A DNA stretch of 64,000 bases from contig CAVURN010000001.1 in the NCBI GenBank assembly GCA_963743915.1, positions 736,001 through 800,000 of the forward strand. Direction: 5' to 3'. The translations under genes and the position numbers were made by a program. The DNA comes from an uncultured Actinomycetota bacterium. GTDB lineage: Bacteria; Actinomycetota; Actinomycetes; JAHEKZ01. The notes under the pieces were generated by a model that made no database searches, was not told where the DNA came from, and was given only the letters and a program-made list of their open reading frames with translations. This document shows, piece after piece, positions 1 to 64,000 of the stretch; position 1 is the first letter of the stretch, and every line of letters begins with the position of its first letter.

Positions 1-353
1 CCCCACCTCCACATGGCGAACATGGCCAGCGACCCCTGCACGCTCACGAGCGAACGGATCCCGGAGTCGACCGCCTCGAGCTCGAGGCAGGCCAGCCCGT
101 AGGCGACGGCGCTGGTGCCGGCGCACCCGTAGCCCTCGAGGTGCATGCCGAGCACGCCCAGGTCACCGAGCTCTCGGGCCAGGTCACGGGCGGGGATCGT
201 GCCGGCCTCGAACCAGTCGGCGATGTGCGGACGCAGCCGGTCCTGCCCGAACTGACGGACGGTGTCGCGGATCGCCCGTTCCTCCTCGGAGAGCAGGGTG
301 TCGGTGGCGATCAGGTCGAGGGGACGGACGGGCCTCTTCATGGACTGGGACAT
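1..353 (-). CDS. Acyl-CoA dehydrogenase, glutaryl-CoA dehydrogenase-like (5' part; runs off the window)
   Basis: Manual translation from ATG at 353: MSQSMKRPVRPLDLIATDTLLSEEERAIRDTVRQF...GMHLEGYGCAGTSAVAYGLACLELEAVDSGIRSLVSVQGSLAM, a typical GcdH N-terminus. Confidence 0.85.
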   Translation of the reverse strand, partial: MSQSMKRPVRPLDLIATDTLLSEEERAIRDTVRQFGQDRLRPHIADWFEAGTIPARDLARELGDLGVLGMHLEGYGCAGTSAVAYGLACLELEAVDSGIRSLVSVQGSLAMFAMWRW

Positions 354-424
354 GGGAACTACCCTTCCGCGGAGATTGGATCCAATATACCACCGTCGCC
401 GGGCGGCCTCGAGGGGCCGGACGG

Positions 425-784
425 CTACTCGGCGATGACGAAGAGCTTGCGGACCGTCTCCAGGATGTCCCAGCGGCCCGACCACCCCTTGGGCAGCGTG
501 AGCACGTCGCCGGCGGCCAGCTCGACCGACGAGCCGTCGGCGTTGGTGAGCCGGGCGCGGCCGGAGAGGATCTGCACCGTCTCGTGGTCGGGCCGGTTCT
601 CGATGGTCCAGCCGCCGGGGGTGCACTCCCACAGACCCACCTGGACGCCGTTGCCCTCGTAGAACACCCGGCCGGCCGTCTGCGGCTCACCGCTGTCGGC
701 GCCGACCCGCGGGCCCCAGTCCTCGAGCTCACCACTGAGCTCGTCCGTTCCGTTGGCCACCAGCAGCGGAGAAGTCATGGGCAC
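425..784 (-). CDS. Cupin domain protein (DUF861/EutQ-like)
   Basis: GLWECTPG...HETVQILSG...LPKGWSGRWDILETVRKLFV cupin signature. Confidence 0.85.
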   Translation of the reverse strand: MPMTSPLLVANGTDELSGELEDWGPRVGADSGEPQTAGRVFYEGNGVQVGLWECTPGGWTIENRPDHETVQILSGRARLTNADGSSVELAAGDVLTLPKGWSGRWDILETVRKLFVIAE

Positions 785-813
785 GTCCCTTCGGTCAGCA
801 GTGTGTCGCGAGC

Positions 814-1983
814 CTACGCAGGGGGAGTGGCCCCTGGGGCGGGGGCTTCCTCGTGGGCCAGCAGGACGCCGTCCGAGGCCTCCCAGCTCAGCGCGACCCG
901 GTCTCCAGGCGCCACGCCGGCCGTCCCGGCGACCGTCACGAGCACCGGCGCCTCGTGGCCCGCGACGTCGACGGCGATGGTGGACGCACCGCCGAGGAAC
1001 TGGACGTCGGTCACCGTGCCGGACAGCCCACCGGCCCCGGAGCCGTCGGCCACGGCGAGTCGGACGTTCTCGGGCCGCACCATCAGATGGGCGACCGCGT
1101 GCTCAGCGACATCGCCCTGTCCTGCGAGGACGCCGAGACCCGGCACCTCGAGACCTGCAGGCACACGGCGGCCGAGGAAGAGGTTGCTCTCTCCGATGAA
1201 GTCGGCCACGAACACGTTGCCCGGTTGCCGGTAGAGCGTGACCGGTTCGGCCACCTGCTGGACGCGGCCGTGGTGCATGACCGCGATGCGGTCGGCCATC
1301 GACATCGCCTCCTCCTGGTCGTGGGTGACCACCGCGAAGGTGATGCCGACCTCGTGCTGAAGGCGCTTGAGCTCGCGCTGCATCTCGGCCCGCACCTTCT
1401 TGTCTAGGGCGGACAGCGGCTCGTCGAGCAGCAGCATGCGCGGTCGCTTCACGATGGCGCGAGCAAGAGCCACCCGCTGCCGCTGACCGCCGGACAGCTG
1501 CTGGGGACGCCGGCGCGTCTGCTCGGTCAGTCCCACTGTCTCGAGCACCTCGCCGACCCGCCGCCGCACCTCGTCCTTGCCGAGTCCCTCGCGCTCGAGG
1601 CCGTACGCCACGTTGCGCTCCACCGACATGTGGGGGAAGAGGGCATACGACTGGAACATCAGGTTGACCGGCCGACGGTGCGGGGGCAGACGCAGCAGGT
1701 CCTCACCGAGCAGGGTCACAGAGCCGGCATCGGGTTCCTCGAAGCCCGCGAGGATCCGCAGCAGCGTCGTCTTGCCGCACCCGGAGGGACCCAGCAGTGC
1801 GAAGAACTCGTTGGAGGCGATGTCGATGCTGACGCCGTCCAGCGCCACCACGTCGCCGAAGGACCGGCGCACCTCAGAGACCCTCAGCAGCGAGCTGGCG
1901 ATGCCTGCCCCGGGATCGTCGACGTTCGGGGTCTCGACTGTCATGGGCGCTGCCACCTCGTGCAGGTCGGGTTCATACGGCAT
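814..1983 (-). CDS. potA: Polyamine ABC transporter ATP-binding subunit (PotA-like)
   Basis: Walker [14 protein letters not shown] signature, LLLDEP, TOBE-like tail; alternative start at 1944. Confidence 0.9.
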   Translation of the reverse strand: MPYEPDLHEVAAPMTVETPNVDDPGAGIASSLLRVSEVRRSFGDVVALDGVSIDIASNEFFALLGPSGCGKTTLLRILAGFEEPDAGSVTLLGEDLLRLPPHRRPVNLMFQSYALFPHMSVERNVAYGLEREGLGKDEVRRRVGEVLETVGLTEQTRRRPQQLSGGQRQRVALARAIVKRPRMLLLDEPLSALDKKVRAEMQRELKRLQHEVGITFAVVTHDQEEAMSMADRIAVMHHGRVQQVAEPVTLYRQPGNVFVADFIGESNLFLGRRVPAGLEVPGLGVLAGQGDVAEHAVAHLMVRPENVRLAVADGSGAGGLSGTVTDVQFLGGASTIAVDVAGHEAPVLVTVAGTAGVAPGDRVALSWEASDGVLLAHEEAPAPGATPPA

Positions 1984-2752
1984 CGGTGATGCGACTGGAC
2001 CGCTGTGCGAGGAGCACGGCGGTGAAGCTGACCGCGACCAGGATGGTCGCCAGGGCGTTGATCTCAGGCGTGACGCCGAACCGGACCATGGAGTAGATGA
2101 CCATGGGCAGGGTCGGTGTGGTGGTCCCGTTGGTGAAGAAGGCGATGACGAACTCGTCGAGCGAGAGGGTGAAGGCGAGCAGTGCTCCCGCGACGATCCC
2201 CGGGGCGAGGGTGGGAACGGTGATGCGCCAGAACGTGCCGACCGCCGTCGACCCGAGGTCGCGCGAGGCCTCCTCCAGTGAGGGATCGAGGTGCCCGAGC
2301 CGCGCCTTCACCACAGCGGCGACGAACGCGGTCGAGAACACGACATGGGCGAGCAGCACCGAGTGCAGGCCCAGGCTCATCGAGATCATCGAGTAGAAGG
2401 CAAGAAGGCCGATCGCCAGCACGATGTCCGGCATGATCGCCGGTGCCAGCGCGGCGGCCTCCAGCGTGCGTGACCGGGTGTGCCGCTCGAGCCCGATCGC
2501 GAGCAGGGTCCCGAGGGCGGTCGCCAGCACCGTGGAGCCAACGGCCACGATCAAGGTGTTGACGACGCCTTCGAGCACGACCTCGTTGCCGGCCAGCTCG
2601 CCGTACCAGCGCAGGCTGAAGCCCTGCCAGCTGAAGGGCGTCTTGGACGCGTTGAACGACATGACCATGAGCACGAGGATCGGCAGGTAGAGAAAGGCGT
2701 ACGTCACCCAGAAGGGCACCCACAAGGCCCGCCTTCCGCGGCGGCTACGCAC
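1973..2752 (-). CDS. potC: Polyamine ABC transporter permease (PotC-like)
   Basis: FLYLPI..MSFN, LEEASRDLG EAA loop, SLDEF, GVTPEINA. Confidence 0.9.
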   Translation of the reverse strand: MRSRRGRRALWVPFWVTYAFLYLPILVLMVMSFNASKTPFSWQGFSLRWYGELAGNEVVLEGVVNTLIVAVGSTVLATALGTLLAIGLERHTRSRTLEAAALAPAIMPDIVLAIGLLAFYSMISMSLGLHSVLLAHVVFSTAFVAAVVKARLGHLDPSLEEASRDLGSTAVGTFWRITVPTLAPGIVAGALLAFTLSLDEFVIAFFTNGTTTPTLPMVIYSMVRFGVTPEINALATILVAVSFTAVLLAQRSSRITDAV

Positions 2753-3641
2753 GGCGACCCCCCTCGTTCACGCGCCGGGTCACCCATGCCTGGATCAGGA
2801 AGAGCCCGATCAGAAAGGCGATGACGGACAGCGCGAGCACCGAGCCGAAGGGCCAGTCGCGCGCCTTCAGGTACTGGTCGCGGATCAGGTTCCCCACCAT
2901 CACCGTCTTGCCGCCCCCGAGCAGCTCGGGGATGACGAAGTTCCCCAGGCTCGGGACGAACACGAAGATGCAGCCGGTGAGCACGCCGGGAAGGGTGAGC
3001 GGCAACGTGATGTCGCGAAAGACCCGAACGGTGCCGGCCCCGAGGTTGGAGGCTGCCTCACGCAGCTCCGGGTCGAGCCGCTCGATCGAGGAGTACAGCG
3101 GAAGGATCATCAGCGGCAGGTACGCGTAGAGCAGCCCGGCGATGACGGCGGGCTGCGTGTACAGCAGCGTCAGGGGCCGGTCCACCACGCCGAGCCCGGT
3201 GAGGGTCTGGTTCACCGGTCCCTCGGAGTTGAGCAGGACGATCCACGCGTACGTCCGGATCAGGAAGTTCGTCCAGAACGGCAGCACCACGGCGATGAGG
3301 GCAACGGTCCGCCACCGCCGGGGGAGCGAGGCGATCACGTACGCGGTCGGATAGCCGAGCAGCAGGGCGAGCAGAGTCGTGATGCCGGCGATCACCAGCG
3401 AGTCCAGCAGCACGTTCACGAAGATCGGGTCGAGGGCGCGCGTGAAGTTCCGCAGGGTCGGCTCGTACACGATGCCGCCGAACCGGCCACGCTGCATGAA
3501 CGCGTAGAAGACGATCGTCCCGAGCGGCACCAGCAGGAAGATCCCGAGATACAGCAGCCCCGGCCCGAGATAGACCAGCCGAGGCAGCAGGGCGCGGCTC
3601 CTCGCGGAGCCGCGTCCTGCTGGGGGCGCGGAGATCACCAT
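2745..3641 (-). CDS. potB: Polyamine ABC transporter permease (PotB-like)
   Basis: LPFWTNFLIRTYAW, YAYLPLMILPLY, EAASNLGA, RDWPFGS. Confidence 0.9.
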   Translation of the reverse strand: MVISAPPAGRGSARSRALLPRLVYLGPGLLYLGIFLLVPLGTIVFYAFMQRGRFGGIVYEPTLRNFTRALDPIFVNVLLDSLVIAGITTLLALLLGYPTAYVIASLPRRWRTVALIAVVLPFWTNFLIRTYAWIVLLNSEGPVNQTLTGLGVVDRPLTLLYTQPAVIAGLLYAYLPLMILPLYSSIERLDPELREAASNLGAGTVRVFRDITLPLTLPGVLTGCIFVFVPSLGNFVIPELLGGGKTVMVGNLIRDQYLKARDWPFGSVLALSVIAFLIGLFLIQAWVTRRVNEGGRRA

Positions 3642-3686
3642 GATCGGGTAGCCGTGCCGCCGACCGACGGCACCGTCAGACGACCG

Positions 3687-4796
3687 TCAGCCGGCGGTGA
3701 CGGAGGTCGCGATCTCGGTGTACATCGGGGCGGCGTCCCCGAGGTCGACCAAGGCTTCCTGCTCGAGCAGCTCGGCAGGAGTCATGCCGAGGTTCGGGTA
3801 GGCCTTGACCAGCTCGGGGTCGATCATCTCCATGGCCGCCTGGTTCGGCACCTTGTAGAGGATGTTCTCGACCACCCAGGACTGCACGTCAGGGTCGAGG
3901 ATGTAGTTGATGAAGGCGTGCGCCGCCTCCTTGTTCTCCGAGGACTTCAGGATGACCATCGTGTCGGTCCACAGGTCGCTGCCCTCGTCGGGGACGACGA
4001 ACTTGATCCGGTCGTCCTCGGCGATGCCGTAGTTGCACCAGCCGTCCCAGGCCTCGACGAGCGATGCCTCACCCGACACCAGGCGCGAGTAGAACGTGGT
4101 GTCGTCGTAGGCGAGCAGCGTCGGCTTGGTCTCGAGCAGCTGCTGCTCGACCTGCGCCATCTCGTCGGCGTCCGTGGTGTTCACCGAGTAGCCGAGGGCC
4201 TTCTGCGCGGGAAGCATGAGCCACCGCTCGGTGGACATCATCGTGGTCTTGCCCTCGACGTTCGGCTTCGGGTCGAGCAGGTCGTTCCAGCTGGTGGGGT
4301 CGTACCCGGTGAGGTCCTCGCGGTAGCAGAGCCCGGTGGTGCCCCACGAGTACGGGACGGAGATGGTGTTGCCCGGGTCGTACGCCAGCTCGGAGGCCTC
4401 CGGGTACAGGTTCTCCAGGTTCGGGATCAGCGCGGGGTCGATCGGCTCGAGCAGCCCCTGCTCTCCAAGCGCCTGCGCGAACTGGCCCGAGACGAACGCC
4501 ACATCGATGCCGGGGTCGTCGGTCGCCGTCAGCTTGCCGACGATCTCCTCGTTGGTCGCGTGGTACGTCACCTCGACAGGTGCGCCGACCTCCTTCTCGA
4601 AGCGCTTGGGAAGGTCGTCGGGCATGTACGCCTCCCAGTTCGACACCACCAGTGACTGCTGGGTCAGGTCGGCGTTCGGGTCGAGGCTGCTGCCGGCGTC
4701 GGCCTCCTCGTCGTCACCGCCGCCGCACGCGGCGAGCACGAGGGCGGAGGTCAGCGAGAAAGTGGCGATCGCCAGCGCGCGGGGGCGGTGCGACAT
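3687..4796 (-). CDS. potD: Polyamine ABC transporter substrate-binding lipoprotein (PotD/PotF-like)
   Basis: Lipobox LAAC, NWEAYM, PYSWGTTG, SWNDLL, EGSDLWTD, AHAFINY. Confidence 0.9.
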   Translation of the reverse strand: MSHRPRALAIATFSLTSALVLAACGGGDDEEADAGSSLDPNADLTQQSLVVSNWEAYMPDDLPKRFEKEVGAPVEVTYHATNEEIVGKLTATDDPGIDVAFVSGQFAQALGEQGLLEPIDPALIPNLENLYPEASELAYDPGNTISVPYSWGTTGLCYREDLTGYDPTSWNDLLDPKPNVEGKTTMMSTERWLMLPAQKALGYSVNTTDADEMAQVEQQLLETKPTLLAYDDTTFYSRLVSGEASLVEAWDGWCNYGIAEDDRIKFVVPDEGSDLWTDTMVILKSSENKEAAHAFINYILDPDVQSWVVENILYKVPNQAAMEMIDPELVKAYPNLGMTPAELLEQEALVDLGDAAPMYTEIATSVTAG

Positions 4797-5002
4797 GGAG
4801 GGACTCCATTCCCGGCGTCCGTGACGCCGATGGGCTCTCGAATTGCCCTTTCTTACATCAGGAGTCAGAACTCGACAAGGGGTTGCGCCGCGTGGCGCTC
4901 AGGTGTTGTGTTCTCTCTCTGAAGTCGCATTCAAATTGTTACGCAGTCCTGGTGGCGACCCGGCACCCCGCGCCGCCGCGCCGGCTGCCTCCGGAGGTGA
5001 GA

Positions 5003-5629
5003 GTGGCGTCCCCCACACGACGACGGAGTGAGCGGCGGGCGGAGCTCCAGGCCGCGGCGCAGCGCGCCATGGCGGCCCACGGGGCGAACGTGCAGCTCAA
5101 CCAGGTCGCTCGAGAGGCGGGTCTGACATCGGGGGCCGTCCTCTACCACTATCCGGACCTGCAGGAGCTGCTGCTCGACGCACAGCGGTCGGGTATGGAG
5201 CGCTTCTACGACGCGCGTGTCCGGGCGATCGAGGGGATCGCCGACCCGGTGGACCGACTGGTCGTCACCATCGCGTCCGGACTTCCGCACGACGTCGACG
5301 ACCCTGATGTGCGGCTGCTGTGCGAGCTCGGCGGAGCGGCCGCGCGCAACCCGGTGTACGGCGCGCTGCTCACGACCCTGTTCGACCGGCAGGTCGCGAT
5401 GTACCAGGTGATCCTCGAGGCGGGCTCGGCGACCGGCGCCTTCCGGCTGTCACCGGACGCCGTGACCATCGGCCGCAACCTGGTCGCGCTCGAGGACGCC
5501 TACGGATACCGCATGATGGCGCGTCACCCCAGCATCGACCGCAGGACGGCGATCGAGCTGATCATGACGTACGCCAGGATGGCCACCGGCCATGCCCTCA
5601 CCAGCCCCGACCCAGAACTGGAGTCCTGA
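5003..5629 (+). CDS. TetR-family transcriptional regulator
   Basis: GTG after GGAGGTGA SD; HTH VAREAGLTSGAVLYHY; divergent from the potD operon; TGATG overlap with the next gene. Confidence 0.85.
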   Translation: MASPTRRRSERRAELQAAAQRAMAAHGANVQLNQVAREAGLTSGAVLYHYPDLQELLLDAQRSGMERFYDARVRAIEGIADPVDRLVVTIASGLPHDVDDPDVRLLCELGGAAARNPVYGALLTTLFDRQVAMYQVILEAGSATGAFRLSPDAVTIGRNLVALEDAYGYRMMARHPSIDRRTAIELIMTYARMATGHALTSPDPELES

Positions 5630-6945
5630 TGTCAGATCGGCCCATGACGGTGCTCTTCATGCCGGAGTCGGCCTACGGGCCGACCGGGAACTGCATCGGG
5701 ATCGGTGACCTCCTGCTCCGCCGCGGCCACCGAGTCGTCTTCGCCGCCGAGGCGTCGTGGAAGGGCAAGCTGGAGCCGCTGGGATTCGTCGAGGATCTCG
5801 TCCACCTCGCCCCGCCGCCGCCCGAGGACGCCGGGGAGCAGGACGCCGGCGCCTTCTGGAAGGAGTTCATCCGCGACACCTCGCCGGAGTTCCGGAAGCC
5901 GACGGTGCAGCAGCTCGAGTCGTTCATCGCGCCCACGTACCAGGCCCTCATCGACGGAGCGAAGTACTGCGAACCGCACCTCCGCGAGATCATCGCCCGC
6001 CAGCGTCCCGACGTCATCGTCGAGGACAACGTGGTCGCCTTCCCCGCCCTGCTCACCTCCGGAGCGCCCTTCGTCCGGATGGTCAGCTGCAACCCGCTGG
6101 AGATCAAGGGTCCAGGCGTGGCCCCCACCTTCTCGGGACTGGCTGCGGACGACGACAGCGAGTGGGCGGCCTTCCGTGCGGAGTACGACCGCACCCACCG
6201 ACCCATGTGGGAGGACTTCAACGAGTTCGTCGTCGCATCGGGCGCGCCTCCACTTCCTGAGCTCGAGTTCATGCCGGTGTCAGAGCACGCGAACCTGTAC
6301 CTCTTCCCGCAGGAGGCCGACTACACCGACCGGCGACCGCTGGACTCCACCTGGCACCGGATCGACTCGAGCGTGCGCTCCACCGACGAACCGTTCGAGC
6401 TGCCGAGCGAGCTCGCCGACCGTCCGGACGGCTCGGCCCTGGTCTACCTCTCGCTCGGCTCACTGGGCAGCGCTGACGTCGAGCTGATGAAGCGCCTGGT
6501 CGACGTGCTGGGGCACACCCCGCACCGGTACATCGTGAGCAAGGGACCCCAACACACCGAGTACGAGCTCGCCGACAACATGTGGGGTGCGGAGTTCCTG
6601 CCCCAGACGTCGCTGATCCCGCTGGTCGACCTTGTCATCACCCACGGCGGCAACAACACCACCACCGAGTCCCTGCACTTCGGCAAGCCGATGGTGCTGC
6701 TCCCGCTCTTCTGGGACCAGTACGACAATGCGCAGCGCATCGACGAGCTCGGCTTCGGACGCCGGCTCCGCACCTACGAGTTCACCGGCGCCGAGCTGGT
6801 CGGTGCCGTCGACGGGCTGCTGAACGACACCGGTCTGCGGGAGCGGATGGAGGCGATGGGGGCAGCCATCCGCGCACGCCAGGGCAAGGAGAAGGCGGCC
6901 GACCTGATCGAGCAGGTCGCGCGGCAGCACCGCGACGGTGGATGA
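5629..6945 (+). CDS. GT1/MGT-family glycosyltransferase
   Basis: VYLSLGSLGS, FLPQ..L...DLVITHGGNNTTTESLHFGKPMVLLPLFWDQ (UDPGT signature). Confidence 0.9.
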   Translation: MSDRPMTVLFMPESAYGPTGNCIGIGDLLLRRGHRVVFAAEASWKGKLEPLGFVEDLVHLAPPPPEDAGEQDAGAFWKEFIRDTSPEFRKPTVQQLESFIAPTYQALIDGAKYCEPHLREIIARQRPDVIVEDNVVAFPALLTSGAPFVRMVSCNPLEIKGPGVAPTFSGLAADDDSEWAAFRAEYDRTHRPMWEDFNEFVVASGAPPLPELEFMPVSEHANLYLFPQEADYTDRRPLDSTWHRIDSSVRSTDEPFELPSELADRPDGSALVYLSLGSLGSADVELMKRLVDVLGHTPHRYIVSKGPQHTEYELADNMWGAEFLPQTSLIPLVDLVITHGGNNTTTESLHFGKPMVLLPLFWDQYDNAQRIDELGFGRRLRTYEFTGAELVGAVDGLLNDTGLRERMEAMGAAIRARQGKEKAADLIEQVARQHRDGG

Positions 6946-8281
6946 CCTGACGCGGCAGGTCGCGGCCACGGAGACGGGCCGGCTGCTGCCCACCCGTCTC
7001 GAGGCGGAGGCGGCACGGCTGCCCGCCGCGTTCGCCCTCGCCGGCGCCGCCTCCCTGCCCGGCACAGAGGCGTCGTTGGTGGTGCTCCGTGACGAGAACG
7101 GTCTGCTCTTCGCAGGTCCGGTGCTCCGGTCCGCCGACGACGGGCTTCGTCGCGCGCGTCCCGGTGACGGGGCCGCCCATGCCCTGGCCGCCGTACTGGC
7201 AGGGGCAGGTTCACTCGACGGCAGAGGATTCACCACGACGGTGCTGGTGCCGGACGGCTCGGTGCAGGCATCGGGCATCGTCGATGCCGAGCGTCCCATG
7301 CTGGTGGACCAGACCCACGAGTCGGTCGTCGTCGCGGAGCGCGCAGTGGTCAAGTGGGCGGTGCATGCCGAGTCGACCCCGGCGTCGGTGCTCGTGCCGC
7401 ACCTGTCCGAGGCCGGGTTCGCGGCGATGCCGGGGCCGTGGGGGTTCGTGACCTGGCAGGACCCCTCCGACCCGCACGCCGAGCCCGGGGTGCTGGTCGC
7501 GTCGGTGATGGACTACCTGCCCGAGGCGTCCGACGGCTGGACGTGGGCCGTGCAGGACGTGGGCCGATGGGCGACCGGCGCCGTGGACCTGAGGGTGGCG
7601 CTGGAGCCGATGGAGGCGCTCGGCGTCCTCGTGGCCGACCTGCACGTGGCTCTCGCAACACCGACGTCGGTCATCCCGGAGCCGACGACGACGGCGGACG
7701 CGGTCGAGCTGTCCCGGTGGCGCTCGCTGGCCGAGGCGCTCCTGTCGGAGGCGGTCGAGGGCGTCGACGGTCCGGAAGGCGAGCGGCTCGCGGCCCTGCG
7801 GGACCGGGTCGCGACCACTCTGGCGACCCTCGACGCCGCGGCGGGCACGGTGACCATGCCGGTGCACGGGGACCTGCACGTCGGACAGGTGCTGCGGTGG
7901 CGCGGCGGCTACGCCGTGGGCGACTTCGACGGCAACCCGGTGCTGCCCGTGCCCGAGCGGCTTCGACCGCAGCCGGCAGCGCGCGACGTCGCCGGCATGC
8001 TCCAGTCCCTGGACCACGTCGGCCGGGTCGTGGTGCGGCGGGTCGACGGTGCTGACGCCGCCCTGGTCGAGCAGTGGATCACCGACGCGCAGGAGCACTT
8101 CCTGTCCGCGTACCGGCGACGCCTCGCGGAGGCGGACGCATCGCGGCTGCTCGACGAGCGACTGCTGCTGCCGTTCCGCGTCGAGCAGGAGTGTCGGGAG
8201 TTCCTCTACGCTGTCCGGCACCTGCCACGCTGGCGCTACGTGCCGGACCAGGCGCTGCAGGCGCTCTTCCCCAAGGGATGA
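6938..8281 (+). CDS. Maltokinase-fold sugar kinase (actinobacterial glucosamine-kinase-like)
   Basis: DQTHESVVV, VVKW, HGDLHVGQ, DFDGNP, RDVAGMLQSLDHV, REFLYA (APH/Mak fold motifs). Confidence 0.75.
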   Translation: MDDLTRQVAATETGRLLPTRLEAEAARLPAAFALAGAASLPGTEASLVVLRDENGLLFAGPVLRSADDGLRRARPGDGAAHALAAVLAGAGSLDGRGFTTTVLVPDGSVQASGIVDAERPMLVDQTHESVVVAERAVVKWAVHAESTPASVLVPHLSEAGFAAMPGPWGFVTWQDPSDPHAEPGVLVASVMDYLPEASDGWTWAVQDVGRWATGAVDLRVALEPMEALGVLVADLHVALATPTSVIPEPTTTADAVELSRWRSLAEALLSEAVEGVDGPEGERLAALRDRVATTLATLDAAAGTVTMPVHGDLHVGQVLRWRGGYAVGDFDGNPVLPVPERLRPQPAARDVAGMLQSLDHVGRVVVRRVDGADAALVEQWITDAQEHFLSAYRRRLAEADASRLLDERLLLPFRVEQECREFLYAVRHLPRWRYVPDQALQALFPKG

Positions 8282-8339
8282 GCGACCGGTCGTTGACGCT
8301 GACCGACGAACGACTGGACCCTCTGCCTCCGGGAGCGAC

Positions 8340-9299
8340 GTGGACGCCCACCTCTTCACCGCCGACCTCGAGGCGCGACCCTCGGCCCTCGGCGACCTGC
8401 AGCGGGTGCTCGTCACCGACGACCCGTGGGCCGAGGTCCCCGAAGAGGTCGGCCAGGTGCTCTTCCTGGGGATGGGCTCGTCGACCTTCGCCGCCTCGGT
8501 GGCGGCGGCGCGGCTGCGGGCCCTGGGGGTCGACGCGGTGGCCGAGCTGGCATCGTCCGAGCTGCTGCCACCCCCTGATCCCGAGCAGCTCGTCGTGGCC
8601 ATCTCGGCGTCGGGCGGATCACGCGAGACGAGCGACGCGGTGGCCCAGTACGCGGGTCAGTCGCCCGTGATGCTGCTGACGAACACCGCGGGGTCCGCGC
8701 TCTCCGCTGCCGCTGACCACACCGTGCTCCTGCACGCAGGGAAGGAGCGGGGCGGCGTCTCGTGCCGTTCGTACACGCACACCCAGGTGCTGCTGCTGGC
8801 CCTCGAATCCCGGCTCACCGGCGCCGATCGTGACCTGCTGGCGCTGCTCGGCAAGGTGATCGAGGCGTCCGACGACCTGCTGTCACGACGGGACCAGTGG
8901 CTGCCGCCGACGGTCGAGCGACTCGCGGGTCCGGACCTCACGGCGGTGGTGGCACCCTTCCGACGGCTCGGGAACGCGCAGCAGAGCGCCCTGATGCTGC
9001 GCGAGGGCCCGCGTCGCGCGGCGATCGCCAGCGAGGCGGGGGAGTGGAGCCACGTCGACGTCTACCTCACCAAGACGCTCGACTACCGGATGCTGCTGCT
9101 GCCGGGCAGCCGCTACGAGGACCAGCTCCTGCAGTGGACGCAGGAAAGAGGTTCGACGGTGGTCTCGGCCGGCGCAGACATCCCGGGCGCGACGGCGTCC
9201 GTCCGCTACCTGCACGACGACGACGAGGACGTCCGCGTGCTGACCGAGCTGCTGGTCGCCGAGCTCGTCGCTGCCGAGCTCTGGCGCGAAAGCGCGTAA
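8340..9299 (+). CDS. SIS-domain sugar isomerase/deglycase (GlmS/FrlB-like)
   Basis: FLGMGSS, AISASGGSRET, LTN, ALMLREG, GEWSHVDVY; GTG start chosen within ORF 8049-9299. Confidence 0.8.
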   Translation: MDAHLFTADLEARPSALGDLQRVLVTDDPWAEVPEEVGQVLFLGMGSSTFAASVAAARLRALGVDAVAELASSELLPPPDPEQLVVAISASGGSRETSDAVAQYAGQSPVMLLTNTAGSALSAAADHTVLLHAGKERGGVSCRSYTHTQVLLLALESRLTGADRDLLALLGKVIEASDDLLSRRDQWLPPTVERLAGPDLTAVVAPFRRLGNAQQSALMLREGPRRAAIASEAGEWSHVDVYLTKTLDYRMLLLPGSRYEDQLLQWTQERGSTVVSAGADIPGATASVRYLHDDDEDVRVLTELLVAELVAAELWRESA

Positions 9300-9326
9300 C
9301 GGATCTCGCTGGCGTCGGTGTGGACG

Positions 9327-9399
9327 CCCAGAGTGGAGGATCTCTTGCGGTTTTCGCGGGTCATCTGGCCGAGAACCGCAGGCAATTCACCAGTCTGGG
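9327..9399. repeat. Imperfect intergenic palindrome (REP-like or bidirectional terminator)
   Basis: cccagagtgg...ttgcggttttcg / cgagaaccgcagg...ccagtctggg between convergent genes. Confidence 0.45.
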
Positions 9400-9417
9400 A
9401 TTCGACGCGGCGCGCTG

Positions 9418-10105
9418 TCAGGACGTGGGACGCCGCCAGCCCTTGACGTAGTCGGGAACCGGGTAGGGCTCGACGAGGTCGGGTGCGGGGATCGGCTCGC
9501 CGAACGACTCCCGCAAGGGAACGACGCCCGCCCAGATGGGACGCGAGATGTCGTCCTCCTCGTCGTCCGGGGGACCGTCCGCCACCTTCACCGAGATCTC
9601 GTCGAGCGGCAGCGCAAGGACGAGCGTCGCGGCCAGCTCCTTCTTGTTCGGGTGCCGGGCCTCGCTCCAACGACCGGGGAGCAGGTGCTCGGTGATCACC
9701 TCGAGAGCATGGTCCTTGTCGTCGCCCTCGAGGACCGAGCTCACGCCGAGCACCATGACGCCGCGGTAGTGCATCGAGGACTCGAACGTGGAGCGGGCCA
9801 GAACCATCCCGTCCAGGAGCGTCACGGTGAGGCAGGTGCGCTGACCTGCGGCCAGACCACGGAAGAGTCGGCTGCCCGTGGAGCCGTGGAACAGCACCCG
9901 GTCACCGTCACGGGCGTAACCCGACGGGCACCACGTACGGCTGGCCCTCGTCGTCGACGACGGCCAGGTGCGCGACGAAACCTGCGTCGAGGATCGCATA
10001 GGCCGTCGCGCGGTCGTTGACCGTCTTCTCGGCGAGCCGTCGGATGGTGGTGCGTTCGGTGCTGCCCGGAGCCGGAAGGGCGTCGGTGGCGGTGCTCTCC
10101 GTCAT
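9418..10105 (-). CDS. Pyridoxamine 5'-phosphate oxidase-like flavin-binding protein (frameshift near 9920)
   Basis: Two frames join: RTTIRRLAEK...ILDAGFVAHLAVV..GQPYVVP | YARDGDRVLFHGSTGSR...LDGMVLARSTFESSMHYR. Confidence 0.8.
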
Positions 10106-10129
10106 GGTGTTCCCGTCGTGGATGGGCCA

Positions 10130-10195
10130 ACGGCACACCTTCGGGGTAACCCGTCCGGGTCATGACCCGGAGGAATCACCCCGAAGGTGTGCCGT
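10130..10195. repeat. Long intergenic palindrome (REP-like)
   Basis: acggcacaccttcggggt / accccgaaggtgtgccgt arms with an inner tccgggtca/tgacccgga palindrome. Confidence 0.75.
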
Positions 10196-10203
10196 GGGTG
10201 GTG

Positions 10204-11601
10204 CTAGAGGATCGACCAGGCCTCGGTGAGGACCGAGCGGAGCGTCGACTCGATCTGGTCGAACTCCTTCTGACCGACGATGAGCGGCGGGGCAAGCTGG
10301 ATCACCGGGTCTCCCCGGTCGTCGGCCCGGCAGTAGAGCCCCGCGTCGAAGAGCGCCTTGGACAGGAAGCCGCGGAGCAGACGCTCGGCCTCGTCGTCGT
10401 TGAACGTCTCCTTGGTCGTCTTGTCCTTGACCATCTCGATGCCGTAGAAGAAGCCGTCACCACGGACGTCACCGACGATCGGCAGGTCCTTCAGCTTCTC
10501 CAGCGTCGCCCGGAAGGCACCCTCGTGCGAGCGCACGTGCTCGTTGATGCCCTCGCGCTCGAAGATGTCGAGGTTGGCCAGCGCCACGGCGGCGGCGACG
10601 GGGTGCCCACCCCACGTGTAGCCGTGCGCGAAGTAGTTCTGCCCGTGCTTGAACGGCTCGAAGAGCCGCTCGCTCACGATCATCGCGCCGAGGGGGGCGT
10701 ACCCGGACGTGAGCCCCTTCGCCGACGTGATGATGTCCGGCGTCACCCCGTACCGCTTGGTGGCGAAGTAGTCGCCGATCCGGCCGTACGCGCAGATGGT
10801 CTCGTCCGAGACGTAGAGCACGTCGTACTCGTCGCAGATCTCGCGAACCCGCTCGAGGTACCCGGGCGGCGGTGGGAAGCAGCCACCGGAGTTCTGCACC
10901 GGCTCGAGAAAGACAGCAGCCACCGTGTCCGGACCCTCGAACTCGATCGCCTCCGCGATCCGGTCCGCGGCCCAGCGGCCGAACGCCTCGATGTCGTCGC
11001 CGTGCTCGGGAGCGCGGTAGAAGTTGGTGTTGGGCACCTTCACCGCGCTCGGGACGAGAGGCTCGAAGTACTTCTTGGCGTCCGGGATGCCCGTGATGGA
11101 CAGGGCGCCCTGCGGCGTGCCGTGGTAGGCGATGGAGCGGCTGATCACCTTGTGCTTCATGGGCTTGCCGGTCATCTTGAAGTACTGCTTGGCCAGCTTC
11201 CAGGCACTCTCCACCGCCTCGCCACCACCGGAGGTGAAGAAGACGCGGTTGAGGTCACCGGGGGCGAGCTCGGCCAGCCGGTCAGCCAGCTCGATCGCCG
11301 GCGGGTGCGCGTACGACCACAACGGGAAGAAGGCGAGCTCGGACGCCTGCTTGGCCATGACCTCGGCGAGCTCGGTGCGACCGTGCCCCACCTGGACCAC
11401 GAAGAGTCCGGCCAGACCGTCGAGGTACTTGTTGCCCTGGTCGTCCCAGATGTAGGCGCCATCACCCCTCGTGATGACGGGGACGTGGCCGCCTTCCTCG
11501 TACGTGGAGTGGCGGGTGAAGTGCATCCACAGGTGCTCGCGGGCGCTCTCGGCCAGACGGTCGTCGCCGGGCTCGTTGACGTACTGCGGTGATGTGCTCA
11601 T
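10204..11601 (-). CDS. Class-III PLP aminotransferase (putrescine/omega-amine:pyruvate type)
   Basis: FFTSGGGEAVE, YHGT, FLEPVQNSGG, SDETICAYGRIG, TSAKGLTSGY. Confidence 0.9.
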   Translation of the reverse strand: MSTSPQYVNEPGDDRLAESAREHLWMHFTRHSTYEEGGHVPVITRGDGAYIWDDQGNKYLDGLAGLFVVQVGHGRTELAEVMAKQASELAFFPLWSYAHPPAIELADRLAELAPGDLNRVFFTSGGGEAVESAWKLAKQYFKMTGKPMKHKVISRSIAYHGTPQGALSITGIPDAKKYFEPLVPSAVKVPNTNFYRAPEHGDDIEAFGRWAADRIAEAIEFEGPDTVAAVFLEPVQNSGGCFPPPPGYLERVREICDEYDVLYVSDETICAYGRIGDYFATKRYGVTPDIITSAKGLTSGYAPLGAMIVSERLFEPFKHGQNYFAHGYTWGGHPVAAAVALANLDIFEREGINEHVRSHEGAFRATLEKLKDLPIVGDVRGDGFFYGIEMVKDKTTKETFNDDEAERLLRGFLSKALFDAGLYCRADDRGDPVIQLAPPLIVGQKEFDQIESTLRSVLTEAWSIL

Positions 11602-12101
11602 CGGGTTCCCCAGGAATAGATCTGTTTACGGAGCTTGAGGTAGACGAAGCTCTCGGTGTGCCGGACACCGGGGATCGCCCGGATCCGGCGGTTGATGATG
11701 TCGAGCAGGTGGTCGTCGTCCTCGCAGACCACCTCGACGAGGATGTCGAACGATCCCGCGGTGATGACCACGTAGTCGACCTCGGGCATGGTCTCGAGAG
11801 CTGCCGCGACCTCCTCCATGTCGCCCTCGACCCGGATCCCGATCATCGCGGCGCGCGGGAAGCCCACCGAGAGCGGATCGGTGACCGCGACGATCTGCAT
11901 GACGCCGGTCTCGAGAAGGCGCTGCACCCGCTGGCGCACCGCCGCCTCGGACAGACCGACCGCCTTGCCGATCGCGGAGTAGGGTCGCCGGCCGTCCTCC
12001 TGGAGCTGTTCGATGATCGCCTTCGACACGTCGTCGAGGGCGATGGCACCGGCAGCACCGTTGGCGGTGCTGCGCTCGGAGGTGCGGGCCCGACTGACCA
12101 T
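11598..12101 (-). CDS. Lrp/AsnC-family regulator
   Basis: LDDVSKAIIEQLQEDGRRPYSAIGKAVGLSEAAVRQRV HTH plus RAM domain (TAGSFD). Confidence 0.9.
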   Translation of the reverse strand: MVSRARTSERSTANGAAGAIALDDVSKAIIEQLQEDGRRPYSAIGKAVGLSEAAVRQRVQRLLETGVMQIVAVTDPLSVGFPRAAMIGIRVEGDMEEVAAALETMPEVDYVVITAGSFDILVEVVCEDDDHLLDIINRRIRAIPGVRHTESFVYLKLRKQIYSWGTR

Positions 12102-12139
12102 GACGCGCATCCTGTCGTCCCGAGCCGGGTATGGCAAGT

Positions 12140-12175
12140 GATTCCGTGGGCGAATGCGGCGAATTCCACGAAATC
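12140..12175. promoter_or_regulatory. Candidate operator GATTCCGT-N20-ACGAAATC
   Basis: Inverted repeat in the Lrp/ALDH divergent gap; same architecture at 15565-15600. Confidence 0.55.
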
Positions 12176-12267
12176 GGTACTCAGACGGGGCCAACTCTGT
12201 TGTTTCCCGCTGTCGCGGGATAGTGTGACGTCACCGCACCAGCGACATCCGCAGCCGAGGAGAGCCC

Positions 12268-13710
12268 GTGAGCGACCGCGTCATCCGCAACTTCATCAAC
12301 GGCGAGTCGGTGGACTCCGCCGACGGCCAGATGATGGACCTCATCAACCCCACCACCGGCGAGGTCTTCGCCCAGGCCGCCAACAGCTCGGCCGAGGACG
12401 TCGACCGCGCCTTCAAGGCCGCCTCCGCCGCGTACGAGACCTGGCGGGACAGCACCCCCTCGGAGCGCTCGCTCGCGCTGCTGAAGATCGCCGACGCGAT
12501 CGAGGCGAACGCCGACGAGCTCGTGGCGCTGGAGAGCGAGAACACCGGCAAGCCGGTGGCCCTCACCGCCAGCGAAGAGATCCCCCCGATGGTGGACCAG
12601 CTCCGCTTCTTCGCCGGAGCCGCCCGGAACCTCGAGGGCCGGGCCGCCGGCGAGTACATGGCGGGTCACACCTCGATGATCCGTCGTGAGCCCGTGGGCG
12701 TCGTGGGCCAGGTGTCGCCCTGGAACTACCCGATGATGATGGCGGTCTGGAAGTACGCGCCCGCCATCGCCGCCGGGTGCACCACGGTCCTCAAGCCGTC
12801 GGACACGACGCCGGCCACGACCGTCCGGATGGCCGAGATCGCCGCCGAGTTCCTGCCGCCCGGCGTCCTCAACGTCGTCACCGGCGACCGCGACACCGGC
12901 CGGGCGCTCGTCGACCACCCGACCCCGCGCCTGATCTCGATCACCGGCTCGACGCGGGCCGGCATGCAGATCGCCGAGGCGGCGAGCAAGGACCTCAAGC
13001 GCCTTCACCTCGAGCTCGGGGGCAAGGCTCCGGTCGTCGTCTTCGACGACGCCGACATCGCCGCGGCGGCCGAGGCGATCGCCGTGGCCGGCTACTTCAA
13101 CGCCGGCCAGGACTGCACGGCGGCCACCCGAGTGCTTGCCGCTCCAGGCGTCTACGACGACTTCGTCGCCGCGCTCACCGAGCAGGCCCTCAACACCGCC
13201 ACGACGTTCGAGAACGGCCCGGGCGATGAGGACGCGCTGGTTCCCCCGGTCAACAACGTCAACCAGTTCGACCGGGTGCTGGGCTTCTTCGACCGGCTCC
13301 CCGACCACGCGCGCGTCACGGCCGGCGGCGAGAAGATCGGTGACCGCGGCTACTACGTCAAGCCGAGCGTCATCGCCGACGTCAAGCAGAACGACGAGGT
13401 GATCCAGAGCGAGATCTTCGGTCCGGTCATCACGGTGCAGAAGTTCGGGGACGAGGCAGAGGCGCTGCGGTACGCCAACGGCGTCGAGTACGGGCTGGCC
13501 TCGAGCGTGTGGACCAAGGACTTCGGTCGCGCGATGAGAATGGCCAAGAACCTCGACTTCGGGTGCGTGTGGATCAACACCCACATCCCGCTGGTCGCCG
13601 AGATGCCGCACGGCGGGTTCAAGCACTCCGGCTACGGCAAGGACCTGTCCATGTACGGGTTCGACGACTACACCCGCGTCAAGCACGTCATGGCCAACAT
13701 CGACAGCTGA
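12268..13710 (+). CDS. Gamma-aminobutyraldehyde dehydrogenase
   Basis: PWNYP, TGST, LELGGKAP, NAGQDCTAATR, EIFGPV, EMPHGGFKHSGYGKDLS. Confidence 0.9.
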   Translation: MSDRVIRNFINGESVDSADGQMMDLINPTTGEVFAQAANSSAEDVDRAFKAASAAYETWRDSTPSERSLALLKIADAIEANADELVALESENTGKPVALTASEEIPPMVDQLRFFAGAARNLEGRAAGEYMAGHTSMIRREPVGVVGQVSPWNYPMMMAVWKYAPAIAAGCTTVLKPSDTTPATTVRMAEIAAEFLPPGVLNVVTGDRDTGRALVDHPTPRLISITGSTRAGMQIAEAASKDLKRLHLELGGKAPVVVFDDADIAAAAEAIAVAGYFNAGQDCTAATRVLAAPGVYDDFVAALTEQALNTATTFENGPGDEDALVPPVNNVNQFDRVLGFFDRLPDHARVTAGGEKIGDRGYYVKPSVIADVKQNDEVIQSEIFGPVITVQKFGDEAEALRYANGVEYGLASSVWTKDFGRAMRMAKNLDFGCVWINTHIPLVAEMPHGGFKHSGYGKDLSMYGFDDYTRVKHVMANIDS

Positions 13711-13716
13711 GCGCTC

Positions 13717-13758
13717 ACGTCGACGGCGGGTCCCCGGACGGGGACCCGCCGTCGACGT
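13717..13758. terminator. Bidirectional stem-loop terminator
   Basis: acgtcgacggcgggtcccc-ggac-ggggacccgccgtcgacgt perfect stem between convergent genes. Confidence 0.8.
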
Positions 13759-13771
13759 CTGTCGGCCGACC

Positions 13772-15433
13772 TCAGCCGGCCGACCGGATGGCGTCGAGGG
13801 CTGCGGCCGCCACCTGGAGTGACAGGCAGGTCGCGACGTCGTCGAGGTCGACGCCGAGCACCTCCTCGACCTGTCTGAGGCGGTCGTAGAAGGCGGGGCG
13901 CGACAACCCGCAGGCTGCCGCAGCCGAGGACTTGTTGCGTCCGGCGTCGAGGTAGCAGCGAAGCGCGGTGAGCAGATCCCCGCCGCGCGCCCCGCCGGGC
14001 GCTGCGCCCGAAGTCCCGCCCGGAGCCGCGCCGGCAGCGCTGCCCCGCGCGACGTCGTGGGCCAGAAGGGGACCGAGCTCGCGCTCCACGTACGTCTGAA
14101 GCCGCTCGTCGTCGCGCAGCAGGTGCAGCAGCCCGGCCAGTCCCACGTCCGCCAGACGGTGGAAGGGACGGTCCGCGCGGTCGCCCACCACGTCGGCCAC
14201 CTGTGCCGCCTCCAGGAAGGACCGTCTGACCTCGAGCACATCGGCGACCGTCGAACCGGCCGCGACCACCACCGGTTCGGCCGAGCCCCGACGAATGCGG
14301 TTCGACACCGACTCCAGCGCGCGCTCGGCGTCCGAGGGCGTGGAGGCGGCGAGCAGCAGGCCCACCGTGGCGTCGTCGAGCACGCCCACGAGGCCGAGCA
14401 CCCGCACGCCGCGCAGCGAGTCGGCGGTGACGTCGGCCAGCCGACGGAGTCGCGCCTGGTCGGCGAGGGCGGCATGGGTACGTCGCGCGGGCCGCACGAC
14501 GACCCCGACGAGGTGTCGCCGCTCCAAGGGGACGCCGACGCCTTTCGCCCGCAGGTGCAGGTCGTGCGAGGGAGCGGTCTGGTCGACGATCGCCATGAGC
14601 AGGCTCCGGTGGGTCTGCCGCTCGAGCGACACCTGCTCGTGCTCCAACAGGCGCCCCAGGGCCAGAGCGCCGGCCGCGCGCTCGGCCAGCACGAGATCAC
14701 GACTGGACGCCGGGGAGTCCAGGACGATCACCAACCGTCCCCAGTCGGTTCCCCGAGCCCCGACGGTCGCGACCACCCATCCCTGCTCGGCGTCAAAGGT
14801 GGTGCGGCCGGCCGGCCTGACGCGACGGGACCGCGACTCCCAGCGGTCCAGGAGCTGGTCGGCCGAGGCGCCGGCCGGGTCGAAGGCGAGAACCTGGTGG
14901 CCCAGGCTCTCGAGCACGACGGGCGCCTTCGCCATGCGGGCGGTCTGGCGGACGATCGCTTCGGGGTCCGCACCTTCGATGGAGAGCTCGGTGAAGGTCC
15001 GGTGCACCTGGTCGGAATGGCGCAGCTCGCTCAGCTGGGCGTCCACGATGATGGCGTGCACCGCCTCGGTGACCTGCACGAACGGCGTCTCGCGTCGGAG
15101 CTCCACCACCGGCAGGCCGAGGCGCTCGGCAGCCTGGGTGAGGGCGGCGGGCAGGTGCTCGTCGTAGCGCCTGCCGAGCTCGACGACGAGTCCGGAGGTA
15201 CCCGCTTCGGCGAGGTTCCCGACGAAGGTCGCCAGGTCACGTGGGTCGTCGGGGAAGGCCACCCCTGTCGAGAGCAGCAGCTCGCCACCCCTCAGGAGGT
15301 GGGTGACATCCGGCAGCTCGGCCACATGGGTCCACCGCACCTGACGCCCCAGCCCGCGCGCACCGGCGACCACGCGGGGCCGCCCGCCCCGGACGGCCTC
15401 GAGGTCGAGCACCTGAGCGACTGTCGGAAACAC
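13772..15433 (-). CDS. PucR-family transcriptional regulator
   Basis: VRWTHVAELPD..LLRGGELLLSTG N-terminal domain; C-terminal HTH LSRPAFYDRL. Confidence 0.9.
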   Translation of the reverse strand: MFPTVAQVLDLEAVRGGRPRVVAGARGLGRQVRWTHVAELPDVTHLLRGGELLLSTGVAFPDDPRDLATFVGNLAEAGTSGLVVELGRRYDEHLPAALTQAAERLGLPVVELRRETPFVQVTEAVHAIIVDAQLSELRHSDQVHRTFTELSIEGADPEAIVRQTARMAKAPVVLESLGHQVLAFDPAGASADQLLDRWESRSRRVRPAGRTTFDAEQGWVVATVGARGTDWGRLVIVLDSPASSRDLVLAERAAGALALGRLLEHEQVSLERQTHRSLLMAIVDQTAPSHDLHLRAKGVGVPLERRHLVGVVVRPARRTHAALADQARLRRLADVTADSLRGVRVLGLVGVLDDATVGLLLAASTPSDAERALESVSNRIRRGSAEPVVVAAGSTVADVLEVRRSFLEAAQVADVVGDRADRPFHRLADVGLAGLLHLLRDDERLQTYVERELGPLLAHDVARGSAAGAAPGGTSGAAPGGARGGDLLTALRCYLDAGRNKSSAAAACGLSRPAFYDRLRQVEEVLGVDLDDVATCLSLQVAAAALDAIRSAG

Positions 15434-15564
15434 AGGGGCACCGTGCCAGGACGCTGACAGTGTGTAAACCCGACAGCGCCCGCGACGCCGCTCAGCGCGA
15501 GGGCTGGGTCCCGATCAGGGGGTTACTGGTGCTGAATCGTGGTTCGGGACGGCCCACTGATCAC

Positions 15565-15600
15565 GATTCCGTCGCAGATCTGCCGGGTTGCGACGGAATC
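15565..15600. promoter_or_regulatory. Candidate operator GATTCCGT-N20-ACGGAATC
   Basis: Inverted repeat upstream of the second ALDH/pot operon; matches 12140-12175. Confidence 0.55.
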
Positions 15601-15773
15601 GCTTGTCCTGGTGGCGATTCTCTGTCAGGATCAGCGCCCGCAGGGAGCCCCCGTCTCACCCGCCGCCGTGAGAAGCGGCCCCGGTCGGGCACGGGTACGG
15701 TGGCCCTCGGCTGGCTGAGGGGCCAGCGACCGCAGGGGACGCGCCACCCGGGCGCAGGCGAGGAGGATGTGCC

Positions 15774-17261
15774 ATGACCATCGCCAGCCACTTCATCGGG
15801 GGACGTGGGGTCGAGAGCGCGAACGGTGACACCGACGACGTCATCGACCCGAGCAACGGCGAGGTCGTCCAGCAGGTCACGCTGGCCACCCCCGACGACG
15901 TCGACGCGGCTGTCGCGGCAGCTGCCGCAGCCTTCCCGGAGTGGTCGACTGCCACGCCGGGGGCTCGGTCGGACGCGCTCGCCGCATTCGCCCGAGTCCT
16001 GGCTGACCGGGCCGACGACTTCGCAGCCGTCGAGAGCCGACAGGCCGGCAAGCCGATCAGGCTGGCGACCGAGTTCGACGTACCGGGCACGGTCGACAAC
16101 ACCGCCTTCTTCTCCGGTGCCGCCCGCAACCTCGAGGGCAAGGCCGCCGGCGAGTACAGCGCCGACCACACCTCGATGGTCCGCCGAGAGCCGATCGGCG
16201 TCGTCGGATCGATCGCTCCCTGGAACTACCCGCTTCAGATGGCGGCCTGGAAGGTGCTCCCCGCGATCGCCGCGGGAAACACGATCGTCCTCAAGCCGGC
16301 CGAGATGACGCCCCTGACGTCGGTCATGTTCGCCGAGGCCGCGCACGACGCCGGGATCCCAGCAGGGGTCGTCAACGTCATCACCGGGCGCGGCTCGGTC
16401 GCCGGACAGCACCTGATCGAGCACCCCGGGGTCTCGATGGTCTCGTTCACCGGTTCCACTCCGGTGGGGCAGCGGGTGATGCGGACTGCCTCGGAGACCG
16501 TCAAGCGGGTGCACCTCGAGCTCGGCGGCAAGGCACCCTTCGTCGTCTTCGACGACGCGGACCTCGATGCGGCTGTGCAGGGAGCGGTGGCCGGCTCTCT
16601 CATCAACACGGGTCAGGACTGCACGGCAGCCACGCGCGCCTACGTCCAGCGCCCGTTGTACGACGCGTTCGTGCAGGGTGTCGCGGACGTGATGGCCGGG
16701 GTCGTGCTCGGCCCGACCGCGGACCCGGGCACCGACCAGGGGCCGCTCATCTCGGCCAAGCAGCAGCAGAGCGTGGCTGGCTACGTCGAGCGGGCGCGCG
16801 GCTACGGCGCCAAGGTGGTCCGCGGCGGTCAGATCCCTGGTGGCGCCCTCGCGAAGGGCTCCTACTACGAGCCCACGCTGGTGGTGGACGCTGCGCAGGA
16901 CTCCGAGATCGTCCAGCAGGAGCTCTTCGGCCCCGTCCTGGTCGTCCTGCCCTTCGACGACGACGACGAGGGGCTCCGCCTCGCCAACGACACCCCGTAC
17001 GGCTTGGCGGCATCGGTGTGGACCCGGGACGTGTTCCGCTCCCTGCGTGCGACGACCGAGATCCGGTCAGGCTGTGTCTGGGTGAACGACCACATCCCGA
17101 TCATCAGCGAGATGCCGCACGGCGGCTACAAGCAGTCCGGATTCGGCAAGGACATGAGCCAGTACTCGCTCGACGAGTACACGAACGTCAAGCACGTCAT
17201 GTACGACCGCACCGCGGCCGTGCGCAAGGACTGGCACCGGACCATCTTCAGCGGCCGGTGA
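15774..17261 (+). CDS. Gamma-aminobutyraldehyde dehydrogenase (second paralog)
   Basis: PWNYP, LELGGKAP, NTGQDCTAATR, EMPHGGYKQSGFGKD; GAGGAGG SD. Confidence 0.9.
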   Translation: MTIASHFIGGRGVESANGDTDDVIDPSNGEVVQQVTLATPDDVDAAVAAAAAAFPEWSTATPGARSDALAAFARVLADRADDFAAVESRQAGKPIRLATEFDVPGTVDNTAFFSGAARNLEGKAAGEYSADHTSMVRREPIGVVGSIAPWNYPLQMAAWKVLPAIAAGNTIVLKPAEMTPLTSVMFAEAAHDAGIPAGVVNVITGRGSVAGQHLIEHPGVSMVSFTGSTPVGQRVMRTASETVKRVHLELGGKAPFVVFDDADLDAAVQGAVAGSLINTGQDCTAATRAYVQRPLYDAFVQGVADVMAGVVLGPTADPGTDQGPLISAKQQQSVAGYVERARGYGAKVVRGGQIPGGALAKGSYYEPTLVVDAAQDSEIVQQELFGPVLVVLPFDDDDEGLRLANDTPYGLAASVWTRDVFRSLRATTEIRSGCVWVNDHIPIISEMPHGGYKQSGFGKDMSQYSLDEYTNVKHVMYDRTAAVRKDWHRTIFSGR

Positions 17262-17315
17262 CCGGCGGATCGAGGGGATTCGCATCATTCCCAACCATCG
17301 CGGAGGACACTCAGC

Positions 17316-18522
17316 ATGACTGACCTGAACCCATTTTCGAGCCCGGTCGCGGGCCTGCGGCGCCCCACCGGCCTGTCGCGGCGAGGCTTCCTCCGCGGGG
17401 TCGGTGCCACCGGCGCCGCAGCTGCGGGTGCCGGCCTGCTGGCCGCGTGCGGAAGCGACGACGGCGGCGGCGACGGCGGCAGCTCGGGGGGGAACGACGA
17501 CCCGATCCTGAACTTCGCCAACTGGCCGCTGTACATCGACCAGCTCAAGGGGGACCAGAAGGCCCCCGGAACCACGATGGCCGGATTCGAGGACGAGACC
17601 GGCATCACCGTGAACTACACCGAGCCGGTGAACGACAACGAGGAGTACTTCGCCAAGATCCGCCCGATCCTCGCGGCGGACAAGGACGTCGGTGTCGACT
17701 CGTTCGTGCTCACCGACTGGATGGCTTCCAAGCTCATCAATCTCGGGTGGCTGCAGAAGTTCGACAAGGCCAACATCCCGAACTTCGACAACCTCGTGCC
17801 GAAGCAGCAGTCGCCGGAGTTCGACCCGAACCGCGACTACTCGATCCCGTGGCAGTCCGGCAGCACCGCGATCGCGTACGACTCCAGCCAGATCGACGAG
17901 GTCACGTCCATCAGTGACCTGCTCACCAACCCCGAGCTCAACGGCTCCATCACGGTGCTGAAGGAGATGCGGGACACGATGGGCCTGATCCTGCTCGACC
18001 AGGGAGCAGACCCGGCCGACTTCACCGACGACGAGTGGGCCTCGGCCATCGCGGCGCTGCAGGCGGCCAAGGACTCCGGCCAGATCCGGCAGTTCACCGG
18101 GAACAACTACGCGCAGCTGCTCGCCAAGGGCGACATCAAGGCCTGCATCGCGTGGGCCGGTGACGTGATCCAGCTGCAGTTCGACAACCCGAACATCAAG
18201 TACTACATCCCCGAGGCCGGCGCCATGCTGTGGTCGGACAACATGCTCATCCCGATCAACGCTCAGCACAAGGAGAACGCTGAGAAGTGGATGAACTACT
18301 ACTACGACCCGAAGGTGGCGGCGACGCTCTCCGCTCTGGGTGAACTACATCTCGCCCGTGGCCGGTGCGCAGGAAGAGGTGCGGAAGATCGACCCCGAGC
18401 TCGCCGACAACCCGCTCATCTTCCCGACCGAGGAGGACTACTCGAAGCTGCACATCTTCCGCGGCCTGACCGACGAGGAGGAGACCAAGTACGCCTCCGA
18501 GTTCCAGGACATCGCGGTCTAG
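17316..18522 (+). CDS. potD: Polyamine ABC substrate-binding lipoprotein, Tat-exported (frameshift near 18338)
   Basis: SRRGFL Tat motif, LAAC lipobox, NWPLYID, WSDNM; C-terminus VNYISPV...EFQDIAV in a shifted frame. Confidence 0.85.
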
Positions 18523-18537
18523 TCCCACGGGCTTTCC

Positions 18538-18597
18538 TTTCGGGGGCACCCTTGCCACACTGAGCCATCGCACCAGGTGGCAGGGGTGCACCCGAGG
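18538..18597. terminator. Stem-loop after substrate-binding gene (partial terminator or mRNA stabiliser)
   Basis: ttcgggggcacccttgccac / gtggcaggggtgcacccgag imperfect inverted repeat. Confidence 0.5.
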
Positions 18598-18647
18598 CCC
18601 AGAACCGACCCGACGACCCACCCCGACGAGCCGACGAAGCAGGACCG

Positions 18648-19817
18648 ATGAGCGAACAGATGACAGCCCCGGCACCAGGCCCCGCCGCGTCCGGTGGCGG
18701 CGCGGACCTTCACATCGTCGACGTCACGAAGCAGTTCGGCAGCTTCAAGGCGGTCGACGACCTGACGCTCACCATCCCGGCGGGCTCCTTCTTCGCCCTG
18801 CTCGGCCCCTCCGGCTGTGGCAAGACGACCACCCTGCGCATGGTGGCGGGTCTCGAGCAGCCGACCGCCGGCCGGATCGTGATCGGCAGCGAGGACGTCA
18901 CCCACCGCAAGCCGTACAAGCGCCCCGTCAACACCGTGTTCCAGTCCTACGCGCTCTTTCCCCATCTGGACATCTTCGAGAACGTCGCCTTCGGACTGCG
19001 CCGCTCGGGCAAGAAGAAGGACATCCGCTCCGAGGTCGAGGCGATTCTCGAGCTGGTCGAGCTCACCACCTATGCGCGCCGCAAGCCGACCCAGCTCTCC
19101 GGCGGGCAGCAGCAGCGCGTGGCGGTGGCCCGAGCCCTCATCAACAAGCCCGAGGTGCTGCTGCTCGATGAGCCGCTCGGGGCGCTCGACCTCAAGCTCC
19201 GTCGCCAGATGCAGATCGAGCTCAAGCGCATCCAGACCGACGTCGGCATCACCTTCGTGCACGTCACGCACGACCAGGAAGAGGCCATGACCATGGCCGA
19301 CACCATCGCGGTCATGAACGCCGGACGGATCGAGCAGATGGGTGCCCCCATCGACCTCTACGAGAACCCGGTCACCACCTTCGTCGCGAACTTCCTCGGC
19401 CAGTCCAACCTGTTGGAGGGTCGACTGACCGGCAAGAGCGGCGGCGACGCGCTGCTCGAGGTCCACGGCCAGCGGATGGCTCTGCCCACGGCTCGCGTGC
19501 ACTCCGACCGGGACGACGTGTGGGTCGGGGTACGCCCGGAGAAGATGCAGATCAGCCGCGCCGGCACCGCCGTGAACGGGGAGAACGCGGTGACCGGGGT
19601 GGTCACCGACGCCAGCTACATCGGCGTCTCCACCCAGTACCTCGTCCAGCTCCCCTGGGGCCAGGAGGTCGGCGTCTTCTCCCAGAACCTCTCGACCGAA
19701 GGTCCCCTCAGCAACGGGGACGAGGTGGTCCTCCACTGGAACCCGGCTCACACCTTCGCCCTCGATGCGACCCAGGACGCGGAGGCTGGCGCCGAGAAGG
19801 TCGAGGGAGACGAGTGA
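18648..19817 (+). CDS. potA: Polyamine ABC ATP-binding subunit
   Basis: [31 protein letters not shown]. Confidence 0.9.
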
Positions 19818-20810
19818 GCGCGGCTCCAGCGCCGGGAGCGGCAGCGTCCGCACCCCTCGACGACGTCGCGCGTCCGGTCGGAGCACACTCCTGGACGCCG
19901 TATGCGCTGCTGACGCCGGGCATGCTCTGGCTCGCGGTGTTCTTCCTCGTGCCCGACCGTGATGCTCGTGTACATGTCGCTGTCGACGGGCACGGCCTTC
20001 ACCGGTGACGGCACCTTCAGCTTCAACTGGCAGTTCTCGAACTACACCGACGCCGTCAGCGAGTACGTCATCGACGAGCCGATCTTCCAGAAGTCGTTGA
20101 TCTACGCGTTGATCGCCACCGTGCTCTGCCTGGCCATCGCGTACCCGCTCGCCTACACCATCGCCTTCAAGGCGGGACGCTGGAGGAACTTCCTGCTGGT
20201 CCTGGTGATCGCGCCGTTCTTCACCAGCTTCCTGCTCAGGACCAACGCGTGGCAGACCATCCTGTCGGACAACGGGGTGGTCGTCGGCGTGATGAAGGAC
20301 CTAGGGATCCTGAGCTTCCTGAACACGGTCATCAACACGCCTGACTCCTGGCCGAGCTGGACGCAGATCTTCCCCGAGGGCATCACCGCCGACGACCGGG
20401 TGCTGTCCACGCCGCTGGCGGTCATCCTGGGCATCACCTACAACTTCCTGCCGTTCATGACCCTGCCGCTGTACGCCAGCCTCGAGCGGATCGACGTCCG
20501 GCTGATCGAGGCGGCGACCGACCTCTACTCGTCGGCGTGGACGGCGTTCCGCAAGGTCACCTTCCCGTTGTCGCTGCCCGGTGTCGTGGCGGGCACGCTG
20601 TTGACGTTCATCCCTGCCGCCGGTGACCCGGTCAACGCGTTCCTGCTCGGGTCGAGCAACGACCAGCTCATGGGCAACGCGATCGACTCGCAGTTCAAGT
20701 CGACGGGCAACTATCCGCTCGCCGCAGCGCTGTCGGCGATGCTGATGGTGGTGATCGTCGCCATGGTCGCCCTGTACGTGCGCCGTGCCGGCACCGAGGA
20801 GCTGGTCTGA
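19814..20810 (+). CDS. potB: Polyamine ABC permease PotB-like (frameshift near 19955)
   Basis: GTGA overlap with potA; PYALLTPGMLWLAVFFLVP | ...PFFTSFLLRT...YNFLPFMTLPLY. Confidence 0.85.
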
Positions 20811-21686
20811 TGTCCACCGTGACGATCGAGGAGCGACGCGCCCGCGCGCTCGCCGAACTGCCGCCCTACCGCGAGCCGGGTGTGGGCACCCGCTTCGTCC
20901 GGTGGTTGCGCGCCCATCTGATCCAGTTCCTGGCCGCGTTGGCGCTGCTCTACATGTTCGTCCCGGTGCTGCTCGTCGTGGCGTTCTCGTTCAACGACCC
21001 CGCCGGCAAGTACAACTACACCTGGAACCAGTTCTCGACCGCGGCATGGACCGACGTGTGGCAGGACGCCCAGATCACCGACTCGGTCACGCTGAGCATC
21101 GAGATCGCGCTGCTCAGCACCGCTGTCGCCACGATGCTCGGCACCCTCATCGCCTTCGCCATCGGCCGTCACCGGTTCCGCGGCCGCGGCGGCACCAACC
21201 TGCTCATCTTCATGCCGATGGCGACCCCCGAGGTCGTCATGGGCTCCTCGCTGCTCACGCTCTTCGTCGCCGCGGGTCGTGAGGGTGAGCTCGGATTCGC
21301 GCACGATCACCATCGCGCACATCATGTTCTGCATCAGCTTCGTGGTCGTCACCGTGAAGGCCCGGATCGCCGGTCTCGACCCGCGTCTCGAACAGGCCGC
21401 CATGGACCTCTATGCGGATGAGAAGACCACCTTCCGCAAGGTCACCTTCCCGCTCGTGCTCCCGGGCATCGTGGCGGCTGCGCTGCTCGCCTTCTCGTTG
21501 TCGTTCGACGACTTCGTGATCACCAACTTCACCAGTGGCCAGACCCTGACCTTCCCCATGTACGTCTGGGGTGCGGCCGGTCGAGGCATCCCGCCTGAGG
21601 CGAACGTGGTCGGGGCCATCATGTTCGGCATCGCCCTGGTGATCGTCATCATCCCCGAGCTGGTCAAGCGGTTCCGCAAGCGCTGA
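20810..21686 (+). CDS. potC: Polyamine ABC permease PotC-like (frameshift near 21278)
   Basis: LYMFVPV..FSFN, PMATPEVV | AHIMFCISF, LEQAAMDL, SFDDF. Confidence 0.85.
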
Positions 21687-21759
21687 GCGGTCTCGCAGGT
21701 GGCCGGGGTCACGTCGCTGACCTCGCGGTGGTGCTCCATACTCGTGGCGAGGTGAGAGC

Positions 21760-23194
21760 GTGTCCGGAGTCCTGTCGAACGTCCCCGTCAGTGCGGCGAG
21801 CATCCGCGCGTCCCTGAAGGACGCGCAGCCGGCGTCCTTCTGGCTCGATGACCCAGACGGCGCCCGAGCCGCGTCCGACGCTGGCCGAGCACCTGCGCTG
21901 CGACCTGCTGGTGGTGGGTGGCGGCTTCACCGGGCTCTGGACCGCGCTGCTGGCCAAGGAGGAGGACCCGTCGCTCGACGTGGTCCTCGTGGAGGGCGAG
22001 CGGATCGGCTGGGCCGCCACGGGACGCAACGGCGGCTTCGTGTCCTCCAGCCTGACCCACGGTCTGCCCAACGGCGTCGACCGGTTCGCCGACGAGATGC
22101 CGACCCTGCTGCGCCTGGGCGACGAGAACCTCGATGCGATCGAGGAGACCATCGCCCGGTACGGGATCGACGCGCAGTGGGAGCACAACGGTGAGCTGAC
22201 CGCCGCCTACGAGCAGTGGCAGGTCGACGAGCTCGGCCACTACGTGGAGCAGGGCAAGGAGTACGGCGTCGACATCGAGCTCTGGGACGCCCAGCGCATG
22301 CAGGAGGAGGTGCACTCACCGACCTACCTGGGCGGACTGCACGAGCCGCACGGCACGGCACTGGTGAACCCGGCCCGACTCGCGTGGGGACTGGCCGACG
22401 GCTGCGGAGAGCCTCGGGGTCCGGATCTTCGAGCGGAGCAAGGTCACCGGTCTGGCCGAGGAGGGCGGCCAGATGGTCGCGTCCACCGGCTACGGCCAGG
22501 TGCAGGCACCGAAGGTCGCGCTCGCGACCAACATCTTCCCCAACCTGGTGCGCCGAGCCCGGTCCTACGTGATCCCGGTGTGGGACTACGTGCTGATGAC
22601 CGAGCCGCTGTCGCCCGCAGCAGATGGACTCCATCGGCTGGCGGCACCGGCAGGGGATCGGCGACGGCGGCAACCAGTTCCACTACTACCGGCTCAGCAG
22701 CGACAACCGCATCCTCTGGGGCGGTTACGACGCGATCTACCACTTCGGCAACGGTCTGGGCGAGGAGCTCGCCCAGCGCCCGGAGTCGTTCGTCCGGCTG
22801 GCGGAGCACTTCTTCACCACCTTCCCCCAGCTCGAGGGGGTGCGGTTCAGCCACACCTGGGGCGGTGCCATCGACACCTCCACGCGGTTCTGTGCCCTGT
22901 GGGGCCAGGCGTACGGCGGCAGGGTCTCCTACGTGCTCGGGTACACCGGGCTCGGGCGTGGGCGCGACCCGGTTCGGGGCGCAGGTCATGCTCGACCACC
23001 TGCACGGACGCCGCACGGAGCGGACCGAGCTGCAGATGGTCCGCAAGAAGCCGGTCCCCTTCCCGCCGGAGCCGGTGAAGTCGGCCGGCATCCAGCTCAC
23101 CCGGTGGTCGATCGCCCGGGCGGACCGCCAGGAGGGGAAGCGGAACCTCTGGCTCCGGAGTCTGGACCGTCTGGGACTCGGCTTCGACTCCTGA
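21760..23194 (+). CDS. FAD-dependent oxidoreductase, PuuB/DadA family (about 4 frameshifts)
   Basis: VVGGGFTGLW, GWAATGRNGGF, FHYYRL..DNRILWGG, WGGAID, GYTG.GVGATRFGA, LGLGFDS spread over frames. Confidence 0.8.
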
Positions 23195-23225
23195 TCACAA
23201 GATGTAAGGCGAACGTCGATCTGCC

Positions 23226-23238
23226 TGACACTGTGTCA
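23226..23238. promoter_or_regulatory. Palindromic operator TGACACTGTGTCA upstream of mmsA
   Basis: Perfect 6-1-6 palindrome; related sites at 15455, 23197, 26524 and 34483. Confidence 0.5.
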
Positions 23239-23311
23239 CTTGAACGGGCGCGGCACCGGTGGACCAGAGTGGAGCCCGGTGCCGAGATGCGGCGCGTTGG
23301 CAGGAGGCACA

Positions 23312-24809
23312 ATGACCAAGCACGTGACCCACTGGATCGACGGCAAGCTCCACGGCGGCGTCGCCGAGCGCCAGGGTGACATCTTCGACCCGGCCACCGG
23401 ACAGGTCAGCGGTCACGTCGACTTCGCCGACGTGGCCATCGTGGACGAGGCCGTGGCCGCGGCGAAGGCCGGCGTTCGCGCGAGTGGCGCCACGCGTCGC
23501 TCACCAAGCGGAGCCAGGTCCTGTTCAAGTTCCGTGAGCTGCTCGACGCCCGCAAGGGAGAGATCGCCGAGCTCATCACCGCCGAGCACGGCAAGGTGCT
23601 CTCGGACGCGCTGGGTGAGGTCACGCGCGGCCAGGAGGTCGTCGAGTTCGCCTGTGGGATCCCGCACCTGCTCAAGGGCGGCTTCTCCGAGAGCGTCTCG
23701 ACCCGGGTCGACGTCTACTCGATCCGTCAGCCGCTCGGCGTCGTCGGCATCATCTCGCCGTTCAACTTCCCGGCCATGGTGCCCGATGTGGTTCTTCCCC
23801 ATCGCCATCGCCGCGGGCAACGCGGTCATCGTCAAGCCGAGCGAGAAGGACCCGTCGGCCGCCAACTTCATCGCCGAGCTCTGGGCCGAGGCGGGGCTGC
23901 CCGCGGGTGTCTTCAACGTGGTGCACGGTGACAAGGTCGCCGTCGACCGGCTGCTCGAGCACCCCGACGTCAAGGCCGTCTCGTTCGTCGGCTCCACGCC
24001 CATCGCCCGGTACGTCTACGAGACCGGGACCAAGAACGGCAAGCGGGTGCAGGCCCTCGGCGGGGCCAAGAACCACATGCTCGTGCTGCCGGACGCCGAT
24101 CTCGACCTGGCGGCCGACCAGGCCATCAACGCAGGGTTCGGGTCGGCCGGCGAGCGCTGCATGGCCATCTCCGCGCTGATCGCGGTCGACAGCATCGCCG
24201 ACGACCTGATCGCGAAGATCACCGAGCGCATGGGGACCCTGCGCACCGGTGACGGTCGCCGCGGCTGCGACATGGGGCCGTTGGTCACCGCGCAGCACCG
24301 CGACAAGGTCGCCGGCTATGTCGCCGCCGGGGTCGAGGAGGGCGCATCGCTGGTGGTCGACGGCCGCGAGGTGCAGCCGGACGGTGAGGCCGGATGGCTT
24401 CTGGCTCGGCCCCACGCTGTTCGACAACGTCACGCCCGACATGAGCATCTACACCGACGAGATCTTCGGACCGGTGCTGTCGGTGGTGCGCGTGCACTCC
24501 TACGACGAGGGCCTCAAGCTCATCAACGACCACCCGTACGGCAACGGGACCGCGATCTTCACCAACGACGGTGGCGCCGCGCGCCGCTTCCAGAACGAGG
24601 TCGAGGTCGGCATGGTCGGCATCAACGTGCCGATCCCGGTGCCGATGGCCTACTACTCGTTCGGGGGCTGGAAGAACTCCCTCTTCGGCGACACCCACGC
24701 GCACGGCATGGAGGGCGTGCACTTCTACACCCGCGGCAAGGTCGTCACCAGCCGCTGGCTCGACCCGAGCCACGGCGGCATCAACCTCGGCTTCCCGCAG
24801 AACGCCTGA
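23312..24809 (+). CDS. mmsA: CoA-acylating (methyl)malonate-semialdehyde dehydrogenase (3 frameshifts)
   Basis: [69 protein letters not shown]. Confidence 0.85.
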
Positions 24810-24899
24810 GCCGGCGTCCCGCAGAACGCCGAGCTGCTCACCTCGCTCACCCGCTTGGGTGATCGACCCGCGAGCGCTCAAGGTCGATGCTTACTGACT

Positions 24900-25424
24900 G
24901 TGAGCACCGGGGGAGCACGCGACGTCATTCGGGTCATCACCGACTTCCGGAGAGCGTTGGGCGAGGTGGCGCCGCAGGACTGTCCTGAGGCTGCCGCCGA
25001 GTTCCTCTGTGAGCTCTTCGAGGGCTCGGCGACGGCGCTCAACCTGATGGACTACGGCCAGACCCGGTTCCAGACCGTGACGAACGTGGGTCGGCTGACG
25101 CGGGACGAACGCCGCGTGCCGCTGGGTGAGTACTACGGGTTCGCCGACTTCCCCATGACGACGCAGGCGCTGGCGAAGGGTGCGGCCTACCGGTCCTCCC
25201 TGCTCGACCCCAACTGTCCTCCGGAGTACCGCACGCTGTTGAGCGCGCAGCGTCGCACCGATTGCATGGGGGCCCCGATCCGCCTCTCCGGCCGTCCGGT
25301 GGGGGAGTTCTGGGTCTCCCGTGACTCCGGTCGGCCCTTCACCGAAGTCGACGAGGACTTGGCGGTCGCCTGCGGCGCCACGCTCGCCCGCTACTTCCGG
25401 CCGAGCTGGGCTCACGCCGGCTGA
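24900..25424 (+). CDS. Stand-alone GAF-domain protein
   Basis: YGFADFPMT, CMGAPIRLSGRPVGEFWVSR..RPFTEVDEDLA GAF pattern; start uncertain (24855 or 24900). Confidence 0.6.
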   Translation: MSTGGARDVIRVITDFRRALGEVAPQDCPEAAAEFLCELFEGSATALNLMDYGQTRFQTVTNVGRLTRDERRVPLGEYYGFADFPMTTQALAKGAAYRSSLLDPNCPPEYRTLLSAQRRTDCMGAPIRLSGRPVGEFWVSRDSGRPFTEVDEDLAVACGATLARYFRPSWAHAG

Positions 25425-25451
25425 GTCGTTCCCGGTCGGTAGGGTTCGCGC

Positions 25452-26480
25452 ATGACGCGCTACGGCCCCATGTTCGGCCCTGACATCACCTTCCTCGGCG
25501 TGCCCGCCTGTGACCTCGACGAGCCGGACACGTACGCGGACGCCGACGTGGTGATCGTGGGTGCGCCGTTCGACGGTGGCACCAGCCACCGCCCTGGCAC
25601 GCGGTTCGGTCCCATGGCCATGCGCTCCACCGACTACCTACCGCACGACGGCGTCCGCCCGCACATGGCGATGCGGGTCGAGGCCTTGACCGAGGACCTC
25701 CGCGTGGTCGACGCGGGTGACCTCGAGGTCTACTCGGGCGACGTCGTGCGCAGCTGTCAGATCATCGAGGACGCGGTGGCCACCATCGCTGAGTCCGGCA
25801 AGATCCCGCTCGTGCTCGGCGGCGACCACACCGTCACCTGGCCGGACGTCACCGGGGTCGCCCGCGCCGCCGGCTACGGCCGGGTGTCGGTGATCCACTT
25901 CGACGCCCATGCCGACACCGGCGACATCGAGTTCGGCTCGCTCTACGGACACGGCCAGCCCATGCGCAGGCTCATCGAGTCGGGTGCTGCGCGCGGCGAC
26001 CGCTTCCTGCAGCTGGGGCTGCGCGGCTACTGGCCCGGCCCGGACATCCTCGACTGGATGGCCGACCAGAACATGCGTTCGTTCCACATGAGCGAGATCG
26101 TCGCCAAAGGCCTCGACGCGGTGCTGGACGAGGCCTTCACCATCGCCACCGACGACTGCGACGGGATCTTCCTGTCGGTCGACATCGACGTCTGCGACCC
26201 CGGGCACGCCCCCGGTACCGGCACCCCGGAACCGGGGGGACTGACCGCCCGCCAGCTGCTCGACGCCGTCTCGCGCATCTGCTACGAGCTGCCCGTGCTC
26301 GGCGTCGACGTGGTGGAGGTCTCCCCGCCCTACGACCACGCCGAGATCACCGCCTTCCTGGGCAACCGGGTGGTGCTCGAGGCCCTCTCCGGCATCGCAC
26401 GACGCCGCAAGGACGGCGGCCAGGTGCGCTGGGACCGGGCCACCCCGCTGCTCGACGGGCGTGGCTCCGGGTCCGTCTGA
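25452..26480 (+). CDS. speB: Agmatinase (ureohydrolase)
   Basis: GGDHT, HFDAHAD, SVDIDVCDP, GTGTPEPGG, VEVSPPYD. Confidence 0.9.
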   Translation: MTRYGPMFGPDITFLGVPACDLDEPDTYADADVVIVGAPFDGGTSHRPGTRFGPMAMRSTDYLPHDGVRPHMAMRVEALTEDLRVVDAGDLEVYSGDVVRSCQIIEDAVATIAESGKIPLVLGGDHTVTWPDVTGVARAAGYGRVSVIHFDAHADTGDIEFGSLYGHGQPMRRLIESGAARGDRFLQLGLRGYWPGPDILDWMADQNMRSFHMSEIVAKGLDAVLDEAFTIATDDCDGIFLSVDIDVCDPGHAPGTGTPEPGGLTARQLLDAVSRICYELPVLGVDVVEVSPPYDHAEITAFLGNRVVLEALSGIARRRKDGGQVRWDRATPLLDGRGSGSV

Positions 26481-26643
26481 GACCCTCTCTGACCTGGGCA
26501 ATATCACTCTCCGTAACATCGCCTGACACTGTGTGTTCACCCGTATGGCGGTCTAACGATGTCGCTCTCCGGCACGAAGTAATCACTGTGGGGGTGACGT
26601 TGTGCACTTCCCGCTCGTCGCGACTGAAATGGGAAGGGGAGCG

Positions 26644-26751
26644 ATGAAGAACATCAAGTCAGAGATGGTGGTCCGAGGCAGCGCTGCTGCGGTGGGCCTC
26701 ATGGTGCTCGTGTCCGTTGTCGGGGCCGGCACCAAGTGGATGAACAACTAA
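26644..26751 (+). CDS. 35-aa hydrophobic peptide with C-terminal SVVGAGTKW motif (putative signal precursor 1)
   Basis: AAGGGGAG SD, ATG...TAA; MKNIKSEMVVRGSAAAVGLMVLVSVVGAGTKWMNN; paralogous to the next ORF. Confidence 0.8.
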   Translation: MKNIKSEMVVRGSAAAVGLMVLVSVVGAGTKWMNN

Positions 26752-26764
26752 AGGAGGCGATCAC

Positions 26765-26871
26765 ATGATGGACGAGCTCAAGGCTCGCGTGATCGTCTCC
26801 GTGCTGGGCAGCGCCGCCACGGTGGTGACCCTGGCATCTGTGGTCGGAGCCGGAAAGAAGTGGGCCGCTAA
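26765..26871 (+). CDS. ~35-aa hydrophobic peptide with SVVGAGKKW motif (putative signal precursor 2)
   Basis: AGGAGG SD; MMDELKARVIVSVLGSAATVVTLASVVGAGKKW; TAA at 26869-26871 is one base out of frame (restoring one G gives ...KKWGR*); as assembled it reads on to 27070. Confidence 0.7.
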
Positions 26872-26878
26872 CGACACC

Positions 26879-26917
26879 AGAAGGGGGAGCCGTCGATCGT
26901 TCGGCGGCTCCCCTTCT
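26879..26917 (+). terminator. Strong hairpin between the peptide genes and the sensor gene
   Basis: agaagggggagccgtcga-tcgt-tcggcggctccccttct. Confidence 0.6.
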
Positions 26918-28986
26918 TCGTCGTCCCGAGTGGGCGCTTTCGGCCTACATCTGGGCCGTCATCGTCGACGGGGCTGCTGCTCCTGGTCGTGTCACTCTTC
27001 CTGGCACCGCTGTCCGAGGCCTTCGGGGTCGACGCATGGGGCGGATACCCCTCCCAGGGACTCGTGCTGACCCTGCTCGTGGGCACGGTGATCATCGGGG
27101 AGCTGCGCCCCGTCCCGGTGCCGCGCGGCGGCGACACCGCCGACATGATCACCATCTCCACCACGTTCACCCTCACGCTGGCCATCGTGGGTCCGGTGAG
27201 CGTCGCCCTGCTCGCCCAGGCGGTCGCTGTGCTCATCGACGACGCGATCTCCCGTCGGTCCCCGGTCAAGATCGCCTTCAACGTCGCGCAGTACACGATC
27301 ACGGTGATGGCCGCCCATACCGCGTACTCCCTCGTCGTCGGCGAGCCGGTCTTCGGGCCCTACAACTACTTCGACCACAACGCGCTGGAGCTCGCAGGTG
27401 CCTGGTCGCCGCCTTCGTCTTCCTGCTGGTGAACCAGGCACTGGTCTCCACCGTGGTCTCGCTCGCCTCCGAGCAGCGCGTCCGTACCGTCTTCGTGCAG
27501 GACCTGCGCTTCCAGGCGATGACCGCCGGCGTCCTCTCGATCCTCGCCCCCGTGGCAGCGCTCGTGGTGCAGGCGCAGCCGCTGATGCTCCCGATGCTGA
27601 TCGCGCCGGTCGCTGCGGTCTACAACAGCGCGCAGGCTCGCCGTCGCGATGGGTCGTCAGGCGAGCCACGACGCGCTGACCGGCCTGGCCAACCGCGAGC
27701 TGTTCCGCGAGCGGGCGGTCAAGGCACTCGAGGACTCGCAGCGGACCGACCAGCCCCTGGCGATCATGATGATCGACCTCGACCACTTCAAGGAGATCAA
27801 CGACACCCTCGGCCACCAGGTGGGCGACGAGCTGATCTGCGAGGTCGCTCACCGGCTGGAGGAGGCACGGCCAGCGGGTGCCACGGTGGCCCGCCTCGGT
27901 GGCGACGAGTTCGCGGTGCTCCTGCCGGACATCCCCGACCTCTCGGTCGCTGAGGACGTGGCCACGTACCTGCTGTCGGTCCTCGGCAAGTCGTTCTCGG
28001 TGGGCGGTGTCCGGCTGGTGGTGCAGGCGAGCCTCGGCATCGCCCTTGCTCCTGACCATGGCGACGACGTCCACACGCTCATGCGCCGCTCCGACATCGC
28101 GCTCTACGAGGCGAAACGCGAGCGCGCACGCTTCTGTGCCTACACCTCCGAGGACGAGGACACCCACACCCCGCAACGTCTCACGATCCTCACCGACCTG
28201 CGGTCGGCGGTGGAGGAGGACGAGCTCTTCCTCGTCTACCAGCCGAAGATCGATGTCGCGAGCGGCGAGGTCGCCGGTGTCGAGGCGCTGGTGCGCTGGA
28301 ACCACCCCACCCGCGGCATCCAGTACCCCGACACGTTCATCCCGCTGGCCGAGAACACCGGTCTCATCACACCGATCACGTGGTTCGTGGTGGAGCGCGC
28401 CCTCCGTCAGGTGCGGACATGGCAGGAGAACGGGATCGACCTGTCGGTCGCGGTCAACCTCTCGGTGCGCCACCTCACCGACATGAGTCTGCCGGACCGG
28501 ATCGCGGTCGCCCTCGAGCGCTGGGGGGTGGCACCGTCCAAGCTGGTGGTCGAGGTCACCGAGAACAGCATCATGACGGACCCGAAGCGTGCGACGGTCG
28601 TGCTGCAGCAGCTGCGCAGGATCGGCGTCGAGATCGCGATCGACGACTACGGCACCGGCCATGCGTCCCTGAACTACCTCAAGCGCTTCGACATCGACGA
28701 GCTCAAGGTGGACAAGTCGTTCATCATGAACCTGGACCCCGACTCGAGCGACGCGATCATCGTCGCCTCCACCATCGAGCTCGGCCACAACCTCGGGCTG
28801 CGGATCGTCGCCGAAGGGGTCGAGGACGCCGCGACGCTCGAGTGGCTCGGCGGCCTCGGGTGCGACATCGCGCAGGGCTTCCACATCGGGCGACCGATGA
28901 CTCCGGAGGCCATCGTCGAGGTCGTGCGTGAGCGCGGCGGGGACCACCGGTCCGCTGGTCCGCTGCGTCTGGTCGGGAGCAGCTGA
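26892..28986 (+). CDS. Multi-TM sensor domain plus GGDEF-EAL (diguanylate cyclase/phosphodiesterase); frameshifts near 26967, 27405 and 27636
   Basis: Hydrophobic N-terminal segments across three frames (GELRPVPV, ITISTTFTL, KIAFNVAQ, FLLVNQALV); HDALTGLANR, RLGGDEF, VEALVRW, DDYGTG, AEGVE, QGF; no clear start codon seen. Confidence 0.85.
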
Positions 28987-29634
28987 TGCTCGTCCTCGTC
29001 CTGTGCGTCTTGTCGCTCGCGTCGCCCGTGCTGTTCGGCGGGCAGATGTCGCGGCTCGCCTTCGTCCGGTTCCGTGGCTGGTGGATCCTGGTCGCGGCGC
29101 TGCTCGCGCAGATCGTCATCATCGAGGTGGTTCCCGACGCGAACCGCACGCTGCTGGAGAGCGTGCACATGGCGACGTACGTCGCGGCGGGCGCCTTCGT
29201 CGCCATGAACTGGCGGGTGCCGGGACTCCTGGTCATCGCGCTGGGGGGCGCCTCGAACGGCATCACGATCGCCCTCAACGGCGGGCAGCTGCCGGCGTCG
29301 CGACCCGCTCTGGAGATGGCGGGCATCGAGGTGGCCAACGGTGACTTCATCAACTCCGGTGTGCTGAAGGACCCCGTGCTGCCGCTTGCTGGGTGACTAC
29401 TTCGTGTGGCCTGAACCCTTTCCGTTCGCCAACGTGTTCAGCGTCGGGGATGTGCTGATCGTCCTCGGTACGCTCTACGGCGCTCACAAGATCACCGGGT
29501 CGCGTCTGGTCAAGCGCCCGTGGCGGCTGCCCGACGACGTCGAGGCGATGCTGCGGGGAGGCCGCGGGGACGCCGAGGTGCCGGCTGGGGCGGCAGAGGG
29601 GCAGTCCGGTCGTCTGCGGATGCGGTGCCGGTAG
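28986..29634 (+). CDS. DUF5317-like membrane protein (frameshift near 29389)
   Basis: TGATG coupling; GG..SRL..VRFRGWW, LGGASNGITIALNGGQLP, LGDYF, NVFSVGDVLIVLG. Confidence 0.75.
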
Positions 29635-29809
29635 CCGCGGCTCCGGAGTCCCTCGCCGAGCGTCTCGCCCGACGTCGGGGCCCTAACCAGCGAAGAGCAC
29701 GACACAGGTTAGGATCGGTGGCGCCGCGAGCCCGATGCCCGGAGGATGCCACCCCGAAGGGCTCGGGTCCATGGACACCGCGGCGTCCGCCGACGGAAGG
29801 ACTTCTCTC

Positions 29810-31032
29810 ATGCGCATCCTGCTGGTCGGAGCAGGGGGTGTCGGCTCGGCGGTCGTGCCGATCGCTGCTCGCCGTGACTTCTTCGAGACCGTGGTGGTGG
29901 CCGACTACGACCGTGACCGCGCCGAACGTGCCGTCGCGCAGGTGGACGACCCGCGCTTCGTCGCTGCCGAGGTGGACGCGTCGAACGCCGAGGCAGTGGT
30001 CGGTCTGGTCCGTGAACATGCGATCACCCACGTCCTCAACGCCGTGGATCCACGGTTCGTGCTCCCCATCTTCAACGGGGCGTTGGCGGCTGGTGCTGAC
30101 TACCTGGACATGGCGATGTCGCTGTCGTTCCCCCATCAGGACGAGCCGTACGCCAAGACCGGCGTCAAGCTCGGCGACGAGCAGTTCGCGGTGGCCGGTG
30201 AGTGGGAGAAGGCCGGTCGGCTGGCACTGGTGGGCGTAGGCGTCGAGCCCGGCCTCTCCGACGTGTTCGCCCGCTACGCAGCCGACGAGCTCTTCAGCGA
30301 GATCGACGAGGCCGGTGTCAGGGACGGATCGAATCTCGAGGTCGACGGGTACACGTTCGCTCCCTCGTTCTCGATCTGGACCACCATCGAGGAGTGCCTG
30401 AACCCGCCGGTGATCTGGGAGAAGGACAGAGGGCTGGTTCACGACGCCTCCCTTCTCCGAGCCGGAGGTGTTCGACTTCCCGGAGGGCATCGGACCGGTC
30501 GAGTGCGTGAACGTCGAGCACGAGGAGGTCCTGCTCATCCCGCGGTGGGTCGACTGCCGGCGCGCGACCTTCAAGTACGGCCTGGGTGAGGAGTTCATCG
30601 ACGTCCTGAAGGTGATCCACAAGCTCGGCATGGACCGGACGCAGAAGGTCGCGGTGGGGGACGTCGGAGGTCAGCCCCCGCGACGTCATCGCCGCGCTGC
30701 TTCCCGACCCCGCCACGCTCGGCGACCGCATGACGGGCAAGACGTGCGCCGGCACGTGGGTGACCGGTACCGGCAAGGACGGCAAGCCCACGTCAGGTGT
30801 ACCTGTACCACGTGGTCGACAACGAGTGGACGATGCGCGAGTACGGCTCGCAGGCCGTCGTGTGGCAGACGGCGATCAACCCCGTCGTCGCCCTCGAGCT
30901 GCTGGCCGACGGGTCATGGTCGGGAACCGGCGTCCTGGGACCGGAGGCCTTTCCGCCGAAGCCTTTCCTGGACAAGCTCGTCGCCTACGGGTCACCGTGG
31001 GGCATGCGCGAGGAGACGCCACGCCAGCATGA
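29810..31032 (+). CDS. Saccharopine dehydrogenase/carboxyspermidine dehydrogenase-family enzyme (several frameshifts)
   Basis: MRILLVGAGGVG, YLDMA, GVEPGLSDVFA, FSIWTTIEECLNP, VEHEEV, QAVVWQTA, GVLGPEAF; 3' end approximate. Confidence 0.8.
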
Positions 31033-31553
31033 GACGCCACCTGGTCGTGGCGGCCGCTGGGGTCTTCGGGCTGTCGGTGGTTGGCTGCATGGATCAAGGT
31101 CCGATGGATCAGCTGCGCGAAACGATGAGCACCCTGTCCGTTCCCGAGGCCCTGGAACCCTGGCGGGTCCAGCCCTGGAAGGGGGTCGACGGATGGGAGT
31201 CGCTCGAGATGCGGGACGGACGTGACGCGCTCATCTGGGAGGGTCCCCGAGGCATCGACAACGAAGACGCCTGGATAGCAAGTGGCTGGCGGCTCGAGCC
31301 CGTTGTGTCCGAGGGTGATCCCGTCGACCAGGCCTGTGCGGTGCTCGTCGAGCTCGTCGAGGCGAATGTCGCGGCTCGCGACACGATGACCGGCGAACCC
31401 GTCAAGTGTCAGGACGAGAAGTGGCCCATCAAGCGGTCGTACTCGCTGGAATGGTCGACCACGCAGGACGGACGATCGCTCGAAGCGGACGCCACACTGA
31501 GGGAGACGGGGCGCGCTGACGTCTTCACCTTCACCGTGACCGTCGGCGAGTGA
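31029..31553 (+). CDS. Hypothetical lipoprotein
   Basis: MRRHLVVAAAGVFGLSVVGC signal peptide/lipobox; ATGA overlap. Confidence 0.6.
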   Translation: MRRHLVVAAAGVFGLSVVGCMDQGPMDQLRETMSTLSVPEALEPWRVQPWKGVDGWESLEMRDGRDALIWEGPRGIDNEDAWIASGWRLEPVVSEGDPVDQACAVLVELVEANVAARDTMTGEPVKCQDEKWPIKRSYSLEWSTTQDGRSLEADATLRETGRADVFTFTVTVGE

Positions 31554-31590
31554 CCAGCCGACCTCCGGGCCCGAGCGGCTGGCGTACCCG

Positions 31591-32913
31591 TCAACGACTG
31601 AGCGTTGCCATGACGGGACCGAGGACCGTGGCGATGATGCGCGCGTGACGCAGCTGCAGGCGGGACCACGGCGCCCGGTCTCGCCGGGAGCACTCGAGCA
31701 GCCCGACGACGCTGCCGGCAGCGAGGACCGGGATGCCGATCATCGTGGCCATGCCCTCGGTCGTCATCCACGCCACCTCCGCCGGATCGGCATCGGGGTC
31801 GTCACGGTCGACGGTCATGATCTCGAGGGTCTCGAGGCACCGCGCCGTCTGCGGATAGTCCGCCAAGGGGTACCGCATCCCGTCGGGCATCCACACCCGC
31901 CGGGACATTCCCTGCGCGTACTGGCGGGTCGGGTCGACCGAGGAGATCTCGGCCAGGTCGCACTGCAGGTGGGCGCTGATGGCATCGGCCATCCGGGCAA
32001 GGCTGTCGAGGTCGTTGCAGTGCACGAGGTCGGCGAGCAGGCGTTCGAGTGCGCTCGTGTCCTGCCCCGGGGCGCGTGAGCCCAGCGCCAACGTGCGGCG
32101 GTAGGAGCTCTGGCAGGTGAGCACAGCGGACTCGCTCGCGGCGGCGAACTCCGGGGTGGGCATCCCGATCACCCAGCCCTGTGCCTCTGCGACGTCGAGG
32201 TCGGCGAGCACGTAGAGGCCGTCGAGGTTCTCCACGCCCTCGGCGCACACCTCCGCCCCGACGCGGGCGGCATACCGCACCACAGCCTCGACGAGGGCTG
32301 CCTTGGCGGCCTGTGACTCGATGCCGGTGACGAGCGAACGGTCGAGCTTGAGAAGGTCGGGGGACAGGGTCATGACCCGCTGAAGTCCGGCGTAGCCCTC
32401 TCCGACGTCGTCCACGGCGATGCGGGCACCGCGGTCCCGCAGGGCACGGAGGACCACCTGGAATCCGTCGCCGTCCTCGACGACCTCCTTCTCGGTGATC
32501 TCGAACTGCACACCGGTCAGGTCGAACGGAAGGACGTCGTGGAACTCCGGGGCGGACAGCACCGAGGGACTGACGTTGACCGAGAGGACCGATCCGTCGG
32601 GTCGGCTCTCGCCGACTCGCATCGCCAGGTCGACCGCCCGGGCCTCGAACATCGGCCCGAGACCGCACCGGTGCGCCATCGCGAACCAGGTGTCGGGGGA
32701 GTGCGAAGGCAGATCGGCCCCGAAGCGGGACAGTGCCTCGTAGCCGACGACCCGCCCGGACGAGAGGCCCAGGATCGGCTGGACGACGATCGACGGAGCC
32801 CCGCTGTGCAGCGCCCGGGTGACGAGGGCGCGGCACTCATCCACATCGGGCAGGGGATCCGGCGCAGCCGTGGACGCCGGCTCGGCCGCGATCGCTGCCC
32901 CGGTGCTGGTCAT
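31591..32913 (-). CDS. EAL-domain c-di-GMP phosphodiesterase with C-terminal GAF domain
   Basis: GYEALSRF, NVSP, EITE, DDVGEGY, KLD, AEGVE, QGW; GAF YPLADYPQT...GIPVLAAGSVVGLLEC. Confidence 0.85.
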   Translation of the reverse strand: MTSTGAAIAAEPASTAAPDPLPDVDECRALVTRALHSGAPSIVVQPILGLSSGRVVGYEALSRFGADLPSHSPDTWFAMAHRCGLGPMFEARAVDLAMRVGESRPDGSVLSVNVSPSVLSAPEFHDVLPFDLTGVQFEITEKEVVEDGDGFQVVLRALRDRGARIAVDDVGEGYAGLQRVMTLSPDLLKLDRSLVTGIESQAAKAALVEAVVRYAARVGAEVCAEGVENLDGLYVLADLDVAEAQGWVIGMPTPEFAAASESAVLTCQSSYRRTLALGSRAPGQDTSALERLLADLVHCNDLDSLARMADAISAHLQCDLAEISSVDPTRQYAQGMSRRVWMPDGMRYPLADYPQTARCLETLEIMTVDRDDPDADPAEVAWMTTEGMATMIGIPVLAAGSVVGLLECSRRDRAPWSRLQLRHARIIATVLGPVMATLSR

Positions 32914-33004
32914 GGTCTGCCGTCACCTCGTCGGTGCGGTTGGTGGAACCCCGTCTAGGAGATGTCGGCAGCCGGAGGCCTCGGGTGTAGGCCCTGCCGC
33001 CGCT

Positions 33005-34360
33005 TCACGAGAGGGAGGCGAACGCCTTGTCGAGCACGCCCAGGGCCTCCTCGAGCAGCTCCTCGGGCATGGTCAGGGGAGGCAGGAAGCGGAGCACGTT
33101 CCCGTAGGTGCCGGCGGTCAGGACCAGGACGCCCTCCGCGTGGCACTGCTTGACCACCGACGCGATCTCCGCGGTCGCGGGCTCGAGGGTGCCGGGCTTC
33201 ACGAGCTCGACGGCCACCATCGCCCCGCGACCTCGAACGTCCCCGATCACCGGGTACTGCGCCTGCATCTGAGCGAGACGGGGGAGCATGATCTCGCCGA
33301 TGCGACGAGCCCTGCCCACCAGGTCGTGCTGCTCGATGGCGGCCATGGCGCCGAGGGCCGCCGCGCAGGCGACCGGGTTGCCCCCGTAGGTGCCACCGAG
33401 CCCGCCGGTGTGCACGGCGTCCATGATCTCGGCGCGTCCCGTGACGGCGGCGAGCGGCATGCCGCCGGCGATGCCCTTGGCGGTGGTGATGATGTCAGGG
33501 ACGACGTCCTCGTCCTCGCAGGCGAACAGGTCGCCGGTCCTCGCGAACCCGGTCTGCACCTCGTCCGCGATGAAGACGATGCCGTTCGTCTTCGCGAACT
33601 CCGCGAGGCCGGGCAGGAACCCTTCGCCCGGGACGATGAATCCGCCCTCGCCCGCGATCGGCTCGATCAGGATCGCTGCCACCTGGTCGGCGCCGATCTC
33701 CTTCTCGATCTTGCTGATCACCTGCTCGAGCGCCTCACGTCCGGCGTTGGCGGCGCCGCCGGGCCACCGGAAGGGGTAGGAGAGGGGCATGCGGTAGATC
33801 TCGCCCGCGAAAGGACCGAAGTTGTACTTGTAAGGCATCGACTTGGCGGTGAGCGCCATGGTCAGGTTGGTGCGCCCGTGGTAGGCGTGCTCGAAGACCA
33901 CGACCGCCTGGCGCCCGGTGGCGTAGCGGGCGATCTTGACGGCGTTCTCGACCGCCTCGGCCCCGGAGTTGAAGAGGGCGGTCTTCTTGGCGTGGTCACC
34001 GGGGGTGAGACGGTTCAGCTGCTCGGCAACCGCGACGTAGCCCTCGTAGGGCGTGACCATGAAGCAGGTGTGGGTGAAGGCGGCGGCCTGCTCCTGGATG
34101 CCGGAGACCACCTCAGGGGCGGCGTTGCCCACGTTGACCACGGCGATGCCGGCGCCGAGGTCGATCAGGCTGTTGTCGTCGACGTCGACGAGCACACCGC
34201 CACCGGCAGCCTTGACGAAGACGGGCAGGACGGTGCCGATCCCGTCGGAGACGGCGGCCTGCTTGCGGGCGAGCAGCTCGACCGACCTGGGGCCGGGGAT
34301 CGCGGTGACCACGCGACGCTCCTGGGGCAGGGAGGGGCCGCCGGGCAGGGATCCAGTCAT
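33005..34360 (-). CDS. gabT: 4-aminobutyrate aminotransferase
   Basis: FTHTCFMVTPY, NSGAEAVENA, YHGRT, EPIAGEGG, DEVQTGFARTG, AKGIAGG, GGTYGGNP. Confidence 0.92.
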   Translation of the reverse strand: MTGSLPGGPSLPQERRVVTAIPGPRSVELLARKQAAVSDGIGTVLPVFVKAAGGGVLVDVDDNSLIDLGAGIAVVNVGNAAPEVVSGIQEQAAAFTHTCFMVTPYEGYVAVAEQLNRLTPGDHAKKTALFNSGAEAVENAVKIARYATGRQAVVVFEHAYHGRTNLTMALTAKSMPYKYNFGPFAGEIYRMPLSYPFRWPGGAANAGREALEQVISKIEKEIGADQVAAILIEPIAGEGGFIVPGEGFLPGLAEFAKTNGIVFIADEVQTGFARTGDLFACEDEDVVPDIITTAKGIAGGMPLAAVTGRAEIMDAVHTGGLGGTYGGNPVACAAALGAMAAIEQHDLVGRARRIGEIMLPRLAQMQAQYPVIGDVRGRGAMVAVELVKPGTLEPATAEIASVVKQCHAEGVLVLTAGTYGNVLRFLPPLTMPEELLEEALGVLDKAFASLS

Positions 34361-34465
34361 GGCAGGTCTCGCTTTCAGGGGGCGGTAACTCTGGCCACTG
34401 TACGTCCGCGGTCCCGCGAGCGTCCCCTGGCCGTCTCGCACAACTTCCTCGCTACCATGTGCCGC

Positions 34466-34497
34466 AGTGTCCATGAAGGGCCACAAAGTGTCCATGA
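34466..34497. promoter_or_regulatory. Direct repeat AGTGTCCATGA x2 (21-bp period), candidate PucR-type operator
   Basis: Copies at 34466-34476 and 34487-34497 in the gabT/PucR divergent gap. Confidence 0.55.
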
Positions 34498-34523
34498 CGG
34501 GTCCAGGAGCGCCGGGAGGTCGC

Positions 34524-36062
34524 ATGGTGGCGCCGACGGTCCGGACCCTGCTCGACCTGCCCGCGCTCGCCCTCGGGCTGCGGGCGGGGGCCGGGGAGAT
34601 CGACCGACCGGTCCGGTGGGTCGCGGTGAGCGAGCTCGAGGATCCCACCACGTACCTCGAGGGCGGGGAGCTGCTGCTCACCACCGGGCTGCGGCTCGTC
34701 GACGCCGACTGGCCCCACTACGTGGACCGGCTTGCGCATGCCGGTGTCAGCGGCCTCGGGCTCGGGGTCGGCCTCACTCACCAGCGGATGCCCAAGGCGC
34801 TCGTCACGGCCGCCGAGAGCGTCCACCTTCCGTTGCTCGAGGTTCCCGAACCCACCCCGTTCATGGCGGTCAGCCGCGCAGTGTCCGACCTGCTGGCGGC
34901 GGCGGAGTACGAGGCCGTCACCCGCACCGTCGAGGCGCAACGTGACCTCACCCGTGCTGCCCTCGCACCGGAGGGCGACGCGGCCGTCGTCGCGCGACTC
35001 GCGGCCGCGCTGGGCGCTCACGTGCTGCTGCTCGACGCAGCAGGTCGGCTGCTGCACGCCGCCCCACGCGAGGCGGCCAGTTGGGTCCAGGCGGTGGCGC
35101 CCGAGGTCGAGCGCCTGCGGCTGCGGGGGCCGCGCACCTCGGCCTCCTTCTCGCTTGACGACCGGCACATCGTCATGCAGCCGTTGGCTCCGGCGGGCCG
35201 GGTGCGGGGGTTCCTCGTGGTGGCGGGACCGCAGGCGTTCGCAACGGCCGACCTCGCGCTGGTCAACGTCGGGACGGCGCTGATCTCCCTGGCCATGGAG
35301 CGCTCAGTGGGCACCGACACCGCACGACGAGAGCTGCGGTCGGCGTTGCTGGCGCTCCTGGCCGACGGGATCCCCGTCGAGCGGCTGCCGGTGGCGGGAG
35401 TGGGCTGGGACGAGCTGCTGGCCGGTCCGGTCAGAGTCCTGGTCGCGGACGGCGCCCCGTCCGACCTGCTCGCCCTGCTGGAGGAGGTCGAGGAGAGCGA
35501 CCCGGTCAGGGGATGGCGCGGCGCGGCGCTGCACCACGGCCGCGTGGTGGTGCTGCAGCCGGATCCACGCGGGCAAGCGGCGCCCACCCCTCCGACCCCG
35601 CCGGCACCGGCCGGGCCGATCAGCTGGGGGATCAGCGACGTCGTTCCCGTGGCGCAGCTCGGTGACGGCCTGCGTCAGGCGGGACGCGCGCTGGCTGCGG
35701 CCGGTCCGGGCGGGGTCCGGTCCTTCGGCGACCTCGCCCGTGACGGCCTGGTCGGGCTCGTCGACGCGGAGGCCGCTCGCGGGTTCGCCGACGCGCTGCT
35801 GGGCCCGCTGGAGTCCCGCGAGCGCGGCGACCTGGTCGCGTCCGTCCGGGCCTGGCTGGCGCACCACGGACAGTGGGACGCTGCTGCGTCCACGCTCGGG
35901 GTGCACCGACACACCCTGCGCTACCGGATGAAGCGGGTCGAGGAGCTGCTCGGCAGGTCACTCGACGACCCCGACCTGCGCGCCGAGCTCTGGGTCGCAC
36001 TCGCGGTCCGGGACCGGGACGCGGCGGTCCCCGGGGCGAAACCTGCCGGGATGTCCAACTAG
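34524..36062 (+). CDS. PucR-family transcriptional regulator
   Basis: VRWVAVSELEDPTTYLEGGELLLTTG; HTH LGVHRHTLRYRM. Confidence 0.9.
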   Translation: MVAPTVRTLLDLPALALGLRAGAGEIDRPVRWVAVSELEDPTTYLEGGELLLTTGLRLVDADWPHYVDRLAHAGVSGLGLGVGLTHQRMPKALVTAAESVHLPLLEVPEPTPFMAVSRAVSDLLAAAEYEAVTRTVEAQRDLTRAALAPEGDAAVVARLAAALGAHVLLLDAAGRLLHAAPREAASWVQAVAPEVERLRLRGPRTSASFSLDDRHIVMQPLAPAGRVRGFLVVAGPQAFATADLALVNVGTALISLAMERSVGTDTARRELRSALLALLADGIPVERLPVAGVGWDELLAGPVRVLVADGAPSDLLALLEEVEESDPVRGWRGAALHHGRVVVLQPDPRGQAAPTPPTPPAPAGPISWGISDVVPVAQLGDGLRQAGRALAAAGPGGVRSFGDLARDGLVGLVDAEAARGFADALLGPLESRERGDLVASVRAWLAHHGQWDAAASTLGVHRHTLRYRMKRVEELLGRSLDDPDLRAELWVALAVRDRDAAVPGAKPAGMSN

Positions 36063-36123
36063 GTCACCCATCTTCGCCAATGCGGAGAGCGAACGAGCCA
36101 GGTGTCGCGCCTACCGTCGTGGC

Positions 36124-37560
36124 ATGCAGACCTCACCTTTCTGGCTCGCCGGTCGCCCCACCTACGGCGAGGAGGAGCTGTCCGTCCGACGCCCCGACGG
36201 CAGCCTGGTCGCGACCGTGAGCGTGCCCACTCCCGCCCAGGTGGAGGAGGCGCTGTCGGCCCTCGCGGCCGCCCGGGCGGAGTCGGCGGCGCTGACCCTC
36301 GGCCAGCGGGCCGATGCGCTGACGCACGTGGCGGCCCGGCTGACCGAGCGGGCCGACGAGATCGCCGCACTGATCACCGCTGAGAACGGCAAGCCCATCA
36401 AGTGGGCCCGGATCGAGGTGACCCGAGCGGCGAGCGTGTTCCGGTGGGCGGCGGAGGAGGCGCGTCGGTGGAGCGGTGAGGTGCAGCGTCTCGACACCGA
36501 TCCCGCCGCGGCCGGTCGGCTGGCGCTGGTGCGTCGCGTCCCCAAGGGGCCCGTGCTCGGCATCGCGCCGTTCAACTTCCCTTTGAACCTGGTCGCGCAC
36601 AAGGTCGCGCCCGCCCTTGCAGTAGGGGCTCCGATTCTGCTGAAGCCCGCGCCCGCCACCCCGCTGTCGGCACTGGTCCTCGGCGAGATCCTGTCCGAGA
36701 CCGACCTGCCGGCCGGAATGTGGTCGGTGCTGCCCGTCCCGAACGACCGGATGGCCACGCTCGTGGCCGACCCGCGGCTGCCGATCATCTCCTTCACCGG
36801 GTCGGCGCCCGTCGGCTACGCCATCCGCAGCTCGGTGCCGCACAAGCACGTCGTGCTCGAGCTCGGGGGCAACGCGGCGGCGGTGGTGCTGGGCGACTAC
36901 AGCGAGGCGGCCGACCTGGCGTGGGCCGCCCAGCGGATCGCGATGTTCGCCAACTACCAGGCCGGCCAGTCGTGCATCTCGGTCCAGCGGCTGCTCGTCG
37001 ACCGACCGCTGTACGACGAGGTTGTCGCCCGCGTCGTCGACGAGGTGGAGAAGCTGGTCACCGGCGACGTCGATGACCCCGCCACGGACGTCGGCCCCCT
37101 CGTCGACGAGCCAGCCGCAGTCCGGGTGGAGTCCTGGATCGACGAAGCGGTGTCCGCCGGGGCCAAGCTGCTGACGGGGGGCGTCCGGAGGGGTGCCGAG
37201 CTGAGCCCGGCGGTGCTGGTCGACGTGCCGACCGACGCCAAGCTGTGGTGCGAGGAGGTCTTCGGCCCGGCGGTCGTCATCGCTCCGGTCGACGGCGTCG
37301 ACGGCGCGGTCGCGGCCGTCAACGACTCACGCTTCGGCCTGCAGACCGGCGTGTTCACCAAGGACCTGCAGACCGCCTTCCGGCTCTTCTCCGAGCTCGA
37401 GGTCGGCGGCGTCATCATCGGTGACGTGCCCAGCTACCGGGCCGACCAGATGCCCTACGGCGGCGTGAAGGAGTCAGGTGTCGGACGCGAGGGCGTGGCA
37501 TACGCCATGACCGACTTCACCGAGGAGCGGGTGATGGTCATGACGGGTCTGCCGCTCTAG
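36124..37560 (+). CDS. Aldehyde dehydrogenase family protein
   Basis: PFNFPLNL, FTGS, LELGGNAA, AGQSCIS, EEVFGP, MPYGGVKESG. Confidence 0.9.
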   Translation: MQTSPFWLAGRPTYGEEELSVRRPDGSLVATVSVPTPAQVEEALSALAAARAESAALTLGQRADALTHVAARLTERADEIAALITAENGKPIKWARIEVTRAASVFRWAAEEARRWSGEVQRLDTDPAAAGRLALVRRVPKGPVLGIAPFNFPLNLVAHKVAPALAVGAPILLKPAPATPLSALVLGEILSETDLPAGMWSVLPVPNDRMATLVADPRLPIISFTGSAPVGYAIRSSVPHKHVVLELGGNAAAVVLGDYSEAADLAWAAQRIAMFANYQAGQSCISVQRLLVDRPLYDEVVARVVDEVEKLVTGDVDDPATDVGPLVDEPAAVRVESWIDEAVSAGAKLLTGGVRRGAELSPAVLVDVPTDAKLWCEEVFGPAVVIAPVDGVDGAVAAVNDSRFGLQTGVFTKDLQTAFRLFSELEVGGVIIGDVPSYRADQMPYGGVKESGVGREGVAYAMTDFTEERVMVMTGLPL

Positions 37561-37568
37561 CGAGCCCG

Positions 37569-38318
37569 TCACGTCGGGGGCGTGTACGCCTCCGGCCGGT
37601 GCACCATCTCGGCCAGGCTGCGCATCACCTGCTCGAACAGAGGCTCGCCGTCGCGCATGGCCCATGACAGGTGGCCGAACGCCTCCATCGCGACGCACCC
37701 GAAGATGCGCACCCATCCCTCCAGAAAGCGGACGACGGCTCCCATCGGCATGTCCGGCACGAGGGTCGAGGTGAGCCAGGTCCAGTAGGGGTCGAGCTCC
37801 ACCCGGAGGTTCTCCGGCAAGCCCTCACGCGTCTCGACGGGGAAGGGTGCGGCCTCCCACATGGCGATGAAGGCGGTCGCAAACAAGTTGCCGAACCGGT
37901 CGCTGGCCTGTTGGCACGCGTTGGTGGGCTCCTGGCCCAGCGCCGTCGGGGTGATGCCGAACAGCAGGCCGAACTCGTGCGGGTGTCCGATGGCCCACCG
38001 TCGGAAGGCTCGGCTGAGCGCCAGCATGCGGGCGAAGGGATCGACGGCGTCACGGGCGTCGGCCTCCATGGTGTCGCACAGCTCGCCGAAGAGGTCGACG
38101 GTGACCGCCTCGACAAGGTCCTCCAGGCTCGGGAAGTAGCGGTAGAGGGCCGGCGCGGTCAGGCCGACGTCGCGGGCGATGGCCCGCAGCTGGATCCCGC
38201 TGGGCCCCTGGGCCACCAGGTGGCTGCGGGCGGCGGCCTTGATCTCGTCGAGGGTCTGCTCGCGGAGCCGCTCCCGCCGGGTGGCGGCCAGGACCGGCCC
38301 GGCCTCGGTGCTGCTCAT
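37569..38318 (-). CDS. TetR-family regulator (WHG-type C-terminus)
   Basis: LRAIARDVGLTAPALYRYF HTH; divergent from MMPL. Confidence 0.85.
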   Translation of the reverse strand: MSSTEAGPVLAATRRERLREQTLDEIKAAARSHLVAQGPSGIQLRAIARDVGLTAPALYRYFPSLEDLVEAVTVDLFGELCDTMEADARDAVDPFARMLALSRAFRRWAIGHPHEFGLLFGITPTALGQEPTNACQQASDRFGNLFATAFIAMWEAAPFPVETREGLPENLRVELDPYWTWLTSTLVPDMPMGAVVRFLEGWVRIFGCVAMEAFGHLSWAMRDGEPLFEQVMRSLAEMVHRPEAYTPPT

Positions 38319-38346
38319 GGGGACTCCCGGAGGTTGTCGCGTTTCC

Positions 38347-38413
38347 GTGAACGGGGTTGACAAGAGTTTACATCGTTTGCATAGTGGACGCACCCAAAGT
38401 AAACGGCGTTCAC
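38347..38413 (+). promoter_or_regulatory. Housekeeping-sigma promoter for MMPL overlapped by three TetR operator-like palindromes
   Basis: TTGACA (38357) N17 CATAGT (38380); GTGAACgggGTTGAC, GTTTACatcGTTTGC, GTAAACggcGTTCAC. Confidence 0.65.
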
Positions 38414-38468
38414 GAGGGTGATCATGCGTCACCACTCTAGCGCCGGCGCCGCCTGGAAGGGACCCGCC

Positions 38469-40673
38469 ATGATCTTCGAACGACTCGGACACCTGATGTA
38501 CCGCCGTCGGCGCTGGGTGCTCGCGCTCACCGGTCTCTTCCTCGTCGTCGGCGTGAGCTGGGGCACCGGTGTCTTCGGAGCCCTCGACGACGGGGGCTTC
38601 GAGGACCCCGCCGCGGAGTCGAGCCGGGCAGCCGCCACCATCGCGGACGAGTTCTCGGGCACCTCAGGCGACGTGGTGGTCGTCTACCGCAGTGACACGT
38701 TGACCGTGGACGACCCCGCCTTCGCCCAGCCGGTCTCGACGGCGCTGGACCGGTTGCCGGCGGCGGACGTGGAGTCCGTGACGTCGTACTGGTCGACCGG
38801 CCGTGGGCCCGCGTTCGTGTCGGACGACGGTCGCACGACGTTCGCCGTCCTGGCACTGGTCGGTGACACCGACGCCGAGCGTGAGGAGTCCTATCGCGCG
38901 ATCGCCGACGACCTGCAGGTCGACGGTGTCGAGACGCTCAGAGGCGGACAGGTGCCGACCTTCGTGGACATCAACACGCAGATCGAGGAGGACCTCGCCA
39001 CCGCCGAGATGCTCTCGTTCCCGCTGCTCCTGGTGCTGCTCGTGATCGTGTTCGGCAGTCTCGCGGCGGCGAGCCTTCCCCTCGCGGTCGGGGGCATCGC
39101 GATCCTCGGCGCGTTCACGGTCCTGAACGTCGCCACCCAGTTCGGCGACGTCAGTGTGTTCGCCATCAACATCGTGACGATGCTGGGCCTCGGCCTGGCC
39201 ATCGACTACGCGCTCTTCGTCGTCAGCAGGTTCCGGGAGGAGCTGCAGCACGGGCTGGGCGTGGAAGACGCGGTGGTGCGCACCATGGCCACTGCGGGGC
39301 GCACCGTGGCGTTCTCGGGGCTGACCGTCGCGGTGTCCCTCGGCGCGCTCCTGCTCTTCCCCATGAACTTCCTGCAGTCCATGGGGCTCGGCGGCATCGC
39401 GGCCGTCGTCGTGGCGATGGTCGCAGCGCTCACGACGCTGCCGGCGCTGCTCTCGGTCATGGGCCACCGGGTGGATGCGCTCCGGGTGCCGTGGCGCCGC
39501 GGACACGCGACGGTGTCAGACCCCGACTCCGGCGCATGGTCTCGAATCGCCCGGGTCGTGATGCGCCGCCCGGTCGTGGTGACGGCTCTCACCGTGACGG
39601 TCCTCGCGGTGCTGGGGGCGCCCTTCTTCCAGGTCGCGTTCGGCGGCGTCGACGCCCGCGTGCTGCCCGCCACTGCGGAGAGCCGCGTGGCGTCCGAGGT
39701 GCTGCAGCAGGAGTTCCCGAGCGCGGCCGCTGAGCCCGTGGACGTCCTGCTCACCGGTGTCGACGAGCGTGAGCTGTCGCAGGCGACCAATGCGTTGGCC
39801 GCGATCGACAACGTCTCGTCCGCAGACGTGACGGCGGTCGCCGGCGACGACGCGGTGGTCTCGCTGTCGTACTCGGGCCCACCCACGTCCGACGACGCCC
39901 AGCAGATCGTCACCGACGTGCGTGCTCTCGTCGGATCCGGTGTCGTTGCCGTCGCCGACGACGCGGAGGTGACGGGGGAGTCCGCCCGCCTGGTCGACCT
40001 GCTGGACGGGATCGGCGACCGCCTGCCGTGGGCCCTGGGGTACATCCTCGTCGTGACCTTCGTGCTGCTCTTCCTGGCGTTCGGATCGATCGTCCTGCCA
40101 CTCAAGGCGATCGCGATGAACGTGCTGTCGCTGTCGGCGACTTTCGGCGTCCTGGTGTGGGGGTTCCAGGAGGGAAACCTGGAGGGGCTGCTCGGATTCA
40201 CCTCCACCGGCACGCTCGAGGCGACCCAGCCGGTGCTGATGTTCGCGATGGCCTTCGGCCTCTCGATGGACTACGAGGTGTTCCTGCTCAGCCGCATCCG
40301 CGAGGAGTGGGACCGCACCGGGGACAACGAGCTGGCGATCAGCCGAGGTCTGCAGCGCACCGGCCGCATCATCACCAGCGCCGCGCTGCTCTTCGTGGTC
40401 GTCGTGGGCGCCTTCGCGACCAGCGGCATCAGCTTCATCCAGATGATCGGCGTCGGACTGGCGATCGCCGTCGTCATCGACGCCACGATCGTGCGGGCGC
40501 TCCTCGTTCCCGCCACGATGCGGCTCCTGGGTCGTGCGAACTGGTGGGCCCCCCGGCCGCTCGTCCGGGTCTGGGAGCGCTTCGGCGTCCGTGAGGGTGA
40601 CGACCGACCGGTCGTGCCCGCCCCGGTCGAGGTGCCGGACGCGGACCGGGAGCGCGCGTCGACCTTGGTCTGA
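38469..40673 (+). CDS. MMPL-family RND transporter
   Basis: [59 protein letters not shown]. Confidence 0.92.
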
Positions 40674-40690
40674 CCTGCGACACTTCCCCC

Positions 40691-41884
40691 GTGCGCACCG
40701 TCACCCTGCTCGGTTCGACCGGCTCGATCGGCACCCAGGCGGTCGACGTGGTGGTGCGCAACCGGGACCGCTTTCGGGTGGTGGCCCTGGCGGCCGGAGG
40801 AGGTCGTCCTGAGCTGCTCGCCTCCCAGGCAGCGGCGCTCGACGTCGACGTCGTCGGCGTCGCGGACCCCTCGGCGGCGGACGAGGTGGGTGCGCTGCTG
40901 AGGGCAGCGGATGCACGCGCCCGTGTGGTCGTCGGCGAGGATGCCGCGACCCGGCTCGCCGAGACGCCCTGCGACGTGGTGGTCAACGGGCTCGACGGTG
41001 CTGTGGGTCTGCGACCGACCTTGGCGGCGTTGGCCGCCGGGAGGCGCCTGGCGCTGGCCAACAAGGAGTCGCTCATCATCGGCGGGCCGCTCGTCACCGA
41101 GGCAGCCGCTCCGGGTCAGATCGTGCCTGTCGACTCCGAGCACTCGGCCCTTGCGCAGTGCTTGCGCGGTGGCGCGCGGGCCGAGGTGCGGCGTCTCGTC
41201 CTCACGGCCAGCGGAGGACCGTTCCGCGGCCGGTCGCGAGCCGAGCTGGAGCGCGTGACGCCGCAAGAGGCCCTCGCGCACCCGACCTGGGACATGGGAC
41301 CGCTGGTCACCGTCAACTCGGCGACCCTCGTCAACAAGGGACTCGAGGTGATCGAGGCGCACCTGCTCTTCGACCTGCCGTTCGACCGGGTCGACGTGGT
41401 CGTGCACCCGCAGTCGGTCGTCCACTCGATGGTGGAGTTCGTCGACGGGTCGACGATGGCCCAGGCGAGCCCTCCGGACATGCGCCTGCCCATCGCCCTC
41501 GGCATGGCGTGGCCCGACCGCGTCCCGGACGCCGCACCGGGGCTGGACTGGAGCCAGGCCGCGTCGTGGGAGTTCCAGCCCCTGGACACGGACGCCTTCC
41601 CGGCGGTCGACCTGGCGCGTCGAGCGGGTGCGATGGGCGGGGCCGCACCGGCGGTCTTCAACGCGGCCAACGAGGCAGCGGTCGCCTCCTTCCTGGCCGG
41701 ACGCTCCTCGTTCCTCGCCATCGTGGACACCGTCGAGCAGGTCCTGGCCGAGCACCTCGGCGCGCGCGAGCCGGGGACGCAGGACACCGCGGCGTCGCTT
41801 ACCGTTGAGCACGTGCTCGGCGCCGACGCCTGGGCACGGCGCCGAGCCGGCGAGCTGATCGGGACGACGACGGAGGGACCATGA
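40691..41884 (+). CDS. dxr: 1-deoxy-D-xylulose-5-phosphate reductoisomerase
   Basis: [43 protein letters not shown]. Confidence 0.97.
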
Positions 41885-43176
41885 GCGGAGCGGGGCTGGT
41901 GGGACTCCTCGTCTTCGTCGTCGGCATCCTCGGCTCGATCGCCCTGCACGAGGTCGGTCACCTCGTCCCCGCCAAGAAGTTCGGCGTCCGGGTGACGCAG
42001 TACATGGTCGGGTTCGGCCCCACGATGTGGTCCCGGGTACGAGGCGAGACCGAGTACGGCGCGAAGTGGATCCCGCTTGGTGGCTACATCCGGATGGTGG
42101 GCATGTTCCCGCCGCGGATGAACCGCGAGGGTGACCTGGTGCTCGCCGCGTCGAGCACCGGTCCGTTCCAGTCGATGATCGAGGACGCCCGGCGGACGTC
42201 TGCGGAGGAGATCCAGGCGGGCGAGGAGCACCGGGCCTTCTACCAGCTGAGCGTCCCCAAGAAACTGGTCGTGATGCTCGGCGGGCCCACGATGAACCTG
42301 CTCATCGCGGCGGTCCTCTACGCGATCGCTCTCGCCGGTGTGGGGGTGCCGTCCCTCACGATGACGCTCGACGAAGTGGCCCCCTGCGTGCCGAGCACTC
42401 TCGAGTCCGAGTGCACCCCGTCCGACCCGGAGAGTCCCGCCGCCGCCGCTGGCCTCGAGCCCGGTGACGTCGTGGTGGCGCTGGACGGCGTCCGCTACGA
42501 GGACTGGACCGATCTCGTCGAGGTCGTCAGGGGGCAGGCGGGCGAGAACGTGGTGGTGACCGTCGAGCGGGACGGACAGCAGATCGATCTTCCGCTGACC
42601 GTCGGCAGCACGGAGGTGCCCGACCTCGACGACCCCTCCCGGACCGTGACCGCCGGGTACGTCGGGGTGGTTCCGTCGGTCGAGCAGCAGCGGTCCGAGC
42701 TGTCAGCCGTGCCTGAACAGATGTGGCAGTTCGTCACGCTCTCCACGAAGGCGGTGCTGTCCATCCCCTCCAAGATGGTGGGCGTCTGGCAGGCGGCGTT
42801 CAGCGACGAGGAGCGCGACCGGACCGGGCCGGTCAGTGTCGTGGGCGTCGGGCGGTTCAGCGTCACGGTCGCCGAGGACCAGTCCACCGTGGGCTGGAAG
42901 ACCGCGAACCTGCTGATGATCCTGGCCTCGCTCAACATGGCGTTGTTCCTGTTCAACCTGATCCCGCTCCTGCCCCTGGACGGCGGTCATGTCGCAGGCG
43001 CCCTCTACGAGGGAGCCCGACGTCAGATCGCCCGGATCCGCGGTCGGCCGGACCCGGGGCCGGTCGACGTCGCCCGAATGCTGCCGGTGGCCTACACCGT
43101 GGCGGTGGCGTTGATCGCGATGTCGGTGCTGCTCATCTACGCGGACATCGTCAACCCCATCCGCCTCACCGAGTGA
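41881..43176 (+). CDS. rip1: M50 site-2 protease with PDZ domain (RseP/Rip1)
   Basis: [22 protein letters not shown]; dxr-ispG synteny. Confidence 0.9.
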
Positions 43177-43297
43177 CCCCTTCCGCTACGCCAGACCGCC
43201 ACGGTCACGCCGCAGGACGGGGCATCGTGGCGCCCCGGCGTTGATTTCGGGGCGGACGCCAGACGCGGCTTGCGCGCGGAGCGGCAATACTGGCCCC

Positions 43298-44482
43298 ATG
43301 AGCACAGGCTCCACCAGCATCGGGCTGGGCATCCCCGCGCCCCCTCCCCGGCCACTCGCCGAGCGTCGGCCGACCCGGCAGATCCTCCTGAACCACCCCA
43401 CGCATCCCGTTGCCGTGGGCAGTGAGGCGCCCGTCTCCGTCCAGTCGATGACCACGACCGTCACGGCGGATGTCAACGCCACCCTCCAGCAGATCGCCGA
43501 GCTCACCGCCTCCGGCTGCGAGGTGGTGCGGGTCGCCTGCCCCAGTCAGGACGACGCCGACGCCCTGGCGACGATCGCCCGCAAGTCGCAGATCCCGGTG
43601 ATCGCGGACATCCACTTCCAGCCGCGCTACGTCTTCGCCGCGATCGACGCAGGATGTGCGGGGGTGCGCGTCAACCCCGGCAACATCAAGCAGTTCGACG
43701 ACAGGGTGGGGGAGATCGCCAAGGCTGCCGGCGACGCCCGGGTGCCCATTCGGATCGGCGTGAACGCCGGATCGTTGGATCCGCGGCTGCTCGCCAAGCA
43801 CGGCAAGGCGACGCCGGAGGCGCTCGTCGAGTCGGCGCTGTGGGAGTGCTCGTTGTTCGAGGAGCACGGGTTCCGCGACATCAAGATCTCCGTCAAGCAC
43901 CACGATCCGGTGGTGATGGTCTCCGCCTACCGTCAGCTGGCGGAGCAGTGCGACTACCCGTTGCACCTCGGCGTCACCGAGGCGGGACCGGCGTTTCAGG
44001 GCACGGTGAAGTCCGCTGTCGCCTTCGGGGCCCTGCTCGCCGAGGGCATCGGGGACACGATTCGCGTCTCGCTGAGCGCACCGCCCGTCGAGGAGGTCAA
44101 GGTCGGCATCGCCATCCTCGAGTCGCTGGGGCTCCGGCAGCGCGGTCTCGAGATCGTCTCGTGCCCCAGCTGCGGACGCGCCCAGGTCGACGTCTACACG
44201 CTGGCCGAGCAGGTGACCGCGGGGCTCGAGGGGCTGAACGTGCCGCTGCGAGTGGCGGTCATGGGCTGCGTGGTCAACGGTCCCGGCGAGGCGCGCGAGG
44301 CAGACCTGGGCGTGGCGTCGGGCAACGGCAAGGGCCAGATCTTCGTGAAGGGCGAGGTCATCAAGACGGTGGCCGAGGCAGAGATCGTGGAGACCCTGAT
44401 CGAGGAGGCCCTGCGGCTCGCCGACGCGATGGGCGTCGACCCCGAGAGCGGCGAAGCCGCACCAGAGGTGGTCGTCGGATGA
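43298..44482 (+). CDS. ispG: HMB-PP synthase
   Basis: [42 protein letters not shown]. Confidence 0.97.
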
Positions 44483-44489
44483 GCAGCCG

Positions 44490-45365
44490 GTGACGACGCA
44501 GGCGGAGCAGACCGATCGCGGAGCCGCCGCGCCGTCCCTCCGCGTCCTCGGCGCCGGTGACCTTCCTGCGGCTCTGGACCACCTGTCCCGTGACCCCGTC
44601 GCGAACGTCTTCGTGATGTCGCGGATCGAGGCAGCGCTGCAGCAGCCATGGCGGCTCGGAGGCGAGCTGTGGGGATTCGGACGGGGACGCAGCTGGTCCG
44701 GGCTCTGCTACTCCGGTGCCAACCTGGTGCCCGACGCCGGGTCCGACGATTCCGCGCTGGCGGCGTTCGCCGACCGCGCCCGGCGGCGTGGTCGGCGCTG
44801 CTCGTCGATCGTCGGCCCGCGCCACCAGGTGCTGACCCTGTGGAGCGACCTGGTCGACGTGTGGGGTCCGGGGCGCGAGGTGCGCGACGACCAGCCCCTG
44901 ATGGCCATCGAACAAGACCCCCGGGTCGAGCCCGATCCTCTCGTCCGACCGGTGCGCGACGACGAGCTGGACGTGCTCCTGCCCGCGTGCATCGAGATGT
45001 TCACCGAGGAGGTGGGCGTCTCGCCGATCGGCGCCGGTGACGCAGCGCTGTACCGGGCGCGCGTCCGCGAGCTCGTGGTCGGCGGCCGCGCACTGGCCCG
45101 GATCGACAAGGGTCGGGTGGTCTTCAAGGCCGAGCTCGGCTCGGTCTCGTCGCGGGTGTGCCAGGTGCAGGGGGTCTGGGTGCACCCGGACCTGCGCGGT
45201 CAGGGACTCGCCGCGGCCGGGATGGCCACCGTCGTCGACCACGCCCGGCGGCGTTTCGTGCCCAGCGTGAGCCTCTACGTCAACGGGTACAACGTGCCCG
45301 CTCGACGCACCTACGAGCGCGTCGGGTTCGAGCGGGTCGGCACCTTCGCCACCGTGCTGTTCTAG
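44490..45365 (+). CDS. GNAT acetyltransferase (DUF4081-type)
   Basis: CSSIVG, MFTEEVGVSP, FKAELG, QVQGVWV, SLYVN; typical ispG neighbour. Confidence 0.85.
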   Translation: MTTQAEQTDRGAAAPSLRVLGAGDLPAALDHLSRDPVANVFVMSRIEAALQQPWRLGGELWGFGRGRSWSGLCYSGANLVPDAGSDDSALAAFADRARRRGRRCSSIVGPRHQVLTLWSDLVDVWGPGREVRDDQPLMAIEQDPRVEPDPLVRPVRDDELDVLLPACIEMFTEEVGVSPIGAGDAALYRARVRELVVGGRALARIDKGRVVFKAELGSVSSRVCQVQGVWVHPDLRGQGLAAAGMATVVDHARRRFVPSVSLYVNGYNVPARRTYERVGFERVGTFATVLF

Positions 45366-45420
45366 CTGGGCTGTTGCCTCGCATCGTCCAGTTCACTCGG
45401 TTGTCGACTGCGGGCGTAGC

Positions 45421-45909
45421 GTGCTCGGAGTGATGATCAGCCTTCGCGAGATAACAGACAGCAACACCGACGAGGTTCAGGCGCTCCGGACGCTACCGGC
45501 TCAAGGGCGGTTCGTGTCCTCGGTGGTCGACTCGCTGGCTGAGGCGGTCGAGGTCCCCCAGGCGAACCCATGGGCCAGGGCCGTATACGCCGACGAGCGG
45601 CCCGTCGGGTTCGTCATGTTGGCCTGGGACGTCGACCGTCAAGCTGCCGGCATCATCGGCCCGTGGTTTCTGTGGAAGTTGCTCATCGACCATCGTCACC
45701 AAGGCCTCGGATACGGCAGAGAGGTCGTGCGACAGGTCGCGGAAATCGTTCGAAGCCAAGGTGCTACGGAGCTGGTCACGAGCTACGGGCTGGGCGAGGG
45801 CAGTCCAGCAGGCTTCTACGAACTGCTCGGTTTCGTGCCAACGGGAGCCGTCCACGCGGACGAGGTCCTGGCGAGCCTGCCGCTGGATGGAGCAGCCGGA
45901 GAGCACTGA
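45421..45909 (+). CDS. GNAT acetyltransferase (spermidine/spermine acetyltransferase-like)
   Basis: ISLREIT, FVSSVVDSLAEA, PVGFVM, LLIDHRHQGLGYG, FYELLGF; start 45421 or 45433. Confidence 0.75.
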   Translation: MLGVMISLREITDSNTDEVQALRTLPAQGRFVSSVVDSLAEAVEVPQANPWARAVYADERPVGFVMLAWDVDRQAAGIIGPWFLWKLLIDHRHQGLGYGREVVRQVAEIVRSQGATELVTSYGLGEGSPAGFYELLGFVPTGAVHADEVLASLPLDGAAGEH

Positions 45910-45917
45910 TCAAGGGC

Positions 45918-46421
45918 TCAGCGCGCTGCGTAGCGGATCGTCGCGAAGGGCCAGTCGGCGGCGAGCCAGTCGCTGACCACGCGCCACAGGTGGGCATCGA
46001 GGTCGGCGTGGGTCGCCCGGACCCAGGAGCGGACTTCGGCGTCGACCTGGGGATCCTTGCTTGGGTAGATGTAGACGCAGCCGATGACGTCGTCGTCGGC
46101 GGTGCTGCGCACGGTGTAGGTGAAGCCAAGGCGACGGTCGAAGTGGTCGGCGTGCATCGCGAGGTCTCCCGCGTTCTCCGCCAGAGACATGGGATGCGGC
46201 CATGACGACTGCTCGAAGCCAGGTGTGGCCTGGATGTGCTCCATCGACGAGCTCCACGCGGCGTAGTCCGCGTCGTTGTGCTGCACACCCAGGGGCTCGA
46301 GCCACAGGCTCGTGGTCCGCGGCGGCGGGGGAGGGGTGAATGCGTCCGGGACGAAGGGTCGACCGTGCGCAGGACGCGGATCGGGGCGTTCGTCGATATC
46401 GGGTGTCTCACCATCGGCCAT
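45918..46421 (-). CDS. GNAT-fold N-acetyltransferase-like protein
   Basis: LEPLGVQHNDADYAAWSSS, GFTYTV, VIGCVYIYP, VRSWVRA, DWPF. Confidence 0.7.
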   Translation of the reverse strand: MADGETPDIDERPDPRPAHGRPFVPDAFTPPPPPRTTSLWLEPLGVQHNDADYAAWSSSMEHIQATPGFEQSSWPHPMSLAENAGDLAMHADHFDRRLGFTYTVRSTADDDVIGCVYIYPSKDPQVDAEVRSWVRATHADLDAHLWRVVSDWLAADWPFATIRYAAR

Positions 46422-46469
46422 GGATGGGAGAGTAGGGGCTCGCGCCCCTGATCTGTCGAGGAGTTTCCT

Positions 46470-48236
46470 GTGCTGCTGCGGATGTCGACGCTGTTCCTGC
46501 GCACGCTGCGTGAGGATCCGGCCGACGCAGAGGTGCCGAGCCACCGGTTGCTCGTGCGGGCCGGCTACGTGCGACGGGCAGCCCCCGGGATCTACTCGTG
46601 GCTGCCGCTGGGGTACCTGGTGCTGCGCAACATCGAGCGCATCGTCCGCGAGGAGATGGACGCCATCGGCGCCCAGGAGGTGCACTTCCCGGCCCTCCTG
46701 CCGCGTGAGCCCTACGAGGCCAGCAACCGCTGGACCGACTACGGCGACAACATCTTCCGGCTCAAGGACCGCAAGGAGGCCGACTACCTGCTGGGCCCCA
46801 CCCACGAGGAGATGTTCACCCTGCTGGTGAAGGACCTCTACTCGTCCTACAAGGACCTCCCGGTCTGGCTGTACCAGATCCAGACCAAGTACCGCGACGA
46901 GCCGCGTCCGCGCGCCGGGATCCTCCGGGGACGCGAGTTCGTGATGAAGGACTCGTACTCGTTCGACGTCACGGACGAGTCGTTCGCGCGCTCCTACCAG
47001 GCTCACCGCGACGCATACGTCCGCATCTTCGACCGCTTCGGGTTCGACTACGTCATCGTCGAGGCGATGACCGGAGCGATGGGAGGGTCGGCCAGCGAGG
47101 AGTTCCTCGCCACCGCCGAGAACGGCGAGGACACCTACGTCCGCTGCACGACGTGCGACTACGCGGCGAACGTCGAGGCCGTCCAGGTCCGTCCCACCGC
47201 GCCGATCCCGTTCGACGGCCTTCCCGCCGCACACGTCGAGGACACACCCGACACGCCCACGATCGACACGCTCGTCACGCACCTGAACGCCGCGTTCCCG
47301 CGCGGCGACCGTCCGTGGCAGGCCTCGGACACCCTCAAGAACGTCGTCGTCATGCTCGCGCACCCCGACGGTCGACGCGAGCCGCTCGCCATCGGCATCC
47401 CGGGTGATCGCGAGGTGGACGAGAAGCGGCTGCAGGCCCAGGTCGAGCCTGCTGAGCTGACGGCCTTCACCGAGGCGGACTTCGCGGCGAACCCCGCGCT
47501 GCGCAAGGGGTACATCGGGCCAGGTGCGTTGGGCCTCGAGAACGCGTCCGGCATCCGGTTCCTCGTCGACCCCCGCGTGGTCGACGGCACGGCGTGGGTC
47601 ACCGGTGCGGACGAGGACGGACGCCACGTGCTCGACCTCGTGGCCGGTCGCGACTTTGTCGCCGACGGGGTGATCGAGGCAGCCGAGGTGCGGGCCGGCG
47701 ACCTTTGCCCGCGCGACGGTGGAGCACTCGAGACCGCCCGCGGCATCGAGATGGGGCACATCTTCCAGCTCGGACGGCGGTTCGCCGAGGCGCTGGACCT
47801 CCGCGTCCTCGACGAGAACGGCAAGCTCGTCACCGTGACGATGGGCTCCTACGGCGTCGGCATCTCGCGGGCTGTGGCGGCCATCGTCGAGAACAGCCAC
47901 GACGACATCGGCATCATCTGGCCGCGCGAGGTGGCGCCGGCCGACGTCCACCTGGTCGCGACGGGCAAGGATCCGGCGGCGTTCGCCTTCGCGGAGCAGC
48001 TCGCTGCGGAGCTTCAGGATCAGGGCGTGCGGGTGCTGTACGACGACCGGACCGGTGTCTCGCCGGGCGTGAAGTTCAAGGACGCCGAGCTCCTGGGGAT
48101 GCCGACGATCGTGGTGGTCGGCAAGAACCTCGCCGACGGCGTGATCGAGGTGCGGGACCGCCGTTCCGGTACCCGGCGCGACGTGCCGGTGGCCGATGCC
48201 GCGAGCGCACTGCTCGCCGAGTGCGCAGCTGGGTGA
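46470..48236 (+). CDS. proS: Proline--tRNA ligase (with INS editing domain)
   Basis: [44 protein letters not shown]. Confidence 0.97.
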
Positions 48237-48281
48237 CACCAAAGCCCGCCGAGTGCGGTGCTGATGGACGTCCTGGGGCGC

Positions 48282-48327
48282 CGAGTGTGACGTCGGCAGG
48301 CAGTTTCGCCCGCCGACGTCACACTCG
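48282..48327. repeat. Intergenic palindrome (REP-like or terminator)
   Basis: cgagtgtgacgtcggc / gccgacgtcacactcg perfect 16-bp arms. Confidence 0.7.
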
Positions 48328-48388
48328 ACACCACAAACCGTCCCTCAGGGGAATGCTGGGCGTGCTCTCACGTCCCCGCGCCGTCGAG

Positions 48389-48447
48389 TGAAGCGATACT
48401 CACGCCTTTCGGCGTCCGGAGCCCGTGGAATGGTGAGTATCGTTTCA
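48389..48447. repeat. Second intergenic palindrome (REP-like)
   Basis: tgaagcgatactcac / gtgagtatcgtttca arms. Confidence 0.6.
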
Positions 48448-48539
48448 ATGGACAGCTGAGGCCGGCTGCGCAGGAAGCCGGGTGCGCAGGGCCCGACGCA
48501 GCGGAGTAGCAGCCAGCCACGCATGCGGCGGACTGTGTC

Positions 48540-48944
48540 TCAGGTGTCGAGGCCGGGCAGTGGTGCCACGCTGCCGTCCCAGGCCTGGGCGCGCACCGTG
48601 CTCTCGCGGAGCCACCCGGCTCCGGTGAGTCGGGTCCTGCGGTCGTCGGAACCGGCGAGGGCGACATAGGCCGGCCAGCAGGCTGCCTCCAGAGCCGCGG
48701 CCGTCTCAGCCGCGGCGTCGGGGTCGGCGGGCATGGCGATGTCATAGGCAGGGGCCGAGGCCTCCGGTACGCCGCCCAGTGCCACGACGGCGTCGATGCA
48801 CCACGTGCGGCGCTGTCGGTGCACGACCAGAGCCGACGCCGCCCCCTCGGCGAGGTCGTTCGTCGCCCCCACCAGCCCGTACCCATAGATCGCCGCGTGC
48901 TCGGCACCGAGCACCTGCTGCCACAGCGTGAGGTCGTCACTCAT
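48540..48944 (-). CDS. Ferritin-like protein (DUF4439)
   Basis: LGAEHAAIYGYG, HRQRR, PAY, LPGL; proS-rimP synteny. Confidence 0.8.
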   Translation of the reverse strand: MSDDLTLWQQVLGAEHAAIYGYGLVGATNDLAEGAASALVVHRQRRTWCIDAVVALGGVPEASAPAYDIAMPADPDAAAETAAALEAACWPAYVALAGSDDRRTRLTGAGWLRESTVRAQAWDGSVAPLPGLDT

Positions 48945-49414
48945 CGCGTGCCGCGGACCAGTGCAGCGAGGGCCGCGTCGGACGCGGCGAGTGAGGCGAG
49001 CAGCGGACTGATCGCCGGAGACGCCTGGCGCAGGGCGGCCGTGTGGCTGTCGACCGCGGCATCGGTCGCCTCGAGGAGGTCGACCAGGTCGGCGGGCCCC
49101 GCCGTCGACGGAGAGGAGGAAACGGAGGGAGACGGCGTCGACTCGCCGAGCGCCGTTCGCAGCACCTCCAGGTGGACTCCGACGACGCCGGTCGCCTCGA
49201 CTGTGACCGCCCGCTGGGGATCAGTGGGCAGAGCAGCCACGACGTCGCTCAGCTGCTCCTCCACGACCAGTGCGTTCTCCAGCGCCACGCGGTCCGGGTC
49301 CGGCGGTGGCGGCGACGTCTCCTCGGTGCACCCTGCGACGATCAGCAGCAGGCCGGCCGGCACCCCCGTCCCCGCCAGGCGCAGCAAGGCGCGGCGAGGG
49401 AGCGGAGTGGACAT
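48941..49414 (-). CDS. Hypothetical Tat-type lipoprotein
   Basis: PRRALLRLAG...VAGC; LLASLAASDA; ATGA overlap with the DUF4439 gene. Confidence 0.65.
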   Translation of the reverse strand: MSTPLPRRALLRLAGTGVPAGLLLIVAGCTEETSPPPPDPDRVALENALVVEEQLSDVVAALPTDPQRAVTVEATGVVGVHLEVLRTALGESTPSPSVSSSPSTAGPADLVDLLEATDAAVDSHTAALRQASPAISPLLASLAASDAALAALVRGTR

Positions 49415-49513
49415 GGTGGCCAGCATTCCACGCCGATCGGGCCGCTCAGTCGCGCGGGATAGGGTGATCGGACAACCAGGCACCACACAACAGGAGAAGT
49501 CGCGGAGGTCGCC

Positions 49514-50014
49514 ATGTCCGCTGTCGCCGACCGCGTCGAGCGCACGCTCATCCCGGTGGTCGCCGCCGAGGGGTTCGACCTCGAAGCCGTCGACGTCCAG
49601 CCGGCCGGACGCCGCCGGCTCGTGCGGGTGCTCGTCGACTGCGACGGTGGCGTGACGCTCGACCACATCGCGAAGCTCACACCCGTCCTGTCGCAGGCTC
49701 TCGACGACGCGGACGCCATGGGGGAGCAGCCCTACGTGCTCGAGGTCTCGTCGCCGGGCGTCGACCGCCCCCTCACCCTGCCGCGCCACTGGCGTCGCAA
49801 CGCAGGGCGTCTGGTCACCCTCACCCTGCACGAAGGCGCACCCGTCAGCGGCCGGATCGGCGACAGCGACGACCGTTCGGTGACGGTCCTGCCCACAGAT
49901 GCGTCGGGGGCGCCGATCACCCTGGCCTACGACGCCATCGCATCTGCCCACATCGAGGTGGAGTTCGGCCACCCGACGTCGACCGCGGTCGACGGCCCTG
50001 GGGATGACGTGTGA
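49514..50014 (+). CDS. rimP: Ribosome maturation factor RimP
   Basis: [14 protein letters not shown]; upstream of nusA. Confidence 0.95.
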
Positions 50015-51081
50015 TGGACATCGACATGAGTGCGCTGCGCTCCCTGGTCAACGAGCGCGAGATCCCGCTCGACGTGGTGGTCGAGGCCATCGAGCGCGCG
50101 CTCGAGACCGCCTACCACCACACGCCAGGCGCACACCCGCACGCGCGCGTCGCGCTGGACCGCACCAGTGGCCACGTCACCGTCTTCGCGGCCGAGACCG
50201 ACGATGAGGGCACCGTGCTGCGCGAGTGGGACGACACCCCCGAGGGGTTCGGGCGGGTGGCCGCGACCACGGCGCGTCAGGTGATCCTGCAGCGTCTGCG
50301 CGACGCCGAGGACGAAGCGACCTTCGGCGCGTGGTCGGGGCGTGAGGGCGACCTGGTGTCCGGAGTCATCCAGCAGGGGCCCGACCCGCAGACCGTGCTG
50401 GTGGACCTCGGGCCGCTCGAGGCTCAGCTGCCCGCGGCAGAGCAGGTGCCGGGGGAGACGTACGCGCACGGCGAACGGCTGCGCTGCTTCGTCGTCGGTG
50501 TCCGCAAGGGTGCGCGGGGGCCGATCGTCACGGTGTCGCGCACCCACCCCTCGTTGGTGAAGCGCCTCTTCGAGCTCGAGGTGCCGGAGATCGCCGACGG
50601 CTCGGTCGAGATCGCGGCCATCGCCCGCGAGGCCGGCCACCGCACCAAGATCGCGGTGCGTTCGCACCGGTCTGGGCTCGGGGCCAAGGGCGCCTGCATC
50701 GGCCCGATGGGCGCACGCGTGCGGGCCGTGATGGCCGACCTGCACGGCGAGAAGATCGACATCGTCGACTGGTCCGCCGACCCCGCCGAGTTCGTGGGCC
50801 ATGCACTGTCACCGGCGCGGGTCACCTCGGTCACCGTGGTCGACGCCGACACCAGGGCGGCCCGCGTGGTGGTCCCCGACTATCAGCTCTCCCTCGCCAT
50901 CGGTCGCGAGGGTCAGAACGCGCGGCTCGCCGCCCGGCTCACCGGCTGGCGCATCGACATCGTGCCGGACACCGCGTCGGACGAACCTGCGGACGGCGCG
51001 TCTGAGGGGACCGCGGACGCGGCGGCGGCAGACCCCCGGGGCGGGGCGTCGGCCGAGTCGTCGGCCGGGTCGACCCAGTGA
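50014..51081 (+). CDS. nusA: Transcription factor NusA
   Basis: [53 protein letters not shown]. Confidence 0.97.
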
Positions 51082-51097
51082 CGCGGTAGACTGCTCC

Positions 51098-51457
51098 GTG
51101 GCTGACCGTCCGTCAGGCTCGACACCCGTCCGCACGTGCGTCGGTTGTCGGCTGCGGGCGCCTCAGTCCGACCTGGTGCGGGTGGTGGCCCGGCCGGGTC
51201 AGGAGGGTTCCCCCACGGGGTGGATCGCCTGGCTCGACCTGTCCCGCCGGCACCCAGGGCGAGGCGCGTATCTGCACCCCTCCCTGACCTGTCTGGACCT
51301 CGCCGAACGGCGTCGAGCGCTGCCCCGGGCCTTGCGGCTCAGCGGTGGCCTCGACCTCGACCGGCTCCGGCTCCAGATGACCAGCGTCTCCGGCGACGGG
51401 GGCCGACCGAAAGCAGGACGAGATGGCGACGAGCACGCGATGAGCGCGCAGCAATGA
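51098..51457 (+). CDS. ylxR: YlxR/DUF448 RNA-binding protein
   Basis: PVRTCVGCR, GRGAYLH; between nusA and infB. Confidence 0.85.
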   Translation: MADRPSGSTPVRTCVGCRLRAPQSDLVRVVARPGQEGSPTGWIAWLDLSRRHPGRGAYLHPSLTCLDLAERRRALPRALRLSGGLDLDRLRLQMTSVSGDGGRPKAGRDGDEHAMSAQQ

Positions 51458-51511
51458 GCATGTCGACCCCCTAGCGGTCCGGCCCAGCCCGGACCTGATG
51501 ACAGGAGAGCA

Positions 51512-54181
<2,670 letters not shown>

Positions 54182-54186
54182 TCGTG

Positions 54187-54216
54187 GACGGTGGGGGCAC
54201 ACGCGCCCCCACCGTC
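54187..54216 (+). terminator. Stem-loop between infB and rbfA
   Basis: gacggtgggggc-acacgc-gcccccaccgtc. Confidence 0.6.
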
Positions 54217-54237
54217 TCCTCGTTCCAAGGAGCACCC

Positions 54238-54696
54238 ATGACTGACACCGATGCCCGGGCGCGCAGGCTCTCCGAGCGCATCCAGGTGATCGTCGCCGAG
54301 ACCATCGAGCGCCGGATCAAGGACCCGAGGATGGGGTTCGTCACCATCACCGACGTCCGCGTCACCGGCGATCTCCGCGAGGCCACTGTCTTCTACACCG
54401 TGCTCGGCGACCCGACCGAGCAGGAGGACTCGGCAGCTGCGCTCGAGAGCGCCAAGGGGATGCTCCGCACCGAGGTCGGTCGGCAGACCGGCATCAAGCA
54501 CACGCCGTCGCTGGCCTTCGTCGCCGACGCGATCCCCGAGACCGCACGTCACCTTGACGACCTGCTGCGTCAGGCGCAGGCCGACGACCAGCGGGTGCAC
54601 CAGCAGGCTGTCGCCGCCACCTACGCGGGCGACGCCGACCCGTACCGTCACGATGAGGACGACGAACAGGGGAACCCGGAAGAGCTGCTCGGGTGA
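54238..54696 (+). CDS. rbfA: Ribosome-binding factor A
   Basis: IKDPRMGFVTITDVRVTGDL, TPSLAF. Confidence 0.95.
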   Translation: MTDTDARARRLSERIQVIVAETIERRIKDPRMGFVTITDVRVTGDLREATVFYTVLGDPTEQEDSAAALESAKGMLRTEVGRQTGIKHTPSLAFVADAIPETARHLDDLLRQAQADDQRVHQQAVAATYAGDADPYRHDEDDEQGNPEELLG

Positions 54697-55694
54697 GCCC
54701 GATCGCCACCAGCGCGTGGGACCGGGTGGTCGACGCGGTCAACGGTGCCGCCCGTCTGCTGCTGCTCGGACACGTCAGCCCGGACGGCGACGCACTCGGC
54801 TCCGCGCTCGCCGTCGGCCTGGCCATCGAGGCGATGCCGGGTGAGCGCCACGTCGAGGTCTCGTTCGGCGACGATCCCTTCGTGGTGCCGGACAACCTGG
54901 CATGGATGCCGGGACAGCACCTGCTGGTTCCGCCCCACGAGGTGCACCCGAATCCGGACGTCGTGCTCACGTTCGACGCGAGCAGCATCGACCGACTCGG
55001 TCTGTTGCGCCAGGTGGCCGAGTCTGCGCCGCTGCTGGTCGCCGTCGACCACCACCGCAGCTACGACGACTTCGCCACGTTGCCACTCGTCGACGTCTCC
55101 GCTCCCGCGACGGCGGTCCTCGCCGACGAGCTGGTGACGCGGCTCGGCGTCCCGCTCGACCGGGACATCGCCACCTGCATCTACACCGGACTCATCACCG
55201 ACACCGGGTCCTTCCGCTATGCCGGCACCACCCCCGCCACCCACGCGCTCGCGGCGCGACTGCTGGAGACGGGCATCGCCTTCGACAAGATCGCTCGCGA
55301 GGTGTTCGACACCGTCCCCTTCGGCTACCTCGGCCTGCTCGGCACCGCGCTCGGGCGCTGCCGCCTGCTGCCGGACGCCGCGCGTGGACTCGGCGTGGTG
55401 TGGACCGTCGTCCTCGCCAAGGACCGCGCCGAGCACGACCTTGCCTTCGACCTGGTCGAGCCGATCATCGACGTCGTGCGCAAGGCCTCCGAGGCGGAGA
55501 TCGCCCTGGTGGTCAAGGAGGACGACATCGGCGACCTCCGCGTCTCCATGCGCTCCAAGGGCGCTGCTGATGTCAGTGTCGCCGCCTCCGCGTTGGGCGG
55601 TGGCGGTCATCACTACGCCGCCGGGTACACCGCGACCGGTCGCGAGGTGGACACGGTGGTCGCCGAGGTGCTCGCGGCCCTCGACGATGACTGA
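54693..55694 (+). CDS. nrnA: DHH/DHHA1 phosphoesterase (nanoRNase A-like)
   Basis: HVSPDGDALGS, VDHH, TDTGSF, SMRS, GGGGHHYAAG. Confidence 0.9.
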   Translation: MSPIATSAWDRVVDAVNGAARLLLLGHVSPDGDALGSALAVGLAIEAMPGERHVEVSFGDDPFVVPDNLAWMPGQHLLVPPHEVHPNPDVVLTFDASSIDRLGLLRQVAESAPLLVAVDHHRSYDDFATLPLVDVSAPATAVLADELVTRLGVPLDRDIATCIYTGLITDTGSFRYAGTTPATHALAARLLETGIAFDKIAREVFDTVPFGYLGLLGTALGRCRLLPDAARGLGVVWTVVLAKDRAEHDLAFDLVEPIIDVVRKASEAEIALVVKEDDIGDLRVSMRSKGAADVSVAASALGGGGHHYAAGYTATGREVDTVVAEVLAALDDD

Positions 55695-56568
55695 TCCCGT
55701 CGAGGACGGGCTCGTCGTCGTCGACAAGCCGTCGGGCTGGACGTCCCACGATGTCGTCGCGCGCGTGCGACGCCTCGCCGGCACCCGCAAGGTGGGGCAC
55801 GCCGGAACGCTCGACCCGATGGCGACGGGCGTGCTGGTGCTCGGCGTGGGCCGGGCGACCCGGCTGCTCGGCTACCTGACCGCGCACGACAAGGTGTACG
55901 ACGCCACCATCCGCCTCGGCCAGAGCACGGTGACCGATGATGCGGAAGGCGACCCTGTCGGGGGAAGCTCCGCGTCCGGCGTCGCTGATGCGTCGGTCCG
56001 CGCGGCGGTCGACACCCTGGTCGGTGACATCGAGCAGGTGCCGTCATCGGTCAGCGCGGTGAAGGTGGACGGGAAGCGTTCGTACGCCCGGGTGCGGGCG
56101 GGCGAGCAGGTCGAGCTGTCCGCCCGCCGCGTCCGGATCGACCGGTTCGAGGTGCGGGAGACGCGGCGTCCCGAGGCCGACCTTCTCGACCTCGACGTGA
56201 CGGTCGTGTGCTCCAGCGGCACCTACGTGAGGGCGCTCGCGCGTGACCTGGGGGAAGCCCTCGGGGTGGGGGGCCATCTCACCGCCCTGCGGCGGACGCG
56301 GAGCGGCGCCATCGATCTCTCCGTGGCGCGCACGCTCGACCAGCTCGCTGAGTCGTTCAGCGTCGTCCCACTGGCGGACGCCGTGCGCGCTGCATTCCCC
56401 GTCCGCGTGGTGCGCGGCGATGACGCCACCGCTGTGCGACACGGTCGACCGCTGCCACTGGTGGATGAGGACGGGCCCACTGGCGTGTTCGCCGACGACG
56501 GCACCGTCCTCGCCCTCATGGAGCCGCGCGGCGACCAGCTGCGGGTGGCGGTCGGCTTCACCGGCTGA
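55687..56568 (+). CDS. truB: tRNA pseudouridine(55) synthase
   Basis: DKPSGWTSHDVV, GHAGTLDPMATG, CSSGTYVRALARD. Confidence 0.97.
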   Translation: MTDPVEDGLVVVDKPSGWTSHDVVARVRRLAGTRKVGHAGTLDPMATGVLVLGVGRATRLLGYLTAHDKVYDATIRLGQSTVTDDAEGDPVGGSSASGVADASVRAAVDTLVGDIEQVPSSVSAVKVDGKRSYARVRAGEQVELSARRVRIDRFEVRETRRPEADLLDLDVTVVCSSGTYVRALARDLGEALGVGGHLTALRRTRSGAIDLSVARTLDQLAESFSVVPLADAVRAAFPVRVVRGDDATAVRHGRPLPLVDEDGPTGVFADDGTVLALMEPRGDQLRVAVGFTG

Positions 56569-56634
56569 GGCCGGGCGAGGGTCTCCTGCTGACGTGCCGG
56601 CCCCGGCGCACGGGCATCTGGCAAGGTGTGGCCC

Positions 56635-57591
56635 ATGCGCTACGACAGTCTCGCGGAGCTGCCTGCGGCCGGCCCGCGCTCCGTCGTGTGCATCGGCGTC
56701 TTCGACGGCGTCCACCGTGGTCACCGAGCGATCCTCCGCCAGGCGCGCGTCCTCGCTGACTCCTCCGGCGCCCGCGTCGTGGCCGTCACCTTCGATCCGC
56801 ACCCCAGCGCAGTGGTCCGCCCGGACACCCGGCCGCTGATGCTCTCGACCGTCGCCCACCGGGTAGACCTGCTGCACCAGGTGGGTGCGGACGACGTCCT
56901 CGTGCTGCCCTTCACCGCCGACGTCGCGTCGTGGACCCCGGTGGAGTTCGTCGAGCGGGTCCTGATCGAGGGTCTGCGTGCCGAAGCGGTGGTGGTCGGC
57001 GAGGGATTCCGGTTCGGCCACCGCGCCGCCGGTGACGTCGCGCTGCTGCAGAAGCTCGGCGCCGAGCGCGACTTCACGGTCAGCCCCCTGGCGCTGGAGC
57101 ACGTCAGGGTCGTCGACCACGGTGATCCCGGTGACGTGGCCTGGTCGTCCACCTACGTGCGTCAGTGCGTCCTGGAGGGTGACGTGGCCGAGGCGGCTCA
57201 CGCCCTGGCACGGTTTCACCGCGTCGAGGGAACGGTGGTGCACGGCGACCACCGGGGACGGGATCTGGGCTACCCGACGGCGAACCTCGCGACGGTCGAC
57301 CACACCGCGGTCCCCGCGGACGGCGTCTACGCCGGATGGCTGGTACGCCATGCCGACGGCGACGAGCGCCTGCCCGCAGCGATCTCGATCGGGACGAACC
57401 CGACGTTCGACGGTGAGGAGCGCCGAGTCGAGGCCTACGTGCTCGACCGTGACGACCTCGACCTCTACGGCGAGCACGTCGCGCTCGACTTCGTGGAGCG
57501 ACTTCGACCGACGCTGAAGTTCGACGGCATCGATCCGTTGGTCACCCAGATGGCACAGGACGTCGCGCGCGCCCGTCAGCTGCTCAGCTGA
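56635..57591 (+). CDS. ribF: Riboflavin kinase/FAD synthetase
   Basis: GVFDGVHRGH, SSTYVR, GRDLGYPTAN, SIGTNPTF. Confidence 0.97.
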   Translation: MRYDSLAELPAAGPRSVVCIGVFDGVHRGHRAILRQARVLADSSGARVVAVTFDPHPSAVVRPDTRPLMLSTVAHRVDLLHQVGADDVLVLPFTADVASWTPVEFVERVLIEGLRAEAVVVGEGFRFGHRAAGDVALLQKLGAERDFTVSPLALEHVRVVDHGDPGDVAWSSTYVRQCVLEGDVAEAAHALARFHRVEGTVVHGDHRGRDLGYPTANLATVDHTAVPADGVYAGWLVRHADGDERLPAAISIGTNPTFDGEERRVEAYVLDRDDLDLYGEHVALDFVERLRPTLKFDGIDPLVTQMAQDVARARQLLS

Positions 57592-57607
57592 ACCGCTTCT
57601 GCGACGG

Positions 57608-59813
57608 TCAGTGGAGGCGACGGACCCACGCCGCGCCCACGCGCCCACGGTCGCGCACCCACTCCCACCGCGCTCCCGCGGCGATCAGCAGGGCGCCGGC
57701 GATCGCGAAGGACACCCACTGCGGCAGGAAGCGGCCGAGCTCGACGAGCTGGATCGCCACCACGACGACGGTGAGGGCCAGGCCGGGGAAGAAGAGCCCC
57801 GACCAACGGCGCCATCCGCCGACGACGGCAGCAACGACGCCGATGGCGAGCAGCACGACCATCCGTACCTGGTACGCCGTACCTGGGTCCTCGCCGTACC
57901 ACCAGCGGTTCGTGGTGTCGTCGAGCAGCGCAAGCGTCGACGGCAGCACGGCGAGCGAGAGCACGGGGCCGATGGTCTGCCAGGTCGGCGTCGACCTCGG
58001 ACGCCGAAGCCACCACCAGCCGACCGCCGCCGCCAGCGTCGGCACCCCGAGTGCGAGGCCGTAGACCTCCGGCCGTGTCGCGGCTGCGAGCTCACGGGTG
58101 CCGAGCTCCACCAGCGCTGCTGCCACCCCCAGCGCGCCACCCAGCCACACGATCCACGCCGCGAGTTGCCGAAGGATCACGAGGCCGAACAGACCCGACC
58201 GCCAGCACACCCAACGCGATCGCGACCTGGTGCACGTACGCCTCAGGAGTCGGCTGCGGAGCGTACGTGGAGCCGTAGCCGGTCGTGGCGTCCACGAGGT
58301 CGTTAGCCGACGTCGACAGCCACGTGAGCAGGGCCGCCGCGACCGGCACCAGGGGGAGCGCGTCCGTCGCCAGCGCACTGCCGTAGGCCGGCGGCGGGCG
58401 GTCGTCGGTGGACGTGCCAGACGCCACCTCGGGGCGTTTGCCGATCCTGGTCGACAGCCGCGGCACCAGTAGTACGGACGCGACCAGCAGGGTCACGAAC
58501 GCCCCGCCTGCCACCACCCCGCGCCAGGCCGGCCATGCGGCGTCCGCCCACGACCCTGCGTCGAAGTAGTCCTCCATCGGGTCGACCCACGGTGCGACGA
58601 GCAGCCCGACCGCAGCGCCGAGGGCGCCGCTGCCCACCGCGGCAACCGTTCCCTTGAGCCACGGTGCTCGCGCGCCGAGGAGTGAGGGAACGAGGCCGAG
58701 CAGTCCCGTGGCCAGCAGCACCAGGGCGGCCGCCCACCGAGCGCTGGGCGTCGAAGTGGCCGACGTCCAGCTGACGACGAGGGAGAGCGACCACACCGAC
58801 AGCGTGGCGGTCGCGACAGGGACCTGGTGCGGTGTGAGCCGCAGCAGCGAGACGCTTATGGTGACGGACGCGACGGCAAGGGTGGCGGCCGCCACCACCG
58901 CGTCGAAGTCGGACACCGTGACGTCCTGCGTCCACTGCTGCACCGCTTCCGCCAGTGCCGCCGCCGCGACGACGAGGAACCAGGCCCCTACCCAGGGCCA
59001 GCTGCGCAGCCGGACGCGGTCAGCTGCCAGCACCAGCCCGACACCGGAGCTGAGGCAGACCAGCGCGACCCACCAGGACCAGGGTTCGGAGAGGGGCAGG
59101 GCATCGTCAGCGGGAGCGGTGGCCAGCATCGTCACGACGACGACTGCCCCGACGATCCCGGCCAGCTCGCCGACCCCGGCAGCGCGGGGGCGGATCCAGA
59201 CCGCCGCGGCGCAGAGACCGGCGGCGATCGTCGTGGCGAGCAGCATGGACGGGGTCTCGCCGATCAGCTCCGGCCCGAGGGTGCGGGTCCCCACGGCCGC
59301 GATGAGGACCAGCAGGGCGCCGACGACCCCCAGGGCGGTGGCCGTGCCGCGCAACCGGGCCGCCAGCCGCGCCGTCGCCGCGAGGCACCCCGCACCCAGG
59401 GCGAGCAGCACGCTGATCTGGCCCAAGGGGCCGAGCAGGTCCCAGGTGAAGGCCAGGAACGCGATCCCAGCGGCGACCAGCAGGAAGGCGCCCACTCCGA
59501 GGAGCAAGGCCCCTGCCGACGCCGGACGCCGCTGCCCGCCCCCAGCCGGGACGCCGGTGGTCGGGAACCCGGGGGCCACCGCACCCGTGCCGACAGGAGC
59601 TGGAGCCGCGCCGGGCACGTCCTCTGCCAGCATCCGCTCGTGCAGCCAGGTGAGGCGCTGACCGGCCCAGGCGTGCCAGGTGCCCAGCTGCAGGGTCTCG
59701 CGGACGTACGGAGTCGCCATCGCCAGGCCGCAGGTCCCACACACGGTGACCGGCCCCGCGTCGGGGGCCGGCGGGTCGATCGGAGCCCCGCACCGCGGGC
59801 AGGGGAGCGTCAT
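57608..59813 (-). CDS. Large polytopic membrane protein with N-terminal zinc ribbon (SCO7613/DUF2157-like; frameshift near 58195)
   Basis: CPRC...CGTC, LLGVGAFLLVAAGIAFLAFTW, C-terminal PEVY, LPQW..FAIAGALLIAAGARWE. Confidence 0.7.
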
Positions 59814-59920
59814 GGGCCATGATCATCGCAGGTGGACGCCGGTGCCCAGGGTCTTGATGCCCTGGCCCGCGCGGCGCCGATTCGGGGGATCGGCTCGCCC
59901 GCTGATAGCCTGACCAGGCC

Positions 59921-59980
59921 GTTCGATCGGCCGCGGACCTTCAAGTGCCCGGGTGGACATGCCCCGGTGCGCCGCGCAAC
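59921..59980 (+). promoter_or_regulatory. Putative S15 autoregulatory mRNA leader
   Basis: cgcgg...ccgcg and ccggg/cccgg pairings directly 5' of rpsO; position matches known S15 leaders. Confidence 0.4.
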
Positions 59981-59999
59981 GACCTCGAGAGGGCCCTAC

Positions 60000-60269
60000 G
60001 TGTCGCTGGATGCAGCAACCAAGAAGAACATTGCCGACGAGTACGCCACGACCCCCGGTGACACCGGATCCCCCGAGGTGCAGGTCGCTCTGCTGTCGCG
60101 TCGGATCGCCGACCTGACCGAGCACCTCAAGGAGCACAAGCACGACCACCACAGCCGCCGCGGACTGCTGCTGCTCGTCGGCCAGCGCCGTCGGCTGCTC
60201 AACTACCTGGCCAAGACCGACATCGAGCGGTACCGCCGGCTCATCGAGCGGCTCGGGCTCCGGCGCTAG
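60000..60269 (+). CDS. rpsO: 30S ribosomal protein S15
   Basis: [29 protein letters not shown]. Confidence 0.98.
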
Positions 60270-60373
60270 CCGCAGCCTTCCGCTCACACCACCCGTCCGC
60301 ACCACGCGGAGGGATGACAACAAAAGAGATCAGCCCTTGAGCGGTCTGCCCGCCCGTGGCGGCACTCACGGTG

Positions 60374-60443
60374 TCGGTCCTCGGTAGTGGCGCCCCGGGT
60401 GCGCGTCTAAAGGACGCTCCCGAGAGCCTCGATCGATGACCGC
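60374..60443 (+). ncRNA. Actino-pnp cis-regulatory RNA motif
   Basis: cggtcctcggtagtggc...gcctcgatcgatgaccg in the pnp 5' UTR, matching the remembered consensus. Confidence 0.7.
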
Positions 60444-60501
60444 CTCCTCGCCCCCACGTCGCTGGGCCGCACTCGAGGGCTCACGTCACAGAGGAGGACC
60501 C

Positions 60502-62721
60502 GTGGAGGGTCTGGAAGTTCGTTCGAGCGAAGCCGTCATCGACAATGGGTCGTTCGGACATCGCGTCATCAAGTTCGAGACCGGGCGGCTCGCCCGTCAG
60601 GCGGCCGGTTCGGCCGTCGCCTATCTCGACGACACCACCATGGTGCTGTCCGCGACCACCGCGTCCAAGCACCCCAAGGAGCACCTCGACTTCTTCCCCC
60701 TGACGGTGGACGTCGAGGAGCGCATGTACTCGGTGGGCCGCATCCCCGGGTCGTTCTTCCGTCGTGAGGGACGCCCCAGCGAGGACGCGATCCTCACCTG
60801 CCGGCTGATCGACCGGCCGCTGCGTCCGTCCTTCACCAAGGGCCTGCGCAACGAGATCCAGATCGTCGAGACGATCATGTCGCTCGACCCCGAGCACCTG
60901 TACGACGTCGTGGCCATCAACGCCGCTTCGATGTCGACGCTGCTCGCGGGCCTGCCGTTCAGCGGCCCGATCGGCGGCGTCCGCGTCGCGCTGATCGACG
61001 GCCAGTGGGTGGCGTTCCCGACCCACAGCGAGCTCGAGCGAGCGGTCTTCGACATGGTCGTGGCCGGCCGCGTCGTCGCCGACGACGTCGCCATCATGAT
61101 GGTCGAGGCGGAGGCCACCGAGGCGACCGTCGAGCTGGTCGCCGGGGGCGCCACTGCGCCCACCGAGGAGGTCGTCGCCCAGGGACTCGAGGCGGCCAAG
61201 CCCTTCATCCGTCAGCTGTGCGAGGCGCAGTCGGAGGTCGCCGCGCAGGCCGCCAAGCCGACGCGTGACTTCCCGCTCTACCTCGACTACCAGGACGACG
61301 TCCTGGCCGCTGTCGAGGACGCCGCCTCCGCTGAGCTGAGCTCTGCTCTCACCATCGCGGGCAAGCAGGAGCGCGAGACCGAGACGTCACGGATCGCCGA
61401 CGTCGTCGCGGAGAAGCTCGCCGGCACGTTCGAGGGCCGCGAGAAGGAGATCGGCGCCGCCTTCCGTGCGTTGACCAAGAAGCTGGTGCGTCAGCGGATC
61501 CTGCGCGACCAGGTGCGCATCGACGGCCGGGGCCCGTCCGACATCCGTCGCCTCTCCGCAGAGGTCGGCGTGGTGCCGCTCACCCACGGGTCGGCGCTCT
61601 TCGAGCGCGGCGAGACCCAGATCCTGGGTGTCACGACGCTGAACATGCTCCGCATGGAGCAGCAGCTCGACACGCTCAACCCGCAGAACCGCAAGCGGTA
61701 CATGCACAACTACAACTTCCCGCCCTACTCGACCGGTGAGACGGGTCGCGTCGGGTCGCCGAAGCGCCGCGAGATCGGTCACGGTGCTCTCGCCGAGCGC
61801 GCCCTGCTTCCGGTGCTGCCGTCGCGGGACGAGTTCCCCTACGCCATCCGCCAGGTGTCCGAGGCGCTTGGTTCCAACGGCTCCACCTCGATGGGCTCGG
61901 TCTGCGCGTCGACGATGTCGCTGCTGCACGCCGGTGTTCCGCTGAGGGCACCCGTCTCGGGCATCGCCATGGGCCTGGTCAGCGACGAGGTCGACGGCAA
62001 GACGGAGTACGTCGCCCTGACCGACATCCTCGGCGCCGAGGACGCCTTCGGCGACATGGACTTCAAGGTCGCCGGCACCGAGGAGTTCGTCACCGCGCTG
62101 CAGCTCGACACCAAGCTCGACGGCATTCCCGCGTCGGTCCTGGCGTCCGCACTCACGCAGGCGCGCGCTGCCCGGCTGACGCTGCTCGAGGTCATGGCCG
62201 AGGCCATCGAAGGTCCGGACGAGATGGCCCCGAACGCACCGCGGGTCATCACCGTCAAGATCCCGGTCGACAAGATCGGTGAGGTGATCGGGCCGAAGGG
62301 CAAGATGATCAACTCGATCCAGGACGAGACCGGCGCCGACATCTCCATCGACGACGACGGCACCATCTTCATCGGTGCCGTCGACGGCCCGTCCGCCGAG
62401 GCCGCACGGTCGATGGTCAACGCGATCGCCAACCCGACGATGCCCGAGGTCGGCGAGCGCTACCTCGGAACGGTGGTGAAGACGACCACGTTCGGCGCCT
62501 TCATCTCGCTGCTGCCCGGCAAGGACGGCCTGCTGCACATCTCCGAGATCAAGAAGATGGTCAACAAGCCGCGCATCGACTCCGTCGACGACGTGCTCTC
62601 GGTCGGCCAGAAGGTCCGCGTCGAGATCAAGGAGGTCGACGACCGCGGCAAGCTGTCGCTGACCGCCGTCAAGGACGAGGACGAGGCTGCCGACGAGGCC
62701 GGGGCGACGGTCGACGCCTGA
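60502..62721 (+). CDS. pnp: Polyribonucleotide nucleotidyltransferase
   Basis: GAGGAGG SD; [35 protein letters not shown] and S1 domains. Confidence 0.98.
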
Positions 62722-62722
62722 C

Positions 62723-64000
62723 GTGAGCACCCGGGCCGACACCCGCACGCTGCACCGCGGGCAGGACGGAAGCGTCGTCAAGCGCACCGTCCTGCCCAGC
62801 GGGCTGCGGATCGTCACCGAGGCGGTCCCGACCGTCCGCTCGGTGTCGTTCGGCGTGTGGGTCGGCGTCGGCTCTCGCGACGAGTCGGTACGACAGGCAG
62901 GTGCCAGCCACTACCTCGAGCACCTGCTCTTCAAGGGCACCCGTCAGCGCAGCGCCCTCGAGATCTCCGCGGCGATCGACCGGCTCGGCGGTGAGATCAA
63001 CGCCTTCACCGCCAAGGAGTTCACCTGCTTCTACGCGCGGGTGCTCGACGCCGACCTGCCCACCGCCGTCGACGTCGTCGTCGACATGGTGCTCGGCTCG
63101 ACGATCACCGGCCCGGACTACGAGTCCGAGCGTGGCGTGATCCTCGAGGAGATCGCCATGCACGACGACGACCCCGGCGACGTGGTGCACGACGCGTTCG
63201 CGCAGACCGTCTTCGGCAACACCCCGCTGGGTCGTCCCATCCTCGGCACGGTCGACTCCATCGAGGGGCTGAGTCGCGACACCGTGCGCCGCTACTACAA
63301 GCGGTGGTACCGGCCGGAGCACATGGTGGTGGCGGCTGCGGGCAACGTTGACCACGGCGCGCTGGTCCGGCTCGTCAAGCGCGCCTTCGCCCTTGCGGGC
63401 GCAAATGGCGGCGAAGCCCCTCCGGCCAGCCCCGCGCGTCGGGTGCAGCCGGCACCCGTGGCCGGTGGCGAGTCGGTAGTGATGTCACGCACCACCGAGC
63501 AGGTCAACCTGGTGCTCGGGGTCCCCGGTGTCGACCGCAACGACCCACGGCGGTTCGCGCTCGGAGTCCTGAACAACGCGCTCGGCGGCGGCATGTCCAG
63601 CCGCCTCTTCCAGGAGGTGCGCGAGAAGCGTGGCCTCGCCTACTCGGTGTACTCGTACCACTCCCAGTACTCCGACGCCGGGCTGTTCGGCGTCTACGCG
63701 GGCTGCCTGCCGAAGAAGGTCGACGACGTTCTTGACCTCTGCCGGGCCGAGCTGCAGCGAGTCTGCTTCCGCGGCATCACCGCCGAGGAGCTCGACCGCG
63801 GCAAGGGTCAGCTGCGAGGGTCGCTGGTGCTGGGGCTCGAGGACACCGGGTCGCGCATGACGCGGATCGGCAAGAGCGAATTGGTGTACGGGGAGATGCT
63901 CTCCCTCGACGACATCTTGTCCCGCATCGCGGACGTCACCCTCGACGACGTCGCCGCGGTGGCGTCCGACCTGCTGGCGGTCGAGCCGGCGCTGGCCGTG
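62723..64000 (+). CDS. M16-family zinc peptidase (runs off the window)
   Basis: Manual translation: VGVGSRDE..GASHYLEHLLFKGT (HxxEH), INAFTAKE, LGGGMSSRLFQEVREKRGLAYSV. Confidence 0.92.
   Translation, partial: MSTRADTRTLHRGQDGSVVKRTVLPSGLRIVTEAVPTVRSVSFGVWVGVGSRDESVRQAGASHYLEHLLFKGTRQRSALEISAAIDRLGGEINAFTAKEFTCFYARVLDADLPTAVDVVVDMVLGSTITGPDYESERGVILEEIAMHDDDPGDVVHDAFAQTVFGNTPLGRPILGTVDSIEGLSRDTVRRYYKRWYRPEHMVVAAAGNVDHGALVRLVKRAFALAGANGGEAPPASPARRVQPAPVAGGESVVMSRTTEQVNLVLGVPGVDRNDPRRFALGVLNNALGGGMSSRLFQEVREKRGLAYSVYSYHSQYSDAGLFGVYAGCLPKKVDDVLDLCRAELQRVCFRGITAEELDRGKGQLRGSLVLGLEDTGSRMTRIGKSELVYGEMLSLDDILSRIADVTLDDVAAVASDLLAVEPALAV

What the first reader, a model, noticed from the sequence alone, without database searches (positions are those of the whole stretch)
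26644..29634. Candidate peptide-signalling system controlling c-di-GMP: two GAGxKW peptides, a membrane GGDEF-EAL sensor and a DUF5317 processing protein
Seen: four co-oriented genes. Two ~35-aa ORFs have strong SD sites (the first is below the ORF-track cutoff, the second is hidden by a read-through). They are followed by a multi-TM GGDEF-EAL protein with intact GGDEF, EAL and DDYGTG motifs and no RxxD I-site, then a translationally coupled (TGATG) DUF5317-like membrane protein. Known: precursor + membrane peptidase + membrane receptor is the layout of Gram-positive quorum systems such as agrBDC, which signal through histidine kinases. Inference: the precursors are processed at the membrane, and a short Trp-containing peptide binds the TM sensor domain to switch cyclase/phosphodiesterase activity. 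That would be peptide sensing wired directly to c-di-GMP. I know of no characterised system of this kind.
Basis: partly seen in the sequence, partly recalled or inferred. Interest (0 to 1): 0.92.

Follow-up and report, generated by a model that had tools for sequence, protein, structure and literature searches.

The report
Micro-protein, c-di-GMP enzyme, DUF5317 module
Two tiny membrane proteins, a membrane enzyme that makes and breaks the bacterial messenger c-di-GMP, and a membrane protein of unknown function form a gene unit kept together across many actinobacteria and apparently undescribed, so it may show what this class of sensor responds to.

Summary
Window 26644-29634 carries two paralogous 34-35-aa ORFs with strong ribosome-binding sites, a multi-pass GGDEF-EAL enzyme and a DUF5317 protein, all on the + strand.

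In this assembly the second small ORF has lost its stop, the enzyme is split into four frame pieces and DUF5317 into two. An ortholog in a genus relative is intact. Contigs from other metagenomes carry 1-base differences at three of the five break points. Assembly error is therefore the likelier cause.

The small ORFs are real genes:
- Start, length and C-terminal motif (VVGAGxKW plus 0-3 residues) are conserved.
- dN/dS is about 0.17-0.20.
- They match 82 protein clusters, all unnamed.

Linkage is strong. Of 80 loci found through DUF5317 alone, 79 have GGDEF-EAL upstream. Of 70 that could be judged, 67 have one or two such peptides by HMM and 2 more have one by inspection.

- The DUF5317 model has no significant PDB match.
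- The tail after Trp is short and variable.
- One face of the peptide helix is conserved.
- A co-fold weakly favours the intact peptide docking on the sensor domain.

Earlier notes of this scan report the same module on other DNA.

The parts
26520..26643 (+). Conserved non-coding 5' leader ahead of pep1. It holds an imperfect palindrome (TGACAC..GTGTTCA, about 26524-26542). A TCGTCGC block can pair with GCGATGA over the pep1 start codon.
   Evidence: DNA alignments of genus and family orthologs. Both blocks together occur only at cassette loci of family f1, not at orphan peptide pairs or in other families. No Rfam match at E<=1 in this region. Only 1 of 13 predicted pairs shows a compensatory change, so a structure is not shown.
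26644..26751 (+). pep1: 35-aa single-pass micro-protein ending ...VVGAGTKWMNN, stop included.
   Evidence: ORF and SD. 94% identical to the G003 ortholog. Profile hits in 35 of 201 class genomes. dN/dS 0.17.
26768..26866 (+). pep2: paralogous micro-protein, conserved part up to ...VVGAGKKWA. In the window the stop is missing and the frame runs to 27070.
   Evidence: 94% identical to the 34-aa G003 ortholog. Orthologs stop 0-2 codons after KKW(A). dN/dS 0.20.
26862..28986 (+). Membrane GGDEF-EAL enzyme (ortholog 711 aa). MASE9-like multi-helix region is about 26862-27640, GGDEF 27661-28125, EAL 28195-28896. Frame breaks in the window lie near 26970, 27402 and 27633.
   Evidence: tblastn with the intact ortholog. 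Pfam. AF2 model of the N-terminal 270 aa: pLDDT 88.8. Relatives' contigs carry +G after 27401 and -1 at 27632.
28986..29634 (+). DUF5317 membrane protein (orthologs 182-259 aa). Its start overlaps the enzyme's stop (TGATG). Frame break in the window near 29386. The C-terminal tail is variable.
   Evidence: Pfam PF17248.. A contig of X1 lacks 1 base at 29386. AF2 model pLDDT 88.5, pTM 0.81.

Best explanation
The locus is one operon-like membrane signalling module.

Components:
- Two paralogous 34-35-aa micro-proteins. Each is a single hydrophobic helix with a basic N-terminus and the C-terminal cap VVGAGxKW.
- An RmdB-like enzyme with a multi-helix MASE9-like membrane domain followed by GGDEF and EAL domains.
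- A DUF5317 membrane protein.

Most likely mechanism (inferred, not shown): the micro-proteins are not precursors. They insert into the membrane whole, N-terminus inside, with the GAGxKW cap at the outer interface. They pack through one conserved helix face against the MASE9-like domain. DUF5317 is a third membrane partner whose conserved loops also face outward. Together they set whether the enzyme makes or degrades c-di-GMP.

In kind this resembles small single-pass regulators of membrane sensors such as MgrB or SafA acting on PhoQ (recalled from memory).

Shown here: the genes are real, conserved, under purifying selection and persistently linked.

Inferred: the topology, the physical contacts and the effect on enzyme activity.

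The frame breaks in the window copy are most likely assembly errors.
For: Real genes:
- 33-36-aa ORFs with ATG and SD in all 16 family loci.
- 28-37 aa with SD in 25 further loci.
- Pooled dN/dS 0.17 and 0.20 at dS about 1.08.
- 82 clusters at E<=1e-3 among 1.84 billion representatives, all 29-103 aa with the motif at the C-end.

Linkage:
- The peptide profile alone was searched in 201 class genomes. 18 of 20 distant loci fetched showed peptide, MASE-like GGDEF-EAL, then DUF5317 on one strand.
- Starting from co-located MASE and DUF5317 hits, 23 of 23 examined loci have the peptide.
- Starting from DUF5317 alone, 79 of 80 loci have GGDEF+EAL upstream. 67 of 70 evaluable loci have 1 (41) or 2 (26) peptides. 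One further locus has a divergent peptide, one has it on the opposite strand, and one has none.
- In other classes of the phylum, 17 of 18 peptide-hit loci lie directly upstream of a MASE-like gene. In 4 published genomes DUF5317 is there but divergently transcribed. Linkage therefore survives rearrangement.

Coupling: the enzyme's stop overlaps or abuts the DUF5317 start in the window and in the three orthologous loci checked for it, L064, L075 and L076.

Helix packing:
- Conservation rises towards the C-end.
- Positions -18, -14, -11, -7 and -4 form a heptad-like face.
- K at -2 in 81 of 81, W at -1 in 78 of 81.

Co-fold of the MASE-like domain, DUF5317 and pep1 (G003 orthologs): weak support.
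- Score 0.54, best of 3 controls 0.03.
- The mark was reached by 58 of 80 solved complexes and 2 of 110 mismatched pairs. At 0.60 or under it was reached by only 7 of those 80 and by both passing mismatches.
- Runs agree in at least 83% of contacts. Partner pLDDT is at least 62.
- Replacing the MASE chain while keeping DUF5317 gave 0.03.

Enzyme: RmdB of S. venezuelae has the same layout (8 TM helices, GGDEF, EAL) and is an active phosphodiesterase (PMC13232838, passages).
Against: - No experiment, and no expression data for this locus.
- The co-fold pass is weak and gave no interface. Hydrophobic helices can dock non-specifically, and the two replacement partners among the controls were unrelated natural 34-residue proteins, not shown to be membrane helices.
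- The invariant part of the peptide (VVGAG-x-KW) is contiguous, like a recognition or cleavage signal, and not only periodic. GAG also fits the small -3/-1 rule of signal peptidase (recalled).
- In the genus, 10 of 10 extra peptide-pair loci have no MASE, GGDEF, EAL, HD-GYP or DUF5317 gene within the 6.6-15.5 kb fetched. The peptides can therefore exist apart from the enzyme.
- In one genome (G208) peptide plus DUF5317 sit in one place and the enzyme in another. That points to DUF5317 rather than the enzyme as the peptide's nearest partner.
- One of 70 evaluable loci has no peptide (L149).
Confidence: 0.45

Rival explanations
1. First reader's model. The small ORFs are precursors that are exported and cut at the membrane, with DUF5317 as a dedicated peptidase. 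A short Trp-containing peptide then acts as an extracellular (quorum) signal on the membrane domain of the enzyme.
For: - Signal-peptide-like layout: basic N-end, about 20 hydrophobic residues, then small residues G-A-G, then x-K-W.
- The contiguous invariant motif looks like a recognition site.
- DUF5317 has invariant polar residues (H61, N91, N98, D137, S152, D155) in loops inferred to face outward.
- Multiple orphan peptide pairs in the genus recall multiple pheromone genes.
- One locus has peptide plus DUF5317 alone (L072).
Against: - The DUF5317 model has no PDB match at E<=0.001. Best E is 2.3 and TM is at most 0.29 normalised by query length (at most 0.37 by target length). Its profile has no PDB sequence match.
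- The product would be 3-6 residues with only K and W fixed. 11 of 81 representatives end at the W/F position.
- The helix is under purifying selection with a conserved face.
- 17 second-subfamily DUF5317 loci had no peptide by HMM. Only 2 of 6 loci inspected more widely showed a peptide-like ORF.
- No exporter gene was seen among the Pfam-scanned neighbours.
Confidence: 0.15
2. The peptide's primary partner is DUF5317. DUF5317 binds or modifies the peptide's C-terminal cap, and this pair is the input unit that talks to MASE9-type enzymes.
For: - In G208 the peptide sits directly upstream of DUF5317 with no enzyme gene between them, while the enzyme lies on another contig (L072, L103).
- DUF5317 accompanies MASE9-type enzymes of two output kinds: GGDEF-EAL, and HD-GYP (Pfam).
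- DUF5317's conserved loops and the peptide cap are both inferred to lie at the outer face.
Against: - In the co-fold control that kept DUF5317 but replaced the MASE chain, the score fell to 0.03 (a weak test).
- G208 is a 100-contig assembly with 4% contamination.
- Peptide-like ORFs at second-subfamily loci lie next to the HD-GYP gene, not next to DUF5317.
Confidence: 0.15
3. The small ORFs are cis-acting leader (ribosome-arrest or coupling) peptides. Their translation controls expression of the downstream enzyme, as with TnaC, SpeFL or MifM (recalled).
For: - Position immediately upstream. The pep2 end overlaps the likely enzyme start in the genus.
- The strongest conservation is in the last eight codons before the stop.
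- The conserved leader can pair over the pep1 start codon.
Against: - Orphan pairs occur with unrelated downstream genes.
- One locus has the peptide on the opposite strand (L150).
- The distance to the enzyme start varies from an overlap to roughly 90-320 nt up to the first aligned residue of the membrane domain.
- The helix face is conserved far from the stop.
Confidence: 0.08
4. The peptides are an independent two-peptide membrane-active product (bacteriocin- or toxin-like) that is merely syntenic with the c-di-GMP genes.
For: Paired A-type and B-type genes, multicopy in the genus, rich in small residues.
Against: - Linkage to the enzyme persists across classes and through rearrangements.
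- 41 of the 67 DUF5317-ascertained loci where the HMM found peptides have a single peptide.
- No MASE, GGDEF, EAL, HD-GYP or DUF5317 gene lies near the orphan pairs, and by-eye reading of their ORFs showed no shared neighbour. Transporter, immunity and leader-peptidase genes were not searched for.
Confidence: 0.05
5. The window copy is a decaying pseudogene cluster, with real frameshifts rather than assembly errors.
For: Five frame disruptions in 3 kb. Genome completeness is 90%.
Against: - Neighbouring housekeeping-type genes are also split across frames. These are an aldehyde-dehydrogenase-like ORF at 23240-24862 and saccharopine dehydrogenase N- and C-domains in different frames.
- The pieces remain 60-89% identical to the intact ortholog, with no in-frame stops inside them.
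- Contigs of three other runs differ by exactly one base at 27401 and 27632, and one run at 29386.
Confidence: 0.1

Closest known systems
RmdB of Streptomyces venezuelae (membrane GGDEF-EAL phosphodiesterase)
   Same: Same layout and size: eight predicted TM helices (aa 28-232), GGDEF (258-421), EAL (426-670) (PMC13232838, passages). Here the membrane region spans about residues 1-260, GGDEF 270-424 and EAL 448-681. The EAL, DDYGTG and GGDEF motifs are present.
   Different: No sequence comparison with RmdB itself was possible, because no RmdB sequence was held. In the sampled family with 5-9 Mb genomes (f3; my guess is streptomycetes), a MASE-like hit was found in 8 of 8 genomes, DUF5317 in 0 of 8, and a peptide hit in 1 of 8. 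That one hit lies inside a 776-aa open frame and is probably spurious. The peptide and DUF5317 partners are therefore what is new.
MASE9 sensor domain (Pfam PF20972; T. maritima TM1467, S. venezuelae HdgA)
   Same: Multi-helix membrane domain fused to c-di-GMP enzymes, including GGDEF-EAL. The authors suggest ligand binding inside the membrane (preprint 10.1101/2021.11.05.467447, passages). My domain profile hits the MASE9 region of five MASE9-HD-GYP proteins at E 1e-6 to 2e-9. Two of these neighbours pass Pfam's cut-off (29.2 and 25.5 bits).
   Different: The window's domain itself scores 19.6-19.8 bits, below the 24.3 cut-off. The preprint does not mention DUF5317 (0 occurrences), and the four MASE9 passages shown by the find mention no partner micro-proteins. 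Its Figure S5 was not available to me.
Small single-pass regulators of membrane sensors (MgrB or SafA with PhoQ; recalled from memory)
   Same: 30-50-aa single-helix proteins that act by binding a sensor's membrane or periplasmic part. The proposed mode of action is the same.
   Different: No sequence relation. The target here would be a c-di-GMP enzyme, not a histidine kinase. The genes are co-transcribed with the target and with a third membrane protein. Binding has only weak in-silico support.
agrBDC-type and Phr-type peptide signalling (recalled)
   Same: A small precursor-like ORF next to membrane proteins, with a signal-peptide-like shape.
   Different: No AgrB family hit, no Cys for a thiolactone, no histidine kinase, no Rap-type receptor, and the tail after the putative cut is only 3-6 residues.
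S-components of ECF transporters (CbiM, NikM, RibU, BioY, ThiT)
   Same: The predicted fold of the MASE9-like domain gives its best PDB matches to these ligand-binding membrane subunits. Foldseek probability is up to 1.00 (0.97-1.00 for the four S-components among the top five hits). TM normalised by target is 0.49-0.64 for the best of them.
   Different: All E-values are 0.058 or worse and none is at or below 0.001. There is no sequence match. This is a lead, not a classification.

Membership tests
DUF5317 (Pfam PF17248) | Match to the family profile above the curated cut-off (25 bits) | tested here: met
   Window pieces score 49.0 and 28.1 bits. The intact ortholog scores 81.6 bits over profile positions 2-148 of 151. 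It is the only copy in the genome.
GGDEF diguanylate cyclase domain (PF00990) | Profile match and the GG(D/E)EF active-site motif | tested here: met
   158.5 bits. RLGGDEF is read. No RxxD inhibitory site five residues upstream. Catalytic activity was not tested.
EAL phosphodiesterase domain (PF00563) | Profile match and the EAL, DDYGTG and EGVE-type motifs | tested here: met
   248.7 bits. EAL, DDYGTG, EVTE and AEGVED are read.
MASE9 (PF20972) | Profile match above 24.3 bits | tested here: not met
   19.8 bits on the window piece and 19.6 bits on the intact ortholog. Homology is supported only transitively.
MASE9 (PF20972) | Eight membrane segments, two of them too short to span the membrane and forming an intramembrane hairpin. 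Conserved aromatic and Asn/Ser positions (preprint passages). | tested here: inconclusive
   The AF2 model (pLDDT 88.8) has helices at 25-48, 68-84, 102-112, 115-132, 137-162, 177-206, 210-230 and 232-241/243-269, plus a beta-hairpin at 87-99. Invariant residues are F142, N143, Q146, Y147 and N194. This is compatible but was not mapped onto the published alignment, whose supplement is closed.
agr-type quorum sensing (AgrB/AgrD/AgrC) | AgrB-family membrane peptidase next to the precursor | tested here: not met
   Pfam and NCBIfam scans of all pieces give only GGDEF, EAL, MASE9 (weak) and DUF5317.
agr-type quorum sensing (AgrB/AgrD/AgrC) | Precursor with a Cys (or Ser) for a thiolactone ring and a charged C-terminal tail. 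Histidine-kinase receptor. | tested here: not met
   None of the 35 aligned cassette peptides has a Cys or Ser placed for a ring followed by a charged tail. The only Cys is in the two-residue tail of one row, and the tails are 0-4 residues. The receptor candidate is a GGDEF-EAL enzyme.
Sec signal peptide with signal-peptidase I site | n-, h- and c-regions with small residues at -3 and -1, and experimentally shown cleavage | not testable with these tools
   The shape is compatible. No signal-peptide predictor or experiment was available.
New micro-protein family (VVGAGxKW, unnamed) | 28-37 aa, one hydrophobic helix, C-terminal G-A-G-x-K-W/F plus 0-3 residues | tested here: met
   pep1 and pep2 score 63.5 and 62.5 bits against the family profile. 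No Pfam hit. The only NCBIfam hit at E<=0.1 is a sub-threshold one for pep2 (BagZ_FevE, E 0.077, 13.1 bits against a 200-bit cut-off). Sources call members 'hypothetical protein'. The nearest ESM Atlas clusters are unnamed.

The most novel reading that the evidence does not exclude
The micro-proteins are the physiological ligands of a MASE9-type membrane pocket (a pocket with an ECF-S-component-like fold). Their level, cleavage or release gates c-di-GMP synthesis against breakdown. DUF5317 would be the enzyme or chaperone that loads or trims their KW cap, and the orphan peptide pairs would be extra trans-acting inputs.
Probability: 0.18. Interest if true: 0.9.

Novelty: new variant of a known kind. 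Interest (0 to 1): 0.74.

Why it matters
What membrane-embedded (MASE-type) domains of c-di-GMP enzymes sense is largely unknown. The authors who defined MASE9 could only suggest ligand binding inside the membrane.

A micro-protein family and a novel-fold membrane protein that travel with such an enzyme give a concrete, testable candidate for the input side.

In actinomycetes c-di-GMP decides development, and the architecturally similar RmdB is described as the central enzyme.

The unit occurs in cultured genera (Kineosporia, Demequina, an Acidothermaceae isolate; record titles), so genetics and biochemistry are feasible.

It is also a reminder that genes of about 100 nt, below usual annotation cut-offs, can be core parts of signalling operons.

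Tried and rejected
- DUF5317 as an LspA-like or GxGD-like aspartyl peptidase. This was my own idea from the NGGxLP and SxGD motifs. Foldseek against the PDB gave nothing at E<=0.001, and a profile search of PDB sequences gave 0 hits.
- c-di-GMP riboswitch or other known RNA ahead of the peptides. No Rfam family at E<=1 in 26480-26643. No GEMM hit at gathering score in 11 cassette loci, where only three tRNAs were found.
- Structure in the conserved leader. RNAalifold gave 13 pairs, and only 1 has a compensatory change.
- Promoter and terminator consensus scan of 26300-29900: 0 and 0.
I used the search of protein representatives and the listing of cluster members instead.
- Homolog search with DUF5317 returned only close actinobacterial relatives and added no breadth.
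- Sequencing runs: no run held more than 0.20 of the stretch's words. No source-sample check and no expression evidence were possible.
- A 780-aa member of one peptide cluster (P0049) is unrelated to the peptides by its sequence and looks like a clustering artefact.
- Peptides at second-subfamily DUF5317 loci: the HMM found none significant in 17 loci. Peptide-like ORFs were found by eye in 2 of 6 loci.
- Literature: DUF5317 0 papers. MASE9 2 papers, of which 1 is relevant. Four further term combinations found nothing pertinent.


Full report
**What is in the window**

The region lies in a 2.9-Mb, five-contig, high-G+C actinobacterial assembly that is 90% complete.

On the + strand, after an arginase-family gene (25452-26480) and a 160-nt spacer, four elements follow:
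- pep1 (26644-26751, 35 aa).
- pep2 (start 26765/26768).
- A membrane GGDEF-EAL enzyme (about 26862-28986).
- A DUF5317 protein (28986-29634).

These rest. Both small ORFs have strong purine-rich ribosome-binding sites. The enzyme's TGA overlaps the DUF5317 ATG. The motifs GGDEF, EAL and DDYGTG are readable, and there is no RxxD site.

**State of the window copy**

- pep2 has no stop until 27070.
- The enzyme is in four frame pieces.
- DUF5317 is in two.

In a genus relative (G003, locus L004) everything is intact: pep1, a 34-aa pep2, a 711-aa enzyme and a 259-aa DUF5317.

Nearby genes in the window are also split across frames: an aldehyde-dehydrogenase-like gene at 23240-24862, and the two saccharopine dehydrogenase domains.

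Contigs from three unrelated metagenome runs, 90-99% like the window, carry one extra G after 27401 and lack one base at 27632. One run lacks a base at 29386. These are exactly the changes that keep the frames open.

For the other two break points the table was cut. Contigs spanning them do carry gaps (table 8).

I read the breaks as assembly indels (about 0.9), not decay.

**The small ORFs are genes**

- In 16 of 16 same-family loci that reach far enough upstream, both ORFs are present, 33-36 aa long, with ATG and SD. Three further loci are cut by contig ends.
- Pooled dN/dS is 0.17 (pep1) and 0.20 (pep2), with synonymous sites near saturation.
- A profile of 27 peptides found 82 clusters at E<=1e-3 among 1.84 billion representative proteins. 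All are 29-103 aa with the match at the C-terminal end.
- Among 81 of these, K at -2 is invariant, W at -1 occurs in 78, and G-A-G at -6 to -4 in 77-81.
- The tail after W/F is 0 (11), 1 (36), 2 (18) or 3 (12) residues. Four longer tails look like read-throughs.
- Sources name the members 'hypothetical protein'. No Pfam model matches, and the only NCBIfam match at E<=0.1 is a sub-threshold one (BagZ_FevE, 13.1 bits against a 200-bit cut-off) for pep2. The nearest ESM Atlas clusters are unnamed.

**Linkage, tested three ways**

(a) Starting from the peptide.
- The profile hit 35 of 201 genomes sampled across the class.
- Of 20 distant loci fetched, 18 show peptide, then MASE-like GGDEF-EAL, then DUF5317, on one strand.
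- One locus shows peptide then DUF5317 only.
- One locus shows a peptide pair with a MASE-like GGDEF gene 2.8 kb downstream.

(b) Starting from the enzyme and DUF5317.
- By eye, 25 genomes outside the family have a MASE-like hit within 3 kb upstream of a DUF5317 hit.
- I examined 23. I left out G054 (unpublished) and G103, whose pieces look fragmentary.
- All 23 have an upstream 28-37-aa ORF with an SD, ending G-A-(G/P)-x-K-(W/F) or a near variant (one ends S-A-P-G-K-W), plus 0-2 residues.
- Of these, 20 were found by the HMM, one by a local HMM (E 4.6e-4), and two by inspection.

(c) Starting from DUF5317 alone in 185,579 species genomes.
- I took the best 80 of 125 confirmed loci.
- 79 have GGDEF and EAL upstream on the same strand.
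- 10 cannot be judged because of contig ends or a broken gene.
- Of the 70 evaluable loci, 67 have one (41) or two (26) peptides by HMM.
- L148 has a divergent peptide, L150 has one on the opposite strand, and L149 has none.

The search pattern in (c) came from this subfamily, so the sample is of this subfamily only.

Beyond the class, 19 of 301 phylum genomes (the window's own genome G000 included) had peptide hits.
- Of the 18 loci outside the window's genome, 17 lie directly upstream of a MASE-like gene. The remaining one lies inside a 430-aa frame and is spurious.
- In four published genomes (G386, G471, G311, G298) DUF5317 is present but divergently transcribed.

Linkage that survives rearrangement argues for function, not mere inheritance of gene order.

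**What the partners are**

The enzyme:
- It has the layout of RmdB of Streptomyces venezuelae, an active phosphodiesterase with eight TM helices, GGDEF and EAL (PMC13232838; passages seen).
- Its membrane domain scores below Pfam's MASE9 cut-off (19.6-19.8 against 24.3 bits).
- My profile of that domain nevertheless hits the MASE9 region of five MASE9-HD-GYP proteins (E 1e-6 to 2e-9). Two such neighbours pass the Pfam cut-off.
- Its AF2 model (pLDDT 88.8) finds, as best PDB matches, the ligand-binding S-components of ECF transporters. Probability is up to 1.00 and TM by target is 0.49-0.64, but the best E-value is only 0.058. This is a lead consistent with ligand binding inside the membrane, as the MASE9 authors suggested (preprint 10.1101/2021.11.05.467447; passages seen).

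DUF5317:
- It is found in 97 of 201 class genomes.
- It falls into two groups. One is the group described above. In the other, seen in 17 loci by a weaker match to my query with no GGDEF-EAL beside them, a convergent MASE9-HD-GYP gene and a second HD-GYP gene were found in 6 of the 8 loci fetched more widely and confirmed by Pfam at 3.
- DUF5317 is therefore a companion of MASE9-type enzymes in general.
- Its model is confident (pLDDT 88.5, pTM 0.81). It has no PDB match at E<=0.001 and no PDB sequence match.
- Nothing marks it as a peptidase.

**Mechanism**

Two observations favour an intact membrane helix over a cleaved signal:
- Conservation follows a heptad-like face (-18, -14, -11, -7, -4) in addition to the terminal motif.
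- The putative released part would be only 3-6 residues.

By the positive-inside rule (my inference) the peptide is N-in and C-out. DUF5317's invariant loops (NGGxLPA, FxNS, LGD, SxGD) also face outward.

A three-chain co-fold (membrane domain, DUF5317 and pep1, all G003 orthologs with my alignments) gave weak support:
- Score 0.54, best of 3 controls 0.03.
- The mark was reached by 58 of 80 solved complexes and 2 of 110 mismatched pairs. At 0.60 or under it was reached by only 7 of those 80 and by both mismatches that passed.
- The runs agree in at least 83% of contacts. The partner's pLDDT is at least 62.
- With the membrane-domain chain replaced and DUF5317 kept, the score was 0.03.

My best reading (0.45) is that the micro-proteins are accessory subunits of the sensor domain, working with DUF5317 to set c-di-GMP turnover.

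Rivals and their weights:
- Pheromone model, 0.15.
- A DUF5317-centred unit, 0.15.
- A cis leader peptide, 0.08.
- An unrelated membrane-active pair, 0.05.

Facts that any final model must explain:
- The contiguous invariant VVGAG-x-KW.
- Ten of ten orphan peptide-pair loci in the genus with no c-di-GMP or DUF5317 gene nearby.
- The split arrangement in G208.

**Novelty**

In the held library, 'DUF5317' occurs in 0 papers. 'MASE9' occurs in 2, of which one is relevant and does not mention DUF5317. Four other term searches found nothing pertinent. Supplements are closed, so Figure S5 of the MASE9 preprint was not seen. Subscription-only papers are not covered.

Earlier notes of this scan describe the same trio in other genomes. 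In Chloroflexota they report a c-di-GMP riboswitch ahead of the peptides. I found no such riboswitch here or in 11 actinobacterial cassettes.

I class the finding as a new variant of a known kind (small membrane regulators of sensor enzymes), with a real chance that it is more than that.

Noticed in passing
window 26520-26643: A roughly 125-nt non-coding leader ahead of pep1 is conserved at nucleotide level across the genus and family. It contains an imperfect palindrome (TGACAC..GTGTTCA) and a TCGTCGC block that can pair over the pep1 start codon. It is absent from orphan peptide pairs and from other families. No Rfam match.
   Followed up: partly
L023-L032 (genus relatives G003, G004, G006, G007, G008, G009, G012): Extra peptide genes occur elsewhere in these genomes, nearly always as an A-type (...GAGTKW[M/Q]) followed by a B-type (...GAGKKWA). 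There are up to three tandem pairs. No MASE, GGDEF, EAL, HD-GYP or DUF5317 gene lies within the stretch fetched. The window's own genome has only the one pair.
   Followed up: partly
L083-L102 and L209-L216: A second DUF5317 subfamily has no GGDEF-EAL beside it. Where the flank was fetched (6 of 8 loci), a convergent MASE9-HD-GYP gene and a second HD-GYP gene follow it. 2 of 6 loci have a peptide-like small ORF (...AGAGVNWH, ...SASANVHWR) just upstream of the HD-GYP gene.
   Followed up: partly
model of L004:1867-2676 (ortholog of window 26862-27640): The predicted fold of the MASE9-like domain gives its best PDB matches to ECF-transporter S-components (CbiM, NikM, RibU, BioY). Foldseek probability reaches 1.00, but E-values are only 0.06-0.6.
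   Followed up: partly
window 31594-32913 (- strand): A second c-di-GMP gene lies 2 kb downstream: a soluble EAL-GAF protein (EAL 5.8e-41, GAF 9.3e-8).
   Followed up: no
window 23240-24862 and 29735-31225: Neighbouring genes (an aldehyde-dehydrogenase-like ORF; saccharopine dehydrogenase N- and C-domains) are also split across reading frames. This points to frequent single-base indels in this assembly.
   Followed up: partly
L072, L103 and L063 (G208): In one genome the unit is split. Peptide plus DUF5317 lie on one contig, the MASE-like GGDEF-EAL alone on another, and a peptide pair 2.8 kb upstream of a MASE-like GGDEF gene on a third.
   Followed up: partly
window 24855-25424: A 189-aa ORF with a sub-threshold GAF match (21.4 against 22.4 bits) lies just upstream of the arginase-family gene.
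   Followed up: no

Follow-up and report, generated by a model that had tools for sequence, protein, structure and literature searches.

Paired hydrophobic mini-proteins encoded directly upstream of a MASE9-like GGDEF-EAL enzyme in Actinomycetota

Comparative sequence evidence confirms that two short, adjacent open reading frames, ORF A and ORF B, are real and strongly conserved coding genes under purifying selection, far beyond what chance would give. They lie in a 64,000-nucleotide stretch of DNA from an uncultured Actinomycetota bacterium, which is called the window here, and they belong to a small-protein family that is undescribed in Pfam, NCBIfam, and the literature searched. The conserved partners of the peptides are two only, a GGDEF-EAL membrane enzyme with a MASE9-like domain and a DUF5317 membrane protein, the latter of which is not dedicated to them. 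With a likelihood that we place a little short of even, the peptides serve the c-di-GMP enzyme as small partners that cross the membrane once and come from a transcript that would end at a hairpin, with ORF B coupled to the enzyme gene.

Two Small Genes under Purifying Selection

Both ORFs are present in the sequence as the original prediction had described them, a pair of paralogous small peptides that share a GAGxKW end (Table 1). A profile search of the genome itself matches the family at ORF A and ORF B only, with an E value of 2e-17, and finds no further copy. A 511-base query around the pair matched 12 of 13 same-genus and 17 of 19 same-family genomes at 67–80% identity, some of which hold extra copies of the pair, and at 18 other loci the two ORFs recur with A before B and with lengths of 33–35 aa each. 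Among 16 orthologues, nearly all third codon positions vary (29 of 32 in ORF A and 30 of 32 in ORF B), compared with 10 and 14 second positions, respectively. The Nei-Gojobori dN/dS in the stated frame is 0.14 for ORF A and 0.18 for ORF B; the other two frames give 1.8–2.7. These values and the third-position substitutions bear out the selection at the protein level that had been proposed for both peptides, and together with the profile matches in the genome itself and the strong Shine-Dalgarno sites they are the grounds on which we take the genes to be real. In an alignment of 29 sequences, residues M1, L22, V26, G27, A28, G29, K31, and W32 are invariant, and the sequence difference between A and B is located in the N-terminal two thirds.

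Table 1. Features of the peptide module and its downstream genes (window coordinates)
Feature	Position	Strand	Remarks
Promoter/5′ leader of peptide operon	26497..26643	+	Alignment of 13 orthologues, 76% mean column identity
Element TCACCC-N4-GG	26537-26548	+	
ORF A Shine-Dalgarno site	26630-26640	+	Strong; sequence GGGAAGGGGAG
ORF A	26644-26751	+	35-aa hydrophobic mini-protein; ATG at 26644, TAA at 26749-26751
ORF A C-terminus			GAGTKW, then MNN
ORF B Shine-Dalgarno site	26752-26757	+	Strong; AGGAGG
ORF B	26765..26871	+	ATG at 26765; conserved start is the second ATG, 26768
ORF B Lys-Trp codons	26858-26863	+	
Inferred GGDEF-EAL start codon GTG	26860..26862	+	Formed by ORF B AAG-TGG codons
GGDEF-EAL gene	26860..28986	+	N-terminal MASE9-like multi-pass domain; broken near 26866, 26968, 27400, 27633
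GC-rich hairpin	26883..26914	+	Terminator-like; 10-20 nt past B's natural stop, inside first GGDEF-EAL codons
DUF5317 membrane protein gene	28986..29634	+	Start overlaps GGDEF-EAL stop by one base; split near 29390

A Single Missing Base Obscures ORF B and the Gene behind It

The length of ORF B in relatives is 33–34 aa; as assembled in the window, it runs on to 27070 and encodes 101 aa. Alignment with the orthologues reveals that the window is without one base directly behind the TGGGCC of ORF B, and this single missing base breaks both the stop of ORF B and the start of the GGDEF-EAL gene. Logan contigs from two DNA runs of two studies carry an extra A behind 26866 together with a C>A change at 26868, which yields the ending KKWAR-stop. 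These contigs are ~97% identical to the window (24 differences in 841 bases and 18 differences in 636 bases), such that the read comparison rests on ~97%-identical strains, the best share of any run against the window being 0.28. The original prediction had suspected a missing G near 26861–26866; the orthologues and the contigs of both runs agree that one base is missing there, but a base other than G may restore the frame. The same two contigs are without one base at 26968, and other DNA contigs exhibit one-base differences at 27400/27401 and 27632/27634. The sites at which the contigs differ are the exact places where the GGDEF-EAL frame breaks (26866, 26968, 27400, and 27633).

We infer from these comparisons that the 101-aa form of ORF B results from a one-base indel, which either arose during assembly or is a mutation carried by the population. 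A genuine 101-aa ORF would have counted against the short peptides, and the evidence went the other way: across the 18 other loci, the stop follows 1–3 codons past KW in 36 of the 37 homologous ORFs, the exception being a third, divergent ORF in one genome. An indel-rich assembly (5 contigs, 90% complete) probably lies behind the frame breaks, because frame changes also occur in an aldehyde dehydrogenase gene and in the DUF5317 gene, beside those in the GGDEF-EAL gene; other odd ORFs in the window may therefore be artefacts. In the aldehyde dehydrogenase-like gene (23240–24862) the frame changes by a single base, and in the DUF5317 gene the change falls at 29386–29396, near 29390. Two database proteins, P0039 (70 aa) and P0067 (103 aa), are B-type peptides that run past KW as does the 101-aa form in the window, and their run-on may stem from the same error of assembly at the G/C run or be a genuine, recurring variant.

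An Unnamed Family with a Conserved C-Terminal Motif

The profile search places the family in 19 of the 20 genomes of the order, the one miss being a 76%-complete genome, and in several other actinobacterial families. Within the class, 65 of 401 sampled genomes were matched at E values up to 0.01, a tally that takes in one genome flagged as unpublished and about ten long-ORF matches taken as false. A search of 1.84 billion cluster representatives returned 71 matches at E values up to 0.001, and 67 of these clusters end 0–3 residues past the motif (as read from the table; 41 sequences were inspected). Variants in other families carry a K-F end in place of K-W. The second ORF of these families is short and hydrophilic or decayed, sometimes without a start, and still displays G-[RHY]-K-[WF] at its end. 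The C-terminal motif is the most general feature of the family and may act at the level of the ribosome or RNA as well as in the protein. A side observation is a third, divergent peptide with two KW motifs, in which GAGVKW is followed after 16 residues by GVKW near the end (L016/L070 ~6126–6275, G016:C3; P0084).

No Pfam family matches ORF A or ORF B at E values up to 0.1, and NCBIfam contains nothing for ORF A or the 33-aa ORF B at E values up to 10; the one NCBIfam match, which we attribute to chance (0.099), is to the frameshifted 101-aa form only. Relatives in the databases are all unnamed or labeled “hypothetical protein,” and the Atlas holds unnamed 32–33-aa clusters only. The literature searched contains no mention of DUF5317 or of any of four 8-residue motif strings (supplementary lists of small ORFs were outside the scope of this search), and a search on small proteins together with GGDEF gave nothing relevant. 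The family escaped annotation because its genes measure ~100 bases and are found for the most part in lineages without cultures: the carriers are mostly metagenome-assembled genomes, and one cultured strain, Aquipuribacter sp. MA13-6 (L114), has the module.

Some genomes contain up to five or six pairs, among them one tandem triplication of the A-B pair with a period of ~510–530 bases (L064 5096–6351, G009:C70; L065, G004:C8), which is flanked by DUF1348/DUF2252 genes on one side and by a gene for an aromatic amino-acid lyase on the other. Orphan pairs have unrelated neighbors and lie far from any GGDEF-EAL gene, each with its own upstream element and its own hairpin, an arrangement compatible with a product that acts in trans.

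A c-di-GMP Enzyme and DUF5317 Are the Only Conserved Neighbors

Of 15 more distant loci, 14 have one or more peptide genes directly upstream of, and on the same strand as, a gene for a GGDEF+EAL protein of ~700 aa; all other neighbors differ (IclR, PAP2, DnaE, sulfotransferase, LacI, and agmatinase among them). DUF5317 is next in 8 of those loci, divergent in 1, and within ~2.5 kb in the remaining five. Among the 46 genomes outside the order with a profile match, 33 carry it on one contig with DUF5317, at 2.2–2.8 kb upstream of that gene, a count for which coordinates were compared by eye and which includes matches as weak as E 1e-2; the synteny with DUF5317 validates matches of this strength. 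DUF5317 alone is far more widespread (183 of 401 genomes, a tally that includes six genomes flagged as unpublished), and the genome search found two DUF5317 matches in G000. Where DUF5317 occurs without the peptides (L155–L164; G104, G147, G295, G076, G038, G188, G059, G099, G140), biotin carboxylase genes adjoin it in 7 of 10 loci, which indicates that the peptides track the GGDEF-EAL gene and not DUF5317. A biotin-synthase-like radical SAM gene adjoins it in 1 of these 10 loci, and there are hints of a biotin-related role for the peptide-less branch.

Pfam identifies GGDEF (1.6e-46) and EAL (6.6e-74) domains in 27649–28983 of the window. The N-terminal domain of the enzyme comprises ~260 aa. 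MASE9 was matched in 19 of 22 sequences at E values up to 0.1, the best being 4.9e-6, by matches most of which score below the cut-off of 24.3 bits and which extend over positions ~55–175 of the profile only. One full-length enzyme reaches 28.4 bits against this cut-off of 24.3, and the first member, at 22.4 bits, remains below it. MASE9 (Pfam PF20972) has been reported as fused to HD-GYP and to GGDEF-EAL domains by Galperin and Chou, who suggested that it binds a ligand within the membrane; the available part of their text makes no mention of small ORFs or DUF5317 in connection with it (10.1101/2021.11.05.467447). As far as its available text goes, a paper on Actinoplanes concerns a different, untested membrane GGDEF-EAL gene (PMC6828939). 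The notion that A and B are split-off first helices of MASE9 was rejected, as inspection of the N-terminal domain of the enzyme reveals that it already has about seven to eight hydrophobic segments. A complex prediction for the MASE9-like domain with peptide A and peptide B, run without controls, scored 0.00 and gave no answer, which speaks neither for nor against binding.

The DUF5317 protein is recognized by Pfam (8.2e-13) on 28986–29393, and its second half, with invariant GD motifs, lies in the ORF at 29386–29634. The AlphaFold2 model of the DUF5317 protein of L069 (pLDDT 87.7, pTM 0.79) has a confident fold, with five longer helices plus a re-entrant stretch, rich in proline, that bears two invariant Gly-Asp motifs 18 residues apart. 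These two motifs prompted a comparison with LspA-like aspartyl peptidases, which was dropped: Pfam A8 matched only one of nine members, at an E value of 2.3. A PDB sequence search gave one chance match to a ribosomal protein and nothing relevant, Foldseek of the model against the PDB gave no match at E values up to 0.001, and a wide VIA-align search returned helical-hairpin matches only (Z up to 6.9, residues 11–78).

Upstream of the pair lie an arginase-family (agmatinase-like) gene and, before it in the window, the gene of a small GAF protein (24855–26480). The agmatinase-like gene recurs upstream in other genera of the family (L069, L070) and was not found there outside the family; its linkage is probably local synteny only.

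The Predicted Start of the Enzyme Lies inside ORF B

Followed backward, the GGDEF-EAL frame extends without a stop across the end of ORF B in all 12 intact orthologues of the order, and the only conserved canonical start is a GTG (or ATG) formed from the AAR-TGG codons of B. From this start to the conserved RRPxWAL...YIW, the spacing changes in whole codons only (22–24 codons), and no start or Shine-Dalgarno site after the hairpin fits in these 12 sequences. The same RTG overlap is observed in 5 of 14 further loci. Codon choice in ORF B is also biased: the first Gly of GAG is written GGA or GGG in B of 12 of 17 orthologues and in A of 2 of 17, against 35% genome-wide, and the GGR codon of B creates an SD-like GGAG ten bases before RTG. 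As the sequences are kin, this bias is no more than suggestive. Overlap and spacing point to translation of ORF B being coupled to that of the enzyme.

A Conserved Leader and a Covarying Hairpin Frame the Pair

Column identity in the leader exceeds that of many coding columns in the 13 orthologues. The TCACCC-N4-GG element within it is present in 25 of 35 modules, about 105–113 bases ahead of the first ATG and within a span of −86 to −139, and in 3% of random 220-nt windows of this genome. It is also found before orphan pairs (the modules with the element include L002–L018, L054, L057, L059, L061, and L064–L069), and it probably belongs to an operator or promoter that the modules share; we take it to resemble the direct-repeat boxes of OmpR-type regulators. 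A putative hairpin with a variable loop lies just 5′ of the Shine-Dalgarno site, and RNAalifold pairs C-rich tracts of the leader with that site. Covariation is seen in only 3 of 30 pairs, and a leader RNA structure is accordingly not claimed. Rfam, searched over 25000–28500 at E values up to 1, gave no match in the leader and only a subthreshold sucC match on the minus strand inside the GGDEF-EAL gene (27480–27556; 24.9 bits against a gathering score of 50, E = 0.027), which is most likely a chance match. Scans for consensus promoters and terminators found nothing.

The GC-rich hairpin behind ORF B has 14 pairs, 8 of which exhibit compensatory double changes in 15 sequences, and behind 30 of 34 modules, those of orphan pairs among them, there is a hairpin at least as stable as −28 kcal/mol. 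It is without a U-run and hence is not called by a simple terminator scan; actinobacterial terminators often lack U-runs. We read the hairpin as a probable terminator or attenuator, through which the peptide message would stay abundant and little enzyme would be made. In two studies, metatranscriptome contigs span 26598/26607 to 26862/26863 at 99% identity with 2 differences each, and RNA depth is zero just upstream of the pair and lower downstream. As the contig ends coincide with variable sequence, these contigs are a weak hint of transcription.

The overlap and the hairpin raise the alternative that the small ORFs are mainly cis-acting upstream ORFs, in which G-x-K-[W/F] would slow termination, or hold the ribosome near the hairpin in some other way, and so control termination or read-through and re-initiation at the GGDEF-EAL gene, the peptides themselves being secondary. 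The alternative accounts well for an enzyme start inside the KW codons of the last ORF, for a covarying hairpin that starts 0–20 nt past the stop and so within reach of a terminating ribosome, for the SD-like codon bias in B, and for the second ORFs of other families, reduced to hydrophilic or start-less remnants with the G-[RHY]-K-[WF] end kept. It is nevertheless unlikely in our judgment. Conservation of A and B extends along the full length and is not limited to the end, peptide A is equally conserved though nothing overlaps it, and the K-F variants without RTG still keep the motif. The hairpins of orphan pairs have no regulated gene behind them. The distance from KW to the stop is 0–3 codons and not fixed, whereas the spacing of motif to stop is fixed in known arrest peptides.

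A Predicted, Marginally Hydrophobic Membrane Helix and No Support for Cleaved Signals

Hydropathy analysis agrees with the original prediction of a charged N-terminus and a hydrophobic core in both peptides. The best 19-residue Kyte-Doolittle means are 1.5–2.35 in all 39 sequences and at least 2.0 in 33 of them, with a value of 2.07 for ORF A. On the biological scale, the best 19-residue windows have insertion sums between +0.1 and +4 kcal/mol, a marginal degree of hydrophobicity. Small residues form a stripe every 3–4 positions. Such residues abound in the predicted helices, which with their marginal hydrophobicity would belong to a type that usually packs against other helices.

The proposals that the peptides are cleaved at a lipobox-like site and that their differing tails encode two specificities are not supported. 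The tails past KW comprise 0–3 residues (MN, MH, MR, MA, and MGN; AN, AR, AHH, and A among close species) and are absent in some lineages, in which the protein ends at KW; tails that vary freely and can be absent leave a cleaved signal with a specificity tail without support, and the difference between A and B resides elsewhere. No Cys follows GAG in the 29 aligned sequences, only 2–6 residues stand after GAG and could be released, and Pfam scans of 20 loci found no peptidase family among the neighbors.

The same observations bear on a broader version of this proposal, in which the peptides are exported or processed signals: the hydrophobic part would serve for export or insertion, and the MASE9-like sensor would detect a short C-terminal piece, or the entire peptide, from outside, so that c-di-GMP would receive an input of autocrine or quorum type. 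Signal-peptide-like in layout, the peptides have the small residues V-G-A-G ahead of the tail, the genes are linked to a membrane sensor enzyme, and some genomes have extra copies and a tandem triplication; extra copies and tandem repeats are known for pheromone genes. We consider the proposal improbable all the same: the 2–6 residues to be released are the least conserved part and sometimes just x-K-W, there is no Cys for a lipobox, the 20 loci contain no conserved peptidase or exporter gene nearby, and the comparison of DUF5317 with LspA gave nothing usable. The hydrophobic part is the best conserved, which would be unusual for a discarded signal sequence. Very improbable, finally, are membrane-damaging small toxins or two-peptide bacteriocin-like products with an incidental GGDEF-EAL neighbor, since, for all that the genes are small, hydrophobic, multicopy, tandemly repeated, and found as orphan units with a long conserved 5′ leader able to mask the Shine-Dalgarno site and a strong terminal hairpin (reminiscent of type I toxin messages), the pair is always ordered A-B, keeps fixed synteny and frame overlap with the enzyme in several families, and has no immunity, ABC-transporter, or double-glycine leader features in Pfam scans of 20 loci.

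Discussion

The reading that we prefer, that of membrane partners of the c-di-GMP enzyme, starts from what is observed: real genes under selection, synteny, reading-frame overlap, and hairpin covariation. In this proposal, A and B would be two paralogous single-pass membrane mini-proteins of 33–35 residues, each with a short charged N-terminus, a helix rich in Gly, Ala, Ser, Thr, and Val, and GAGxKW as an invariant interface motif. Their own conserved promoter and leader would give rise to a short, abundant peptide message that terminates at the GC hairpin. Read-through past the hairpin would produce a ribosome-coupled message that extends into the MASE9-like GGDEF-EAL gene and then DUF5317. 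With its start at the GTG inside the Lys-Trp codons of B (in this order), the enzyme would be produced only on messages on which ribosomes had just translated B, and it would be far scarcer than the peptides. Once inserted in the membrane, the peptides would bind the sensor domain of the enzyme, and possibly DUF5317, as partner subunits or intramembrane ligands and would tune c-di-GMP turnover; the orphan A-B pairs of some genomes would add to the dose.

Several points weigh against the partner reading. The insertion energy is marginal (+0.1 to +4 kcal/mol), orphan pairs lie far from GGDEF-EAL genes, and DUF5317 occurs also without the peptides. Because the motif is kept in hydrophilic second ORFs, it should have a role that is independent of a membrane helix; a function at the level of the ribosome or RNA would fit this at least equally well. 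A bolder form of the partner reading, which we regard as doubtful, would make the KW peptides dedicated intramembrane ligands of the MASE-type sensor, with c-di-GMP set by the amount of peptide from linked and orphan pairs under the shared element and with the G-x-K-[W/F] end also gating synthesis of the enzyme.

The arrangement is reminiscent of small single-pass membrane partners such as MgrB or SafA with PhoQ, KdpF in KdpFABC, and CydX with cytochrome bd. Like these, the peptides have fewer than 50 aa and one hydrophobic helix (here predicted), and their genes lie beside or overlap that of a large membrane protein; KdpF is likewise encoded by the first, overlapping gene of its operon. In contrast to these systems, to which no sequence relation was found, the family has two paralogous peptides, an invariant GAGxK[W/F] end, and orphan copies, and the candidate partner is a GGDEF-EAL c-di-GMP enzyme with a MASE9-like domain. 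To our knowledge, no small-protein partner has been described for such an enzyme.

With the regulatory leader and arrest peptides TnaC, SecM, MifM, and SpeFL, the module has in common a short ORF directly upstream, a C-terminal motif by the stop, and an RNA hairpin before the regulated gene. It differs from them in the conservation of A and B throughout, the variable motif-to-stop spacing, and the orphan copies. At 33 aa, moreover, the peptide is too short for its helix to exit the ribosome before termination, which rules out force-sensing of the SecM/MifM type. The signal-peptide-derived pheromone precursors of Firmicutes (Phr, PapR, AimP, and SHP) are similar in size and also have a charged N-terminus and a hydrophobic core; here, unlike in those precursors, the releasable piece is the least conserved part, perhaps three residues long, and there is no linked cytoplasmic receptor or oligopeptide permease.

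For genome interpretation, the window illustrates how a single-base assembly error can hide the stop of a small gene together with the start of the next. For the biology of the family, there is a long-standing gap around the signals to which the MASE-type membrane sensor domains of c-di-GMP enzymes respond, and the mini-protein pair, tied to a MASE9-like enzyme by gene order and frame overlap in several families, is a testable candidate for a partner or input. The cultured Aquipuribacter strain carries the module, so that experiments are possible. If the bolder reading were true, the KW peptides would for the first time give a MASE domain a known cognate input.

Follow-up and report, generated by a model that had tools for sequence, protein, structure and literature searches.

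Does the DUF5317 gene of this locus encode a membrane peptidase related to signal peptidase II (LspA), or does its product serve the micropeptides and the c-di-GMP enzyme encoded beside it in another way? The preliminary description favoured an LspA-fold enzyme repurposed to cut the adjacent peptides. The locus lies in a window of 64,000 nucleotides (the whole stretch of DNA that was analysed) and its features are collected in Table 1.

The DUF5317 gene and its operon

The open reading frames covering positions 28986-29634 of the forward strand represent one DUF5317 (PF17248) gene broken by a single extra base near 29385. Both pieces match the PF17248 HMM above its gathering score of 25 bits, in agreement with the whole-genome search, which upholds the earlier description of the protein as DUF5317-like; residues 28-115 of the first piece cover profile positions 3-93 and residues 1-30 of the second cover positions 118-147. 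The first piece contains residues 1-134 followed by two out-of-frame codons, its translation includes ..VIALGGASNGITIALNGG.. and, judged from the model of a 93%-identical orthologue, it would hold helices 1-4 and the greater part of the outward loop. The second piece starts with (M)LGDYFVWPEPFPFANVFSVGDVLIVLG and carries, in this order, a Gly-Asp (Asp codon GAC, 29395-29397), a predicted beta-hairpin, SVGD (Asp codon GAT, 29449-29451), helix 5 and a basic tail. Positions and letters of these two Asp codons, 18 residues apart, are as given in the preliminary description.

At the site of the break the window reads CCGCTTGCTGGG while five orthologous loci read CCGC-TG.., and ..VLPLLGDYFVWPEP.. 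is read uninterrupted in intact DUF5317 orthologues with identity of up to 93%. Because these five orthologues lack the extra base and contigs of relatives show single-base indels against the window at other sites of the operon, the split is probably an assembly error and the gene is probably intact in the organism. Such indels were found at 26865, 26966, 27632 (where one base is left out in all 4 runs), 30429/30430 and other sites, the sequencing runs used for these contigs each containing at most 0.24 of the sampled words. Since the differences listed for the relatives' contigs include no indel at 29385, the error reading of that site rests on the orthologue comparison. A programmed frameshift was rejected, since every orthologue stays in one frame and several further single-base indels against relatives occur within these 4 kb. 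The true stop of the gene is uncertain because of a second frame change near 29590 in the tail; the P0002 tail agrees in frame with the open reading frame that starts at 29520.

The gene upstream of DUF5317 encodes a membrane GGDEF-EAL enzyme, and its stop codon TGA (28984-28986) shares one base with the ATG of DUF5317 (TGATG). The enzyme gene carries indels near 26966, about 27400 and at 27632, and its broken pieces gave no MASE9 match. The orthologous operon in L006 is intact; the enzyme there has 711 amino acids and matches MASE9 (PF20972) over profile positions 55-175 of 203 with 19.6 bits (E 0.00091), below the gathering score of 24.3. The strong RNA hairpin in front of the enzyme gene is without a U-run and may separate this gene from the peptide genes as an attenuator or terminator. 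A scan for consensus promoters and terminators returned none of either, and Rfam (positions 26300-29800, E <= 1) returned no riboswitch; its sole match, sucC RNA on the minus strand (24.9 bits; gathering score 50), is taken as chance.

The order of the genes is conserved, with one or two micropeptide genes followed by the MASE9-like GGDEF-EAL enzyme and DUF5317 in the last position. Among 80 loci, which are the nearest 80 of 553 confirmed relatives and hence a narrow sample, 72 have a same-strand GGDEF-EAL homologue that ends less than 300 nt upstream of DUF5317. Titles of the 80 loci are actinobacterial (Actinomycetota or taxa within) except for one, 'uncultured bacterium'.

Table 1. Positions of the operon features within the window
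Feature	Position	Strand	Remarks
Micropeptide gene 1	26644..26751	+	35 codons, end ..VVGAGTKWMNN; GGGAAGGGGAG RBS-like stretch upstream; profile E 1.3e-13
Micropeptide gene 2	26765..26872	+	..VVGAGKKWA..; AAGGAGG upstream; profile E 8.2e-11
Strong RNA hairpin	26871..26924	+	Directly after micropeptide gene 2; -40.7 kcal/mol, z -4.6, 0/200 shuffles as stable
Membrane (MASE9-like) GGDEF-EAL c-di-GMP enzyme gene	26925..28986	+	GGDEF 158.5 bits, EAL 248.7 bits
DUF5317 gene, piece 1	28986..29396	+	136 aa ORF; PF17248 49 bits
Extra-base site splitting the DUF5317 gene	29385..29387	+	CTTG vs C-TG in orthologues
DUF5317 gene, piece 2	29386..29634	+	82 aa, next frame; PF17248 28.1 bits

Micropeptides linked to DUF5317

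Both micropeptide genes have orthologues in related loci, and in their own genome these two copies are the only matches of the peptide profile. Gene 2 lacks a stop in the window; the relatives' contigs (runs X5 and X8) have an extra T behind 26865, which yields ..KKWAR and a stop, and the orthologues of this gene end in KKWAR/AN/AHH. The micropeptides are single-pass, 30-36 residues long and end in GAGxKW plus a tail of 0 to 4 residues (1 residue in 46 of 81 peptides). The A, G, K and W of this motif are invariant in 41 aligned peptides and GAG is present in 77 of 81 peptide ORFs. The residue at the position behind GAG is T, K, V, R, F, S, Y, W, L, M, Q or H in 81 of 81 and Cys in 0 of 81, unlike in the lipobox substrates of LspA. 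The membrane segment is conserved too, for example in a V-R near position 15 in at least 70% of the peptides.

In the 80 loci, 81 of 15,852 stop-to-stop ORFs match the peptide profile at E <= 0.01, spread over 61 loci. Of these matches 76 are located just upstream of the enzyme gene, two directly upstream of DUF5317 with no enzyme gene between (L031, L044), two divergent from DUF5317 (L056, L060) and one elsewhere. No peptide match was found in 11 of the 72 assessable loci, the other 8 having less than 2400 nt of upstream sequence. The profile was seeded from regex-picked ORFs of the same upstream region and matches there arise partly by construction; therefore, the informative points are the absence of matches elsewhere and the matches outside the seed region. 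The genetic link between DUF5317 and the peptides is strongly supported, and the adjacency to GAG-containing peptide genes noted earlier holds as a tight linkage across related loci.

Proposed role of DUF5317 and its alternatives

The search for DUF5317 homologues found 132, and 4596 representatives (50% identity) at E <= 0.001. In NCBIfam neither DUF5317 nor the two peptides have a family match at a meaningful E-value, the ESM Atlas gave no usable match among named clusters outside PF17248 and only DUF5317 clusters when all clusters were allowed, and the name "DUF5317" is absent from the literature searched. D137, D155, N75, G87, N91, N98, P103, G136, P142 and G154 are invariant in 184 of 184 DUF5317 sequences, so that conservation of both Asp residues is complete, and their spacing is 18 in 180 of these sequences. 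Q42, H61, Y65, N123, S124 and S152 are conserved in 180-183 of them (S152 in 183). Many of the invariant Asn, Asp and Ser residues are in or near helices.

Mean numbers of Lys plus Arg are 3.36 in loop 1, 0.12 in loop 2, 1.45 in loop 3 and 3.42 in the tail, and loop 4 is net acidic (Asp plus Glu 4.31 against Lys plus Arg 2.32). This distribution fits five spans, and the protein is predicted to have five transmembrane helices with the N-terminus outside and the basic tail inside, a charge-based topology that places both invariant Asp residues in an outward loop. The AF2 model of the whole protein (pLDDT 87.2) has five long helices (residues 2-17, 32-48, 54-74, 81-97 and 153-170) and two strands, 139-141 and 149-151, which precede the last helix; in the model of the C-terminal half (pLDDT 86.1) the strands are 137-141 and 149-152. 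As modelled, the net-acidic outward loop of about 55 residues would end in a beta-hairpin with an invariant Gly-Asp at each end, the second of which opens helix 5 in the AF2 model. The hairpin register suggests that the two Asp residues are close in space.

All 21 longer homologues found are fusions to an MFS efflux-type transporter with DUF5317 N-terminal, and 20 of them keep the GD..GD motif by regex (exception P0406). MFS is the only recurrent fusion partner. In two loci, L080 and L043, both without a peptide match, an MFS gene lies directly downstream of DUF5317. The gene is accessory, being present in 59 of 151 genomes sampled.

We propose, with about even confidence, an undescribed c-di-GMP module in which DUF5317 is the partner of the micropeptides in the membrane and engages them at their outward-facing GAGxKW end. 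For this engagement the two Asp residues would form a polar pocket together with further invariant residues (Asn, Ser, His, Tyr and Gln), in which the invariant Lys of the peptide may simply pair with the Asp residues. Engagement would in turn determine the state of the sensor in the membrane and, through it, how c-di-GMP is made and broken down. The micropeptides could also bind the MASE9-like domain instead of DUF5317.

Complex prediction of DUF5317 residues 1-180 with peptide 1 gave a score of 0.32 (runs 0.32, 0.36 and 0.31) and 0.00 for the best of 3 controls; 89% or more of the contacts are common to the runs, and the partner pLDDT is 60 or higher. In the benchmark of this score, the counts of which hold only roughly because we supplied our own alignments, 58 of the 80 solved complexes passed the mark, as did 2 of the 110 mismatched pairs; of those that passed, only 7 solved complexes but both mismatches scored 0.60 or under. 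Scores in this weak band are more often wrong than right without a prior likelihood; the predicted complex gives weak support to the pairing of DUF5317 with peptide 1.

So large a number of invariant polar residues is less expected of a plain binding partner than of an enzyme or transporter. Cleavage of the micropeptides by DUF5317 after GAG is possible and is the most specific alternative. DUF5317 would then be a new membrane aspartic peptidase, convergent with LspA, whose cleavage of the signal-peptide-like micropeptides behind GAG, at the outer membrane face, frees xKW(x) oligopeptides. Several features are as expected of such an enzyme, namely the two invariant Gly-Asp on the predicted outward side at the base of the hairpin beside a helix start, more than ten invariant polar residues, the small residues G-A-G at -3 to -1 before the invariant KW, and weak Peptidase_A8 matches in 4 of 37 DUF5317 orthologues (best E 0.036). 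The MFS fusions recall peptidase-exporter fusions. However, the PDB profile search and the structure look-ups returned no fold or sequence match to any peptidase, the freed product would have only 3-7 residues given the short tail after W, and conservation of the membrane segment of the peptide is more in keeping with a stable subunit than with a leader to be discarded. We consider the peptidase reading unlikely, with a minor though real chance of being correct. Its extended form, in which an LspA-independent aspartic peptidase family clips the micropeptides to xKW(x) products of three to seven residues, the MASE9-like sensor reads these products or the stub to switch c-di-GMP, and the family is MFS-fused in other lineages, appears improbable as a whole.

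It is equally doubtful that DUF5317 acts on a non-peptide target, for example as a small-molecule or lipid-handling enzyme or a transporter accessory, with the micropeptides regulating the GGDEF-EAL enzyme only. The exclusive recurrence of MFS as fusion partner, the two peptide-less loci with a downstream MFS gene and the invariant polar residues in or near helices are in favour of such a role, but the peptide gene still adjoins DUF5317 where the enzyme gene is missing or inverted (L031, L044, L056, L060), and the complex prediction, weak as it is, stands above its controls.

Likeness to LspA and to other known systems

S. aureus LspA, as given in the excerpted text of PMC6952399, has four transmembrane helices (H1-H4), an Asp pair (D118/D136) with a spacing of 18, and 14 highly conserved residues (D21, K25, N52, G54, G102, N106, D109, R110, V116, D118, F132, N133, A135 and D136), and its substrates carry a lipobox with Cys at +1 that is cut between Gly and Cys. 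Among 30 LspAs of the present phylum, 28 have a spacing of 14 and two a spacing of 19. Profiles of LspA (from Actinomycetota only) and of DUF5317 (the 150 nearest representatives) align over about 25 residues only, around the second Asp, where VFSvGD with helix 5 of DUF5317 is placed on VFNvAD with helix 4 of LspA, giving the common block VF-S/N-x-G/A-D and next helix. Within this block F corresponds to F, N to S, A to G and D to D in going from LspA to DUF5317. The hhalign score is 23.5 (P 0.0065, probability 5.9%), against at most 20.7 in 60 column shuffles and 21.8 for the reversed LspA alignment, and the sequence resemblance is only partly above chance. For 161 of the 184 DUF5317 sequences, positions 117-143 of the LspA HMM land on residues ~145-175, with a median of 3.35 bits versus -1.2 when the sequences are reversed. 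The LspA pattern drawn in the preliminary description is matched in its last block and in the spacing of S. aureus LspA, but its LGGALGN and VVDF blocks remain unaligned in every profile comparison. The LspA D/K, N-x-G and D-R positions have no aligned counterpart in DUF5317. The first DUF5317 Asp falls three residues before the LspA Asp in one comparison and outside the aligned region in two others.

Neither piece in the window matches Peptidase_A8 (PF01252, gathering score 25 bits) at E <= 1, and Peptidase_A8 is the only other Pfam family matched by more than two of the 37 DUF5317 members. GxGD-type aspartic peptidases (presenilin and prepilin peptidase type) have their second Asp in a G-x-G-D motif; this motif is S-x-G-D in DUF5317, and no GxGD-type family is among the 10 Pfam families matched by the 37 members at E <= 10. 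Against PDB sequences the DUF5317 profile gave no match at E <= 10, while the LspA profile, as a control, recovered all three distinct LspA sequences in the same PDB copy. None of the 29 rows that Foldseek gave for the whole model against PDB at E <= 10 is LspA (best E 0.95), and no LspA was among the rows of the five structure look-ups (Foldseek or VIA-align, whole model or C-terminal half), an absence that does not prove different folds.

LspA homology of DUF5317 is not supported by these tests, and the likeness appears to be a local strand-Asp ... (F)-x-x-(A/G)-Asp-helix motif. That DUF5317 is a very divergent true LspA homologue (MEROPS A8) keeping the LspA fold is very improbable: the local alignment around helix 5, the HMM placement and the weak Peptidase_A8 matches speak for it, and the score of the reversed alignment, a first Asp and GGAxGNxxDR block that never align, counterparts for the last block alone among the 14 conserved residues, five modelled helices versus four, an insert of ~40 residues before the first Asp in the model, the look-ups, and the presence of LspA in 59 of 61 genomes sampled from the phylum versus DUF5317 in 59 of 151 speak against it. 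A predicted structure unlike that of LspA was named in the preliminary description as grounds for refutation, and as far as these tools can show this is the case. The LspA fold claimed there is not supported.

As to the signal sensed by MASE9-type domains of c-di-GMP enzymes, the excerpted text of Galperin and Chou (bioRxiv 10.1101/2021.11.05.467447) proposes only that a ligand is bound inside the membrane, and this text does not mention DUF5317 or micropeptide partners. The trio of GAGxKW micropeptide(s), MASE9-like GGDEF-EAL enzyme and DUF5317, kept in order across many Actinomycetota, offers testable candidates for the MASE9 input and a first functional handle on a family of thousands of representatives. 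A catalytic Asp pair would make DUF5317 a new family of membrane peptidases; otherwise the case is still of use as a warning that an LspA-like motif need not mean an LspA fold. Should the circuit with a new peptidase be true, it would be a self-contained route from peptide to second messenger.

Compared with LspA (MEROPS A8, PF01252; PDB 5DIR/6FMS, 6RYO/6RYP, 9EMZ), DUF5317 is likewise a small polytopic membrane protein with two conserved Asp residues at the predicted outer membrane side, the second at the start of the last helix, within a hydrophobic-F-x-x-(A/G)-D motif, and the first on or next to a beta-strand. It also shares the Asp spacing of the S. aureus enzyme, and its candidate substrates have small residues before the putative site. 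In contrast to LspA, five rather than four helices are predicted, the invariant set is without the H1 Asp/Lys, the cradle Asn-x-Gly and the H3 Asp-Arg, there is no significant profile match and no structural match, the partner peptides are without a lipobox Cys, and the accessory DUF5317 coexists with a canonical LspA encoded in its own genome (PF01252, 123.3 bits).

The upstream enzyme resembles the MASE9 c-di-GMP enzymes, for which a multi-helix membrane N-terminal domain followed by GGDEF-EAL is listed, and ligand binding within the membrane proposed, in the same excerpt (bioRxiv 10.1101/2021.11.05.467447). It differs from Pfam MASE9 in that its match stays under the cut-off.

MgrB is a small single-pass membrane protein that modulates the membrane sensor PhoQ. 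Similarly, the present peptides of ~30-35 residues have one membrane helix and are encoded with a membrane sensor enzyme; unlike in MgrB/PhoQ, DUF5317 joins the two as a third conserved partner, GAGxKW is an invariant motif at the C-terminal end of the peptide, and the output is c-di-GMP turnover with no histidine kinase. In C39 peptidase-ABC transporters a leader-peptide peptidase domain is fused to the exporter and cuts after a double glycine. DUF5317 is similarly fused N-terminally to an efflux-type transporter in some lineages and its partner peptides have a Gly-Ala-Gly, whereas the transporter is MFS and not ABC, DUF5317 is predicted to be membrane-embedded with Asp instead of a Cys/His site, and the motif is located at the C-terminal end of the peptide and not after an N-terminal leader.

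The interrupted DUF5317 gene and its neighbours

The gene encodes a DUF5317 protein, as the preliminary description had labelled it, and is present in the window as two overlapping pieces which both exceed the 25-bit cut-off of Pfam DUF5317 (PF17248), the first with 49 bits over profile positions 3-93 and the second with 28.1 bits over positions 118-147. Both ORFs carry exactly the strings quoted from them earlier, and the two Asp codons lie at 29395-29397 and 29449-29451, as claimed. A whole-genome family search revealed no second DUF5317 copy in the same genome, and no mention of 'DUF5317' or 'PF17248' was found in the literature searched.

Features of the operon region (window coordinates)
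Feature	Position	Strand	Remarks
Micropeptide gene 1	26644-26751	+	..VVGAGTKWMNN; ribosome-binding-like sequence
Micropeptide gene 2	from 26765	+	..VVGAGKKWA..; ribosome-binding-like sequence
Hairpin	26871-26924		-40.7 kcal/mol, z -4.6; no U-run
DUF5317 piece 1	28986..29396	+	ORF 136 aa
DUF5317 piece 2	29386..29634	+	ORF 82 aa, next frame
Saccharopine-dehydrogenase-family gene	29810-about 31080	+	frameshifted here
ORF with ..GYEALSRF.. stretch	31591-32913	-	440 aa

Orthologues with identities of up to 93% (P0001, 235 aa) read VLPLLGDYFVWPEP unbroken, and DNA alignment with five orthologous loci places one surplus base in the window (CTTG versus C-TG); read with a four-letter step, the window yields a 216-residue DUF5317 protein. 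A second frame change lies in the tail near 29590, where the tail of the homologue P0002 fits the frame of the ORF starting at 29520. The break in the DUF5317 gene is probably an assembly error, since the neighbouring genes are broken likewise. For the site at 29385 this reading rests on the unbroken orthologue proteins and the five-locus alignment, an indel there not being among the differences listed against contigs of related organisms.

Comparison of positions 26500-30700 with these contigs gave single-base indels at 26865, 26966, 27632, 30280/30282, 30426-30430, 30555 and 30665. No fewer than four genes in a row have broken frames in this region, a pattern which looks like that of a noisy long-read assembly and not decay of one operon. 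Micropeptide gene 2 has no stop in the window, while the relatives' contigs from two sequencing runs have an extra T behind 26865, leading to ..KKWAR and then a stop. The frame of the membrane GGDEF-EAL enzyme gene changes near 26966, near 27400 and at 27632, the last being a position where relatives' contigs from all four runs have one base fewer. The orthologous operon of L006, a related locus, is unbroken, with products of 711, 259 and 424 aa. The 424-aa product contains Sacchrp_dh_NADP and Sacchrp_dh_C domains; its counterpart downstream of DUF5317 in the window also shows single-base differences from the relatives. Since just 12 of the 80 related loci have a homologue of this gene, it probably lies outside the module.

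Micropeptides, the c-di-GMP enzyme and their order

Related loci were the best 80 of 553 confirmed relatives in a species-representative genome collection; 79 stand under actinobacterial titles (Actinomycetota or taxa within) and one is titled only 'uncultured bacterium'. The order peptide(s)-enzyme-DUF5317 is conserved among them. A GGDEF-EAL homologue is present in 77 of the 80 loci. In 72 of the 80 it shares the DUF5317 strand and ends upstream at a distance below 300 nt, and in one the distance is 348 nt; in the other seven it is on the opposite strand (four) or missing (three). In the window, the enzyme stop overlaps the DUF5317 start (TGATG). The N-terminal membrane domain of the L006 enzyme scores 19.6 bits (E 0.00091) with Pfam MASE9, short of the cut-off of 24.3. 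A preprint describes MASE9 as a sensor domain in the membrane, belonging to HD-GYP and GGDEF-EAL proteins, whose ligand is probably intramembrane (bioRxiv 10.1101/2021.11.05.467447). Separately, the reverse-strand 440-aa ORF downstream resembles, as judged by eye from its sequence, a further EAL-type c-di-GMP phosphodiesterase, one whose C-terminal part is sensor-like.

A regular expression found peptide-like ORFs in the expected upstream region of 55 of the 80 loci, including a few false positives. A profile built from 69 locus-derived ORFs and searched against the complete set of 15,852 stop-to-stop ORFs (20 aa or longer, both strands) gave 81 matches at E <= 0.01 in 61 loci; eight loci have less than 2400 nt upstream and lie outside the assessment, and 11 assessable loci gave no match. 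Of the 81, 76 share the DUF5317 strand and lie just before the enzyme gene, 2000-2700 nt ahead of DUF5317. They are partly found there by construction, so that the informative part is the non-seed matches and the absence elsewhere. Besides one match in L033, the only others adjoin DUF5317 with no enzyme gene between, directly upstream in L031 (5484-5636) and L044 (5708-5851) and divergently in L056 (5714-5887, -) and L060 (5698-5847, -); no other position among the 15,852 ORFs gave a match. These four loci suggest that the module has the peptide-DUF5317 pair as its core.

Across 41 aligned peptides, GAGxKW never varies at its A, G, K and W. GAG is present in 77 of the 81 ORFs and never directly followed by Cys, and the W/F is followed by 0, 1, 2, 3 or 4 residues in 5, 46, 23, 6 and 1 of them, respectively. 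The window holds the only two copies of the peptide in its genome. The strong hairpin between micropeptide gene 2 and the enzyme gene may make for high expression of the peptides relative to the enzyme.

An invariant, outward-facing Asp pair and its possible role

Conservation of the two Asp residues, on which the peptidase proposal depended, is complete: D137 and D155 are invariant in an alignment of 184 DUF5317 sequences, together with N75, G87, N91, N98, P103, G136, P142 and G154, and 180-183 of the sequences keep Q42, H61, Y65, N123, S124 and S152. The charges fit the positive-inside rule for five spans, N-out and C-in, so that a 55-residue net-acidic loop with both Asp faces outside. The AF2 model of P0001 (pLDDT 87.2, pTM 0.76) has helices at 2-17, 32-48, 54-74, 81-97 and 153-170 and short strands at 102-104, 139-141 and 149-151. 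Both in this model and in that of the C-terminal half, D137 opens the first hairpin strand or just precedes it, and D155 stands at the third position of helix 5, directly after the second strand. Judged by the hairpin register and not by coordinates, the two should be close in space.

We consider it an even call that DUF5317 binds or handles the peptides. It would engage their outward GAGxKW end and in this way feed the c-di-GMP enzyme's membrane sensor; the Asp pair may do no more than bind the invariant Lys-Trp. Complex prediction for DUF5317 (residues 1-180) with peptide 1 scored 0.32 (runs 0.32, 0.36, 0.31; best control 0.00), with at least 89% contact agreement between runs and partner pLDDT of at least 60, a result classed as 'weak support'. 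Among solved complexes 58 of 80 reached the mark, as did 2 of 110 mismatched pairs; at scores up to 0.60, only seven of the solved complexes and both passing mismatches did so. These counts hold only roughly here because the alignments were custom-built.

That DUF5317 instead cuts the peptides after GAG seems unlikely, even though its many invariant polar residues and its fusions to exporters argue for an enzyme. The product would be only 3-7 residues long, and this tiny size, together with the conserved membrane segment of the peptide, argues for a stable subunit. If true, cleavage would make DUF5317 a new aspartic peptidase convergent with LspA. The fusions comprise every homologue above 412 aa that residues 1-180 brought up, 21 in total (P0389-P0408 and P0385); in each, an N-terminal DUF5317 is joined to an MFS transporter of the DHA3/EntS-like type; 19 of the 21 also match MFS_3 and 20 keep the GD..GD motif (regular expression). 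Of 12 scanned proteins with 470 aa or more, seven have a clear and one a weak MFS match, and four lack a second Pfam domain. In L080 (4289-5413) and L043 (6637-7683), both without a peptide match, an MFS gene directly follows DUF5317. One homologue of 363 aa (P0291) has a PemK/MazF-like C-terminal match after DUF5317 (23.3 bits against a cut-off of 23.1), which may be a gene-call fusion. A function unconnected with the peptides appears more doubtful still than cleavage.

Comparison with LspA

DUF5317 is an accessory gene: among the Actinomycetota genomes sampled, it was found in 59 of 151 (53 of 145 without six flagged as unpublished), against 59 of 61 for LspA (56 of 58 without three so flagged). 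A canonical LspA is encoded on a different contig of the genome under study (123.3 bits; ORF 179 aa).

The preliminary description had proposed an LspA fold. A DUF5317 profile of 37 sequences gave no match among PDB sequences at E <= 10, where an LspA profile recovered all three distinct LspA sequences of the same PDB copy (5DIR, 9EMZ, 6RYO). In a Pfam scan of the 37 members at E <= 10, Peptidase_A8 was the second commonest family (4 of 37, best E 0.036). With small alignments, hhalign returned a probability of 0.39% (E 0.15) over 34 columns around the second Asp, the first being three residues out of register. With larger sets, namely 184 DUF5317 sequences (147 of the best 150 representatives listed and the 37) and 30 LspA domains drawn from the whole phylum, the best alignment covered 27 columns, VFSvGD and a helix against VFNvAD and a helix (P 0.0065, probability 5.9%). 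Thus, of the LspA pattern claimed, only the last block and its helix align, while the first Asp falls off register or outside. The score of 23.5 exceeds all 60 column shuffles (maximum 20.7), but the reversed LspA alignment reaches 21.8, which makes the signal indistinguishable from a match between two hydrophobic helices. An LspA HMM scored a median of 3.35 and a maximum of 11.6 bits on DUF5317 (reversed sequences -1.2 and 4.4), its positions ~117-143 mapping to residues ~145-175 in 161 of 184 sequences. We read this likeness as a reproducible local motif, too short to prove common descent. The spacing of 18 residues between the Asp holds in 180 of 184 DUF5317 sequences, whereas the LspA spacing, given earlier as about 18-19, is 14 in 28 of 30 LspAs of this phylum and 19 in two.

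Foldseek with the whole model (29 matches, best E 0.95) and with the C-terminal half (13 matches, best E 3.4) returned no LspA chain, and neither did a VIA-align re-examination of the latter 13 chains, although the lack of a match alone does not prove a different fold. According to a published account (PMC6952399), LspA is built of four helices and a beta-cradle; its dyad, D118/D136 in S. aureus, lies towards the outer surface, and 14 of its residues are highly conserved. It is highly improbable that DUF5317 is a true LspA homologue. The five helices of its model against four in LspA, the ~40-residue insert before its first Asp and its different set of invariant residues agree in favouring a different fold.
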